DNA of 63,052 nucleotides, the filler included, from Salisapilia sapeloensis CBS 127946 (lineage: Eukaryota; Protista; Oomycota), in assembly GCA_023334545.1 (NCBI GenBank). It is 8 parts of 8 records of this genome, joined end to end, with 100 filler letters (N's around TTAATTAATTAA, not from the genome) between each part and the next. Parts side by side here need not be neighbours in the genome. Positions count along the whole stretch, not along the records: positions 26,952 to 35,004 come from JAADVB010000498.1; 7 more parts are not named here. One strand, 5' to 3'. Below, piece after piece: positions 1 through 63,052 of this stretch. Position numbers and translations under genes: made by a program. Position 1 is the first letter of the stretch; the number at the start of each line of letters is the position of its first letter. The notes below the pieces were generated by a model, which saw nothing but the letters and a program-made list of their open reading frames with translations, was not told the origin of the DNA and ran no database searches.

Positions 1-447
1 CACACTCCGAAAGGAGTTGCAACGCATCAAAAAGGTACTTTTGCATCTCTTTCCGGCGATTTGCTATCACAAGATCATACTGTAATGTTGGATGCAGGAA
101 GATTTGAAGTACCAAGCTGATCGAGCGTTGTTCGCGCAACTTGTCAAAGTACTAGTTTGATTCTTCATCGCATTCCACCTAGAGTGTACTCTGACTTGTG
201 CTATTCGTAGGATGATCGGGAAGCTTACAACAGAGAAGTCGATCTACTGCTGAAGAAACTCACCAGGGAACAGCAGGAAAAGCACGAGCTGTACGTATGG
301 GCGCGAGAGCAACAGGATCGCCATCTCCACGAAATCAGGAAGCTGACTCGAGCCCTCGCACGCTTACGAAAAGATCTCAACCAACAAGTACAGTTCTGCT
401 TGTTCATATATATTCCATCACTTTAGCTTACCATGTACTCCGAGTAG
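1..447 (+). CDS. 3' exons of an unidentified coiled-coil protein, truncated by the window start
   Basis: Manual splicing across GT-AG introns gives a helical frame ([11 protein letters not shown]|[17 protein letters not shown]|[27 protein letters not shown]...RLRKDLNQQ|LTMYSE*). The last exon is uncertain, with an alternative end at 578. Confidence 0.45.
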
Positions 448-609
448 CACGTGAAAGAAACCGAGGTGCACACTGCAGTTCTAATGGCTCAAAGCATGAC
501 AGTTCCTCCCGAGAGCATCGCCAACTCAGCCGCGTAGCTCTACGGACGGTTTTGCACGAAATCAAATCACTGTACTAGATTGCTCACGAACAAGTTCCGA
601 TCTATATTC

Positions 610-2420
610 TTAATTACCCATCCGCTTCAGAGCTGCTTCACTCATAAGCTTTCTCCTGTGGTTGTTGACACACTCCGTCGAGCAGTACTGGAATTCCAGT
701 CGCTTGAAAGGCGATTTCCCTGCATCTTTGCCGCAGAAAGCACACGCTCGCTCAGCCTGCACCTTTCGTTCCCGCTCTGCCGCTTGCTCCTCTTCCACTT
801 TTCGTTTCTCCGCCTCTTCCTTCTTCTTGAGTTTCTTTCGCTCCCGTTGCCTCTTTTTCTTCTCCGCCTCCTTCTCTTTCTTCTTCTTCTCCATCTCACT
901 CGTTAGCCCCATCGGGATGTTTGACTCTGTATAATCCCAAGCCTCCGGGTTATCCGCCATGAACCGACGAAAGATGTTGCGTGTCTCCTTTTGAGAGCAC
1001 AAAAAGTAAGGCGGACGACCGTGTGTGTCTTTGAGCGACGGATTCGCACCTGCTTGCAAAAAAATGGAGACAAGAGGTGAATTGTCCGCTGCAGCAGCAT
1101 GGTGCAGCGCAGTCATAAGGTCCGAATCCGGTTCGTTCACATCGACAGATGTATCCTTCTCCATCATGTTCTTCACAGCTTCTACATCACCTTGTTGTAC
1201 TTTCTCAACGATCGGTGGTGGAGGAACTTGTTCCTTTTCTTCCACAGGCTCAACAACCTTTGGTTCCTCGACCTTGTTGGACTTCTTCTTTGGGCTGGAC
1301 GAAGGCACTGCGACCGATAGCTTTTCATCGACAAGAGGGGAGAAGCGGACGCAGGATAAATCCGATCGGACGCGACAGACTTCTTCAAACGTCGGACGGT
1401 ACGTTGGGAACGGAATACGTCGAATGCGTCGATCAGATGATGTCAGTACGTTCGTCTTGGTATTGAAAAAGGTGCTGCGATCATTTTTGCTGGATGCAAT
1501 GAAGACCATTTCGACTTTGTCAAGCAACGGTTTCCACTCTTCAACTACATTGGCGATATCCTGCTTGAGCTGGGCTTCATTGTACCGTCTTAAGGTTGCA
1601 CCAGCAGATTTGGCTGCCCCTTTAGACGCGTCGTTTGCTGACTGACTGCCTCCCTGCTTCCGACGAGTCGTGTACCGTTGGAATGTTTTGTGTGTCACAG
1701 CCTTTTCGTGGTCAAATACAGCACCAGCGAAACGACCACTACGTAGAAGGAAGATAGCCCACTTGTGCTTGGATTGCATCAATTGACGAAGAGACGAGTA
1801 AGGATCAAAGTCGTCCTTGTCAGTGTCCGGCATGACGTTCTTTAATATCTACGTGCGCACCATCAATACAAAATAAAAAAGATAAACATAGGATAAGGTA
1901 CCTTGAAGAGACTTATTCCGTCTGAAAACTCGACGACAGGTTCTGTACTCTTGGATGCACTTTCAATTCCATTTGCTTCTTCATCACTTTTGGACTCGTC
2001 AGACGATGATATCGCTTCATCGAGATTTGCTGAATTTTCATGCTTCTGCTTCCTTGCTTCTAACTTGGCGTTCGCATCATCTTCGGAGAGTGGTTCGTCT
2101 CCTTTGGCCCGGCGTTTCAAGTTCACTCGATGATAATCACTTTTAAAGTGCTCATACTGCTCTTCTAGTGAGTTAAATGCAGTAATACTACACGTCCCGC
2201 AGTGCAGACCGATTGAGTTATTGCTTTGGGAAGCGTCTATGATCTCATGGCTGTCTTTTTCACTCGTCTCATCCTCACCAAGAGTTTGTTCAGACGGTGA
2301 TGGCTGTTGGAACTGTCGAGAATCTCCTGCAACTCGAACGACGTACCAGTTTTTCCACTGTGTTTCCTTCAGGTCGGTCAATGGTAGCTGTCCAAACGTT
2401 TTCTCGTTCTTCTTGTGCAT
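610..2420 (-). CDS. ANKZF1: ANKZF1/Vms1 ribosome-quality-control tRNA-cleaving factor (2 exons, intron about 1849-1901)
   Basis: C2H2 finger CGTC...HFKSDYHRVNLKR; VLRF1 motifs LLRSGRFAGAVF, HKTFQRYTTRRKQGGSQ and SAGATLRRYNE; ankyrin repeat TALHHAA; coiled coil; C-terminal treble clef CAFCG...YCSTEC. Confidence 0.93.
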
Positions 2421-3272
2421 TGTGGGAAGCTCTTATAACAGATATCTCGCAAGCGTATGCCTTCGATAGAACTTTGTTTTTTGTTGTTTTCGTTTGGTGT
2501 TGGTGTGACCATCATTCACTCCAAACTGTATGATGATGGTAGGATACGTCTAGACTTGACTGGTGATGTGGCTACTACGCTGGCTTTTGCTCCCTCTTCC
2601 TGCGACTGCAAGTTACACCCAGCACCTTAGATTTTATTCTATGTCTCTTAACCTTGTAGTTACATTTTTTCGCATTGTAGAAGTCAATTACCATGCAACT
2701 TGAGCTGATCTATGCAGGCGTTGGTCGAGGCTTGACTCTAGCTTTCGATACCAAGTAGCTTCAGTTCGTTGATAGTTGCATCGCTAGTGACATCCAAATA
2801 AAAGATCACAGCATAGAATTCGTTGTCTTTAAAAACACATATATAATGGTCGCTTTTCGCCATCGATGTCGACTCGATTTGGTAACCTACCTTATTGCGG
2901 AAACTTAGGCATATACACACTAAGGAGCCTATTCTCCTTCGCAGAGCGAATACCACCAAAGAGCTTGCATCTTGCTGCATGAAGTGCTGTCAGTGCTTCC
3001 ATGCATAATCACCCATACTTGAAGCGAATACCTCTCGTTTCTCTTGCTTTTAAAGCAGAGGCATCTAAACGATATCGAAGGAAACGTAAAAACTAGCATC
3101 AATTGAATCGGATCTACCCTTCGTCTGTACAATTCGGTCTTTCTACTCTCCATCGCAATCTAGCTCATTCGAGCGACACTTGTATCTTCATTAAATGAAG
3201 CAAACACCTGTAAGTCAATTAAATAAAACCATACAAAAACAATTTTCTAAGTCAAATACCGATTGTATTTGT

Positions 3273-6200
3273 CTACGGGTGCAAGTGGTATCGAATGTAC
3301 GGAAGTTCAATATCCTCTGCGTCAGCGTCCATAGCGCAAAGCTCTAGCACCAAGTACTTGAGATTCTTATCCAGCGGTTTCTTCGTCACGGTTTCAACCA
3401 ATTCCGGCACGGACATGTTCATCCGTTCCTTGGACTTGGACTTGGCAGAGTACATGGCATACAGGATCGTGACGCCATACGACAGCATTGTTACCTCTGC
3501 ATCATACTCCTTCTCCAAGTAGCTCAAGAACTGCTTGAGCGTCATATCGTGACCGCCCTTGACTTCCAAGCTATCCCACGCCGTCCAGACGTAATCCTCT
3601 CCCTTCAACTTGGTTGTCGTCTTCTTCGGTTCAATTGGTTCTGACAAGGCAAAGAGCGGCAAGGCAAGGTTGGCAAAGGCATTCTTATAGCTCTCGAGTG
3701 GCTTCTCCTGGATGACTTTGACCAGTTCAACACACACGAGACCAGTGACCAATGCTGTGGTGGTGGCAATGGCAGGAATAATCTTTCCAGCAATGAAACG
3801 AGACTTGTGCATATCAGCTTCTTGGATCCGATACGCTCGTGCACGCAAGTTGGACGTCGCAACAATGACACTCATATGCGCATCATCGTCTTTGTCAAAG
3901 GTAATCGGGTTCAATGGTGTCACTTGGCTCTTGGGTGGGAGACTAGCGAGAGTTGCATCGACATGTGCATCCGGATTATCCGTCGACTGGGACGTCTGAC
4001 TCTCCATCTCTGCATCTGACGCAGCAATCTTGACGTTATCACTCGGCACAAATGGTTCTACATGCACCTTGGACACGACGTTGGCGATCTCTTTCGTCTC
4101 CATCGATGACTCTAGTCCATACATCTTCGCTCGAGCGTTTGCAGTGGACGTGATAAAGTCCAAGTGGAGAGGGTCGTTCACGTCGAACTCAATCGGAGTC
4201 GGTGGACGCTTCGGACCAGACCAGAACGGCGCACCAGTCGTCGTCTTCTTATCTAGTGGGAAGTTGTGTAGAAGCTGCTTAAGTTGACTGCAGAAGAGGT
4301 CATCGAAGCGGAATCGAGCCCACTTGATACAGTCTTCAAAGGTTGCTGGGCGGTCGTTGACAAGCGACTTTTTCAAACGATCAACCGTCTCGACCTTGGT
4401 GTTCGGTTGGTCACTTAAGATCGTTTTGTAATTGTCGCTATCAAGGTAGTGGTTCACGTCAGCAGCAGTTTGGAAGAACTCGCCTTCAAACCAGTCTCGA
4501 GCCCACTGCAACGTGTGTTCGATTGCATTCGGAAAGTTCTTGAGCGTGCACAAAGGAATGCTCTTCTCCGGCGGATCTCTTGATGCACCATAGTTCTCCG
4601 TCTTGTGCGGCACGACCACTTGCGTATTTCCTTTCGTGCCTAACGTTCCGCTCTCAAACATCGGGAGACCGTAGAACATACACTTTTGATCCATATACAG
4701 ACGAGCGTCGACATTATCCAATGCAGTGCAGACACCCGAGAGACTTTCAAAGAACTCGTCATTAAACAAACTTTCCGAGTCAGCTCCGACACGAGACTCG
4801 TAGCTCTTGACCTTTGTCTGTGGGTTCATCGCCTGGATGGCTTCGGCAGCAGCTACTGACTTGCTACGACCAACGTCCTTGGCACGGAAGAGGAATTGAC
4901 GATTCAGATTCGACTTTTCAATCGCGTCCATGTCCGTCAAGTGGATTTGGCCATTGACACCAGCACCGACACCCATGAGTGCCCAGTTCTTGAGCATTTC
5001 ACATCCAATGGCACCAGCTCCGACGAGGAACAGGCGTTGATCCATCATTTTCTTTTGGAGAGTCTGACCAAAGACCGCGACTTGGCTGTCGTATCGGTCG
5101 CCGTGGACCATAAATTCCTCACGCTTGTCACTCGACAAGACGTAGTCTGGCAGCGCTTCAAAAGCGTCAAAGTACATGAACTGATGCAACGGCGTAAACT
5201 TGCCACTGCACGCTTTGATCGTCTCTTGACCGACGAGACCACCAAAGTACGCTGTCATGGGCGCGATGGAACCTTGCGCACCAAGAGCCAAGGCGAGGAC
5301 GATGTCGCGACTAGCGTTCGACTCGAGGTCATCCACGTGGAACTGTCCCTTGTCTTTCGCAGACGAGTTAAGCTCACACGCGAGCTTAAACACGTGATTC
5401 GCGTCTTCTAGACTACCTGCACGAGGCAGCTTGTCGTCATTCTCGATCTGGAATGCTTGGAGAGCTTGGAACGCGACGTGGAGAAGCTCTGAGCGACCGA
5501 TTTTAGAGAAATCGCTTAGTAAAAAGTCTCCTGGAGACGTCTGTGCTTTACTGAGTGGTTGGAAAGAAAACTCTTGCGGCATCTTTACTTGTGTCAAGTA
5601 CCCGGATGTGGCGGGTTCACACGCTTCGAATCGCTGCGTGTCTGCATCATCCAACGGGTCCAGCGTAAAGGTGAATGGACCTGTCACAGTGATACGACGC
5701 GGCTCACATTCGTTGAGGAATGGCATGGCATCGACCTCTCGGAACGTGACAAAGTTGCCAGTTTCAAGACCGTGGCGCGTATCATCACTGACCGTCACAA
5801 CCGGAGGCGACGTGTTGGAGATGGACGTGATCATACAGTCGACCGGTTGTTCTCCATCGACATCTGAGACGACGAATTTGTCGCCAAAGTCACAAAAGGC
5901 TTGGCCAAAGACACCTCTCGCAGCAGAAGAAATAAAAGCGATATCGTTTGCGTGACAAACTTGGTTGATACGCAACGCTTCCGGTTGCGTCGCATTCAAC
6001 ATGACCACCACCTACATATTGTAATTAGAACACGAACAATCGAATTGAAAAAGTGTTCGTGACGTACGCGAAATTGCTTCAAGAAGGCTTCATCGATGGG
6101 ACTCGAGTGCGTCGTCACTTCGACGTACGGGTTCAGTTCGGCTAATTTGGATGAACAGGCATGTGCACGTGGAGTCCCAATGTCCTTTTCACTCAAGTAG

Positions 6201-6415
6201 AACTGGGACGCTAGGTCAAAGGACGAAGCTGGCGAGTCGTCATGTAGGGTGACGCTTTTAACGCCTGCTAGAATGACGTTCTTGGCGACTTCAACGCCGA
6301 GTCCGTCGAGACCGATGATAAGGACATCGGCTGCACCCATACGACGCTGAGCGTCGTGGCCCATGACGTATAGCTGTCTGCTATACAAGCTCTCATCAAT
6401 CTGCTTGGCTTCCAT
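3273..6415 (-). CDS. UBA1: Ubiquitin-activating enzyme E1 (one intron near 6013-6066)
   Basis: IDESLYSRQLYV, GLDGLGVEVAKN, GAGAIGCEMLKN, SNLNRQFLFR, active-site PLCTLKNFP, AGKIIPAIATTT. Confidence 0.97.
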
Positions 6416-6465
6416 TTCGCTTCTCTGAGAAAGATTTCGTTCTAGAAAATCTGAAGTATATTCAG

Positions 6466-6565
6466 CCAATCAAGATCAGTTTATAGGTAATTTCGACCAA
6501 TCAGAACTCGTGCCATGACGGGCACGTTACGTTTTCTTCGTCTCGAGAAGCAAAAGGACGATTGG
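6466..6565. promoter_or_regulatory. CCAAT boxes in the divergent UBA1/IFRD promoter
   Basis: CCAATC at 6466 and 6497 and the reverse motif ATTGG at 6561, within a 365-bp head-to-head intergenic region. Confidence 0.4.
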
Positions 6566-6780
6566 AAGCCTCCACCGGTACTGGACGCCACTTCAAGTAC
6601 ACGAGTGGACGATACAACGTCTGTATCGCTTCTCGAGTGAAGACCAGAGAAAAAATCGTTGTATCAAATGTCTCTTAAAAAAGAGTTGAATCTGGGTTGA
6701 CCAAGAGGTGTTTCGGAATAGTACTGACTGTTTACATCCAGTTGGTTCACTTTCGCATTGAAAATTATTTCGAGCTCGAG

Positions 6781-8303
6781 ATGGCCAAGAAGAAGCGAGG
6801 TACGTGCACTGTGTATGCTTTCATCTAGATACCATTCTTTCCATATCGTACGATCATGGCTCGGTAACGACACCATGCGAAGTGAAGTACGAAACGCATT
6901 CTACTTTGCTACGTCAAAAATTCATAACTGTATGGTGGACATGACCACCGTCGATCGTACGATTTCTCCATGGAAAGCCATGTTCTTTACTATATCTCTT
7001 GTCATTATACTTTTTACCCACCATCATGATCGCGTCTTGCTCATGCTTCGTATCGTTTTACCGATATCTGATTCCAGGCAACCGTCGCATGCGAGCTGAT
7101 TCCATGTCGGACGATGAAAACGCCTCTGTCCATTCTGCCGACACGGCCAATCGATCCGATGATGCCGAATTGTACGACTCGTATTCTCGAGCTCAGATCA
7201 ATGAAACTGCTTTGGAAGAAGCCATGGAGAATTTAGCTGAGAAGAGGTTGGTTTGTTACTCGAATCAGATTTCGACAAGTACTGATGCTACATCTACTAG
7301 AACCGACATTCGTGTGGAAGCTTTAGAAACCTTGATGAAGTATGTCGAAGGCTACATTTCACCAGAAGAAGTGGAAGACAGTTTTGTCACCAACTTGCTC
7401 TACTGTCTCCGCCGACCGTCGAAAGAAGAAGCCGTCTACGGCGCTCGGATGCTCGCAGTCGTCGGTCTGATCTTCGGATCAGAAGAAGAACGTTTCTACC
7501 AACGCTGTAAGAGCGTCCTAGAGCCTCTTGTTCGAGCCGCCCGTGAACCCGAGATGAAGACGGAGAGTATCCGAGCGCTAGCGATGCTCTGCTTTGTCTG
7601 CAGCGTCGAAGAAGAGAACATTGACGAGTTCCTGGCGTTCTTGGACAAGTACTTGGAGTGTAACATTGACGGAAGTATCTGTACTGCTGCGTGTGAGGCA
7701 TGGGGACTCATCGCCTCTGCTCTATCCGACGAAGATCTCTTTAGTGAAGAGTACATTGATCGCTACCTTCCCAAGTTCGAGGTCTTGTTGAATCACAAGG
7801 ACGTCGAAGCTAGATCTGCTGCAGCGGAAAACATTGCTCTCTTGCATGAAAGTGTGTCTGCGTTGGGTGCAGAGTTGCCGTTCGATGGAGACATTATCGA
7901 CAAGGTCTTGAGTATGAGCAAAGAGACGAGTAAGAAGACGAGTAAGAAGGATCGCAAGGTCCAAAAGTCTGTCTTTAGAGAAGTCCATGCGACGCTGGAC
8001 AAGGATGAAAGTCCGCACGTGTCTCTCCTCCTACGTAACGAGAACCTGGAGCTGGATGGATGGAGAGCGATGAAGCAGTATGATGCTCTCCGCAAGACCC
8101 TTCGTACGGGATTCCAAGAGCACCTCAAGTTTAATCCGATCGTTCGTATTCTTTTGGACATGGGGGAAGTCGTGGATGAACCTGGGATGGACCGACGGCA
8201 AGTGTTCGATAAGAAATCATACGGACATAAGCAGAAGACGAATGAACGCAAGCTCGATCGACGTCGAAAGCATGAACTCCAGGACGCTTATCTCGACGAT
8301 TAA
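6781..8303 (+). CDS. IFRD1: Interferon-related developmental regulator (IFRD) domain protein
   Basis: Helical IFRD-like domain (EALENLAEKR, VEARSAAAENIALLHE, KKDRKVQKSVFREV, YDALRKTLRTGFQEHLKFN). Micro-exon MAKKKR at 6781-6799 splices in phase to 7078. A probable 54-nt in-frame intron lies at about 7247-7300. Confidence 0.8.
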
Positions 8304-8802
8304 GCGCTTTTCAATTCAAAATGCTATTGATACTTTTTCATTCTTATAATGAATTAAATATACTTTTGAATACAAACGTTGGTACAAGTGTTGTAGAAAG
8401 TAAACTTTAGTTTTAATGCACTTGTTCAGATTTCTTTCGGTATGAATGATAAAGTCGAGCAAAATGGTGCATAGTAGGAATGACAGAGTGGTTTGTATCA
8501 TGGACGATGGTATGCTTGAGTGTTGCCTCATCAAGGTAAACACCTCAAAAGTTGTGACGACATGCCATCTTCCGCCGTTGCCATGTGCAATTACTCTTCC
8601 GACATACACCTGTCAATCACTTTCATTTCGACGTTCGCTCCATGTCTTCCCTCCGACTACCTCGCATCTAGATAAACTATAATCATTAGTATGTAACATA
8701 GACGACGTCGCATCGACGCAGGAATCGAATCTTCCTGTATCCATGACGCCAGATCAAAGAAAAAAGAAAAAGAGTGTCAATCAAAACGAAAAGAACTTTG
8801 AT

Positions 8803-9675
8803 TTATCTTTCTCGTGCTGGACTTCCACTACGACTCCGACGACGCTTGCGAGGAGAGCTGCTGCGAGAGCGCCGAACATCGCCGTTTTCACCCGTCTTGC
8901 GCGACCGACTACGGCTGCGACTGCGAGATTTAGATCGACGACTCCGACGAGAAGATCGTTGCGGCCGATTGAACATGCGGTCTAGTTCCCTCCGCATGGA
9001 CCGACTGACGTTTTTCACGTGCATGAAGTTGCAGTAGCCACCCCGATTGCACGTACCTTCGTCAAACTGACGGCAACGAGCTTCTCGAAAGTCTGTCACG
9101 GGCGAAAACTCGCACACGAGTGGCCTGCCAGCGTAGAACCGTCCGTAGAGTGCTTTCTGAGCAGCAGCAGCATGCTCCTCATCGCCATACTTGGCGTAGA
9201 CATTGCCGACGAGGTGGTCGCCCAAGTTATCGCAGATATTGAGCTCTTCCACGTGTCCGAACTTGCACAGTTCTTCAAATACTTCTTCATAAAAGTCTTC
9301 AAACTCGTCGTCAATCTGTCGCTGGTCCAGTTGCTGCGGGTCGCCACTCTGCGCAATGACTTGGGCGATCGGGTTCTGGTACATGTGCGGCACGAGGATC
9401 GTCTGACTAAAGACGGGCTTGTTATGCAGTCGAGAGCACCGATCGCCGTGACGACATGCTCCGATCTTGAAGTAGAACGGACAGTTCACGCGATCTTCTT
9501 CTGTGCCGTGAATTCGCGCTAAATGCTCGGCGCCACCCGAGGGGCCGCTCGGTTCATTCGACCGATTGTCGCGTCGGCCGCCACGGAAGCCCCCGCGACC
9601 GTAGCCACCATACCCTCTTTCCTCTCTCATACGGTCTCTACCACGCCCTCGAAAGTCATCACCGTGTCGACTCAT
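8803..9675 (-). CDS. U2AF1: Splicing factor U2AF small subunit (U2AF35) with N-terminal RGG-rich extension
   Basis: CCCH finger [28 protein letters not shown] domain ([24 protein letters not shown]), second CCCH finger [21 protein letters not shown] tail. Confidence 0.96.
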
Positions 9676-9863
9676 GCTCAAGCTAGTACAAAGTAGATCT
9701 GATCGACGTCGATGTCCCTTCTTGGTGGTTTTGCGGTCTTCTTGCCTCTTTGACTGGAACTTTGTATAGGTCCAAATGCCTAAATTTACTTTCTAGAAGC
9801 ATCGAGATAAAATAGACGACGTAGAATTAGTGCTTTCGAATATTCAAAATTGACACTTTGAAG

Positions 9864-10535
9864 ATGGAGAGACGGACGTCGACGCGCTTGGCGTATGAAG
9901 GATATGCGTATCCTTTTAGGAATGGGAGATTGCAGAACGGATCGGATATATCTGCATTGCAGGGATCTGTCAATGGCGAATATCTATGGTTTAATACTGG
10001 CATCTATCCGGACGGTTTGTCATCATGAACGTTGGGTTGTAGCAATTATATCTCATCTTTTATCCAACTAGATGTCCTCGATGCAAGTGAACATCCACGC
10101 CAGTACGAGATGACCGTCACAGGTCGTAAGCGTGTAAAACCCGGCACTCCTCGAACTACGCTAGGTACCTTTATGATCTCCTGGTGACCTCCTTTCTATC
10201 TGACGAGACATGCAGGGACGAAATTGGAATTAAATGGCCAGACAATTGCCATCTTTCGATACGAAGACGAATTCTACGCCGTCTCAAATCGCTGTCCTCA
10301 TCAAGGTGGTCAACTGCATCTAGGTGACATTGAAGAAATGAACGACATGCTCTGCATATCGTGTCCACGGCATCACTGGCCGTTTTCACTCGAAGACGGA
10401 TCATGCCAAGTCAATGACAGCCTTCAATTGGACCACTTTCCTGTCCAAGAACGTCAGCACGATGACGATGCTCGCTACTTGTACATTGGATTCCCATCCC
10501 TCGGCCAAGCACTCTTCTCAAGTGATGATTTTTAA
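9864..10535 (+). CDS. Rieske [2Fe-2S] ferredoxin-domain protein (RFESD-like); 5' exons uncertain
   Basis: NRCPHQGG and SCPRHHWPF give the CxH...CxxH Rieske ligands. An upstream exon at about 10071-10165 splices in frame. Confidence 0.8.
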
Positions 10536-10645
10536 AACGTTCTAAGTTATCAATTGCGCCAAATAAATATTTCCATCAGACTTGACGTATATAGGATCCG
10601 ACAGGTCCTATATTTATCTTTGACACAGACTCGATTCTCCTCAAG

Positions 10646-10846
10646 ATGGGAAATGTGCTTAAGAAACAAATCGCTCCTCCGTCAGAGCCAAGATCGATCG
10701 CAACGACATCAGGAGGAACGATTGCTCGAGCAGGCTCAAACGACAGGACGTACATCCACATTGGAAAGGAGCGACTGCCAGTACCGACACCAGGCGTACA
10801 CAATGAAAAGCTCAAGAACAAATTCGTCTACGTCCGCAAACCATAA
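10646..10846 (+). CDS. 66-aa small ORF, possibly N-myristoylated
   Basis: ATG-initiated MGNVLKK..., occupies its own intergenic slot without overlapping neighbours, protein-like composition. Confidence 0.55.
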   Translation: MGNVLKKQIAPPSEPRSIATTSGGTIARAGSNDRTYIHIGKERLPVPTPGVHNEKLKNKFVYVRKP

Positions 10847-10892
10847 CCTTTCTGTCGTGTTTGGCTGCAAAAACCCACTTGCTTTTTCTTTT

Positions 10893-12687
10893 TTACGCTA
10901 CGGAAAGTCGACCATAGTCGAACAGCTTGCCGTCGCTCGTGCCCAGCACCACGTGGTCATCGTCATACCTCGCCGACACGACACTTCCTGCATTCTTCGG
11001 AGTCAACCAGTGCATTGGTTGAGGAGCGTACCATCGCCAGACAGCCGCCTACCTCACGTATTAATGACTAGATCCTACTAGATAAGCAATATACACATAC
11101 CCTTCCATTCGGGGACGACGTCACGATCTTCCGACTGTCGAACTGGATCGAGGACACACCTCCATGCAGTTTGCTACTGAACGAGCTCAGTGGCTGCTGC
11201 GTACGGACGTCCCACGTCTCCATGCCTTGCTCACTGTACCCAGCGACGACGACCGTGTCGTCCATCTCGAGCGCCGAGATCTTGCCTTGGCATAAAGCAG
11301 ACTTGGGCAAGATCTTGGCACTCTTGCCTCCCCACCAACGCACAGACCCTTCTTCCCCTGCACTCCACAGCACTCGTCCTTTCGTATCGGTCTTGGCAAC
11401 TGCTTCTGGGTGTCCAGCCAGTCGGTGCGTTAGTCGTCCACTGCGCAAGTCAAAGACACGGATGAAGCCACTCGAAGTACCACACACCAACGTGTTCCGG
11501 AAGAGCATGAGACTAGAGATTTGCGGATGCTGCTCCCGCTGAGCTCGTGGTAAGGATGAGCGATGAAGCTTGTGGGTGGGAATCGAGATGACGCGCTCCC
11601 CCTTGGTCACGTCCCACACTTCTGCTTCTCCCTTCTCCGTCGATGCGGCCAAGTAGAGGAACGTGCCGTCGGAATGGTCAATGTGAACCTTGGTCATCTT
11701 CTCTCGACTGCGCGTCCGAATGAACGGGACCATCCCGAGACTCGACCGATGGCTGATGGTTGCTGTTGGTGGCACCTGCATCTGAGCACGACCTTCGTCT
11801 GTGATACGAGAGTCGATCGCGTGCAAATCCCAGACTTTGACCGTACCGTCGTTGCATCCAACAGCCAACGCATCGTTGCAAGCGTGGAAGCACGTTGCAC
11901 AGGATTGAGAGATACTTGCGCGCAGTTTCTGTTTATCAACGGACCATAAGTAGAATTCTGCTAGATCCTGCTGCAGTCCACCACTAAACAACTACTTGTC
12001 GTTATTAGAACCTTGTTTCAATCGTAGTCTAGCTAGAAAAAGTATACTCTTGTGTCTCGAGATCGTGAAAAAGTGGATGGTGAAAGGAGTTTGGCGTTGG
12101 AAAAGAGGTGCGAGGGAGATTTGTTCTTGAGCTCTGGGAGCTTCGTCGCATCGAAGATGGTCGGAGATGACTGGAAGACCTGGTCTTCCGTCGACATGAG
12201 TTTCAAATCACGCACATAGTCTTGAATGGACGTTCGCTCGTTGAGTAAACAGGCTCGAATGACCGGTGGCGAGCCTCGACGATTGACGTTACTAGAAAAG
12301 ACGCATGCGGATTAGGAATAATGGGAGGAAAGAGAGAACTTGGTCGTACGGAGAAGGCACGTCGATCTCTCGGTAGCAGTAATTCGCCGCTCGACGAAAG
12401 CAGTTGACGAGCAGGGGGTGATGAGGAACCTCTGCGAGCATCTCCCAGACCACGGGTCGCATCAATTCCTTAGCCCAGCTTCGATCCAAGTAGACTATGC
12501 CACCACCACATGAGCGAATGATCTCATACGCACTTTACGCTGTCTAGCACATACCAAGTTTCGTCGTTTCATCTGGCCCGACGAACGCCAAGACACGTGC
12601 AAGAATGAAGGGCTTATTGACCAAACTATGCACTGTCAATCGCTCCTCCATACCCGCTTGTACCTGATTCTCCCGTTGATTTGTCAT
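10893..12687 (-). CDS. Multi-exon WD40-repeat protein, possibly with a degenerate N-terminal F-box
   Basis: WD repeats (GCNDGTVKVWD, GEAEVWD, GTSSGFIRVFD, GHPEAV, GSVRWW, METWD). Last exon spliced by hand (AAVWRWY...GRLSVA*, stop at 10893). PFILARVLAFVG resembles an F-box start. Confidence 0.8.
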
Positions 12688-12826
12688 TTCGTGTGCGGCA
12701 GACCTCCAGTCGGTGGCGATATACACATGGTCGGTGTCTCTAGTCGTGGCAATCTATGAAGACAGGGCAAGACAAGATCAAGGCCACCGCACAATCGAAT
12801 CGAAACGGTAGCACGCACGCGAGCTC

Positions 12827-15800
12827 ATGTCGTCCAGCGAAGACGATCACAACCCGTCGGAAGAGGAGGAAGAATCGGAGGACGAGGTCCGAGCGAATTA
12901 CGGTGCTGAAGAAGAGGACAGTGAGAACGAAGCGCCTCCTCCGAAGAGAAAACAGAATGCTGCGGCCGATAATGAACCGAAGAAGAGACGCAAGCGGATG
13001 AATAAATTTATTGAAGATGAGGCCGATGTGGACGAAGATGATGAAGAGGAGGAGGATGAGGAAGATGGGTTCTATCCGTCTGAAAGTGCCATGGCCGAGG
13101 AAGCCGAGCGTGCCTATAGCCAGCAGTACAAACCACAGGACCGATCGAACTTTGACGATGAGTTTGACGCAGAGGATATCGTGAATAACATTAAGAAGCG
13201 TCATCAACAAAGTCGTCGTCACTATGGCGAAGACGACGAAGGTGGGGATATGGTCCAAAGTGACGTTGCGCAACAGAGTTTGCTGCCATCCATACAAGAT
13301 CCGAGATTGTGGGTGTTCAAGTGCAAACCAGGGCGAGAGCAGCATCTAGTGCTAGCGTTAATGAACAAATACCTTGAAATGGCACGTCAAGGAGATCCGC
13401 TGCAGATTAAATCGGTGGTCGCTAGTAATTCCAAAGGATTCATCTACGTCGAAGCGGATCGAGAGCCGCACGTAAAGGACGCTGTCAATGGACTAAGAGA
13501 CATTCAGCAGTACTCGATGAAACTCGTTCCAGTACACGAGATGACGTCCGTGTTAACGATCCAAAGCAAGCGCAAGCCGCTGAAACCAGGCCAGTGGGCT
13601 CGCATGAAGCGAGCTGGGTTGTACAAGGGCGACTTGTGCAAAGTGGTGGAGATCTTGGACAATGGCACGAGAGCTGTCGTTCGATTGATTCCTCGTTTAG
13701 ATCCGACTGCAATCGGCGGAGAGCAGCCGAAACACAGGAAGGGTCAGCGTCCGCCTCAAAAGTTCTTTGGCGAGCACATGGCTCCTCCAGGCGAAGTGAC
13801 GAGACGTCGTCATCCTGCCACGAATGAACAAATGGAGTTCTTTGATGGTGAATACTACTTGGACGGTTTCCTCATGAAAGACGTAAGTATCCTGACCATG
13901 TTAACGACGGAAGACGTGAATCCGACGTTGGATGAAATCAACAAATTTGCGTCCGGTGGAGATGATGACAAGCAGGAAGGTGAGAACGAGCAACTGATGG
14001 CCGCAGCTGAAGCTTCTGACTGGAAGAACAAGGTCGAGCTGACGAAAGGAGACACTGTGCGTGTGGTGGAAGGCGACCTGGTAAACCTCATGGGCGTCGT
14101 ACTCAGCACGAACTCTACAAACGACACGGTTCGGGTCATGCCGTTGCATGAAGAAATCAAAGATACGATCCTCGACTTCCAGCTAAACCAGCTCATGAAG
14201 TTCGTCAAGGTGGGTGACCATATCAAGGTCGTCTCCGGCCGTTACTCTGGTGAAACAGGAACGGTCGTGGCGGTGGATGAGTCTGGCTCAAGTCCTGTCG
14301 CCATCGTCCTCGTGGACAGCATGGCAAAGGAGATCCAGGTGCGTGTACAAGACCTACAAGAGTCGGCAGAAGTGTCGCACGGTCTTGACTCGTTCAAGGG
14401 CAAGGAGCTGTACGACCTCGTGGCGTTGGCACATGGCGAAGTGGGTGTCATCACACACGTCGGACGCGATGGCTTTACTGTCGTGACACAGAACGCTCAA
14501 GCGCGGAACATCTCAGACCAGGAGATCCAGCGCAAGATGGTCTCCTCGAGAGCTCCTGCCGCGTTAGACAGCAAGCACAACCACGTCAGTGTCGGAGAGA
14601 TGGTCAACGTCATTGACGGTCCGTTCGTCGGTCATAGCGGTACTATCAAGCACATGTACCGGACGTACCTGTGGCTGCATAACAACCGTATGACCTCCAA
14701 CGCCGGTATCTTTGTCGTTCGTGCGCGTCAAGTGGTGCTTGCTGGTAGTAAAGCTCGATCGAACCTCATTCAGAACTCGACGGTGCCTCGGAACGATATG
14801 CAGCGTGGACCTGCTTCGAGAGGTCCGAACAATCGCGAATCAGAGCTTGTGGGTAAGACTGTCAAGATCAAGAAGGGTAGATGGAAGGGATACATTGGTA
14901 TCGTTGTGGATGAAAGCGAACAGAAGGTCAAAGTGGAGGTCCACTCCCAAGCCAAGGTCGTGGACGTCGATCGACTCAACGTCACGGTCGCAGGTACGAG
15001 GCAAGGTATGCTGGAAGACCGGCCCAAGTACTCTGCGACGCCCATGTCTGGCCAGACACCGATGCCAGGTCAGACGCCGCTGCATGGCAGTGCTATGACG
15101 CCCATGGCGACGCCCATGCATCCTGGCATGAGCACTCCTCAGTCTCGATCTAGTGAAGCGTGGAACGTTGCGAATGACGACGCGCTGCTTGAAACGCAGC
15201 TCAACCAGGAGAAGGATGTCGCTCACGCGAACAGCTTTGGTACGCCGTTGGATCCAGCGACGCCTGGTGGAGACATGAACAAGCGGTCGTTTGCGACTCA
15301 ATCGGGGATGGGTGCTCCGGAGACGCCTGGCATGAGTGCATCCACGCCTTCGGCTGGTACGAACCCCGTGACGCCTGGCATGAACCCCACAACGCCTGGC
15401 CTCCAGCCTCGAACGCCTGGTGGATACGGCCTCGGTCAAAACCCGACGACGCCTGGTGCTAATCTGTCTGCCTCTACGCCTGGCATGCCGGACCATGGAG
15501 GCTCTCACATGGAGCCTATGACCCCTGGATTCAATCCCACGACGCCTGGTATGCCGGCAACTACGCCTGGCATGCACCCGGTGACTCCTGGAGTCAACAC
15601 TCCAGGGTACCAGAACCCGATGACGCCTGGAGGCTTTGGCGTTGCGACACCTGCGACTGGCATGGGTCGCATGGGTGTCCAGACTCCTGGTGTCGCCACA
15701 CCTGGCGCTGTGTCTGGTCCTCCTGCCACGCCCGCAGCCAACCAAGGCGGTAGCGATCAGGAGGTGACGTGGTGGTCGAAAAATGTCGAGGTGGAGGTGA

Positions 15801-16078
15801 TTGCTGGAGAACACCAGGGCAACGTTGGCGTCATTTCCAGTGTGCATGGCGCTTCATGCACGCTGGATATGGATGGCAGGTCGGTGAATGTAAACAAGAG
15901 CGAAGTGCGACCTGTGACCCCTGTCAAGCAAGATACGGTGCTGATCTTGGAAGGCGACGATGCTGGGAAGACTGGATCGCTCATTGGTACGCACTCGGCG
16001 GATGGTATCGTCAAGGTCGAGGGTAATTCAGATATTAAGATCTACACCATGTCGGCGCTGGCCAAGGTCGTGCAGTAG
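12827..16078 (+). CDS. SPT5: Transcription elongation factor SPT5
   Basis: Acidic N-terminus, NGN domain (DPRLWVFKCKPGRE, KGFIYVEA), multiple KOW motifs, TPG-rich CTR, two C-terminal KOWs. Intronless 1083 aa. Confidence 0.97.
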   Translation: MSSSEDDHNPSEEEEESEDEVRANYGAEEEDSENEAPPPKRKQNAAADNEPKKRRKRMNKFIEDEADVDEDDEEEEDEEDGFYPSESAMAEEAERAYSQQYKPQDRSNFDDEFDAEDIVNNIKKRHQQSRRHYGEDDEGGDMVQSDVAQQSLLPSIQDPRLWVFKCKPGREQHLVLALMNKYLEMARQGDPLQIKSVVASNSKGFIYVEADREPHVKDAVNGLRDIQQYSMKLVPVHEMTSVLTIQSKRKPLKPGQWARMKRAGLYKGDLCKVVEILDNGTRAVVRLIPRLDPTAIGGEQPKHRKGQRPPQKFFGEHMAPPGEVTRRRHPATNEQMEFFDGEYYLDGFLMKDVSILTMLTTEDVNPTLDEINKFASGGDDDKQEGENEQLMAAAEASDWKNKVELTKGDTVRVVEGDLVNLMGVVLSTNSTNDTVRVMPLHEEIKDTILDFQLNQLMKFVKVGDHIKVVSGRYSGETGTVVAVDESGSSPVAIVLVDSMAKEIQVRVQDLQESAEVSHGLDSFKGKELYDLVALAHGEVGVITHVGRDGFTVVTQNAQARNISDQEIQRKMVSSRAPAALDSKHNHVSVGEMVNVIDGPFVGHSGTIKHMYRTYLWLHNNRMTSNAGIFVVRARQVVLAGSKARSNLIQNSTVPRNDMQRGPASRGPNNRESELVGKTVKIKKGRWKGYIGIVVDESEQKVKVEVHSQAKVVDVDRLNVTVAGTRQGMLEDRPKYSATPMSGQTPMPGQTPLHGSAMTPMATPMHPGMSTPQSRSSEAWNVANDDALLETQLNQEKDVAHANSFGTPLDPATPGGDMNKRSFATQSGMGAPETPGMSASTPSAGTNPVTPGMNPTTPGLQPRTPGGYGLGQNPTTPGANLSASTPGMPDHGGSHMEPMTPGFNPTTPGMPATTPGMHPVTPGVNTPGYQNPMTPGGFGVATPATGMGRMGVQTPGVATPGAVSGPPATPAANQGGSDQEVTWWSKNVEVEVIAGEHQGNVGVISSVHGASCTLDMDGRSVNVNKSEVRPVTPVKQDTVLILEGDDAGKTGSLIGTHSADGIVKVEGNSDIKIYTMSALAKVVQ
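15040..15740 (+). repeat. SPT5 C-terminal repeat region (TPG motifs)
   Basis: Recurring ACGCCTGG/ACTCCTGG encoding (P/M/N)xTPG. Confidence 0.85.
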
Positions 16079-16257
16079 CTTTTCTTCTTCATGCCTTTTA
16101 CTTTCGAACCGAATGGAAATGATTTGGTACGTGCGTTTCGTCTTTGTGTTCTATTTCAATGTGTGCGTACAAGGTAGGTGGGAAGCTTGTGAAGAAATGT
16201 GGTGGGAAGGATGTCGTTGGGAATAATGAAGTGGATGCTAAGGTGCGTCGATTGGAA

Positions 16258-19200
16258 ATGGACATTGCTACGCAAAAGAGAGCGACGCAGATTTTGAATG
16301 AACAAACAGAGATGGAGGTTTTGGACTTGGAAGACTATGGACAGGAACTGGATGATGCATTGATGTGCGCGCTTGCGAGTCAATTGACGGATTCAGGCAA
16401 GGACGATCCGAATGATATTATACGCAAACTTGTACTGACAGGATGCTCTTCCTTTACGGCCGTACGATCTGAATGCAATTCTAGACGACCAACAGATACA
16501 TATCGCTAACATTCGTTTTTAGATTGGCATGCGAGCATTGACGCATGCGATCGGAAACCAGATCCGGCATCTCGTCTACTCAAAGACGAACATACCGATC
16601 GAATTGCTCCAAGTGCTAGGAACTGGCATCGAAGGACTGGATGAACTGGATTTCTCAGGTTGCTATAAGCTAACTACAGAGAGCATTCGCATCTTTATCG
16701 AGTGCTGCAGCTCATCTGTCACGAAAATCAATCTTTCACATTGCCCAGTACTGAATGATGATGCATTGGGATGGATTGGAGGCACACTGGGACCACAAGG
16801 ATCATTAACACGCTGTGTACATCTCCACTCGCTGGATCTGTCGTATGCACGGAAACTTGGTGATAGAGGATTACGAGCACTTGCCTCTGGATGCCGTCAG
16901 CTTCTCTTTTTGAACTTGGAAGGACTGACTGCGGTTTCAGATCGAGGCATGCTTCAGCTCGTACAGGGATGTCGGAAGCTTCGAGTTTTAAGCTTGAAGC
17001 GATGTTCGCAGCTATCGAATGATACACTTCGACACATTGGAAACTTTAGCAAGCAACTACGCACTCTAAATGTTGCCCTCTGCGCCCAGCTTTCGTCCGA
17101 AGGAATCATCGACATGGTTAGAGGTACATCAAAGCTGCAATCGCTGAACATTGCAGGGTGTCTGATGATGACGGAGGAAGTTTTGGCGGCAGTCGCCACG
17201 AACTGTTTAGGACTACATACGCTGGTGCTTACAGGCTGTCAAGATATTACAGAATCAGGCATTCATACGCTAGCTGAACACCTTCCGTATGTCTGCATAA
17301 GTACTATTCATCGCGGACTGAGTCCGGCACCAAATGCGTTGACAAGGAAGTTTTCAACACAAGAGAAAACGATTCGAAACTCGGCAGCACTACGCATTCA
17401 AGCCTTTTACCGTGGATACGTCGGTAGGAAGATAGCAAAGGTTTGGAGAGCGATGGTAGTCGAGACTCCAGCAAAGTCAATGATTCGTCGTGCTTATAGT
17501 AATTGGGTGCTGCGGCGAGAGATCAACAATAGAGCACTTCGAAGCGCAGTGACGAAGAGAAGTGCAATACTCATACAAGCGAGGATACGAGGTATATTGT
17601 CTAGAAGAAAGTTGGAATCGTATGAGAAAGATCAAAAACGATTAAGCACCTGGGCGATCTACGCTGTGAAAGTGCAGGCAGCTTATCGTGGTCACTGGAC
17701 ACGAAAGCATTGGAGTGTTGTGCATAAGACGATAATGAGATTCCGAATGGAGCAGCAGCTACTCGAGCGACTTCATGCCGTCAAAAGGCTGCAACGGGCG
17801 TACAGAGCAAGGTTCAATCGCTCTCGTCTAGATGACCTATTGGCGATAAATAAGCTTCGTCGGCGTGAACGTATTCAGTCTGCGGTCGTGATTCAGCGTT
17901 ACTTTCGGTCTCGTGCTGCTCGGAAAGCGTTCCGACAAATGCTGGACGCCGTTCAAGCATACCAACGTCAGCAGATGGAATTAAAACGCGCAGTAGTTCG
18001 AGTCCAAAGCCAATGGCGGGCGAACCGAAGTCGAAACCGAATGCTTTATCTCCGCAGCGAAATGAATGCCCTTGAGAAGCTTCAAAATGAAGCTGCTACG
18101 ACGATTAATGCAAGCGTTCGTGGCTATTACGGGCGACGAATTGCTCAGAAACGCCGATTGGAGATGCGAGTGTGGACTCGGGCAGCGGTTTCAATTCAGC
18201 GAGCATGGAAATGGTATAAGACCCCAGCTCAGCTGATTCGGTACAACCAGATAAAGCATCAGCTACAACTTGGGATCTTTGATGAAGTAGGAAACGCTAC
18301 CACGATGCAAAATGCTCTCGTACAGCGAGGAAGAAGACTTGCGGAACATGATTCTGCCTCTGAAGAGGAAGATGATGATGACTGGCAAGACTACATGGAT
18401 GAAAATGGCGGTCACTTTTGGTTCTCACCGTCTCAAGATCTACGAGTGGACGTACGGCCTAGTGAGCATCCTAAAGCAAAGGCGATACTGGGTCTCTACT
18501 GTCGTGTGTATTGGCCACTAGAGGAGCAATGGTTTCCTGGTAGAGTGCTACGATATAATCGAGGTAAACGGAAGCATCGAGTCTCTTATGACGATGGTGA
18601 TCACGAATGGCTTCACATCCTCAGCGCTGATGCAGATCGTGTTCAACTTTACAACGGGTATGCTTGGTGTATGACAGCAATGTTTGAGCCAACTCACCGA
18701 GCACTGAAAGCTGTTGTCTTTGTTGGTTTTAAAGTAAAGTATTTCGATTCGCAATGGATGACTTGGAAAGAAGGAGAGGTATCTGGATACGACGATGCAA
18801 GTGGCTGTTTCTTAGTACGATTATTTGCTCCCGATAATTCGACTGAGACCATTCCGATTTTGGAGTGGGTGGACTTGGTATCCATAGAAGACGATGTGAT
18901 GATCCAAAATCGTGCAAATAGTCAATGGTACTCACTTAGTGGATTTGTGTACGGATCTGCACGTGGAAGACCTGTGACTAAAAGTAAATTACTCAAAGGT
19001 AGTGACGGAATTCGACTGAGTGTGAAAGACTATTTAAATGGTGAAGTACCACGAGGAGCAAGTGAATCTGATCAAGTTACCACGAATGAGACTGTCAATA
19101 CAACGCCGAACGAAGAAATTGCTTTAGTATCTATAAACAACGAGGAAGACGAGGAAGAAAGCGAGAGCGAAAAGGAAGAAACTAAAGGAAATTCTGATGA

Positions 19201-19273
19201 AGATGAAGAAGAAGTAGAAGAAGAAAAGAGTACAGTCAAAGAAGGCTTTTTCAGTCGATTTAAATGGAAGTAG
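16258..19273 (+). CDS. LRR (FBXL/AMN1-type) + multiple IQ motifs + WW + tandem Tudor-like domain protein; start uncertain, intron 16462-16522
   Basis: Cys-containing LRRs (LDFSGCYKLT, INLSHCPVLN, LSLKRCSQLS), about 8 IQ-like motifs (IQAFYRGYVGRK, IQARIRG, VQAAYRG, IQRYFRS), WW-like WQDYMDENGGHFWF...RP, Tudor-like RVYWPLEEQWFPGRV...HRVSYDDGDHEWL. Confidence 0.85.
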
Positions 19274-19416
19274 ATCTGCTATCCCAGTAACTATCTCAGC
19301 ATCCTGTCCCATAAAAAACATCTTTTGAGCTACGTTCACAGCTTAAATTAACATATTATTTTGATATAGCTCCTATCATCTCTTTATACTCATATCCCGA
19401 CTGTGATCGTGCTAGT

Positions 19417-20916
19417 ATGAAGCTCTTCCAGCTCACTTTGCCTAATGATCGTCATAGTGAGATCGTCAACTTGCTTCAGGATGAGCTTAAAGTCGAGAAC
19501 ATTACGAGCGTCGAAGCTCGTACTTCCTGCATCGTGACGTTTCGCGTAGAAGACACGGAAATGCAGGCGATTCTCAATCGGCTCCAGACCAAGGGCGTCG
19601 GAGTCCAATTCGGCTTTTGCGACGTCATGTCGCTCACACCCGGTACGAGTATGACTCAGCTACAGCCGAAGAAAAAGAAGCGTCGAATGGGGAGATTACT
19701 CCAGCGCTCCACAGACGTCGGTACTGCCGTCCCAGTGGCCGAGATGTATGCTGCAATCGAGACCAGGACGACCTTGTCGCGAGATTCCGTCGGCATGCTA
19801 CTCATCTCATCGTATGCTTGCTCACATAAGTTTATAAATATGTTTGACGGATGCGAATATGAGTATGTAGGACGATTGCGGGTATTGGACTTGCTGGAGA
19901 CTCGAACGTATAATCATTAGTATTGCCACGTACTTCAATAACAGACTAAGGCAGTGGTATACGTACAGGTGTATGTAGTCGCATCGATGCTTTTGTCTCC
20001 ACTAATGGTAAAAAGAACTCGTCTCAGCCTCAGTATGCCTGTGAACTCATGTGTGCTGGTAGGGTCCGATATTGGGCTGTGCATTCGGGTTTTCCATTCG
20101 CGACAGGAACCTCTTTATAAGTGGCTTCCTGAATGAAGTCTTCGCACTGGTAAGCATGCTGTTTGTAATACCACAACTTCTTCCTGTAATCGTTCCTTGT
20201 AGGCAGTGACTTTGCTATTAGGCATGATCATCGGAGCGATGCTCAGTCCGTACGCCGCGACGTTAAACTGGCCGACGAATGAAATGCGTCAGCGAGGTCA
20301 GGCCGTCGAGCTTCTCTTTGGCGCTATCGTCGCAGCCTTGTCTGGTACAGGAGTCGCCCTCGCAGAATCGAATGCCAACATCTCGTCCGTTGTCGGTACA
20401 GCTATCGCTGCTGCACTCCTCCCTCCCACCGTCAATTCTGGTATCTGCTTCTCGTACGTGATCATCGGTCAGTACTTTGTCTCCGATGATGCGATCGGGG
20501 AAGAACAAAAGTTTGTCTTTTACGAAATTGCAGTCGCGAGTGCCATGCTCGTGTGGGTGAACGTTATATTCATCTACCTTACGGCCGTCCTTGTGTTTAA
20601 AATTAAAGATGTTGGCAAGTTCCAGCTCATTCGAAATAGAGATGAAAGAGCATGGAGTAACCTCCCCCGTGTCCAGCGATCACCCAAAGCACGTAAACGA
20701 CCTGGTATGATGCCTTCTTCGCCAGGAGACACGGAGCAAAAGGGTGAACCAGAGGGACTTACAAGCTCTTTTTCCACGCCAAACATGAAAGACGTGAAGA
20801 GAGAGTTGGCGGCAATCATGACACCTTTACGTCGACGTCCGAAAGGACCGGATACGACCAATATTGTGGAAGATAAAGGACCGGATGCAGATGAGAAGCA
20901 GGTTGACTCCGTTTAA
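19417..20916 (+). CDS. DUF389-family multi-pass membrane protein (multi-exon)
   Basis: Spliced frame gives IAGIGLAGDSN-VYVVASMLLSPLM-GPILG, ELLFGAIVAALSG and VVGTAIAAALLPP, the typical DUF389 motifs. Confidence 0.85.
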
Positions 20917-20985
20917 GAGAAATAAGAATGACAAGTACCATGCATATTCTATCTCTTACATTCGTTTCTTTGACTTTATTTCTCC

Positions 20986-23900
20986 TCAATTGTCTGTCAC
21001 TTGGAAGGATTTACTAGTGACGCGTTCAAGGGTTCGAGTGCTCTTGGATCGGCGTTGGATTGCATGGAAATGCAACGCAGCAATCTCTCGATTTCGATCG
21101 AATTGAGGTATCTGGAAAGAATTCATGGTGCTGGCTTGGATGGAAACCAGCTTTCGCTCCTGTCGAATTGGTGCGAGGGATGTCTTAGGTCGCTTTAAGG
21201 CCGAAAGACTTTTTTGGTGTATTAATGGAGGACTAGTCGATAGTATCACCGAAGGTGTTGTCGGTCGCTGTTCTTTCGTCTCAAAGGTCCTAAAGACAGA
21301 ATGGTAAGTTATGCAATAAGATTTTTTATATTTTGATTATTGTACATTTGCGGAGTCAACTTTTGCCGTTCAAATTTAAGTTTGCGAGGCTTGCGTGGCA
21401 TAATTTCACCTCCTGCTTCTGCCCCTTCCTCTGTCTCTTTCACTTTTTGTTTCGTTTGCTGGTTTAAAAGATGTCGCCATGAACCTTCCCGTTCAAGCTC
21501 ACCTTCTTCCATGTCATCTCCAGAAGGATCTGAATCCGAGCCAACAGAGTCCACTTCGTCATCAATGGCCAAATCTTCAGGAAGCGACGATTCAATCTCT
21601 TCTAACAGATTAAAAGGATCATAGCCATCCATGAGTGACGCCACCTCTGACATGGAGAACACCGAATTTAGTGATGCTTCATCATTGTTAAAGGAAGTTT
21701 CGGATGGACTCTCGATTGAATGCTGGCAACCTACAAAAGGCTTGATAACCGGTGATAGTGGATTCATTAGCGATGGGGTAGTAACTGCATCGCGCACTGG
21801 AGAAAGCAAAGACGGCCGTTGAACATTGCTAGTAGCGTCTAACTTGCCAGGCGTCTCTTTGGCTTGAACGCCAATACTAGTAGATGTCAACGTCGATAGA
21901 GAAGAAGATGTTCTATCTGCACAAGATAGGTATGAGAAGGATCCTGCCTGTACGCTGTCATTAGTCGATGGAGCCGAGTATTTAGCATTTACTTCCTTCA
22001 TGTTGGTATCAGAGGAGATATGGACATGGTCATCTCGTTCCAGGACACTTACACCTGTACTATTGTCTTGGGATGAACAACTGTCATTTACGGGTGGCGA
22101 GGAGTTGGAACGCCTTGTATCGTCCGGAGGCACGAAAGCTGAGATACCGATAAATTGAGAAAATAGAGTCAACGCATGACAAAAACTCTTTCCAGCAGCT
22201 TGTAGATCGCTTGGCATGAAATGACGATCATCAAATTCATCATTCAGCTCGTTGCTATCAGATATCTCAAGAGTATTCCTAGTATTTGGTCTCTTCAAGT
22301 TGCTGCCGATGCCATAGAAGGATGATTCGAGCGTATAGCTGTAGAGTATGCGCATGGAATCCCACAGCACAACGCGGCCAGTTCCTTCTTTGCCTGGTTT
22401 TACCGAAAACGTGCAGTCATCAAAACTAAAGTACCCATTGTTCTTTGCATCGCTGGTCTTCTGTAGCAAATGTGGAAACAAGCGAACTTTAGCAGCTTCC
22501 TTTCGGCTGGTGGAGTCGAATGGCTTACAGCCGTAGAGAAATATGTTCTTCTTTCTGCTATGACCATGAAGATCACAAAATATAGTAATCTCCCTGGATT
22601 GCCGTAGCTTGTCAATCATCGATTTAAAAGCGTAAATTGTTGGGTGCCGCCGTATGGATGGATCTTTCCACTGTCGGTTTAGGTCCGTCCCGGCTAGTGA
22701 ACAGCGATAATTACCATGGATAACACCGTCTGGATTCAGCATAGGTACTACCTTAAATATAAAGTGGTGGCGGAGAAACCTAGCTTCTGTCGTTGGACCA
22801 GTGATAAAGTCGAGGATACCATGCATTACAAAGCTACTGTTACTTTCACCAGGGTGCACTCTAGCTGATATGATGATGATTGAACGTTGGTCTTTGCTCT
22901 CAGCGTCTGGTCTCCTCTCTTTACCTCCGCAATCACTTTCGGAAGATGGAGGGCGACTACCTCCCAAGGTGAAATCGGTAATAGTTAACAAGTCACACAA
23001 ATTCCCAGCTAAAGTCCTACACAGTATTCTTCTTCGTAAGATTTTACTGCGTTCCGGATCCTTCTGCAGTAGAAGTAGATGCTGCTGTAGTCGTGTGTAC
23101 GTGTACGGATAACAGTGAGCAAAGTAGACTTCCAGGTTACTATTTCCCTCATCTTCAATCGAATTCATATCATTTACGAGTGGAAACTCGTATATAAATG
23201 ACAACGTGTAAAAGTTCTTTCGTTTCCCAGTACGACGTTGCAAATATGTCTCGACGTTTTTAAAATAGCATACCTGGGAGCCAGCGTGGTGCCATCCACG
23301 CCTCATAGAAGCGGGACTTTTAATGTAAACAGCTGGAAGCATTCCATCGTTGTACAAACTTGCCGGCTTGAGCATATTACGAATGTTAAAGCGAACTCGC
23401 AGTCCTCTCGAAGAGGATTGTGGACGCAATGCTGTATTCGAGAGATCATGCTGGACACGGAAAAAGTACCATTGGATATGACCATAAGTGCCAAAGTCAT
23501 TGTCGCAATAAAGATCATACTCTGCATCTACAAGTTGCACACAGTTCCCGCTGTAACTTTCATCAGCTGTGTCATTCTGCGCTTTTGACCCACTTTTGGA
23601 CAAAGACATTTCGTCCAAAATAGCTCGGGAAGTTGATGTGATACCGCTAACTTCTTCTAAAGGTAGGTAGCGCTTGTTAAATACTCGATATGCACGATCT
23701 AGATTACCACTCTCGAAAAATGCCGAAAACTCCAGGTCCAATATAGCTTCTGTACTGCCCACAGACGTAGCCTTGGAAGTACTTTGATTTTTCACAGGAG
23801 GTTTCATTCGTTTGTAGACCAACTTGAGCTCGGTAGCGTTCCTACTATATCTTGTATAGCATTCTTGCTCGTTTTGGCTCATGTACTCGCTTAACGCTCG

Positions 23901-24152
23901 ACATACGTTTGATGGTTTATATCCAGATACAAAGCGGTCTTGGCTTAAGTAACTACTGTCACATTCCTCCTCGTCCTCCAAATCCGCATGAGGCAGAGTG
24001 TACTCGAACCCGGTTAGTGTTGGTGCTTCAAATTGCTCCCATTCCGATCCAGGTGGTAATGAGATCAATGGCAGTGGAGGAGGTGTCGTTACGGGACAAG
24101 ACCTTGTCGATCGACTTCGGACTAAGCGACTGATCGGCTCTGCACTCGCCAT
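20986..24152 (-). CDS. Cytosolic carboxypeptidase (M14D, CCP/Nna1/AGBL family tubulin deglutamylase)
   Basis: FESGNL, WYFF, FAHCYPYTY, zinc motif RVHPGE, PMLNPDGV, NYRCSLAGTDLNRQW, DLHGHS, catalytic YTLESS. The last exon (20986-21289) splices in frame. Confidence 0.92.
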
Positions 24153-24583
24153 CTATAGGTATACGACAAACTTTCGTCATATAACTGCCTTTAAAAAATA
24201 TAAATATAATTTACTTTTAACTGCAGCGTACGCAATTTCTTTAGAAATAGGTGATCTTTAACATGTCATGTGGATCCAAGTTCCTCTGCGATATCACTAC
24301 CAATGTACTTGTCTAGAAACTGGTCCTAAGTGATGTCAAGATCCTGAAGGTAAGCACAATCTACTGCTTGCAAAAGTCAAAGATAGACTATATTGGAATT
24401 GAAGCTTGTCTGTCGTAGGGAAAATCTGAGGATAGTTGAATGTGAGCTTAAAGAAAAAGAACTTGACAGACCCAGCAGTAACTACAAGTGCAAGCTAGAG
24501 CTAGTGTCAACAGTTAATCAGTCAGTATATTTGCTTCTTACATCCTCACGATCTTTAACCTACATGCGAGTGATCTTATAAGA

Positions 24584-24859
24584 CTATGCAGTCGCAAATA
24601 GGACTACAGCGACTTGCCCGATGTAGAAGTATAGAAACTTGGATTGCTCGTGTGTGACATAGCATGCCACGTTGCGACCTACGCAGCAGTGCCATAGTAT
24701 TCCGTGGTACTTTTGCTCAAAATACTGCTTTAGTTTCGCTGCCACTCGTTGTTCGCTACACTCGGAATCGAGAGCCTGCTGAGCCACATGTATCACTTCA
24801 TCTTGTAAATCGCTGTCCATCGTCGTCATCTTGACTACTGGTTTTACAGTACCGCCCAT
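24584..24859 (-). CDS. Dynein light chain (LC8 family, divergent)
   Basis: 91 aa with KLKQYFEQKY, WHCCVGRN, YVTHE and FLYFYIGQVAVVLF. Confidence 0.9.
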   Translation of the reverse strand: MGGTVKPVVKMTTMDSDLQDEVIHVAQQALDSECSEQRVAAKLKQYFEQKYHGILWHCCVGRNVACYVTHEQSKFLYFYIGQVAVVLFATA

Positions 24860-25001
24860 CTTAGCAAGGCGACCTTCTCTTTAAAGCTTTCAGGCAATGA
24901 ATCGGCGACGCTTGGAGTAGATTTCGTGGTGAGATTCGATAGAATAGTCCTGAAACGACCAAGGCACTAATTATCGCGTCGCTTTATAGTCATCACCTAG
25001 A

Positions 25002-26651
25002 ATGGATCTAACCCCAATTCAAGCTGCTAGACGCAAGGAAGATGAAGCTGATGCATGCATCAAAACGCGGCAATGGAATGAAGCTTTGCAATGCCTATCA
25101 AAATCTCTTTTCTTCAACCCAAACTCGATTACCGCTCATGCGAAGAAAGCTCAAGTGTATTGGGAGATGACAGATACAAAGGCTGCTATGGCAAGTCTGC
25201 GACAAGCTCTAGCAATTGACATTGACACTGAAAATATCTCACTTGGTAATTTGATAACCAAACTACGCAATGATCTAGCAGGTATACTGGACATTGAGGG
25301 GTACAATGCCCTGCTGCAAGGGCGGCCAAGGTTAGCTCTAACGTTTTTGACTGAGGCTACGGAGCTAAATCGACTTGAGGAGGCATATTGGTTGCATCGA
25401 GCTATCGCATTGATCCAATTGGGACAGTATGAAATAGCCTTGGCAGATATCACTCACTGTATTCGACTTAACGCCCATGATGTTGAGTACTACGTGCTCA
25501 GAGCAAAACTTCACTGGAAGGTCTATCTGCATGATGAAGCAGCAAAAGACATTCGTCATGCAGCAAAGCTTCAGCCAGACCATCCAGAGGTTCTTGATTA
25601 TGAGCAGCGTTTACTTAAAAAATCCAGAAACCTTCATGACCAAGCCAAAGAGTGCATGCTTGTACGAGACTTCGGTCCTGCTATCTCCAAACTGACAGAT
25701 GCACTTGAAATTGTAGCGAATGATCCCAAGTTGTATTTGCTTCGTGCTTCAGCTCACCGCGAATCGCACAATTTCCATGCCGCTTTGCAGGACGTGGAAA
25801 TGGCCCTCAAGTGTCATAAAAAGAGAAAGCAGACCCAAGAATCTATGGATACTGGCATGGTTGCTCTATACTCCAAATTACCACGCGAAGAAGTAGATAT
25901 CATCTTGCAACGAAACCTTATTCTAAATGACCTCGCCCTTTATTTCTTACAAGAACAATCCTACCAGCTAGCTCTCGACACTATGAACCAAGCCATCCAA
26001 GGTGAAAAGCAGTTAATGAACGATAGCAAAAGCCAACGAATGAACCCTCAGCTTTTCGTGAGCCGAGGCGACGCATATCGAGGGCTTGAACATTTCCAAG
26101 CAGCCTTGTCAGATTACCACAGCGCTTTAAAGGAATTACCGCATAGTCAGGAAGTAAAGTCCCGCATAGCTCTAGTGCATTACAACTTCGGCATCAACCT
26201 CTTTAATAAAGGTCAATTCGAACCTGCCGTTATTGAATTCAGCCGTGCTTTAGAAAACGATGATCACATCAGTGCTTTCTATGAAAGACGAGGTGATGCT
26301 TATCGATATCTGGAGCATCATGAAGCTGCGTACGCAGATTACCAGCAAGCACGCGCATTGGCGCCTGATAATATAGCGATTCGAATTAAATCACAGCAGT
26401 ATGACTCGTCTTCACCAACACTACCTAAGAGAAATTCGCTTCCACAGATCAATCCGACCAAGAATAATCAAGGTAACATCGAGAGAAAGGTCAAAAGAGA
26501 CACGCATCGATCTTCAATGCCGGCCCCACTTCAGAAAGCCCATGTGCAGTACAGGAAAAAGGATAAGGCAGTACAAGATCTCTACCACAAGAGACTCACA
26601 TCGACCGAAACAGCAACAAAGTTCAAAAGTAACCAAAAGAAACACAAATGA
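25002..26651 (+). CDS. TPR-repeat protein (TTC16-like)
   Basis: Many TPR units (ALQCLSKSLFFNP, YLLRASAHRE...ALQD, FVSRGDAYRGL...ALSDY, FYERRGDAYRYL). Confidence 0.85.
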   Translation: MDLTPIQAARRKEDEADACIKTRQWNEALQCLSKSLFFNPNSITAHAKKAQVYWEMTDTKAAMASLRQALAIDIDTENISLGNLITKLRNDLAGILDIEGYNALLQGRPRLALTFLTEATELNRLEEAYWLHRAIALIQLGQYEIALADITHCIRLNAHDVEYYVLRAKLHWKVYLHDEAAKDIRHAAKLQPDHPEVLDYEQRLLKKSRNLHDQAKECMLVRDFGPAISKLTDALEIVANDPKLYLLRASAHRESHNFHAALQDVEMALKCHKKRKQTQESMDTGMVALYSKLPREEVDIILQRNLILNDLALYFLQEQSYQLALDTMNQAIQGEKQLMNDSKSQRMNPQLFVSRGDAYRGLEHFQAALSDYHSALKELPHSQEVKSRIALVHYNFGINLFNKGQFEPAVIEFSRALENDDHISAFYERRGDAYRYLEHHEAAYADYQQARALAPDNIAIRIKSQQYDSSSPTLPKRNSLPQINPTKNNQGNIERKVKRDTHRSSMPAPLQKAHVQYRKKDKAVQDLYHKRLTSTETATKFKSNQKKHK

Positions 26652-26706
26652 AAACATCACAAGTAGTACATTGGACATCAGATAACATGCATTACACGTA
26701 AGCTTT

Positions 26707-26851
<145 letters not shown>

Positions 26852-26951
26852 NNNNNNNNNNNNNNNNNNNNNNNNNNNNNNNNNNNNNNNNNNNNTTAAT
26901 TAATTAANNNNNNNNNNNNNNNNNNNNNNNNNNNNNNNNNNNNNNNNNNNN
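26852..26951. other. Artificial contig linker (N-TTAATTAATTAA-N); also at 35005-35104, 47387-47486, 50388-50487, 52005-52104, 57199-57298 and 61850-61949
   Basis: Seven 100-nt blocks with a central six-frame-stop 12-mer. Confidence 0.99.
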
Positions 26952-27092
26952 TAAGATATATGTTGTAGATCTTATCAGAAAAGATGTGTAAGTAGGGCAG
27001 TCTAAAAGTATCAAATAAACTCACTTCTAATTTCAATTCGTTTCCCCTTAAGCTAGTGTAAGCTAAGTTACGGAGGATCTAAGCCCGTAACA
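26952..27092 (+). repeat. 3' part of the 5' LTR (ends CCCGTAACA)
   Basis: Ends in CA just before the PBS. Its first 16 nt equal 34989-35004. Inr/FPR-like TCACTTCTAATTT at 27021. Reconstructed LTR is 141+141-16 = 266 bp. Confidence 0.85.
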
Positions 27093-27094
27093 CC

Positions 27095-27102
27095 TGGTAG
27101 CA
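27095..27102 (+). promoter_or_regulatory. Primer-binding site, 8 nt complementary to a tRNA-iMet-type 3' end (UGCUACCA)
   Basis: TGGTAGCA located 2 nt after the LTR-terminal CA. Confidence 0.7.
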
Positions 27103-27124
27103 CTTTGCAGTTCTTTCACCGACC

Positions 27125-28150
27125 ATGGCGACTTCAGCAGCGACCGCGGCTGCGGGTGTGGCGCCTGCGAGCGTTTTGGCAGATCGGACGTTGTATCCGC
27201 ATCTGAATGATATCGAATGGAACGCGCTTGGCAGGATGGCCAAGCGCACGGGAGACACGGCGGTGGAGCTGATTCTTCAGAATGGGTCTGAAGTCGATCA
27301 ACACCAAGCCGCGCTTAAATGGCTTGACGGCGAGGCTCTCGCGTTGAGTCAGCAGCCGTCGTCGACGGCTGCGAGATCTCCCTTCATCAAGTTGGAAGTA
27401 TCAGCTTATGGAGGTGAGGGAGGTATGCCTCTCCAACGTTGGTTTGTGGAGGTTGAGACTGCCATCAGGGCGCGTCAGATCTCTGACGCTGAAATGCAAG
27501 TCGTGTTCATGATGTCACGTCTGAAAGGCCAAGCGAAGAATTGGGCCTTTGGACGTCGGTTGGCAGACCCGACGTGCTTCTCAACTCTTGACGAACTCAA
27601 GTTGGAGTTGGAGACGACGTTCGACCCGCCGGAGAACGAGATGCGCATTCGTTCTGACTTGTTGAGGATCAAGCAAGGCAAATCGAGCCTGAATGACTAT
27701 TGTCAAAAGGCCCGTTATATGATTTCCTGCTTGCGTACGGCGCCATTGGATATGGCGACCCAAGTCACCGTTTTCTTGCAAGGCATGAAAGACGGTCCTG
27801 TCAAGGTCGAAACGTTCCGCCAGCGTCCTCCTACTTTTGAGGACGCGATCCTTGTTGCGTTGCGTGAGGAGTATACGCTACGCCAAGCTCATGGCGGCCA
27901 AATCCCAAATTGGCTAGGCTCCCAACCTCAAGTGGGCAGCGGTCCTGAACCGATGCAAGTTGATGCTTTAGCTGCGGACAATCGCCCGCAGCAACGCGTT
28001 GGAAATGCCCAACGCAAGAAGCAAGTCACTTGCTTCCGTTGTCAGAAGACCGGCCACTACGCGAAGGATTGTCGCGCCCCTATGCCTGTCACCCTCAATG
28101 TGATCGAGGGAGACAATACTGCATCGGACCCAAACGGGGACGATCAGTAG
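27125..28150 (+). CDS. gag: Gag (capsid domain and CCHC zinc knuckle)
   Basis: LQRWFVEVE, AKNWA, LNDYCQKARY, PEPMQVD, CFRCQKTGHYAKDC. Confidence 0.93.
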   Translation: MATSAATAAAGVAPASVLADRTLYPHLNDIEWNALGRMAKRTGDTAVELILQNGSEVDQHQAALKWLDGEALALSQQPSSTAARSPFIKLEVSAYGGEGGMPLQRWFVEVETAIRARQISDAEMQVVFMMSRLKGQAKNWAFGRRLADPTCFSTLDELKLELETTFDPPENEMRIRSDLLRIKQGKSSLNDYCQKARYMISCLRTAPLDMATQVTVFLQGMKDGPVKVETFRQRPPTFEDAILVALREEYTLRQAHGGQIPNWLGSQPQVGSGPEPMQVDALAADNRPQQRVGNAQRKKQVTCFRCQKTGHYAKDCRAPMPVTLNVIEGDNTASDPNGDDQ

Positions 28151-31100
28151 GCGTAGGGCCACCTACTGGTCAGCGAAGGGAGTCGAGGGAGGTGGCACCT
28201 CACTCTCCTGGCCCACAACCGCACGAAGTGCGTTTACATGCTACCACTGCTCGTGGAGACGATCGACTTATCATCATCGATCTTCACGTTGCAGGCGGCG
28301 CGCGGAAACTCCGCGCGCTAATCGATTCTGGCGCCACGAATAACTTTGTTCGTTCCCAGAGTCTCCAGTTCCTACCTCCAGGAACTATTGTGAAGGAAGG
28401 CCCGACCGAAGTCATCGTCCGCATGGCGGACGGAAAGCCGCGGAGACTCCCGCGGCAAGACGTCAATCTGAGGTACAGATTCGATGACTTTGTCGGCAGA
28501 GATGACTTCCTCGTCGTTGAGCTTGACGAGAAGTTTGATGTTATCCTTGGGATGCCATGGCTGTTGCGACATCAGCCCAGCATCAACTGGCTTACGAAAT
28601 CCGTTCGTAAGAAGCAAGGATTGAATATGGATCAAGTGTGTTCCATATTGCATTCGGTTCCGACCAACTGGCGTGACGTGTCAGTCGTCGACCCTTCCAA
28701 CCACACCCCCCCGTTCAGTGTCTCTCCAGAGAGCGATGGCCCTGCATGCACTGAATGGCAACTCGCCAGGTCTACGTCCGGGCGTCGGACGTCTAGAAGC
28801 CAGTCGCGGCCCACGACTGGGCGCAAGAAAGAGTATTTGCGCTCTCCAAATCGTTTCGCAGCCTTATCAGAGGACGAAGGACTGGACGATGTGGCCGCGT
28901 CTGTAAAACAGACGCCAAATGAGAGCGTCGCTAACGTGAGCGACGCGATTGAAATTGCGCCGGTTACCCCGGCGCCAAAAGCGAAGAAGAAGAAGACCGG
29001 CAAGCGGAATGTGTCCGCTTGCAACGCCGGTCGACAGTCGAAGGCGCAGAATGTGTCTGTGCCTACGACGAGTGAAATCGCAGTTATCACTCACTCGGAA
29101 GAAGGTCCGGTGAGCGAGATTACGCGGCTCGATAACCCGCCGCGTGAAGGTGATGCGATCACTCAATTGGAATCCCTGAGTTGGGATGGCTTTGTGGATG
29201 CGCTACGAACTGAGCAAGTTGAGCAAATTTGCGTAGTGACCACCAAAGCCGATGGTCAAGATCGCGCTCGTGATGATACGAGCGCTCCGGCGAAAACCGC
29301 TAAAGAGGAACGGTTTGCTTCCCAGTCATGGGAAGCCCTCAAGGCAAGCGGTAGCCCTGTGTACGATCTTGCGTGGGAATTTCGGGATATCTTCCCCGAA
29401 ACAGTGCCGCAGCAGTTGCCTCCGGACCGAGGCTTCCGGCACGAGATCGACCTCGTGCCCGGCACGAAGTATTGTGTTACTCGTCAATGGCCACTGCCAC
29501 GTGAGCAAGTGAAGTTCATCGACGAGTTCTTTGAGGCACGTCGGAAGTCGGGGCAGGTGCGTGAGAGCACCTCCCCACACTCCACGCCGACGTTTTGCGT
29601 GAAGAAAGCCACTGGTGGATGGCGCATCGTGCATGCATACAACAAATTGAATGATGCTACGATACCAGCGCAGACACCAATTCCGCGCAAGGACATGATC
29701 TTAGATACCATGTCAGGAAGTACCATGTTCAGTACTATCGACCTGATGGATGGATTCTATCAGATCCTGATGCGCGAGGACGACATCCCGCTCACCGCGG
29801 TGAGCACTCCGAGCGGGATGTTATGGGAGTGGCTCGTCATGCCAATGGGACTCAAGAATGCACCGGCAACATTTAACCGAGTGGTGTCTCAGGTTCTTCG
29901 ACCTCATCGAGAGTTCGCGCCTTGCTATTTCGACGACATCTTCGTCCATAGCAAGGCATCCAATGTCCAAACTGAGTTGGACGTACACCTTGATCATTTG
30001 AGAAAGGTCTTCACTTCGATGAGAGAAAACAAGCTATACGCTCGTTTGAAGAAATGCTTGTTCTGCGTCGGTGAGATACCGGTGCTCGGTTGCTATGTTG
30101 GCAAGAATGGATGCCGACCAGACCCCGAGAAGGTCAAGTCGATATGCGACTGGCCTGTGCCTAAGACACCCAAGCAGCTTCGACAATGGCTCGGCCTTGC
30201 GAACTACTTGCACAAGTACGCGAAAGATTACGCGGGACTGGTGCAGCCGTTGTCACGGCTGCTGAAGAAGGATGTCGAGTGGCAATGGGGTGACCCAGAG
30301 CAGAAGGCTTTTGACGCTGTCAAGAAGCGGTTGATGGAAGCGCCGGTGTTGACCCTACCGGATCCTGACCGTCCCTTCCACGTGGTGTGCGATGCGAGTA
30401 ACTTCGCCATCGGATGTGCGCTCATGCAGACCGATGATGACGGTCATGAGCGCGTGGTGAGTTACCAATCCCGGCAGCTCAAGTCTGCAGAGCTGCGATA
30501 TCCTGTGCATGACAAGGAGCTTCTAGCGATGCGATATTCGCTAGTCAAATTCCGCGTTTATCTTCTTGGAGAAGAACGCTTTGTGATCTACACTGATCAT
30601 GCGTCGTTGCGTACGGCTACGAAATCGCCGCACCTTAGCGACCGTATGGCACGGTGGCTCTCGTTCTTCTCGCAGTTCAATTTCGTCGTCTTCTATAAGC
30701 CTGGGAAGATGAACATCATCGCCGACGCGTTGAGTCGGCGCCCAGACTATGACCCGAATGAAGACGAGGCATATGACGACACTCCTTGTCCGAAGTGTGA
30801 GACGGAGGTCATCAATGCCACCGAAGTTGTGCCGCGCCTGTCTTTGACAGACGCTATCCAAGAAGCTTACCGCAAGGATGCCTTTTGTCATGAGCTCATC
30901 GAGTATTTGAAGACTCTCGATGTCGAGGCTAAGAAGAAGCTATCGGCACGCACACGCGCGCGCTTGCATCGATACTCGCTCCATCGGTCGATGCTGTTGT
31001 ATGCCATCGATGACATGGATACGCCACGCGTCGTCATTCCCAACGACGCTGACCTGCGTGCACGCATATTGCACGAGTATCACGATGCGCCCAGCGGTGC

Positions 31101-33777
31101 GCATGCTGGACGCGAGAAGACATTTAACTCGCTGTCGCGTGACTATTACTGGCCCCATATGTACAAATGGGTCCGTAAATGGGTACGCTCATGTGAGACA
31201 TGTCAGCGAGTGAAACCGACTCCTGCATTGCGAGCTCCGTTGCAATCGCTTCCGATACCATCGGATGCCTGGAAGTCCGTCAGCATGGACTTCGTCTTCG
31301 GACTGCCACCGGATAAGGCCGGTCGCACTGGCATCCTAGTCTTCGTGGATCGATTGAGCAAGATGGTCCATCTTGCTCCTGTCAAGAAGACGGTTTCAGC
31401 GGAGGAGTCCGCTGCCATCTTTCTCGACACTGTGTTCCGACTACACGGGATGCCTGAAAGCATCGTGTCAGATAGAGACCCGCGTTTCACGGCGTCTTTC
31501 TGGCGCCGGATCTTCCGGCGCGTTGGAACCAAGTTGGACATGTCCACGTCCGCTCACCCAGAGACGGACGGACAAACAGAGCGGGTAAACCGCACTCTCG
31601 GAGATATACTGCGCAGCTACGCAGCGAGCTACACGTCATGGAGCGACATGCTACCCATGGCTGAGTTCGCCTTGAACAATGCTGTCCACTCATCAACGGG
31701 AGTAACTCCGTTTTATGTCAATTACGCCCGTCACCCACGGACGCCTGCGGCGCTCGGAATCACACCGAGCGCACCCAGTGCTTCGTATGGAGGGGGAGAG
31801 ACATCGAACAATTCGACGCCGTCGTCGAGTCAACAGACAAGCAATGAAGCGTCGGAACCGAGTCCGACGCAAGAAGCGGAACACACGTCCGCAGCTATTG
31901 ACTCGACAAGTGAGCGCGAAGCGACGCTACCGAGAGCGTCGCACGAGGATATTGGAGACGACTCGCAGGATAGGCCTGTACGAGATACACTCGCTCCAGC
32001 GTGGCCGACAGCACAACATGGTGCTGTGTCATCGCCCAGATCATTCCGAGATGTTGTGCTAGGAACACCGAACCGTGCGGTGTCCAGTCGACAGCATTCG
32101 AGCACCACGTCGGTCACTGTGGACCGACGTCAAGGGAGCGACGCTATTGCATCCAGTTCACTGAATCGTGCGGTGTCTGGTCCAGTGCAATCCAGCGTCA
32201 CGTCGGTCACTGAGGACCGACGTCAAGGGAGCGACGCTATTGTGCCCAGTCCACCGAATCGTGCGGTGTCTAGTCAAGCACAATCAAGCGTTACGTCGGT
32301 CAATAAGGACCGACGTCGAGATAGCGATGAGTCAGCGGACATCGTCGCAAGTCACGAGACAGAGCCCGTGACAGAAACCGACCCAACAAGAGCCGAGTTG
32401 GCCGCTGATACAGTACTAAGTCAGCGGCAATCGATACTGCGATATGTGAGAGACGCAGTAGCAGACGCGGTCGACAGACAAAAGGAACAGTCTGATCGAT
32501 CTGGTCGTCACAACCAGGAGACCTTCCGACCTGGGGATCAGGTCCTGTTGTCGACGGCAGAGCTGCCGCAGGATATCCTCGGTCAAGCGGAGTCTAAAGT
32601 CACAGCCCGGTTCATAGGGCCGTTCCGAGTGAGAGCAAAGCAAGGGACTGCGTATACTTTGGATTTACCTAGTGGTATACGCTTACACCCGACGTTCTAC
32701 GTCGGGCGTTTGAAGCGATATCATCCATCGCTATCGCCTACTTCCTTGGCGGATTCGCCGGAAGCTTATCCGGCACGTCGATCCCGGCATTCCGAAGCGC
32801 CTCCCGAATCAGGCGCACATTCTGGTTCGTCTGCTGGAGCTCGTTCCGGATCATGCGACGGTCATTACCCGTCGCCCGATAGGCCTCCTGCAACCCCTCC
32901 ACGTCGCCTAGGAGGATCGCAATGTCCCCCTCGTTCTGGTAACTCCGATCGTCCAGCTCGATCATCCAGCCCGGTCGCGTTCCACGAACAAACGGAACGT
33001 CCTCTTCCGTCTGACCCTCTTCACGCACCGGTTGATCCGGCGGGCGTCTCGTCTCATGAGAACGCGAATGCTCCATGGCAGGGGCGTCTGCGACAGAGGG
33101 GCGCGTCGGCGGCGGAGTCGAGGGCGCCGGTGCGGACACCGGCGCAGGAGCCACGAGTGGAGGACGAGCCTCCGTATACGCGGGCACAGGATCGCGTCGA
33201 GTCGGCTCAGGGCCACGCGGCGCTGCTGCCGCGTAATCACGGTTCGACGTCGGAAGGGACCTCGGAGGAGAGTCCCGCACTTCGCGGCGCTGCGAATGAA
33301 CCTCGTATGCATCACGATACGGATGATAGCGATGGCCGCGTCGACTCGAGGAGCTCGACGCAGGAGAATAATCGCGCTCGCGATACTGGTCGTATGGATC
33401 GCTACGAGCGGGACGGTGCTCCCGCTCTGATTGATGGCTCGGGTCATAAACGTTGGATCGTTGATCGTATTGTGGATCATTGCGATGACTCCCCTGATAT
33501 GCAGAGGAGTGATACGACCCATACGACGGGTCGTGGCCGTAGTAGCCGCGCGAGCGTCGCTCGTCCTCGCGCCGATCCTCCTGGCGATCATAATAGTTCG
33601 GATCGTAGTATCCCGAGCGGTCGCCTCTACCGTGTCCGCTGGCTTGGCTATTCGGTTGGCTCCGATACGTGGGAGCCTCGCGGCCAGTTGATGGAGGATG
33701 TGCCTCACGCCGTGGAGGACTACGAGTCTCTTCTCGCCGCGTCCGGTGAATCGGACGCCCATGACCCGACTCTCTAA
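28030..33777 (+). CDS. pol: Pol polyprotein (protease, RT, RNase H, integrase, GPY/F module, chromodomain), probably entered by frameshift at about 28135
   Basis: LIDSGATNNF; IDLMDGFYQ, MPMGLKNAP, YFDD; CDASNFAIG, TDHASL; HHCC (HDAPSGAH...CETC); SMDF, SDRD, QTERVN; FIGPFRV; WIVDRIV...YRVRWLGY...DTWEP. No stops in 1915 codons. Confidence 0.97.
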   Translation: MLPLSEDRPLREGLSRPYACHPQCDRGRQYCIGPKRGRSVGVGPPTGQRRESREVAPHSPGPQPHEVRLHATTARGDDRLIIIDLHVAGGARKLRALIDSGATNNFVRSQSLQFLPPGTIVKEGPTEVIVRMADGKPRRLPRQDVNLRYRFDDFVGRDDFLVVELDEKFDVILGMPWLLRHQPSINWLTKSVRKKQGLNMDQVCSILHSVPTNWRDVSVVDPSNHTPPFSVSPESDGPACTEWQLARSTSGRRTSRSQSRPTTGRKKEYLRSPNRFAALSEDEGLDDVAASVKQTPNESVANVSDAIEIAPVTPAPKAKKKKTGKRNVSACNAGRQSKAQNVSVPTTSEIAVITHSEEGPVSEITRLDNPPREGDAITQLESLSWDGFVDALRTEQVEQICVVTTKADGQDRARDDTSAPAKTAKEERFASQSWEALKASGSPVYDLAWEFRDIFPETVPQQLPPDRGFRHEIDLVPGTKYCVTRQWPLPREQVKFIDEFFEARRKSGQVRESTSPHSTPTFCVKKATGGWRIVHAYNKLNDATIPAQTPIPRKDMILDTMSGSTMFSTIDLMDGFYQILMREDDIPLTAVSTPSGMLWEWLVMPMGLKNAPATFNRVVSQVLRPHREFAPCYFDDIFVHSKASNVQTELDVHLDHLRKVFTSMRENKLYARLKKCLFCVGEIPVLGCYVGKNGCRPDPEKVKSICDWPVPKTPKQLRQWLGLANYLHKYAKDYAGLVQPLSRLLKKDVEWQWGDPEQKAFDAVKKRLMEAPVLTLPDPDRPFHVVCDASNFAIGCALMQTDDDGHERVVSYQSRQLKSAELRYPVHDKELLAMRYSLVKFRVYLLGEERFVIYTDHASLRTATKSPHLSDRMARWLSFFSQFNFVVFYKPGKMNIIADALSRRPDYDPNEDEAYDDTPCPKCETEVINATEVVPRLSLTDAIQEAYRKDAFCHELIEYLKTLDVEAKKKLSARTRARLHRYSLHRSMLLYAIDDMDTPRVVIPNDADLRARILHEYHDAPSGAHAGREKTFNSLSRDYYWPHMYKWVRKWVRSCETCQRVKPTPALRAPLQSLPIPSDAWKSVSMDFVFGLPPDKAGRTGILVFVDRLSKMVHLAPVKKTVSAEESAAIFLDTVFRLHGMPESIVSDRDPRFTASFWRRIFRRVGTKLDMSTSAHPETDGQTERVNRTLGDILRSYAASYTSWSDMLPMAEFALNNAVHSSTGVTPFYVNYARHPRTPAALGITPSAPSASYGGGETSNNSTPSSSQQTSNEASEPSPTQEAEHTSAAIDSTSEREATLPRASHEDIGDDSQDRPVRDTLAPAWPTAQHGAVSSPRSFRDVVLGTPNRAVSSRQHSSTTSVTVDRRQGSDAIASSSLNRAVSGPVQSSVTSVTEDRRQGSDAIVPSPPNRAVSSQAQSSVTSVNKDRRRDSDESADIVASHETEPVTETDPTRAELAADTVLSQRQSILRYVRDAVADAVDRQKEQSDRSGRHNQETFRPGDQVLLSTAELPQDILGQAESKVTARFIGPFRVRAKQGTAYTLDLPSGIRLHPTFYVGRLKRYHPSLSPTSLADSPEAYPARRSRHSEAPPESGAHSGSSAGARSGSCDGHYPSPDRPPATPPRRLGGSQCPPRSGNSDRPARSSSPVAFHEQTERPLPSDPLHAPVDPAGVSSHENANAPWQGRLRQRGASAAESRAPVRTPAQEPRVEDEPPYTRAQDRVESAQGHAALLPRNHGSTSEGTSEESPALRGAANEPRMHHDTDDSDGRVDSRSSTQENNRARDTGRMDRYERDGAPALIDGSGHKRWIVDRIVDHCDDSPDMQRSDTTHTTGRGRSSRASVARPRADPPGDHNSSDRSIPSGRLYRVRWLGYSVGSDTWEPRGQLMEDVPHAVEDYESLLAASGESDAHDPTL
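28129..28196 (+). promoter_or_regulatory. -1 programmed ribosomal frameshift signal: slippery C CCA AAC, 6-nt spacer, predicted H-type pseudoknot
   Basis: The X_XXY_YYZ heptamer is in the gag frame and pol is in the -1 frame. Stem 1 is GATCAGTAG/CTACTGGTC (28142-28150/28163-28171); stem 2 is GCCAC/GTGGC (28158-28162/28192-28196). Confidence 0.85.
32068..32340 (+). repeat. Three imperfect 93-nt tandem repeats, each holding a perfect 9-bp inverted repeat
   Basis: Units start at 32068, 32161 and 32254. ACGTCGGTC-N6-GACCGACGT occurs at 32107, 32200 and 32293. Confidence 0.9.
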
Positions 33778-34606
33778 GTGCACGCCGGAGTCGCAGGACT
33801 ACGTCATCCAACTGAGAGGACGGCGGGTCCCTTCTCATACTCTCATCCCATTCTTCAATCGTGTATGTACGATTGTCACGCTCACACTCTCGACACCCTC
33901 CCATTGCGGCCGCATAGCACGGCCGCCTACCACGCTCACACTCGGCGTGTACTTGCTCGCTGAGGGCGCTCCGCGAGTAACGAGCATTGTATTCCTCGCG
34001 ATGTTGGATATGAATCTCGATATCAGGATCATGATCATAGCGTTTCATGAAGTCATTCCACGACGCACGTAGTGCGTCGTACCGCACGTTCATGGACTTG
34101 TTCTTGCTCGCTCGATATCGACGAAAGAGCCCCTTCACCTTGTCAATCGGGTGCTTCAATCGAATCTCGCCGACGTCATAGAGATCCAGTGGATGGAGAC
34201 TGCCTTTTGAATAGGTCATTCGCGACCGGACTTCTTGGTAGCCGGTCGCCTGCGAAGTCTCTCTGGTTGACTGACCGGCAGTTGTCGTTTGCGAAGATTG
34301 CGTCGAAGGCCCCGATATCGTTGTTGGAGCAGATGCAGCCGATGTCTCGGCTGCCAATGTCGTTTGAGGTGTGCTTGCAGCCGGTTGTTTGGCTGCCGAT
34401 GGCGTTTGCATATCGACGGACTCAGCAGTGCTTGGCGGAGCTTCCATGCTCTCCTCGGGCACAGCGGTTGCTTCAGTGGAACGTCCAACGTCAGTGGACT
34501 GGTCGTTGGCACTGTCGTCTGCGCCCGTGGTCACGGGCGCCTCACTCCCAACAGTGTCTGGGGTGTTGTCCGAGGCCGTTGGCATTTGCGAATGAGTATA
34601 CACCAT
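32738..34606 (-). CDS. Antisense accessory ORF of the retrotransposon (622 aa; unknown function)
   Basis: ATG start; globular-looking helical domain with H-x3-C-x5-C-x7-C-x2-C lying outside pol; Y/D/R-rich disordered middle; C-terminal heptad coiled coil; Inr-like motifs upstream. Confidence 0.75.
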   Translation of the reverse strand: MVYTHSQMPTASDNTPDTVGSEAPVTTGADDSANDQSTDVGRSTEATAVPEESMEAPPSTAESVDMQTPSAAKQPAASTPQTTLAAETSAASAPTTISGPSTQSSQTTTAGQSTRETSQATGYQEVRSRMTYSKGSLHPLDLYDVGEIRLKHPIDKVKGLFRRYRASKNKSMNVRYDALRASWNDFMKRYDHDPDIEIHIQHREEYNARYSRSALSEQVHAECERGRRPCYAAAMGGCRECERDNRTYTIEEWDESMRRDPPSSQLDDVVLRLRRALRESGHGRPIHRTRREETRSPPRREAHPPSTGREAPTYRSQPNSQASGHGRGDRSGYYDPNYYDRQEDRREDERRSRGYYGHDPSYGSYHSSAYQGSHRNDPQYDQRSNVYDPSHQSEREHRPARSDPYDQYRERDYSPASSSSSRRGHRYHPYRDAYEVHSQRREVRDSPPRSLPTSNRDYAAAAPRGPEPTRRDPVPAYTEARPPLVAPAPVSAPAPSTPPPTRPSVADAPAMEHSRSHETRRPPDQPVREEGQTEEDVPFVRGTRPGWMIELDDRSYQNEGDIAILLGDVEGLQEAYRATGNDRRMIRNELQQTNQNVRLIREALRNAGIDVPDKLPANPPRK

Positions 34607-34665
34607 CGTGGTGAGCGCAGTCGAGGAGGAAGTGACGATTGCTTGCGAGGTTGATGGCGAGTTCC

Positions 34666-34695
34666 GGAATGAGGAATCGCCAAGCGAGAATGAGC
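34666..34695 (-). promoter_or_regulatory. Two oomycete Inr-like motifs on the antisense strand upstream of the antisense ORF
   Basis: Minus-strand GCTCATTCT (34687-34695) and CTCATTCC (34666-34673), 60-90 nt upstream of the ATG at 34606. Confidence 0.45.
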
Positions 34696-34850
34696 AAAGG
34701 CAAGCGTCCGATCAAGTCGGACGCAGAAGAATTGGAGAAGAGTCGGAAGGAACCCGGCGCTAACTCAGGATGATGACCAAAGGCAATGCGGCGCGTGCAA
34801 GCCTTCACCCGGATGTTGTATAGAGATGCAATTTGTGTGTTTGCACTCTT

Positions 34851-34863
34851 AAGACGGGGGTGG
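34851..34863 (+). promoter_or_regulatory. Polypurine tract
   Basis: AAGACGGGGGTGG immediately before the LTR start TGTAACGGG. Confidence 0.75.
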
Positions 34864-35004
34864 TGTAACGGGTATGCGCCCGTTACTTTAGGCTAGGTTG
34901 TTTCCTTTCTACTTTACGGTTTTTAGAGTCCTGTACCCACTTGGTACAGGTTTGTTACATGTTTAGATGACCTACTCACTGTCTGGTTTAAGATATATGT
35001 TGTA
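34864..35004 (+). repeat. 5' part (U3) of the 3' LTR
   Basis: Starts TGTAACGGG, an imperfect inverse of the CCCGTAACA end; follows the PPT; contains two 8-bp hairpins. Confidence 0.85.
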
Positions 35005-35104
35005 NNNNNNNNNNNNNNNNNNNNNNNNNNNNNNNNNNNNNNNNNNNNTTAATTAATTAANNNNNNNNNNNNNNNNNNNNNNNNNNNNNNNNNNNNNNNN
35101 NNNN

Positions 35105-35245
35105 TTTGCTAACGTCTGAGTACAGCATGGCAACGTTGATCGGTCTGTGCCTTCGCGTGAAACTGCTCCGATCGCTGCCGACTCGATTCAAGGTCGACAT
35201 CTTCATCACACCCGGCACGCATGCGTCGGAAGCTGCCGTCAACAA
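35105..35245 (+). repeat. Left arm of a 141-bp inverted repeat (partner 47246-47386)
   Basis: Reverse complement of 47246-47386 by visual comparison; diverges after GCCGTCAACAA. Confidence 0.95.
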
Positions 35246-35405
35246 ACACCTTACACCCATAGAACAATATCGACTCCAGAAAGCTATAAGCTTGTCAAAT
35301 ACAACGCATGTTCTTCCAAATCAAACTCGACATCAATTTGCATGCAAGAAGCCAAAGCTTATGTCGAGCAAAATGGTTTCCTGCTTATTCAACCTAGAGC
35401 TATAA
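35105..35405 (+). pseudogene. 3'-truncated or chimeric duplicate of the MIP18/CIA2B last exon
   Basis: Intron 3' end then [19 protein letters not shown]...HASEAAVNK, continuing into an unrelated 52-aa tail instead of [14 protein letters not shown]. Confidence 0.65.
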
Positions 35406-35493
35406 AAATTCAAGCGTGCATGTACCAAAGGATGCCCCATAGACAGAGCAGGTACGGAGCTTCCATCAAGCATAATCAGAGCATGAGCGCGCA

Positions 35494-36582
35494 TCAATGA
35501 CGGACGTCGACGATGAGCACCGTGACGTTGTCCAGACTGCCACCTTTTAATGCCTTTTCAATCAAAAGCTTGGCCACTTCTTCAATGCTCATCCACTGAT
35601 GATCGTGCAAGATGCTGGCAACGTCGTCATTCGACAGCACGTCCCACAATCCGTCCGAGGCCAACACGATGAACTCGTCGTCATCCCCAAGGGCATGAGA
35701 CGTTAGGTCTGGCTCCGGAACGACAACGTCTTTCAAGTCAGGGTTGCCAAAAGCTCTTGCGACGGCCAAATGGCCGTTAACACGAGGTACGCCATGGATA
35801 TATAGCACCATGCCACCAGCATCCTCGATCCGCTTCTTCTCAGCCTCACTGCTTGCCTTGTGATCTGTGCTTAGAGCCATTGCTTTGTTCTTGGACACAA
35901 GTACAGCTCGACAATCTCCGACATTGCAGATGTACGCTACTCGCTTACGAATGAGCAACGTGATGGCGGTGGATCCTCCATCCGCCTCCTCTCTCTGTAA
36001 GATATCATCGTTAATACGAGCACATGCATCTCGTGCAGCTTCCTCCAGCCTGCTTTCAAAGTCATTCGAGTTCAAGAGATAGAGCGGGAGCAAAAGTGCC
36101 AAGAGAGAGCTGCATTTCGCTCCTCCATGACCATCGTAAACGCCGTAGAGTGCCGTGTTGGACGCAAACTGTTCTTGCTGAAGCGATTTAAGGTTAAAAG
36201 CCGGTGCTTTTCCTTGTGACACGTACGTCTCGAGCACTTGTCTCGCCAATGCATCCGCAGCATCCGAGAGGTGGCTGTCGGATTTGAGAACGCCAGCATA
36301 GTACCGTTCTAAATTCGTGATCACACGATATCGGTCTTCGTTATAACCTCGTTGGCCACTTGTGGAAGCAACTGCAAAGGATTTGGTCCCAAAGCACACT
36401 TCTGGGTCGATCGCCGTGACCTTGTTCTTAGTGGCTTTCGTCGGTGCAGACGACCGCTGCGTCTCGTCGGTCGAGTTGCCACGGAAGATGCGTGAGACTT
36501 TGCTCCGTAGCGACTCGCGCTTGCCGCCAGCTATCCCGCCTTCACTCCGTCTTCCTCCTTCTGCACTCATCCTGTCTTTCAT
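35494..36582 (-). CDS. Protein phosphatase 2C (PPM family)
   Basis: RGYNEDR, GVYDGHGG, GSTA, NVGDCRAVL, STDHK, LASDGLWDV, SLDNVTV. Confidence 0.95.
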   Translation of the reverse strand: MKDRMSAEGGRRSEGGIAGGKRESLRSKVSRIFRGNSTDETQRSSAPTKATKNKVTAIDPEVCFGTKSFAVASTSGQRGYNEDRYRVITNLERYYAGVLKSDSHLSDAADALARQVLETYVSQGKAPAFNLKSLQQEQFASNTALYGVYDGHGGAKCSSLLALLLPLYLLNSNDFESRLEEAARDACARINDDILQREEADGGSTAITLLIRKRVAYICNVGDCRAVLVSKNKAMALSTDHKASSEAEKKRIEDAGGMVLYIHGVPRVNGHLAVARAFGNPDLKDVVVPEPDLTSHALGDDDEFIVLASDGLWDVLSNDDVASILHDHQWMSIEEVAKLLIEKALKGGSLDNVTVLIVDVRH

Positions 36583-38908
36583 TCGTTCGTTCGATCTGCT
36601 GGAAGGAAAGTGGGGTGTAAAAAGTTGTACGCCCCAAGTGTGAGAAAAATCCAGGCGAGTGTGTAAATTTTACAGAGGATAGGTTCATACGAGTACTTGG
36701 AATTTCTATTCACTTGGAAGAGACAAAGAGTGGCGAACGATAGTGAGATGGACGGATGGCTTGTTGGAGAGACGAAATTTGTGGCCTGGCGAGGCGAGGC
36801 GACGGATGAGGGCGAAACTGACTGGGAGCCACGCAAACAGAGTTTAGATAAAAGAATCACGGGTGCAAATCAGGACTGGCTTCGTATAGCTCGCAATATA
36901 CACTCGATCATGTCGCGAAGTCTCTAGTAGCGCAGTATTGCGAGCAGATTCTTTTTTTGCCGATTTCTCTTCCACGACTGGTTCAACCGAGTGCGGTTAC
37001 ATGTAGCAGGGTCATATGCGTTATTGAATCTTTAGCTTGCAAAAGCGATGCATATCTTTTTGTTACATCCGAGATTTGCAAGGCGCATGTATCCTAGGAG
37101 AGTAGGCTGCACAGTTTTCTCACTTTTGCGCATCCATTAGTATCCACAAAAAATGAAGGCTGTCTGGCAAGCATTTTATCAAGCACTCGGCCAACGTGAT
37201 TGTTTAGCTCAATGCCTTCGCGGCTATGTGTAATGTCGACAGGCGTAGAGGTCGACGTTAGTATATATTGCGCCTGTGTAAACGATCGGATTGAGATATC
37301 ATGCTCGGATACATTCGGGCGATCATCGGAAGAAGCTTAGTTAAGAAACTCCCAGTATCAGCCTACATTCTATCGCTCTTAATGTCCTGCACGAAGTTAC
37401 CATGAAAAGACATGCGATGTTGTCCGCTTGATCACTACCCGTTTCCTTCAAAGTCATCTCAGAACCCAGTAGCCAAGACCCTATACAACGAACGCACTGT
37501 CGATGGGCCAAGCACAGCTACTACACAAGAATGAATAAAGACAAAGGCCAAGTGCTTGGCTCATCCTTGCCAAATTTTAAACGATACATTCCTCAAGGTT
37601 AATTTGTTACTGCTCTGCATGTGCTTGCTTCATATCTATCATCATCTTGATTAACACGTTGACTAACGAAGATATTAATGTAGTACGAGAGATAGAAAAC
37701 AATACCCTAGCATTCAAGAACAAAGATGAGCAGTAGTAATGAGTAAAGCGTCGAAGAGATCAGTGTAGACTGTGCGACAGAAAGATCTTCATCTCATATA
37801 GAAGCCACCGAGCTCTTCTTGATCATTTACTTAAGGTTTTGTTCTTCCAAAGAGCAGCATTTAAATTGAGGTCATGTTCGTTGAGCGGGTAATCGGGTGT
37901 CATCCAAGGAATAATCATACATTATGAAAGCAAACATAGATGAACTGTAATAGGAACCAATAATTAAGTCTTCGGAGGTTCATCCTACTCGTACATCGCT
38001 ATACACATTTCCATTTCTATTCACGTCTATTGCCAGCTCCTCTGTCATTTCTAGGCTGTGGATAGCGTCGAGTGTACCACCGGAAATCATTCGGGTTGAA
38101 GTTACATTCGATGTATTTGCGCTAGTGAGCTCTTCACTATTTCAGTGAGACACAGTATAGTGAGTCACAAATATCACTTAACTATTTAGTCTATCACTGT
38201 ACTACGCCTGTTCTGAAATAATAGCGAAGAGCTCACCCAGTCTTTCGCGCGCTTTTTCAAATGTGTACATTTCGAGCATCAGGCGTGCTTCGAAATCTTC
38301 TGTAAGATCGTTTCCTCCTGATTTCATTAAAGACCAAGACAGATATAGACCGAAATAAAGTAAGGGCGTGTTCGTTGAGAGCGCAATCAGCTATTATGTG
38401 AGGCCAAATATGCAATACGTGAACGAGCACGTACGAACTATACTCGGCATTATGCCTTTTGAATCCCTCTCTTCCCCATCGACGAAAAGGTAGATGATGT
38501 CGAAGGGTATATTGATTCAGGTCTAATTCGCTCCAATAACGTCATCTATATGTTGGAAGTGTTCACACAGATCGTGCTACAGCGAGCATGGCAATGAAAA
38601 TATCAATGATAACAGAGGATGTAGCTCGAGAGGCAAGTTAGACCAAGGATTTGAAGCGGCGTGTCCATTGGAACCACCCATCACTCGCTTTTGTATTTTA
38701 AATGTGGTGAGAAAGCTACATTGAAGTATTTTGCTACGTTTCTAATAGCAAGTAGCAAAGCAAATTCGACTATTTTTAGCGAACGCGGAACTGCATGGTT
38801 CGATTATCATAAAATATTATAAAAAGAGAACCCAAAATTGCCGAATCGGTATGCAGCGCGAAAACGGTTTGAATCGCATGAACAATCAACGTGTTGCAAT
38901 TCCATTCG

Positions 38909-39438
38909 TTAGCTCATTTCAGCAGTAGGTTCCAGCACTTGTCCAAGCTTCCGGACATCCACGCCTTCTCGACGCGCCTGTTCGAGCAAAGCCATGAGAT
39001 CCTTCCTCACGCTACTACATTTTGCTCTCTCTTCTTCAGCATCTTTCTTACTACGCTCTTCATCCAGACTTGCAATTGCTAACTACTTTCAATATTTGTT
39101 AGTGGATACCACTAGCACTCCAGATAAGATTCGTACCATTTCCACGAGAAGCTGGCATTTAAACTTATCCATATTCGACTCTTGCACCAGCCTTTCACAC
39201 TTGTCCTTTAGTTTCGTATTCTCTGATTCCAACTCCTCATTCCGTTTTGCCAACGCCTCCGCTTTACACGCCGTCTCCTGAAGTTTCGAGTGCACTAGAT
39301 CGTCTTATAAGCCACCCATCACATTAATACTCTACAAGACTATCCACCTGTCTCCCACTTGCCATCCGCTCCAAGGGCAAGAGTCGTGTCTCCAAGCTCT
39401 AGCGCGATCGGTATCACTTCATGTAGCTCCCCTTCCAT
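38909..39438 (-). CDS. Small 3-exon coiled-coil protein, Chibby-like
   Basis: Spliced product MEGELHE...LELGDTTLALGADGKWETG...LAKRNEELESENTKL...KFKCQLLVEM|LAIASLDEE... resembles the Chibby pattern of a beta hairpin ending in W followed by a coiled coil ending LLxxML. Confidence 0.55.
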
Positions 39439-39559
39439 GGTTCCGGCTTTATAAGATACGAAGATCATACCTCTTCCTCATTGGATAATATCTAAATAAG
39501 AGGAATCGATTGGATAAAATTAAGTACGAGCGTCATTTAACGCTCAGATTCTGTTTGAT

Positions 39560-42500
39560 ATGGCGTCGCGCTATACCGAGGACGAGGAAGGCTACGTGGA
39601 CGTCCATGGCGAGTCAGGATCACCATCCATGCGTGAATCTGAAGTTATAGACGTCGATAGTGATGCTCCAGCGATGTTCCACAGCAACTTTACGTCTCCA
39701 CACACGTCAGATAGTACGGATGCCATCTCCGAAGAAGATGACAACTTGGACGAAAGCACGAATGACGAGAATGACTACGATGAAGCTTCTTCTACGACAA
39801 GTGGTGGCAGCGAGCATCGTTATGCATACGCGCATGGACGACAGGCCTTGCCAATGGACTCTCCTGGTGAAGAAAACGCTCTTGAAGGACTAGACATGCA
39901 CCGTGTGAACCAAGAACGGACAAAGAGCAAAAAGTACCCTCGTTTGCCTCGTATGCGCAAGAACAAGAGTGCTGGGCTCTTTACGGATAATAGTCCTGCT
40001 ACTACTAGGCATCAGAACCGAGTCATGCGTGGCATTACGTTCCGTCGACGTCCAAGTGGCAAAGAGGATCCAGACGGATTCTTCTGGGTCACCATCTTCA
40101 TCACAAGTATACTGTCCCTCGCGGTATTGAGTCTACTCGCCGTGTATCTTATCCAGACAGACTTCTTTTCCGCTCACCAGAGCGATCTCTTTGGTCGAAC
40201 GGTCGATAATCGATTCACGGTCGTGTCTAGGCAAGATGCATTTGCTCGTATCTACTTTAAAAGTGGATATTCCAACTCGAAGTATTCGGAAGCGATGCTG
40301 TCGTTTGGAGGTGGGGAGCTCCAATTAGGACGAAACTCTTACACGACGACGGAAGATCTGGACTTTTATGGCATGTCCATATTCGAAAACGGATCTGCTG
40401 CCTTCACAGGTAAAGTCATCGTGCCGACCATGGCCGTCGACTACATCGAAGCAGGAGAAGGCTTGGTCTTTAGTGACGGCACAATGATGACAACGGCTGC
40501 CAACATGTCTGGAGGTGTAAAGGAAGAAGGTGACTTGAACCTCGTCTCGGCATCCGGCTCCATCGTTGCAAGTGCTGGTGGAAATGCGTTGTTTATGGTA
40601 AATCCTGATGGAGATGTCTCGGTCGTGGGTGTAAACGCAGATGATTTGGAAGGAGAAGGAATTGTCTTTAACGGAGAAAAAGGCAGCGTGGACATTCGAG
40701 ACGGTTTGTCTCTTCGCCATAGCCACAACATGTCCGTCATCTCGTCTACGTATCCTCTCTCTATCAACAGCTCTCGAGTAGTGTTTGGTGGATCTGCAGC
40801 AGATAAATCTGTCGTGTTGACTTGCGACAGCTTCATGGACATGCCGGACGAGTCAGAAGAAGTGGAAAGGGATATTGCAAGCGCCAGGCCGAAGCATGAC
40901 GACGCGATTGCATTGCAGATTGTCGGTCAGAGCTCGGAAGGATTACGGGAGGGAGGAAAGGTGAGGATCAGTGGGGGTGAAGGATTGGAGGATGGAGGCG
41001 ACGTCATCATCGTAGCTGGCAAAACTCGCGTTGAGGATGATAGAAAGTCCCATGCTGCTGTTCGAATCAACTCAGATCTGAAAGACTCGGAACAGTCCGA
41101 GACGCTTATTGGAACTAGCGATAGAGGTCACAACGTTACGCTTAGAGGCATGGTGTCGATCAATGATAACGTCGGAGATGACACCGAATTGTATGTCGCT
41201 GGTGCAGCCATGAACGTAAGCTCGCAAGCGTTTGCTGTTCTCAACACCAAGTTGAATGACTCGATGGTATGGATCGAATCGAACGACATTTCCATCGGTC
41301 GTATCTCTCCTTCTGTCCACATTGGCGGTGGAAAGCAAACGAGTTTGACGTTGCGTGGGAAAGATACAGTCTTGGATGCAACTGAAGCACTTGACATCGG
41401 GTCCGATGCTTCGGAGATATCGATCGGTGATTCTGATACGGATGGACAGACGCTGGACATTGGTTCTAGTAAGATCCGCCTGAATGCTGGTGATATTGAC
41501 TTTAATGCAGATGAACCGGATGCAACGACGACGTTCTATGGAAAGACAGTGCTAGCTAGTGAGAAAGGAGATAAGCGTCGTGCGTTTATGGAAGCAGAAG
41601 ATGGGAACGTTCGCTTTGCTGCCGACATGACGCTTGGTGACGAAGATCAGGGCTCAAACATCACAGTGAGAGGAGCCAAGATGCGAGTGTCGAGTGATTT
41701 AATTCTCATCGGAGGAGACACGTCCAATGTGGCTTTATCCGGAGACGATGTGCATATCGAAGGTGAGACACAGTTGACTGTTGGTAAGTCCTCTGCCTCG
41801 ATTGATATCGGCAGCGATGATACGAGCGACATGAATATTGGAAGCAAAAAGATGTCACTGAAGAGTAGTAAGCTTTCTATTAATGGTGATTCGATGACAG
41901 TGTCGTCGTCTAAAGTCTCGATCGGAGGGAATGCCACGAGCGAACTGCGTGTCGGATCGGACGTGTCTCGGACTGTCATCCAAGGCACAAAAGTGAGCAT
42001 TGGCCATGACGCGGCTGAAGTCTCGGTCGGGTCAGACAGCGAGAAGCTTGTGTTAGGCTCTGATCGCACCAATATTGAGCTGAATGGGCATGTGACGATT
42101 AATGGGGAAGAGTTAAGTCGACGCAGACGGTTAGAAGATCTAACTAGGTCTGCTGTTGGAAGCCTTGATGTTACTGGGTTCTCGGAACGAGTGCCATCGG
42201 GACAGCATGATCTATCGAATCTGTTTACCTCTGGCTTTACAAGTGCAAGTAGCGTGTTGGAGGTGGATGGTGTTAGTGGAAGCATCAAGGTTGCAGCAAC
42301 CCGTGGTGACCGATCTCCAGTTGACGTCTACGTCAGTTTAAGTGGCGTACGGTATCAAGTGCACCGAGGTGTAACTGGTTCTGCTAGACTTCAATGTCAT
42401 GTTTACAAGTCATCAGATAATGCAAAAGAATCGATCATTGCGGACGCTACGACGGATGTGGAATTTTGTCAAGTAGAGGGTTGTAAGGATGGCATGTTTC

Positions 42501-42631
42501 TTGGAGTATCCCAGAGTCGAGTGGCTCAGCTTGAGGAAGGAGATGAAGTTTTTGTGAAGTGCACGGTGCGCACGACTGTAGAAGGGACTATTTTGATAGA
42601 CAGTGCGCAGTTGGCAGTAAAGTATCTTTGA
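39560..42631 (+). CDS. 1023-aa intronless type II membrane protein with a long beta-repeat ectodomain and a beta-sandwich-like C-terminus; unknown function
   Basis: Long ATG-initiated ORF; acidic disordered N-terminus; one hydrophobic helix FFWVTIFITSILSLAVLSLLAVYLI; recurrent xxIG/VG short beta repeats; RRRRL motif before the last domain. Confidence 0.85.
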   Translation: MASRYTEDEEGYVDVHGESGSPSMRESEVIDVDSDAPAMFHSNFTSPHTSDSTDAISEEDDNLDESTNDENDYDEASSTTSGGSEHRYAYAHGRQALPMDSPGEENALEGLDMHRVNQERTKSKKYPRLPRMRKNKSAGLFTDNSPATTRHQNRVMRGITFRRRPSGKEDPDGFFWVTIFITSILSLAVLSLLAVYLIQTDFFSAHQSDLFGRTVDNRFTVVSRQDAFARIYFKSGYSNSKYSEAMLSFGGGELQLGRNSYTTTEDLDFYGMSIFENGSAAFTGKVIVPTMAVDYIEAGEGLVFSDGTMMTTAANMSGGVKEEGDLNLVSASGSIVASAGGNALFMVNPDGDVSVVGVNADDLEGEGIVFNGEKGSVDIRDGLSLRHSHNMSVISSTYPLSINSSRVVFGGSAADKSVVLTCDSFMDMPDESEEVERDIASARPKHDDAIALQIVGQSSEGLREGGKVRISGGEGLEDGGDVIIVAGKTRVEDDRKSHAAVRINSDLKDSEQSETLIGTSDRGHNVTLRGMVSINDNVGDDTELYVAGAAMNVSSQAFAVLNTKLNDSMVWIESNDISIGRISPSVHIGGGKQTSLTLRGKDTVLDATEALDIGSDASEISIGDSDTDGQTLDIGSSKIRLNAGDIDFNADEPDATTTFYGKTVLASEKGDKRRAFMEAEDGNVRFAADMTLGDEDQGSNITVRGAKMRVSSDLILIGGDTSNVALSGDDVHIEGETQLTVGKSSASIDIGSDDTSDMNIGSKKMSLKSSKLSINGDSMTVSSSKVSIGGNATSELRVGSDVSRTVIQGTKVSIGHDAAEVSVGSDSEKLVLGSDRTNIELNGHVTINGEELSRRRRLEDLTRSAVGSLDVTGFSERVPSGQHDLSNLFTSGFTSASSVLEVDGVSGSIKVAATRGDRSPVDVYVSLSGVRYQVHRGVTGSARLQCHVYKSSDNAKESIIADATTDVEFCQVEGCKDGMFLGVSQSRVAQLEEGDEVFVKCTVRTTVEGTILIDSAQLAVKYL

Positions 42632-42725
42632 CCAGTGACTTCAAGTGCTGCGTTGATTATTGTTCAGGCTCGGATGGAAACATAGTCGACCACTTTAAAA
42701 ATTAATAACGAATATCTTGTCATAG

Positions 42726-45700
42726 TTACATTTGGTCTTGATCCGATACATCCGTTCTTGCGGACAGCACATCTTCATATTCTAGGAGCTCCAGAGCTTC
42801 TTTAGCTTTTTCTTGGACTCCATCGTGGTCTGGAAAGCAAGTCAATGCGGCTTCGAGTACAATTGACACCCCTTCCTGTCGAGCAAAGTCTCGAATGGAA
42901 GTGGTTCCAGAGATGATGTTTAGAATGGCCCAACTCCCATAATGCTGGATGTCGACGTCTTTGGGGCAGTTTAGCATGGCGGCAATGATAGCTCCTACCG
43001 CCCCGCAAGATGCAACCGCCTCGCACATATAGTCTAGTACATCTTGTCGTAAGCTCAACGTGTTCATAATAGAAAGTGTATCGTACCTGAGCCTGCGAGT
43101 GTTAATAGAGCCCAGCAACTTCGTTTCTGGATACCAGGTTGAAGTGGAAATGCTTGCATGCATTGGAGCACTGCATCAATGCCTCCTGCACCAAGTATTC
43201 GTTGGCGATTACTTTCTATGCATCATTATTAAATGAGGCTGTAGCAAAGTAATTACGGCAAGTTACCACAGTTGTGAGCTAGGTTTGTGAGCACAACACA
43301 GCTTGCCTCCTGGACCTTTACTGTTGTTGCGAAAGTTGTCATCATTGACAATATATTGTCTATAGCCCCCTCAGCAACTATGAGTATCCGGTTGCGTTCG
43401 TGGTTAAATACAACTGTGCTGATCAATCTGCAACCTTCAAGTTGTATTTCCATGTCTTTATCAAATTGTCGAAGCAATTCTAGTAGTAGCTTCACTCCTC
43501 GACATTCATACAAGTCGTCTTTCAGCGATTCTAGCAATCAGATTACAACATTATACTTCAGCAGTGGACAATCTACTTGAATGTTGTACCATCCTCTTTC
43601 ATCATCATCGTTAGTTTCTTTAAGGACTGCAGTAAGGATACTTTGGTCACTTCCATTGGTGTGCAAAGCTCCGTTTGTTTCATGAGCTTGCGAATACTTT
43701 TCAGTACCTTTAATACGTCCGCATTCCCAGCATTGTTTTGAACGAGCAACTCGACTTTATTTTGTTGCTTCGACATATCACTTTCGGAACGAACTTTTCC
43801 ATTGTGCTCGTACTTCTTATCCGTGCATATTGAGCAATATCCAGACGGCTGAACGAGATATGGTGGTGCATCACAATTCGCTGTCAAACAGCGTCTTTGC
43901 TTCCGAGCTAAGTCTATACCAATAATCAGGTTTACTTATCAAGCACATATAGACTTTGAATTCACCTTTGGCTTCACACTCTTTCATTATTTCATTAAGC
44001 TTCGTAGTCGTGCCATCCAATTTCGTCTGGAGTTTCTGTATTGTAGTCTCTGATATCTTTTCCTTTTCCACAAGCGCATCAATTGCTTGGGTCTTTTGAA
44101 TCACTTGTGCATCACTATCTTCTTTTCGGTAGATCAAGTTGTCTATGTAATTCTTTGTATAATATCTCTCTTCCTCATTTCTCATTATAGCAAGTTCATT
44201 GTGAATAAGTTTAGTCTCGTATTCGATCACTTTATGCTTGAATTCATGAAGCTTTCCAGTCAACTTTTCGACTTCTTTTTCCTTAAGACTTAGTACATGA
44301 GATATCGATTCATTTGCATCTTTCCTTCCAATCGGGCTCTTCTGTAATGCTATCGTATACGCTGATCTTTCATCCTCTAACGCCAATAATTGTTTCTGCA
44401 TCGACTCTAAACGCCTGGCTGTCTTGCGATGAGCACGTTGCTCTTGTTGCCATCGATATATTGTTTGCTCCAGTCTTGCGCCCACCTCTTCTGTGGCCAT
44501 TTTTTCACGTCGAACCTGCTCACACTTATCTTTGTTTGCATCTTCCAGTCTCTTGTTATCGTTTCCCAAAGCCTGTTTCGCTTCCATAGACTTTGAGATG
44601 TCTGTTTTCAAAGTTTCTATCAGCTCCTTTCTAGATTCATTTATACTTATCATTTTGTCCATCTCTTTATTGCGGGCGTCAGCTTCCTCTTCCAACTGTC
44701 GTATAACCTCTTCCTGTAAGCGAAAGGCTACTAACATTCGAATTCGTTCTGCTTCATAGTCCATCAGCGCATTCTCGTGACTTTCTAATCGCTGTCTCAT
44801 CCATCCGTTCATACTTGTACTTTGACGAAGCTCTTCCTGTAGCCATTCAAATTGCTTCACTAGTACAGAGAAATTTTCTTGCTCCTCCACGAGCTCTCGT
44901 TCGACTGCACTTAGTCTCTTTAGATCAACTTCATATCTGCTACGCACCTTGTCAGTACCTATAGCAACCTCGGATGACTGCAGCTCTTGAAAATAAGTAT
45001 CCGATTCCAAAAAATGCTCAAAGTGAACAGTCGATAAATGCATATGCGATTGAGAAGAGCGCAATTTGTTCACCAGGTCGGAGATATTTGCACGGACAAC
45101 TTCTAAAGCGACAGCATCATTACTGGGATCTGTCTGTCCTATGTTGAACGCTTGTTCAACTGCCCGTTGTAGTATTGGGTTGATTCGACCGACGGATGTA
45201 TATCTGTTTGAAAATTCACGATATGGCTTCTCATTTGTGCACATTTCGAGCACAAGAACTCCAAAAGCATAGATATCGCGAAGATATATGGTATCTTCAG
45301 AAGATGATGCCGGTGATGCTGGGAGTGGTTCATAATAGCTTTCCCGATGGAGCTTGCAAGCTGATAGATCAGTCAAAGGATCTTTTAGTTCAGCCCATTC
45401 TCGCACAAGATCGAGATTATAACGCCGTAGCTTTACGTCTCGACCTAGCATTACTCGTTTGCTCGAGATGGGGCTCCCGAAAGCTTCATTTTGTAAGTGC
45501 AGAGAATGGAGTATATCCCAGATCTTAATGGATATATATATAATTTGTGCAGGCGATAGCTTCGTTCTCTGAATATGAAGTGCATCAAAGAGAGATAGAG
45601 GCATTCGTTCGAGTAGAATGAACTTAGATGACCGATTCTCATTTGTGCAGTCGAAAGCTATGCCATACACCTGAACAAAGGCCTGAAGCATTCATATCCC

Positions 45701-45955
45701 GTCAGGATAGTCTCAAATATGGGTTTCCAATAGTTACCTTACAGGATGGCGATTTACTGATGCTATTTTAGATAAACTGTCCAAGGCAGCCTTCCACCAT
45801 ACTGCTTTAGCACTGCCCTTAAAGCTTAAAAGCATCGCTTCCGACCCTCTCCATCGTGCTGTTCGGAGAACATGAAACGGTGATGTCGATAAAACCTCAG
45901 ACGCGTCAAGTTCCAAGTCCGAGATTGGAATAGAAGCTAGACAAGGAGGCTCCAT
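42726..45955 (-). CDS. Multi-exon pseudokinase + coiled coil + A20-like Zn finger + ARM-repeat protein
   Basis: TKL-like N-lobe (TARWRGSEAMLL, RHP|AFVQVYG) lacking the VAIK Lys, HRD and DFG; about 300-aa coiled coil; spliced RCLTANC...GYCSIC; ARM-like repeats (DMEIQLEGCRLI, DVDIQHYGSWAI, GVQEKAKEAL). First and coiled-coil/finger junctions checked in frame; later junctions less certain. Confidence 0.7.
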
Positions 45956-46200
45956 CCACTTGTAGTACTATTGAGCTTCCAATATTAATGTGAAAGAAAT
46001 ATGTATTGTGCTATTTTTAAATACTACATCATATCAAACTGAAGCTTACACATGTCTGTCTACAAAAAACATGCTCCCCACCTCTACTTTCTACTTCCAA
46101 GACACCATGATTTCAATTGAGCAAACCTAAGCAACTCCTATCTTCATCATTCTTCAAGCCAACTTCACTATAAATCAACACTCTTTTTTTAGCCAATCAA

Positions 46201-47044
46201 ATGACACATGAAGTGATCTCGTTGGTAGAAATTCCTGCGGACAACAACACCAAGTTCGAATTGGCACCCCCTACATCCACCATGAGCGATCCACACACGA
46301 CGTCTACGAAGGAGATCGTGGCGGAACAGAAGAAGGAGGCACAAGAAGCGCATGCTGCTTCCTCTGGACTATCGAAAGCCAACATTGAAGAAACGACTGA
46401 AAAGGCAAAGGAATCTGTCATGAATTCGATGGATCAGGCTCAAGCGACGATCAATCAGAACTGGCAGCAAGTGAAAAACTGGACGAATGATGCGAAAAAG
46501 TCGACGAAAGAGGCCACGAACAGTGCCAGAGAAGCCATGCTCACGGCCGTCTCTCCGATCACGGACGTTTACAAACGAGCTCACTCGGAGGAAGGCACGG
46601 CATTGCGTGATTTCTTTGCCACTGCGAGGGAAAACGTGAATGTCTACACGTACGAAGCGCAGGTCCAATACGAGGATGCACGAAAGACAGTTGCGGAGAA
46701 CATGACGCCAGTCCAGTCTGCTCTGAGCGTTGCTCAGACCCGTACGCATAGCTCCTTTATCTAATTATAAATCATTTCAACTCATCTTGTGATTGTAGAG
46801 GCACTCAAGGCGAATGAGTTCCGACAGGAGCACCCTGGTATGGCCGTGGCAGGTCTTGCTGCCATCGTCGGTGCGCCAAGCCTCATTCTAGGTACGTCTA
46901 CGTCATCTTTTATTCAGAACCTCCACCTGACTTCTACATGTAGGCGGGAAAATGTCGGCTGCGCGTAACACGGTGCTTGTCGTGGGCCTGGCGACTGCTG
47001 TCGCGTACACGAACGACTTGTTGGCAGAGAAGCGAAAGAAGTAG
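46201..47044 (+). CDS. 3-exon helical protein with a C-terminal hydrophobic hairpin (possibly MIC26/27- or LEA-like)
   Basis: Amphipathic helical first exon. Spliced tail ALKANEFRQEHPGMAVAGLAAIVGAPSLIL|GGKMSAARNTVLVVGLATAVAYTNDLLAEKRKK*. Confidence 0.6.
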
Positions 47045-47151
47045 TTTTGTTAAACGGACCGCAAGTAGAGTGGAAGGTCGACTGAAACTACGAAAGTATT
47101 CGATATGTCCATCTTGGTTTATTCTGTTTGGACCCTTAGTAGAGATACAAG

Positions 47152-47365
47152 CTACTTGTCCGTATGGGCAATGCATTTGTTGACGACAGTCAGGAGATGG
47201 GCATTCTCGAGCGCAGCAGCGACACGTTCCTTGTCGTTTAGTTGCTTGTTGACGGCAGCTTCCGACGCATGCGTGCCGGGTGTGATGAAGATGTCGACCT
47301 TGAATCGAGTCGGCAGCGATCGGAGCAGTTTCACGCGAAGGCACAGACCGATCAACGTTGCCATG
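47152..47365 (-). CDS. CIAO2B: Last exon of the cytosolic Fe-S assembly factor MIP18/CIA2B (FAM96B); the 5' part is beyond the contig end
   Basis: [55 protein letters not shown]; preceded by a GCTAAC branch point and CAG acceptor. Confidence 0.92.
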
Positions 47366-47386
47366 CTGTACTCAGACGTTAGCAAA
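47246..47386 (-). repeat. Right arm of the 141-bp inverted repeat
   Basis: Reverse complement of 35105-35245. Confidence 0.95.
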
Positions 47387-47486
47387 NNNNNNNNNNNNNN
47401 NNNNNNNNNNNNNNNNNNNNNNNNNNNNNNTTAATTAATTAANNNNNNNNNNNNNNNNNNNNNNNNNNNNNNNNNNNNNNNNNNNN

Positions 47487-47636
47487 CTGTACTAGTACGC
47501 TCGCATAGTCTTTGATGGTCTCCTGCTGCCAATATGCACCAAACCCGATGGCCACCAGAGCCACAAGTACACAGAGGTACTTCATACCATGCGCATCCTT
47601 CTTCTTACCACTCTTTTTATCCGCTTGAACGGCCAT
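47487..47636 (-). CDS. 5' fragment of a membrane-anchored protein cut by the contig end
   Basis: MAVQADKKSGKKKDAHGMKYLCVLVALVAIGFGAYWQQ: basic N-terminus and one TM helix. Confidence 0.55.
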
Positions 47637-48335
47637 TTTCGTAGGAAGCGATCAAGAAATGCGTCACAGCGTCGCATCGTTTTTCTTGTCACTGCGATCG
47701 GATCGCGTTCGCCGCATACAGCTGTGTCGACTCCAGGAGTATCATTTGATGAATTTTATCTTGGACGTTTGCTGTACATCAGACCTTAACACAACTCGTT
47801 ATAAATTTTATTAGAGTCTTGTCCAAGTACTTTCAACCTCTATGTAGCTATAACATTTGTACTGTGAGATATATATCGTTCTATTCTTTTGATACTGTTG
47901 GAGAATTGTGCATACCATTTGTGCACTTCGTCACTTGATTGCAGTGCACTGAATTGTCAAGTTCATGAAGGATATCCTCGTTAATCCGACTGTGTATGTC
48001 AGATGTCTTACCAGCGTCTATTTAAATCGTGAGACTCTACACTTGTTATCCTTGCCTTTGGCGTTCGACTTGAAAGATTCAAGAGGAAATTCTACGTCGA
48101 GGCATGCCTGAAGATAACTGAATACACGGAATACCACTGGATGCACTGGTCTGACTGTTCCTTTATTATCTTATTCACCTGTGTCTGGAGTCACACGTGT
48201 CCAGACTCCTTTCCTAACTCAGCGTTGGCTTCATGATCGTCCAAAAATGCACTTTTTTGATCATCCAACCAACTTTCGACTTCGTTTCGTTCAAATGGTC
48301 TCTCTGTGATCGTACAGTTGATCCAGATTATTGGA

Positions 48336-48719
48336 TCAGTTGTTCAGAGCTTCGCATTCATCGATCCAGTCGGTGTAGACGTCGATCGGTTCACTTAAAT
48401 CTACATTTACATACAGATGATAAGCCTGACGAGGGTACTACGAAGTATCGAACGCCAAAGCATACAGTGAATAGATGTCTGGAAGGATTCTGTACAAACT
48501 CGGCAGGACAAGTGTCCAATGTTCCGGTCACGATCCCTGTTTTCCATTCGAATTAAAATGACAAAATTAGCACTATGCTCAAGCTTTTTCATGACACAGA
48601 ACGTACATTTTGCACTCGACCGCATCGTCGTGGGAGCAAAATGGACACTTGAAGACGGTTGCAACCGTCTCCTTCTTCTTCGTTTGCACCTTCTTGGTCG
48701 CTTTCTTCCGGCGCCCCAT
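48336..48719 (-). CDS. ELF1: Transcription elongation factor Elf1/ELOF1 (3 exons; introns 48537-48606 and 48401-48465)
   Basis: Manually spliced MGRRKKATKKVQTKKKETVATVFKCPFCSHDDAVECKMDRDRNIGHLSCRVCTESFQTSIHYLSEPIDVYTDWIDECEALNN*. Confidence 0.95.
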
Positions 48720-49883
48720 CCCTCGACCTTACTTTTGGCTTGTGGTCGCTGTTGGTGTCCAATTGCCCACAAAATGCCACCATCCGCTAGCATTTTATCT
48801 TGAACCGTTGTATTTCCAGGGAGGTTCGGTACAAGAGCGGTGGCCTACTTTGTACCTGGAAGCTTATCGAGAAGCTAGGAAGCTTTTCACATAGAGATGT
48901 TGTTGTAAAGTTTACATGTATGCACTCTCTTCCACGAGAATGTATCATTTAACGATGGCATCTCGATATTTCGACTACTACTTGCGCATAGATATTCGAA
49001 TTTGTAGATAAATATACTGAGAGATTTTCTATGGGCGATCATCATAGTGCGCGGGAAAATTGAAATATGTGGTAAGAGTAAGCTGGAGATACTATTAGCG
49101 AGTTTAAGGTTTGGAGTCCGCGCAAAAGGACCAGTAGTTTGCATCTGCGAATATCGTCGCTAGTTTCTGTGACGCTAACTTGATCTAAAAAACTTTCAAT
49201 CATTCGCAACGACGACAAAAGCTAGATTCACCAGACTGCATAATTATCAAGCTTTGAAAGTTAAATCCTGCCTGCTTCGACACTGATAAACAATCTTTTT
49301 ACGCTGACGTTTTAATGCTGTTGATTAATAAATTTAATTTTTGTGAAATCGACACGGAGCACAACCCCACTTACACTATGTGCCAAAGCTGGCCAACCCC
49401 CAAGCGCCCTTGCTGGCGATCGAACGCGTGCGTTTTCTGATCTTTCTGAATACCAGCGTCTGATCATTCAAAATTAGCCTCTTCCATATGTAGCTGTTCG
49501 CATTAACGGGCGCGACAGTAACTGCACCTAGGACCGAAAAACCAACACTGAAGAGGTCAACTTCCGCGATGGTTTTAGAAACTTAGACATCTACTAACAG
49601 GAATGATAAAGAGCGTTAAGATGGATATAATAAATTTTATGGTAACTCTGTATCTCAATGAAAAGTATAACAATGCTTGAAAGATACTCATCCATTTTGA
49701 AAGCGATGTAATATGTGATTCGCTTAAAAGTATTTTTTAGTAGAAGCTGTGGGAGCGAGAATGAAACCAATACTTGCGAATGGACGAGCTCATGTTTTTA
49801 TCACCAACAGACGCATGAATACGAGAAGTGGCCATCGAAGGAGCTACGAAGACCACTCGCCGAGTTTCCACCACCAGCAGAAG

Positions 49884-50387
49884 ATGTCACCAACAAACAG
49901 CGAAAAGGACATATCTACCCCACCAGTAGACAGCCCCAGAAACTTCGGCGTCAGATTCGTCTCCATATACATACTCGTCGCCGCAGTACTCACAGGAGGA
50001 TACCTTCAACGAGATATCATGTCTGCATCTCTAGACCATCTCAATCCTCTAGCGTATATCTCAACCACCACAAGCAGTGATATCAAATACAACACACTGT
50101 CAGACAAATATGATACAGATATGGTCAATATCCAAGTTCGACGCTTGGTCAGTGACCTCGAGTGTGAGGCTGACTTCACGCCGGAAGTGTTGTCTAAAGA
50201 CGGTTTCATCCATGTGAAGGATGCCATGGCGTCTCCTCCGAAAGATGACTCGAGCGTGTTCTTCATGCTAAACGGACGGAACGAAGGCGTCTACGTGTCT
50301 TGGAATGGAGACTTTGACTGCATCGGACTATCTAGCAAACTAGCTGCCAAGTGGCTCGGTGCGGACCAGGACGTGATGGCGAACGGC
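49884..50387 (+). CDS. 5' fragment of a type II membrane protein, probably an oomycete prolyl-4-hydroxylase family member
   Basis: TM helix then VFFMLNGRNEGVYVSWNGD...WLGADQDVMANG, which I recall from the N-terminal region of oomycete P4H-like proteins. The catalytic domain is not in the window. Confidence 0.5.
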
Positions 50388-53128
50388 NNNNNNNNNNNNN
50401 NNNNNNNNNNNNNNNNNNNNNNNNNNNNNNNTTAATTAATTAANNNNNNNNNNNNNNNNNNNNNNNNNNNNNNNNNNNNNNNNNNNNGTACTAGACGAAA
50501 GTACAACATCATCCCTTCTATTCCTTTGGGCTATGTACTTTGTCATATTACGCATATGGTACCATCACATATTAATATCTATTTGTATTGTCTGGAAAGT
50601 AGAAAAGGTGACTCGGTTCCGGCATCCTCACAAAAGTTCATGTACATTATTCAAAATGCCCGAAGAGCAGAGAAATAGTATCTATGGTCGGTTGGAAATG
50701 CTTCCAGCACATTAAAACGGAGCACGAGCGTATTTATCGAAGCAGCGGCACTAGACGGTATCGAGAATCAGTGCTGATATGTGCTTCCCGGGAAGCTAGA
50801 CTCCTCTTTGCATTCCTCGAAGAGCTACATGATTTATTGCGATGATGAAGAATACTTGGCGACTGGGCTAAGCACAGGGCTGAAAGTTCAGCGTGTTTGC
50901 TTATACCCTATAAGAGCGTTGCCACTTGCTTATTCCAAGTAAGCGCATGGCTTGCGACGATGAATATGTTTATTATACAGGAGGCAGCCTACCCTCTCAG
51001 CTGTGGATGCTTGCAGTAAGTTGACACAACCATCATTTGAGCTTCTACTCTTTCTAATATATGCTACTTTCCATTCGTTTGCAGCAGGTCCTACTCTCTC
51101 CAAGTCACCTTCGAGTGGTATGAATGCACCATGTATTACATTCAGCGGATTTGAGACATATATGGTATTAAGAATCTTCTTCTGGTATCGCTCCTTGCCT
51201 CATTTTGGCACTAATGCTATCGTCTCCTCCTTCACTCCTATTCGAATGCATTCCCTTGCTTCCGTGTATGTCAGAGAAAAGCGATAACTTTGCTTGAGGC
51301 GCAATAAAACGTCATGCCGTTCGCAACACTCTTGGTGCATAGCCAGCTCGACGACATGGGAAATAGAATACATTAAATTACATCATTCTAGCCAAAGCTC
51401 ATTGCAAAGACTTATTTCACCTTCTCTTAGTAAGTAGAGGCATCCATAGGTGTAGAATGCAGCCTCTTGCAGGAGTCTTCGCTCGATCTGTGCAGGGTTT
51501 CAAGCCAGCATTTAGCATCTTCCATCGCTAGCATCGTACAGCCTCTCATGTATCTTCGTGTCCAGGATTTGCATTGTCACTCTAGACCTCGCTTCTTCTT
51601 CCGACGTACCAAATAATTATGTCTTTAAACCCCGACAGCTCGTCGCTGTGACGTGGACAGCATAAGCAACCTACTCGTATATAGCGTCACCTACTATCAA
51701 ACAGTCTAACTGCTTGTATAAGCTGTCACCATAGGCTCAGCATAATGTCCAGAAGAGCCGACATGCTCGATCAGTTGAGCACACCTCTTTATGAGGTATC
51801 TTACCATCTGTCTATAGATCTTTTCCCAGAAGAGTACTGTATGGAACGTATACTACCAACTCATAGGTCACCCTTCTACGTCGGATTCGAAGTCTAAATG
51901 GAAAGCAGGGCATAAAGACATGAACTCACCGCCTGTGCTTCTATAACTCCAAATTTCGTAGGTCAGAACTGGAAATGACCGTTTCTATTGTGATTTGGTT
52001 GGAANNNNNNNNNNNNNNNNNNNNNNNNNNNNNNNNNNNNNNNNNNNNTTAATTAATTAANNNNNNNNNNNNNNNNNNNNNNNNNNNNNNNNNNNNNNNN
52101 NNNNGGGATAAAAAGGAGAGTAGGAGCGACATGTTTGGAATGGGACTTAATCGAGCTAATAGTTCCATTGATTAACATTAGGCTTTGTTCAGTATGTGAT
52201 CTCGATGAAGCTATGGTTTGGGTTTCCTTAGAGTATTGTTGCTCTCAGTGTATCGAGGTGCGTCTTCTGCTATGGCAAACTGAATCGGCTACGCTCGTTG
52301 AAGATGGATTTGATCGATGTCGATTATCCGGAAAAATATTCACGCGCTTAAATCTTCAAGTTCAAAGAAAATTGATCAAGTGCGAACACGACTGAAGAGT
52401 TCTGTCTACTATCCATGTATGTACATGGCAGTGCACCTTCGGAGTTGTTGAGTCTTTTGCATGACGCTTCCTTCAAATTGACATACATGTCGCTCTGTGA
52501 CTTCTGCCTATAAAATAAAATGATAAAGCTGTTCTTGGAAATCTCTGACTGAAGATTGGGGCGCAACATTAGTATACTCACTAGCCAAAAGCTGCTGAGA
52601 TTCTCGTGTTCACCTAGGTGGAAGGTGGACACGCATTGAAGATGCAGCTTCAATTAAGAAAGTGAATGGATCGTAGACGGATGACAATTCGGTTGCAACG
52701 CATTGATTCCAGTGACTGCGAACTATAGAGGCTATAAATGATTGCTATTCACTTTCATATTGCTGATGAACTCAAAGTCAGCGCAGGCTCAAACAGCAAG
52801 CGTCGTTAGGACAACTTTACAAGCTACAACTATTGTATGCCGACAACTCAATATCGGTGTTTGATCACATTATTCTTGATAGTTAATAAAAGTCGCAGTG
52901 CAAGCAAGTGGACAGCTTTGCAATGGTAATATGCACTTCCCTTCCTCGCGCTAGCTCTGCTCTGGTGCGTTGAGGTCGACAAGGCCAAGTCGAGCGGGCA
53001 TACTTTATTTAAGTCTATTCGTGATTCAAATACGACCAAAGCGCACTGCTTTTGGTTATCTCCTCAAACAGAAGGCAAGAAGTTCGCCACGAGAAAGCAG
53101 TACCAGTAACTCAAGTAATATTGCAAAG

Positions 53129-54820
53129 ATGCTGGCTAGTCGATGCCGACGCACCCTCGCTCGTGCCCTTCAAAGACCTCTGTCGCAATCCCTCTCAACG
53201 TCTACAACGGCAGGATCATCGGGTGCACATGAGCATTTCACGCAAAGCCAGCTACGCCCACTTGTGCTTGGGGCAACTGCCGGCGTACTCACCGGTAGTG
53301 CCATGTTACTAGCCTCCTGTGAGTCGGCAGATGACGACAGTACACAGACAATCCTTAACTGGTCTGCAACACACGCATGCAGACCGCAACGCATCCACGA
53401 GCCCCAGACGCTAGATGAACTCCGAGCTATTCTGCAGTCATACCACGAATCTGGGCGAAAATTACGTTGCATGGGCAATGGCATCTCTCCAAATGGTCTC
53501 GGGTTTTCAACTCCGATCGATAAGACGCGTCGGAATGAAGATCTCGTGACGCTGTCTGCATTCGATCGCATCTTAGACATTGATCAAGACAGAAAGCAGG
53601 TGACTGTCGAAAGCGGCGTCAACTGTGCTGACCTTTTGCAGGAACTCCGGCAGCATAATCTCACTCTGTGTAACTTGGCATCCATCCGAGAGCAGCAGAT
53701 TGGTGGTCTCATTCAGGCCGGGTGCCATGGCACTGGTGCCCGGATCGCTCCTCTAGACGACTACGTTGTCGAGATGCAAGTCGAAACGCCAAATAGAGGA
53801 ACTTTAACACTGAGTAAAGACTCGAATGCAGAGCTATTCGAGTTGGCGAAGTGTGGTCTGGGCGCTCTTGGTGTCGTCACAAAGCTCACCATCCAGTGTG
53901 AAGACGTCCATCGACTGGCAGAGTACACCTCCGTGTGCACCATCGACGAAGTGCGTGAGAACCACGCCAAGTGGCTCGAAGAGAACCAGCACCTGCGATA
54001 CATGTGGCTTCCGTACACGGATGCTGTCGTCGTCGTCCGATGCAAGCGCTTGTCGGATGATGTCGATGTTTTGAATTTACACAAAGCATACCCACTTCCT
54101 ACCTACTCCACTGATGAACAACTTCAGCCTGTTCGAGAGCTTTATTTGGAAATGTACAAGGACAACATTGATCCGGACTACACCAAGTGGAGTTTTACAA
54201 AACTCCGAGAGAAGCTGCTAGAGGTGGCTCCTCTTGATCTTGAATACGTCAAGCGCGTCAATGGCGTAGAAAAGGAGTTTTGGAGTCGAAACGAAGGCTA
54301 TCGAGTAGGACTGTCAGACGATATCATTGGCTTTGACTGTGGGTTTCAGCAACTTGTTCAGGAAGTAGCATTCCCGTGCTCTGGCACACTGGACATTGAT
54401 TTCACAGAGCAGCTTTTAGATCGTATTAGCAAGCACGCCGTCCCAGCGCACTGTCCTATTGAGCAACGATGGACAGCTCGAAGCTCTTCCGCCATGAGCC
54501 CAGCGCACTCGAAGCATTTGGACCAGCTCTTCTCTTGGGTCGGTGTAATCCTTTATTTGCCAACAGACGAAGAGAGCGTTCGAATGGACATTGTCTCCCA
54601 ATTCAACAGCTTCTATGGACTGTACCAAGATCACATGGAGCCTTTTGGTGGCATGGAGCATTGGGCCAAGATCGAATGGCCGGAAGACGCAGCAGAGAAG
54701 GAAAAGATGCGAAGTAGACTACAAAAGAGATACCCGCTGGAGGCCTTTAGTCAAGCGCGAGAGCAAGTGGATCCGAAGCACATCCTGTCGAACCACATTG
54801 TCGATGAGCTTCTCGCCTAA
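53129..54820 (+). CDS. GLDH: L-galactono-1,4-lactone dehydrogenase, mitochondrial
   Basis: Presequence-like N-terminus MLASRCRRTLARAL; NWSATH, GNGISPNGLG (no covalent-FAD His), ASIREQQIGG, HGTG, IEQRWT, HWAKIE as in plant GLDH. Confidence 0.9.
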   Translation: MLASRCRRTLARALQRPLSQSLSTSTTAGSSGAHEHFTQSQLRPLVLGATAGVLTGSAMLLASCESADDDSTQTILNWSATHACRPQRIHEPQTLDELRAILQSYHESGRKLRCMGNGISPNGLGFSTPIDKTRRNEDLVTLSAFDRILDIDQDRKQVTVESGVNCADLLQELRQHNLTLCNLASIREQQIGGLIQAGCHGTGARIAPLDDYVVEMQVETPNRGTLTLSKDSNAELFELAKCGLGALGVVTKLTIQCEDVHRLAEYTSVCTIDEVRENHAKWLEENQHLRYMWLPYTDAVVVVRCKRLSDDVDVLNLHKAYPLPTYSTDEQLQPVRELYLEMYKDNIDPDYTKWSFTKLREKLLEVAPLDLEYVKRVNGVEKEFWSRNEGYRVGLSDDIIGFDCGFQQLVQEVAFPCSGTLDIDFTEQLLDRISKHAVPAHCPIEQRWTARSSSAMSPAHSKHLDQLFSWVGVILYLPTDEESVRMDIVSQFNSFYGLYQDHMEPFGGMEHWAKIEWPEDAAEKEKMRSRLQKRYPLEAFSQAREQVDPKHILSNHIVDELLA

Positions 54821-54859
54821 ATCTTAAATCCGAATCTACCATCCGAAAGATTAAAAGGT

Positions 54860-55876
54860 TTAACTAGTATTTTCTAACAGAGCGTTTACGGCAGCCTGCT
54901 CATCTTTCCCACATGAAATATACATTGCGAGTGCTAGGTCCCTTTCAAAGCCCATAGCACAAAGACGGTCGACCTTTTCATTTTCTACCTGGCTGATACT
55001 TTCATGTGAATCTTTGTGTTCGGATACGTCTTGGCCTGCTGTCATTCGATTCGCCCCATCATTGTCTGTGCTTTCGCTTTCTTGAGCGACTCCATCCGAC
55101 AGGAGAGATGGCGCTCCAAACGACCGGAGCGCTTCTACTGGATATTTGTTTAATAAGTGCAGCCAATCTTCAGGAGCATGCTCCTTAAGCAGCATCAGGG
55201 CAGCAAACACGTCCGTTTTGGCAAAGGACTGCACTCGTTGGAACAGAGGCTCTTCCAAAAGCGATCGGAACACCTCCAATGTCGAATCATTTGCCAGCAG
55301 TCCAACTGCCCTGTCATTATGCTTCTTCTGTTCTCTATTTGTTTCTGCTGCAGCAAGATTGCTACCACCCATCAACACATGCACTGCTGTTGCAACATCA
55401 TTATCGCTGGTTTCCAATGCCATGTGCGCAGCCTCTGCTTCAAAGCCCATCTCCATCAGTTGTACCACCTCCTTTGTGTCATCTTTTCGGCCGCTTTCGT
55501 CCATCTTTTGCTTTTTAAGCATCCTGTCGTCTTCATCTGTCTCCTGCTCGAGCTCCAATGTATCGTACGGAAGCTCCTCCGTCACGAAGACGAAAAAGTC
55601 TGAAGGTGACAGGGACTGGATATTAAAGTGATCCATGTCTGCAAGAATCTGTCCCTTAAACAAAACAAATGAAGAAGAGAATGTCTCGTCCTCTTCATCT
55701 CCATTTTCTGCTTTCGTTTCAGTATCGTTACGTGTGGCAGATGAGCATCCGCCTGCACCTGTCCGCAATTTAGAAAGAACTAGACGCTTCAAGTCTGCAA
55801 TCAGTAGCTGCTGTTCGCTCTCTGGTCGTGTCAATGCTACCTCTTGCCCATGTAAGCAAAGCACTCGTACTTTCAT
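54860..55876 (-). CDS. UBL-UBA-UBA protein (RAD23-like ubiquitin shuttle)
   Basis: N-terminal ubiquitin-like fold (VRVLCLHG, IADLKRLV, VLFKGQIL); UBA domains QLMEMGFE...NDVATAVHVL and RLCAMGFE...KDEQAAVNALL. Confidence 0.8.
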   Translation of the reverse strand: MKVRVLCLHGQEVALTRPESEQQLLIADLKRLVLSKLRTGAGGCSSATRNDTETKAENGDEEDETFSSSFVLFKGQILADMDHFNIQSLSPSDFFVFVTEELPYDTLELEQETDEDDRMLKKQKMDESGRKDDTKEVVQLMEMGFEAEAAHMALETSDNDVATAVHVLMGGSNLAAAETNREQKKHNDRAVGLLANDSTLEVFRSLLEEPLFQRVQSFAKTDVFAALMLLKEHAPEDWLHLLNKYPVEALRSFGAPSLLSDGVAQESESTDNDGANRMTAGQDVSEHKDSHESISQVENEKVDRLCAMGFERDLALAMYISCGKDEQAAVNALLENTS

Positions 55877-57298
55877 CGCTTGTACACGTGATAAATGCAG
55901 CTTTCGATTCTTTCTAGGGTTTGTTATCTTCTTAAAAAGCTCAATCTAGGGTGTATGTGTCTGGAGGATTATATTTTGGTGTCTCTTATATGCTAAGTAA
56001 GTTTTCAAGATACCTGCTAATTTGCATGATCTGTTTATAAGAGGTAATATGTATAAGAAAGGTCTAGCGGATTGACATCCATAAAAGAACAAGAAGATGG
56101 GGTCTGGAAACTTCGGCATTGTCATCCGAACTTACTGAAATAACTCTACATTACCAAGCGAACAGGCGTGAGTATTCTGCATTATTAAGCAATGTACAAG
56201 CGTCCAAAGTTGCAATCGCAGAAGTTTATCTTGACACCAGACAGTTTGGAAGTGGCAGAAAGTATGGCTGCATCATAAGATCTTACTTTGTCCCTGTTTA
56301 GCGTTGCTTTCTGGAGAAGTAGACGACAAGTTGCCATCGGCATATAGTGTCTGTCAGAATGGAAATTTGCGTAGCTTGTTCTAGCTGAGGTGCGAGCAGT
56401 CAAGTGCAGCTAAAGGGGGATAAGTGGTTAGCTCTACTGGTTGACGAAGTCTTAATGTCATTTATAGGAGGCGAATACAGTACAAACTGCATTTATCGGC
56501 ACTATTGCCGATCCAACGTTAAAATTACTATAAATGAGATAACTGCATTCGTAGAGCAAACCGTTTGGAAGAAGTATACCTCGCACTGCTATATAGCGCA
56601 TATGACTAATAGGTATAAACTCGCTTCGGTATATCTGGTTATTTATACACGCTATGGGTAGCAAGCAACAAGGAGTATCGATCGAGAAGATATCGACCTA
56701 TAAGCTTTAGATGGAAGATACTCAATATGACTACAATTTTCAGCATGCACTAAGTCACATACGATGACACTTCCTTTTTTCAAGACTATATCGAGATTTA
56801 CTCTTCTCATTTGGAGTCGGAAATTTGCTAAAGCTATTTGTTGTGCAATTATTTCTTTTAATGAGAGTCAAAAGATCATGCAGTTGTCGATCAAGGATGA
56901 AGCTAGAGATAGTGATCAATTCTGTTGATGGAGGCACAATGATAATAGAGATAATGGAAGTCGCCGTTCAGTCTAGTTCCAATGATATTGATCACTTAAC
57001 GGAAAGCTATGGGTGGTACCGTTATGAAAGACGACGATGCCACACTTTGATCCTCTAAGAGCAACAATACTCTAAGGAAACCCAAACCATAGCTTCATCG
57101 AGATCACATACTGAACAAAGCCTAATGTTAATCAATGGAACTATTAGCTCGATTAAGTCCCATTCCAAACATGTCGCTCCTACTCTCCTTTTTATCCCNN
57201 NNNNNNNNNNNNNNNNNNNNNNNNNNNNNNNNNNNNNNNNNNTTAATTAATTAANNNNNNNNNNNNNNNNNNNNNNNNNNNNNNNNNNNNNNNNNNNN

Positions 57299-60200
57299 AA
57301 CATGCAGTTCTTGAGGTCTTGATGGAGTCCGCTGAACTCAAAGTTGGATGGGTCGATGGAGCCGGAGCCGATGGTCGACGCTCCGTCCGACATTTCGTTG
57401 ATGAAGAAGCGCGCGCGTGCGGCCGCTAGGTTCGCGTAGTAGACTGGCGGGACGACCGAGACGGACCGCGTGCAGCGAGCGAACGTGAAGCACAAGTTGA
57501 ACGTCAGACGCTGGACGTCGTCCGGAGTCATCTCGTTCTCGTCGTGCAGCACCGTGTAGTGCGCCGGACAGCTCGTGCCCTGGATGCCGCTGTGGCCATA
57601 CAAGAAGAAGTCATATCGGTGCGGATCCACGACCTCCCGGTCGATAATCGTGCCTGGCGGAAGGTTACCGCTGCGGTCCAACTGACCCCGGGCGTCGCCG
57701 AATCCGCGCAAGTGGTGGCGCTTGTTCACCACGATGAATGTGACGGGAGGAAGGTAGTCGGAGCCCATCATCCGGCACGCCTTCCGCAGCGCCTGCATCT
57801 CCGTATTGAGCGTAGACACGAACTGTCCTTCGCTCACACCATCGCGATAGTACAAAATGCGCTCGGGGCGACGAGAAGTGTGCTGGTAAAAGGCCAGGAA
57901 GAGCTCTCGCAGCATGTCCGGGAGACTCACAATGTCATTCGCTGCCGTCTGCTTATCCACCCGCGCAATGTACTTTGCAGAAAAGCGATCTAGGCACGCA
58001 ACCACAGATGCGATGGACGGGCGGCGGCCAATGCCAGATCGGGGGTGCTCAATGCTGGCGCCAAGCACTAGCGTCGGCGTGTCGCTCACCATCGGTAGCG
58101 GTTCGCGCAGAATCGCATTCTTACCACTAAGCTTCATGTTGATCTTCAAACACACGTTGGCGCAGTATTGTGGACTCGCCTTAGACACATGCTTCGCGAC
58201 GATGCATTGCGTCGGAATGCCCAGCGTCGAGTCAGACATCCTTTTAATATCTCCGTAGCTTGCAGCTCCAGCATCCTTCTTGATGACCATAATCAATTGC
58301 GGGGGTCGGCCGTTGCGACGCTCCACCTGGTTCTTGCATTCAGTAATGAGCTCCTCGACTTGCGCTCCTCGGAATTGGTCCTGATGGATGATGACTGGTC
58401 TATCGTCTTGCACATTCATGTTGGATTTGCGTGCCATGCTGCAAATTGCTTCGACGAAGCGTCGGACTTCGTCCTCTCGGCAAGATGCGTTTACCACGAC
58501 TCCCCAACTGGACAATGTAGCTCCCTCGACGAATCTGCAATCACGCAAATTCCATGTGCCGTTGTTTGGACGCTGGCAACCGTTCTCATACTGAACTTCC
58601 GGAGTGTCAAGCTTTCGAGCCTCCAACTGCACCATCTTCGGGTCGACGTGGAGTCCAAACGCCTTCATGTAGTCATCATTCTCATGGCCAGCATCACGTA
58701 TTTGGTCCATAATGTTGTTACGACGGACGTGAGGCTTCTGACTCGTCTGCTTGATGATCTCAGCAGTGTCCAGGTCGTTGATATTGGCGCAGCGTTGACC
58801 AGCTGCCACTTCGCACAGCTCGATGGGAAGGTAGTTTTCTTTCTTCTTGCTACCGACATTGACCAGTGGCAGATTCGGGTACTGCAGACGAACCTTGTAG
58901 CGCTGTTGGAAGTACTCAGCGACGGAAATGTCGCCTTCCTTGCGCTTGATGATAGTGTCGGCTGCTGACTTTGGGGAAATGCCGCTAATCGGCCTCTTCG
59001 AAGCACTCCGATGCGTCGGCGTCACCTCAAGGCGACGGATCGCGCGAAGTAGGCTGCGTTTATCGTGCTCGGACATGCGGTCCAGATCCGACGGACTTCG
59101 GGCATCCGTTGCATCTAGAACCACGTCCATGAGCGGGCCTGCTGCATAGAAGACCGTCGCAGCCTGGTCCACGTTCAACATGAGCGAATTCTGCCCGATG
59201 CGGATGGCCTGGTGGTAGCCCCAGCACAGTTGCTTGCCACCCTTGAGACCGTGCGGGTTGCGCATCGAAAAGAAGTTTCGACCGACAGGAACGAGGCGCT
59301 GGGCACTCAGATGCCGACTGGCTACATCCAAAGCCTGGAGAATGCGCTGAGGGTTCTGCTCCGGGTCGGTCGCGTATGCCTGTAGCTCCGTCATGTCCAT
59401 GTGCTCCACAAGCTGGATCGTGACTTGGAGAGGAGGAGGTCCGCGACGACGAGGTGGGTTGCTCCCGTCTCCGCCAGCCGCGGCTGGGGGATCGCCTTCC
59501 GGGTGCACGTCTGAAATGACCTTGCGTTCCCACGGCAGTTGTTGAGGCGAGTAGAGAGCCGCCATGCCGTCGTGCACAAGGTGGATGGAGCCGATTTCGC
59601 CCTGAAGTTTCTTCAAGGCCTCGTTGATGGCCGGACGCATCAGACGCTTCGGCAGCTTGGCAGGCGAGTCCGAAATTTTCATTTCTTCTTCGTTCTTGGA
59701 GACGTCCTTCATCTCCTGGTCGCCGCTCTTCATCTCTTGGTCATTTCCCTTCATTTCCTGGTCTCCACTCTGATCTTTCGAGTCGTCGCCCATCGGATCG
59801 TCCTTCACTTCCTCGGTTTTCTCCTCCACTTTGCGCTCTCCGCCACCATAATGAGGGTCTGGTGCACGCTCTACCTTGACGTCATACTTGTAAATATTCG
59901 TCAAACCTGCGTCCAGTTGGACGTTGAAGTAGTTGACCGTCAGACGAATCGGAGTGCCTTCTTTTCCAATTGCAGGCCTCTTCGCCAGCGCCACATGCTG
60001 CGCCACGACCGGATCGTCACTCGGCACATCCAAGGGATGGTCCTGTCCATTCCACATTGCTTGGTCACGTGGATCAGCGAGGGGGTTTCCAATGCTCTCG
60101 TATCCAGAGCCTTGAATCGTGCCTGCACCAGGTCCAGTTGGGCCGCCACCGCGACCACCACCTCGTCCACCGCCTCTTCCTCCGCGTCCACCGCCACGAT

Positions 60201-60945
60201 CTCTACTGTGGTCCCCACCAGGACGTCCAGAGCTTCGGTCCCTCAGTCGGTCATCTCGAGGTTGACCGCCATAACCCCGTTCTTCTTGTGCACGTCCACG
60301 GTCGTAGCCTCGTTCATTGCGACGATCGCCACCGCGCTGTTCATACCCACGCTGTTCATATCCACGATCCTGTCCGCGCTGGTCGTAACCACGCTGCTCA
60401 TACCCGCGCTGCTCATACCCGCGCTGCTCATAACCTCGATCGTATGCTCGCTGGTCGTAACCACGCTGCTCATACCCGCGTTGGTCATAACCTCGATCGT
60501 ATGCTCGCTGGTCGTATCCGCGTTCACTGCGATGTCCACCCTCATATCCACGCTGGTCGTAATGTCCACTATGGTCGTACCCGCCACGATCATCATAGCG
60601 TCGGTCATGGCCGCCTCCGTAGCCGCGCTCTTCGTAACGCCGATCGTGTCCTCCACCGTGTCTCTGTTCATAGTACCCGCGCTCATCATAGCCACTGCGA
60701 CGGTCATCATAGCCACTGCGACGGTCATCGTAGCTACTTCGACGGTCATCATAGCCACTGCGACGGTCATCATAGCCTTCCCGCGCATACCGGTCATCGT
60801 GTCGACTACCGCTCCGACGCTGGTCGTAGCCACGGCTCCGGCGCTCATCGTATCCGCCGCCACTGCGTCGGTCGTCATACCCTCCACCGCCTCCACTTCG
60901 ACGCTCATCGTACCCACGGTCGCCTCCACCGCCGTGATAGCTCAT
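57299..60945 (-). CDS. AGO: Argonaute with a long repeat-rich N-terminus and substituted slicer residues; last codons cut by the contig end
   Basis: N domain (LTVNYF), L1 (LCWGYHQAIR), PAZ (ISVAEYFQQRY, YPNLPLV, YLPIELC), MID/PIWI (QCI, YANVCLKIN-like YCANVCLKIN, YRDGVSEGQF, GTSCPAHY, RCTRSVS). Confidence 0.97.
60300..60910 (-). repeat. Coding tandem repeats in the AGO N-terminus: 21-nt YDDRRSG units and 15-nt RGYEQ/RGYDQ units
   Basis: Repeated plus-strand TCATCATAGCCACTGCGACGG and CCCGCGCTGCTCATA. Confidence 0.9.
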
Positions 60946-61949
60946 GTCGTTCGAACGTGCCTGCGCTTGCTTTCCTCGCGCGCCGAAAGTGGAAATAAAC
61001 GTCAACTCGAGGCGGAAGATCGCAGGCTCTTTAGCCTCTGGCTTATTTTGGGCACATTTCGGAGTCTGGTGGCAAGCCAATCCAGACGTTGATTTAGCGT
61101 GGAAATCGAGGTAGAATTAACGATGCGTTTGAAGTTGCCTTTTGACGAGGATGTTGCCGTTCCATGTAGAAGTGTGCGGGCAGCTCTGGATGTCCGATGA
61201 TCTTCTTGATCGTAGCAGAGGTAGACGCATGCTAGTGAATCAAGTATGTTGGTGGTTGTCAAATGCGATGGTTGTCAATTTAAGACCGTGTTCTGTTTCC
61301 GCACTGCTTTCCACCCCATCCTTCAATTCGGACAAGCAATTCCGACCGGACAGGATGGTAGATTTGGCATCGATCTGCTAATGGGTGCCCGTCGTAGTCT
61401 AATCCCTTGCTATCTAGTAGAGAGGAGAAGTAGTTGGCATTGGAAACCTAATTGCAAAATGTATATCAATGGTATCGACGCTTGGGTCGAAGCTGCTCAC
61501 TTTGCCTAAGGGGTCCTCCATTCCACATAGAGTCCACTACCACCGACTATAGATGTATGCTCACTAGGCGTGTAGATAAAGATTCTAAGCAATACACCGT
61601 CGTTCTTGCTTCTAATCTAAGCTTGTCTTTGCGCGGAATCGGTATTCAGCAAAATGGAGAAATCACGTTGTAAAATTCTAGACATGATAATCGAATCAGG
61701 CAATTCTACGTTTGTTGAGAATATCCGATTTTGCTCTGCCACTTGCCATCGGAAAGTTAGCGTAGCACTTCCATGCAGCTTTCCCGTCAAACTAGGAATC
61801 TAAAAGCAAGTGATCGTTCGTCTTTGATAACATCATGAAGAAACCATCTNNNNNNNNNNNNNNNNNNNNNNNNNNNNNNNNNNNNNNNNNNNNTTAATTA
61901 ATTAANNNNNNNNNNNNNNNNNNNNNNNNNNNNNNNNNNNNNNNNNNNN

Positions 61950-62127
61950 CCTCCGGGGTAGCCGCTTGACTCATACTGAGCGTCGTTGCCAGACGCAAGA
62001 CTTCTTCCTGGACCAGCACAGGCTTGACCACCGCGACGTCATTCTGAGCTTCCACTGCCAGCTTCAGTAGATAGAAAACCTCCATAGTCGGCAAATCGGC
62101 TTGCTCCTGACTCGAATCCGAGGCCAT
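61950..62127 (-). CDS. 5' fragment of an unidentified protein cut by the contig end
   Basis: ATG-initiated open frame MASDSSQEQADLPTMEVFYLLKLAVEAQ... running into the gap. Confidence 0.3.
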
Positions 62128-63052
62128 GATTTTTCTCTTCTCTAGTTCTTCTCGCTTGCTTTTAACTCGTTCAAAACAATTGTGAGGAGGCCCAGGAGAA
62201 AGCGGTTTAAAGATGCGGAAGGAGTCCACAAAAGAGTCCTTCAAACATCTTCCCTGTACTTTTTACTCATTTAAAACGACCAGAGTTCCCACCAAGTTGT
62301 TGATGCACAGACAACGTTTTTCCGGAGAAAGATCCGCAAAATAATAGAAATGTACCGAGAGGGGCTTTCCCAGCAAACTAGAAGAATTTGCACGCTTTTT
62401 TGTGACAAAGAATTAATATATACATAATTATAAATGTATGAATATATTTATCTTTTAAAATCCAGGGATTCACCCTTACGGGTAGGTAGGCCCGGTTCAT
62501 TACGTGTCGTATCGCGTGAGCTGTCCAGTTCATAGTGCCTGATCGCCCAGGTTGCATCTCTGTAGCTGGAGGTGGTGAGAAAATTATGAACGTTCCATCG
62601 CGGGCTCCGACCGGTTGTTTCCAACTGTGAGATTGTCTCTCGCCATATATCCAAGAAGGATTTGCACGCTTGGCTATCTCATTGTATCTGTCTGATAATT
62701 ACTTCAAGCAACTGCGGAAGATATGGAAACTTGAATTCGAGGTACGCCAAGAGGGATGGAAAGATGCTACTTGCGACTGCATGGACCGAAACTGCAATTG
62801 TGTGCTTGTAGAGAGAGCCCATAAAGCCATCACTAAATACAGATATACACGGTGAAATGTATCTTGGCTTCACTTGCAATGCAAAGAACGCTCTGTGCCT
62901 GCGACATTAAATCCATACTTGCTGCTGGGAGGTCTTGTGCCTAGCTTCCATGCAGTCCACGGTGGCAGTGAACATCTTGCAAGGTTGACAAAGCCATGAG
63001 CACGCAACCAATGACAAAGCTCATCACGTGGCAAAGCACGATCTGTGGTTCG

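Follow-up and report, generated by a model that had tools for sequence, protein, structure and literature searches.

Does the long open reading frame that runs antisense to the end of pol in an oomycete retrotransposon encode a protein of its own, or is it a shadow of the gene on the opposite strand? Gypsy elements make up the bulk of the genome in oomycetes, among them major pathogens of crops and animals, and shape its gene-sparse, effector-rich compartments. We analyzed such a frame in a window (the whole stretch of DNA analyzed, 63,052 nt) from Salisapilia sapeloensis CBS 127946, where positions 26952 to 35004 come from the record JAADVB010000498.1. The original prediction had proposed an element-encoded antisense accessory gene that is no shadow of pol, and this proposal is supported by the homologues, a confident predicted fold, purifying selection, and a position and codon phase that are kept among relatives. 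The ORF is very probably a real, selected protein-coding gene, and the best explanation overall, which we consider likely, is a genuine accessory gene typical of one clade of chromodomain-bearing oomycete Ty3/gypsy elements.

The element itself has the following features (window coordinates):

26952..27092, plus strand: contig start; 26952-26967 is a 16-nt repeat of the contig end, the rest the last 125 nt of the LTR
27125..28150, plus strand: gag, 341 aa, with Retrotrans_gag and a CCHC knuckle; intact (ORF list, Pfam)
28030..33777, plus strand: pol open frame, -1 frame relative to gag; intact (ORF list, Pfam)
32533..32724, plus strand: integrase C-terminal SH3_Tf2-1, pol residues 1502-1565 (Pfam 3.9e-11)
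33616..33729, plus strand: chromodomain core, pol residues 1863-1900 (Pfam PF00385)
34851..34863, plus strand: polypurine tract read from the sequence, directly 5' of TGTAAC
34864..35004, plus strand: first 141 nt of the LTR, beginning TGTAAC and continuing at 26968-27092

The LTR is split over 34864-35004 and 26968-27092 because the contig is permuted, with a 16-nt terminal redundancy. Joining the two contig ends gives a total LTR length of ~266 bp and near-inverted LTR termini (TGTAACGGG... / ...CCCGTAACA), which supports the LTR boundary, and a primer-binding-site-like TGGTAGC follows the LTR end at 27095. The pol domains are ordered protease, RT, RNase H, integrase (H2C2, core, SH3), low-complexity linker and chromodomain (Pfam). 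This PR-RT-RNH-IN arrangement, in which pol ends in a chromodomain and which the relatives share, upholds the earlier chromovirus label to the extent of a chromodomain-bearing Ty3/gypsy element, though not as anything narrower. The chromodomain match to PF00385 spans profile positions 14-52 only, at 27.5 bits against a cut-off of 25.1, and the domain is 36-42% identical to those of relatives (tblastn). The linker between SH3 and chromodomain is long (~300 aa in the window, ~100-190 aa in relatives), and 1086 nt separate the pol stop from the LTR.

An open antisense frame across the pol tail

Two features lie on the minus strand of this region:

32738..34606, minus strand: probable antisense accessory gene; ATG start, 622 codons plus stop, no internal stops or frameshifts; intact
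34607..34863, minus strand: candidate antisense promoter and 5' UTR spacer, 257 nt, from the 3' LTR boundary/polypurine tract to the antisense ATG

The ORF list and translation confirm the ATG-initiated minus-strand ORF of 622 aa as first described, with its ATG 257 nt inside the LTR boundary. The frame lies within the element, antisense to gag-pol and on the 3' side of pol, and in addition overlaps the pol tail: 829 nt, in DNA that is otherwise non-coding, fall outside pol (from the pol stop toward the polypurine tract), while 1040 nt (~346 codons) are antisense to the integrase-chromodomain linker and the chromodomain. Pol codon position 1 faces antisense position 1, and the overlap is thus out of codon-for-codon register, as had been noted. 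The antisense stop codon falls a few codons past the last invariant SH3 residue, the same relation as in relatives. An in-frame Met at about residue 130, just ahead of the conserved domain described below, may serve as an alternative start, and alignments show that some homologues begin directly before this domain.

The frame is considerably longer than base composition or the pol protein would allow. In 32738-35004 the longest minus-strand stop-free run is 657 codons, none of 2000 first-order Markov simulations gave a run longer than 344, and the 276 non-overlapping codons stayed open in one of 5000 simulations. When the synonymous codons of pol are permuted, ~5 antisense stops are expected in the overlap of the window element and none is observed (P = 0.003); both strands are open over ~346 codons, as had been noted. 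Similarly, given the pol protein, 4.5-9.8 antisense stops are expected and none is observed in each of 10 elements (P <= 0.0034 in each), so that the second frame is open beyond what the protein and codon usage of the first allow; the overlap ranges from 570 to 1040 nt across elements. The G+C content of the region is 0.60-0.65, and other frames there hold ORFs of 86-273 aa.

Transcription would start from a promoter belonging to the gene itself, within the 130-260 nt adjoining the 3' LTR. Three initiator-like YCAYTYY matches (motif as defined in PMC3599244), at -87, -66 and -29, hint weakly at such a promoter in the spacer, as do, again weakly, the seven initiator-like motifs found across seven lineages (~2 expected); a combined INR+FPR motif was not found in the candidate promoter spacers of these seven lineages.

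Modules of the predicted protein

The antisense product divides into the following modules:

34175..34606, minus strand: N-terminal Thr/Ser/Ala/Pro-rich disordered region, residues 1-144 (AlphaFold pLDDT 33-42)
33761..34159, minus strand: conserved all-helical domain, residues 150-282, eight predicted helices; almost wholly outside pol and family-defining
33884..33949, minus strand: putative zinc-ligand cluster, [H/C]220-x9-C230-x7-C238-x2-C241
32972..33760, minus strand: Arg/Pro/Ser/Tyr/Asp/Glu-rich disordered region, residues 283-545 (pLDDT <50), opposite the chromodomain and part of the linker
32789..32971, minus strand: C-terminal amphipathic helix, candidate coiled coil, residues 546-606 (61 residues; pLDDT 80-89, single helix)

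The modules foreseen in the original prediction (a Cys/His helical domain, a Y/D/R-rich disordered region and a coiled coil) are recovered in the AlphaFold model, the ligand columns and the heptad pattern, and the Cys/His stretch and C-terminal helix are present in the translation. The helical domain was correctly placed, with the exception of its end, which is not at the Cys cluster, as three more helices run to about residue 282. Its mean pLDDT is 89.6 (alignment of 23 sequences), and its GC1/2/3 values of 0.60/0.44/0.59 resemble those of gag and pol. Searches of Pfam, PDB and BFVD by sequence and fold returned no match to the domain or the antisense protein, and on these searches and the model the domain is predicted to be a new fold family without known relative. 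Among the 23 sequences, the putative zinc-ligand columns hold H or C in 22, C in 20, C in 21 and C in 18, with His/Cys interchange at the first. The net charge of the domain is near neutral (-5 to +7, two poorly aligned members left out), and nucleic-acid binding by the domain itself is therefore not indicated.

The remainder of the protein is simpler. The N-terminal disordered region (T 17%, S 15%, A 13%) varies in length and is missing from some homologues in the alignments, and residues 1-117 carry no coding-like GC1/2/3 pattern. In the Phytophthora members the second disordered region has a strongly basic, Arg/Ser-rich composition. Its short 'APTY' motif is an antisense shadow of the chromodomain core and faces the chromodomain in each of the four elements examined; the pol frame on the other strand in part determines the composition of this region. 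The C-terminal helix keeps a single uninterrupted heptad register, with L, I, V or M at 11 of 17 a/d positions, is encoded opposite the low-complexity integrase-chromodomain linker, and coincides in position with sub-threshold coiled-coil Pfam matches in relatives. Order and disorder thus appear complementary in the models, the antisense product being disordered opposite the folded chromodomain and helical opposite the low-complexity linker.

Conserved context and purifying selection

To residues ~135-280, 22 homologues were found at E <= 1e-3 among 1.84 billion representatives (best E 5e-13; 26-42% identity). All 22 are short proteins annotated as hypothetical, and the seven named sources are all oomycetes: Phytophthora capsici, P. 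oleae, P. megakarya, P. idaei, P. nicotianae, Nothophytophthora and Pythium insidiosum. The gene is currently annotated as scattered 'hypothetical proteins' or left out, and we found no published description of this oomycete antisense gene in the literature. In all five loci with the full arrangement (L001-L004 and L006), the homologue is antisense and just 3' of a related pol (52-66% identity), and the antisense ORF spans the chromodomain and stops at the SH3 boundary. L010 shows the same arrangement, and the permuted scaffold of L007 is consistent with it. Loci L001-L009 were found through annotated antisense proteins, and this sample is therefore biased to intact ORFs.

An unbiased sample, in which loci were picked by pol SH3 alone, comprised eight close metagenome relatives and 49 distant gypsy loci. 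Seven of the eight close relatives have an antisense open segment of 329-604 aa ending at SH3, compared with a median of 75 aa and a maximum of 180 in the distant loci, none of which reaches 300, and in the pol tails of the close loci SH3, linker and Chromo form one open frame beneath the antisense ORF. The helical domain is present in five of the seven assessable close loci; the close relatives L017 and L062 keep a long antisense ORF and a coiled-coil-like tail with no detectable N-terminal domain, which suggests that the domain may be dispensable or replaceable. Codon phase is identical in all 12 elements compared (the window, L001-L004 and seven pol-selected loci), and the L006 gene model, with a predicted intron, has a different phase at its start. 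The ORF is carried by most copies of the lineage and extends to distant species, unlike a one-off transduction, and the families occur in multiple copies per genome.

Sequence comparison indicates that the antisense frame is under purifying selection. In the non-overlapping part, dN/dS in relatives is 0.18-0.28 in the antisense frame versus ~1-2.9 in four other frames, with small counts for P. insidiosum (11 synonymous and 6 non-synonymous differences in the closest pair). Low dN/dS is shared only by the wobble-sharing complement of the antisense frame, which carries 5-7 stops, and variable sites by antisense codon position number 16/15/37. Between two P. capsici elements, for which dS is saturated, antisense dN/dS is 0.27 in the domain, 0.38 in the coil and 0.73 in the disordered region, and in the coil segment the antisense frame scores 177 (z 25) and the pol frame 66 (z 3.6). 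Neither a frame broken in intact relatives nor a dN/dS near 1, both named beforehand as grounds for rejecting the gene, was found when looked for.

Possible roles, alternatives and known systems

An accessory gene kept clade-wide from Pythium insidiosum to Phytophthora implies an unrecognised layer of element-host interaction. We tentatively suggest that the product is an oligomeric, nucleic-acid- or chromatin-associated factor serving the life cycle of the element; a structural or enzymatic protein is not the reading that we favor. The [H/C]-C-C-C cluster would bind zinc, the C-terminal helix would drive oligomerisation and the Arg-rich disordered region would contact nucleic acid, with the factor controlling element expression or handling element RNA. 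More speculative still is a dual-coding module at least as old as the Pythium insidiosum/Phytophthora split, in which a gene for an orphan-fold zinc-binding protein was acquired downstream of pol and extended by overprinting the linker and chromodomain, its product being an element-encoded regulator that cooperates with or opposes either host RNA silencing or the targeting of heterochromatin by the chromodomain. If true, stramenopile retroelements would thereby gain their first described accessory regulatory gene. Of the roles first put forward (suppression of silencing, a part in condensates or packaging, restriction of copy number), none is supported, as the data do not discriminate between them.

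A real gene whose product restrains the element, as copy-number control or self-repressor, is an alternative to which we give a low probability. It could act as a dominant-negative oligomer, or through antisense transcription that feeds small-RNA silencing and leaves the protein a secondary part. Transcripts antisense to pol would pair with genomic RNA into double-stranded RNA, the protein has a predicted oligomerising helix, and every conservation result is compatible with restraint, since selection in long-lived element lineages also favors self-limitation; however, selection at the protein level indicates that the product matters and not transcription alone, and the multiple copies per genome also weigh against it. 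A transduced host gene fragment, carried passively and with no role in the element, is considerably less probable. Some additional ORFs of LTR elements do stem from transduction (PMC11963269), and one homologue, P0002 (L005), sits among host genes without gag-pol, but this protein proved to be the remains of an element, its reading frame continuing into a host gene with a PH domain, the true host start aligning with its residue 297; a free-standing host family was not found among the 22 homologues, every examined context is an element, and a passive passenger would not combine a dN/dS of 0.2-0.3 with a phase unchanged between Pythium insidiosum and Phytophthora. Such ORFs can fuse to neighbouring host genes, as P0002 illustrates, and this is a warning for annotation.

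Cis elements of LTR elements reside near the polypurine tract, which this region adjoins, and a packaging, reverse-transcription or export signal near the 3' end could make the ORF incidental; this is highly improbable, as substitutions concentrate at antisense third positions, amino acids stay conserved, at 30-40% identity, beyond the divergence at which the DNA can be aligned, and the protein alignment gives a high-confidence fold. Least credible is a chance ORF with no product, a by-product of high G+C and low-complexity pol sequence: despite the G+C-rich setting with its other ORFs and the composition of residues 1-117, it is contradicted by the confident fold from divergent homologues (a divergence that rules out assembly duplicates of one sequence), the position and phase kept in 12 elements, the simulations and permutations, the frame-specific dN/dS and the lack of any such ORF in the 49 distant elements.

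With the accessory gene as the preferred reading, its place among known systems can be considered. Antisense accessory genes are already known from plant Retand elements and deltaretroviruses, and we rate the oomycete form as new. The aORFs of plant Tat/Retand Ty3/gypsy elements (Grande, RIRE2, Retand) mostly encode a TRP28 domain, PF04195 (PMC11963269). Like the oomycete gene, they lie antisense to gag-pol between pol and the 3' LTR, occur in most copies and distant species of their lineage, and are suspected of a regulatory or nucleic-acid-binding role (PMC11963269). In contrast, the present host is an oomycete and the element bears a chromodomain, the pol-to-LTR region is ~1.1 kb rather than 2.9-6.6 kb (PMC11963269), and half of the gene shares its DNA with pol, chromodomain included, an overlap of which PMC11963269 makes no mention for plant aORFs. 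Neither the window protein nor 14 relatives match PF04195 or another Pfam family, and we rejected membership of the TRP28 aORF family on this ground, the chromodomain, which sets the element apart from the non-chromovirus Tat lineage, and the short distance from pol stop to LTR.

Similarly to the antisense proteins of deltaretroviruses and lentiviruses (HTLV-1 HBZ, to which the original prediction had pointed, APH-2 and HIV-1 ASP), the oomycete protein is encoded on the minus strand at a retroelement 3' end with a promoter presumed near or in the 3' LTR, and HBZ also has a C-terminal coiled-coil-type helix; the likeness is one of architecture and position only. An HBZ-type antisense bZIP was rejected: the heptad helix is present, but the antisense protein matches no bZIP family in Pfam at E <= 1 and no PDB entry by sequence or fold. 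Likewise rejected was an env-like third ORF of gypsy elements, given the antisense orientation, a hydrophilic N-terminus with no long hydrophobic stretch, and an AlphaFold prediction of disorder and soluble helices. Chronos and Archon are oomycete LTR elements defined by an added archaeal-type RNase H, and Chronos, like the present element, has a chromodomain after integrase (PMC5348765); antisense ORFs are not mentioned in that paper. Identity with either was rejected, as the window pol has only gypsy-type RNase H (PF17917 and PF17919, pol residues 753-883) and no second RNase H in Pfam.

The element shares with chromoviruses the gag CCHC knuckle, protease, RT, RNase H, integrase, SH3_Tf2-1 and a terminal chromodomain, and differs from others in that its long SH3-chromodomain linker doubles as antisense coding sequence. 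The gene offers both a predicted new fold family and a practical marker to classify this element clade. In viral overprinting, same-strand overlaps are usual. As in overprinted viral gene pairs, both frames are open beyond expectation, order in one product lies opposite disorder in the other, and the more recent member of the pair abounds in disorder and simple helices; unlike them, the overlap is sense/antisense and belongs to a eukaryotic retrotransposon in one phase from Pythium insidiosum to Phytophthora, providing a replicated eukaryotic case of long antisense overlap with complementary order and disorder in two products.

Antisense reading frame of the intact element

The piece at 26952-35004 is a single LTR retrotransposon with no stops or frameshifts in gag, pol or the antisense ORF, and the 622-aa, ATG-initiated minus-strand ORF that the original prediction had placed at 32738-34606 is present exactly as claimed. 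The other features of the element are as follows.

27125-28150, plus strand: gag, with Retrotrans_gag and a CCHC knuckle
28030-33777, plus strand: pol, open, in the -1 frame relative to gag
34851-34863, plus strand: polypurine tract, with TGTAAC directly after it at 34864

Pol encodes protease, RT, RNase H, integrase (H2C2 and core), an SH3_Tf2-1 domain (residues 1502-1565) and a chromodomain (residues 1863-1900), and of the antisense ORF 1040 nt run antisense to pol, the other 829 nt lying past the pol stop. The overlap is not codon-for-codon, because pol position 1 faces antisense position 1. Within 32738-35004 the longest minus-strand open run measures 657 codons, while Markov simulations never exceeded 344. 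When the pol protein was held fixed and synonymous codons were permuted, 4.5-9.8 antisense stops were expected in the overlap and none was observed in any of ten elements (P ≤ 0.0034 each); codon shuffling similarly gave P ≤ 0.0006 for the openness of the overlap. The codon phase was the same in 12 of 12 elements tested, and the gene model at the Phytophthora oleae locus (L006), which includes a predicted intron, has a different phase at its start.

An identical 16-nt sequence stands at both ends of the piece (26952-26967 and 34989-35004), and the sequence preceding a primer-binding-site-like TGGTAGC (27095) terminates ...CCCGTAACA, a near-inverse of the LTR start. Given this end repeat and the near-inverted LTR termini, the contig is a circularly permuted assembly containing a single LTR of ~266 bp, and the same two features bear out the LTR boundary first proposed from sequence inspection. 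The permutation reflects either two LTRs collapsed by the assembler, the usual case, or, less likely, a one-LTR circle. An 8052-bp ENA scaffold (L007) shows a like permutation. A search of the piece for tRNA genes returned none.

Within pol, three tandem 93-nt units (32066-32344; 100/83/69 % identity) lie between the integrase core and SH3, outside the antisense ORF, and code for 31-aa Ser/Val/Thr-rich repeats with a 24-nt near-palindrome per unit, forming a second expanded low-complexity insert in the C-terminal region of integrase. At the pol end (33394-33777, pol residues about 1789-1915), the Chromo Pfam match covers profile positions 14-52 only, at 27.5 bits, where the matches of relatives span positions 1-52/53 at 39-57 bits; the chromodomain appears to hold an insert of roughly 45 residues between its first strand and core, lengthening the overlap with the antisense gene.

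Distribution among related elements

Homologues were located antisense and directly 3' of a related pol (52-66 % identity) at two loci in Phytophthora capsici, two in Pythium insidiosum and one in P. oleae, and at all five the gene span includes the chromodomain and the stop falls within ~10-50 nt of the end of the SH3 domain. The same arrangement occurs in a read-archive contig, where 130 nt separate the ATG from the LTR boundary, and a permuted version of it in the 8-kb ENA scaffold. Since all of these loci had been found via antisense proteins, we drew a second sample of metagenome loci by the pol SH3 domain alone, yielding 57 with sufficient downstream sequence, 8 of them close (at least 47 % SH3 identity) and 49 distant. 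In the close loci, minus-strand open segments running up to the SH3 boundary measured 604, 570, 507, 416, 403, 397, 329 and 231 aa, the 329-aa segment being cut by the contig end and the 231-aa segment belonging to a degenerate copy. In the distant gypsy loci no antisense open segment exceeded 180 aa, and the median length was 75 aa. A long antisense ORF at the SH3 boundary is a character of this clade.

The pol tail lies wholly under the antisense ORF in all seven intact close loci, and in six of these SH3, linker and Chromo form one open frame; the seventh (L016) has the SH3 match and the open frame without a Chromo match. The profile of the conserved antisense domain matched in 5/7 assessable close loci. 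At the other two, L017 and L062, the long ORF is kept and a profile search did not detect the domain; either another sequence may have taken its place at the N-terminus, or the domain may be too divergent to be recognized. The ORFs of these two loci (L017 540-1748, minus strand, 403 aa; L062 60-1580, minus strand, 507 aa) occupy the same place and phase and have coiled-coil-like C-termini. Degenerate relatives also occur: one P. insidiosum copy has a single antisense-frame stop, a second P. insidiosum copy is gapped, and pol is split in several cases.

Other gypsy fragments, nested or clustered, adjoin some of these elements (L001 15955-17154, plus strand; L004 9-857, minus strand; L006 20276-21682, plus strand), and the L004 and L006 fragments come from different families, with 23-27 % pol identity.

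One homologue, P0002 from Nothophytophthora sp. Chile5 (L005 10001-11662, annotated as 553 aa), is a chimera: an antisense-gene remnant, made up of the domain and about 150 aa, continues in the same frame into a host gene for a PH-domain protein, and no gag or pol was found near P0002 in L005. A reading of P0002 as a domesticated copy or host ancestor was rejected, as its last 257 residues correspond to the N-terminal part of a PH-domain host protein, and the start of that protein falls opposite P0002 residue 297, the position aligned with the start of paralogue P0030 (88 % identity). An inverted duplication in L005, suspected from two 436-aa ORFs, was likewise ruled out.

Conserved domain, selection and the sharing of DNA by two products

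A phmmer search with antisense residues 118-276 against 1.84 billion representative proteins (E ≤ 1e-3) returned 22 matches, of which the top one had an E-value of 5e-13 and 42 % identity. Neither the antisense protein nor the gag of the element at 26952-35004 has an entry as a called gene. All named matches are oomycete 'hypothetical proteins', and the remainder come from metagenomes or read-archive assemblies; the named species are P. insidiosum, Nothophytophthora sp. and Phytophthora capsici, oleae, megakarya, idaei and nicotianae, a census limited by the 50 % identity level of the library. A metagenome scan with the domain alignment gave no confirmed locus. Arg, Lys, Leu, Ser-Trp, Phe, Glu, Cys and Trp columns of the alignment are invariant or nearly so, and an AlphaFold model of the domain, built from 23 sequences only, has eight helices with a mean pLDDT of 89.6. 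An [H/C]-x9-C-x7-C-x2-C pattern keeps its positions in 18-22 of the 23 sequences, with His and Cys interchanging at the first; such exchange is typical of metal ligands, and the domain may bind zinc through this putative ligand set. Comparison with Pfam gave nothing meaningful, a PDB profile search gave 0 matches, and Foldseek against PDB and BFVD returned noise only (best E 2.1 and 1.3, respectively; TM ≤ 0.27).

Among three gap-free P. insidiosum copies (91-97.5 % identical), dN/dS in the non-overlapping part was 0.18-0.28 in the antisense frame and about 1-2.9 in four other frames; the sole other low value fell in the wobble-sharing complementary frame, which has 5-7 stops. Variable sites in these copies were distributed 16/15/37 over the antisense codon positions. 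Similarly, domain dN/dS between two P. capsici elements was 0.27, with dS saturated, and the G+C content by codon position of the non-overlapping domain part (0.60/0.44/0.59) is like that of gag and the pol core.

Full-length AlphaFold modeling predicted disorder at residues 1-144 and 283-540, a confident fold at 150-282 and one helix at 546-606 (pLDDT 80-89), the last with LIVM in 11/17 a/d positions of a single heptad register and with sub-threshold coiled-coil Pfam matches at the same position in relatives. This helix is encoded opposite a Ser/Arg/Pro/Ala-rich pol linker, and over this stretch the two P. capsici elements score 177 in the antisense frame (z 25) versus 66 in the pol frame (z 3.6), with an antisense-frame dN/dS of 0.38. 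Opposite the chromodomain, the model shows disorder in the antisense product, and antisense-frame dN/dS reaches 0.73. The sole motif common to the disordered middle, 'APTY' or 'APMY' (33665-33676 in the window, antisense residues 311-314), lies exactly opposite the chromodomain core in 4/4 elements (the window, L001, L002 and L004), and is therefore a shadow of selection on pol without a function of its own. Between distant lineages, C-terminal segments showed no significant sequence similarity in either frame and share only their helical and heptad character.

Order and tolerance thus alternate between the strands, a conserved helix facing the linker and antisense disorder facing the chromodomain. 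Overprinting is expected to leave the ordered part of one product opposite a tolerant part of the other, and the arrangement suggests an origin of the antisense gene's C-terminal half over a pre-existing pol tail.

Candidate promoter, possible role and known counterparts

We scanned 300 nt ahead of the antisense ATG (34607-34906 in the window, minus strand, reaching 43 nt into the LTR), and the corresponding stretches of the related loci L001-L004 and L007-L009, for the oomycete initiator YCAYTYY. In antisense orientation 7 matches were found versus about 2 expected, present in most lineages scanned, and almost none in the reverse orientation; no FPR partner at the canonical spacing of an INR+FPR pair was found in these stretches. 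Initiator-like motifs are consistent with the antisense gene having its own candidate promoter beside the 3' LTR.

The antisense protein is modular, non-secreted, non-enzymatic-looking and selected within element lineages. Its C-terminal helix may mediate oligomerization, and its Arg-rich disorder, whose net charge ranges from +13 to +24 among the Phytophthora members, could contact nucleic acid. We tentatively propose, with considerable doubt, that the product forms oligomers and serves the element's own cycle as an accessory factor associated with nucleic acid or chromatin; the main alternative is that it is self-limiting or silencing-related.

A study of oomycete elements makes no mention of antisense ORFs (PMC5348765), and we found no description in the full-text literature of such ORFs in oomycete gypsy elements or of the homologues' locus tags. 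The original prediction likened the gene to the antisense bZIP of deltaretroviruses; the likeness holds in position, and no search with the antisense protein gave a named match to extend it. In plants, Retand/Tat elements carry accessory ORFs in antisense orientation in the region from pol to the 3' LTR, most encoding TRP28 (PF04195), and the Grande antisense product is nuclear (PMC11963269). The oomycete gene resembles these ORFs in position and persistence, but differs from them in its domain, host, element lineage and long co-encoding with pol.
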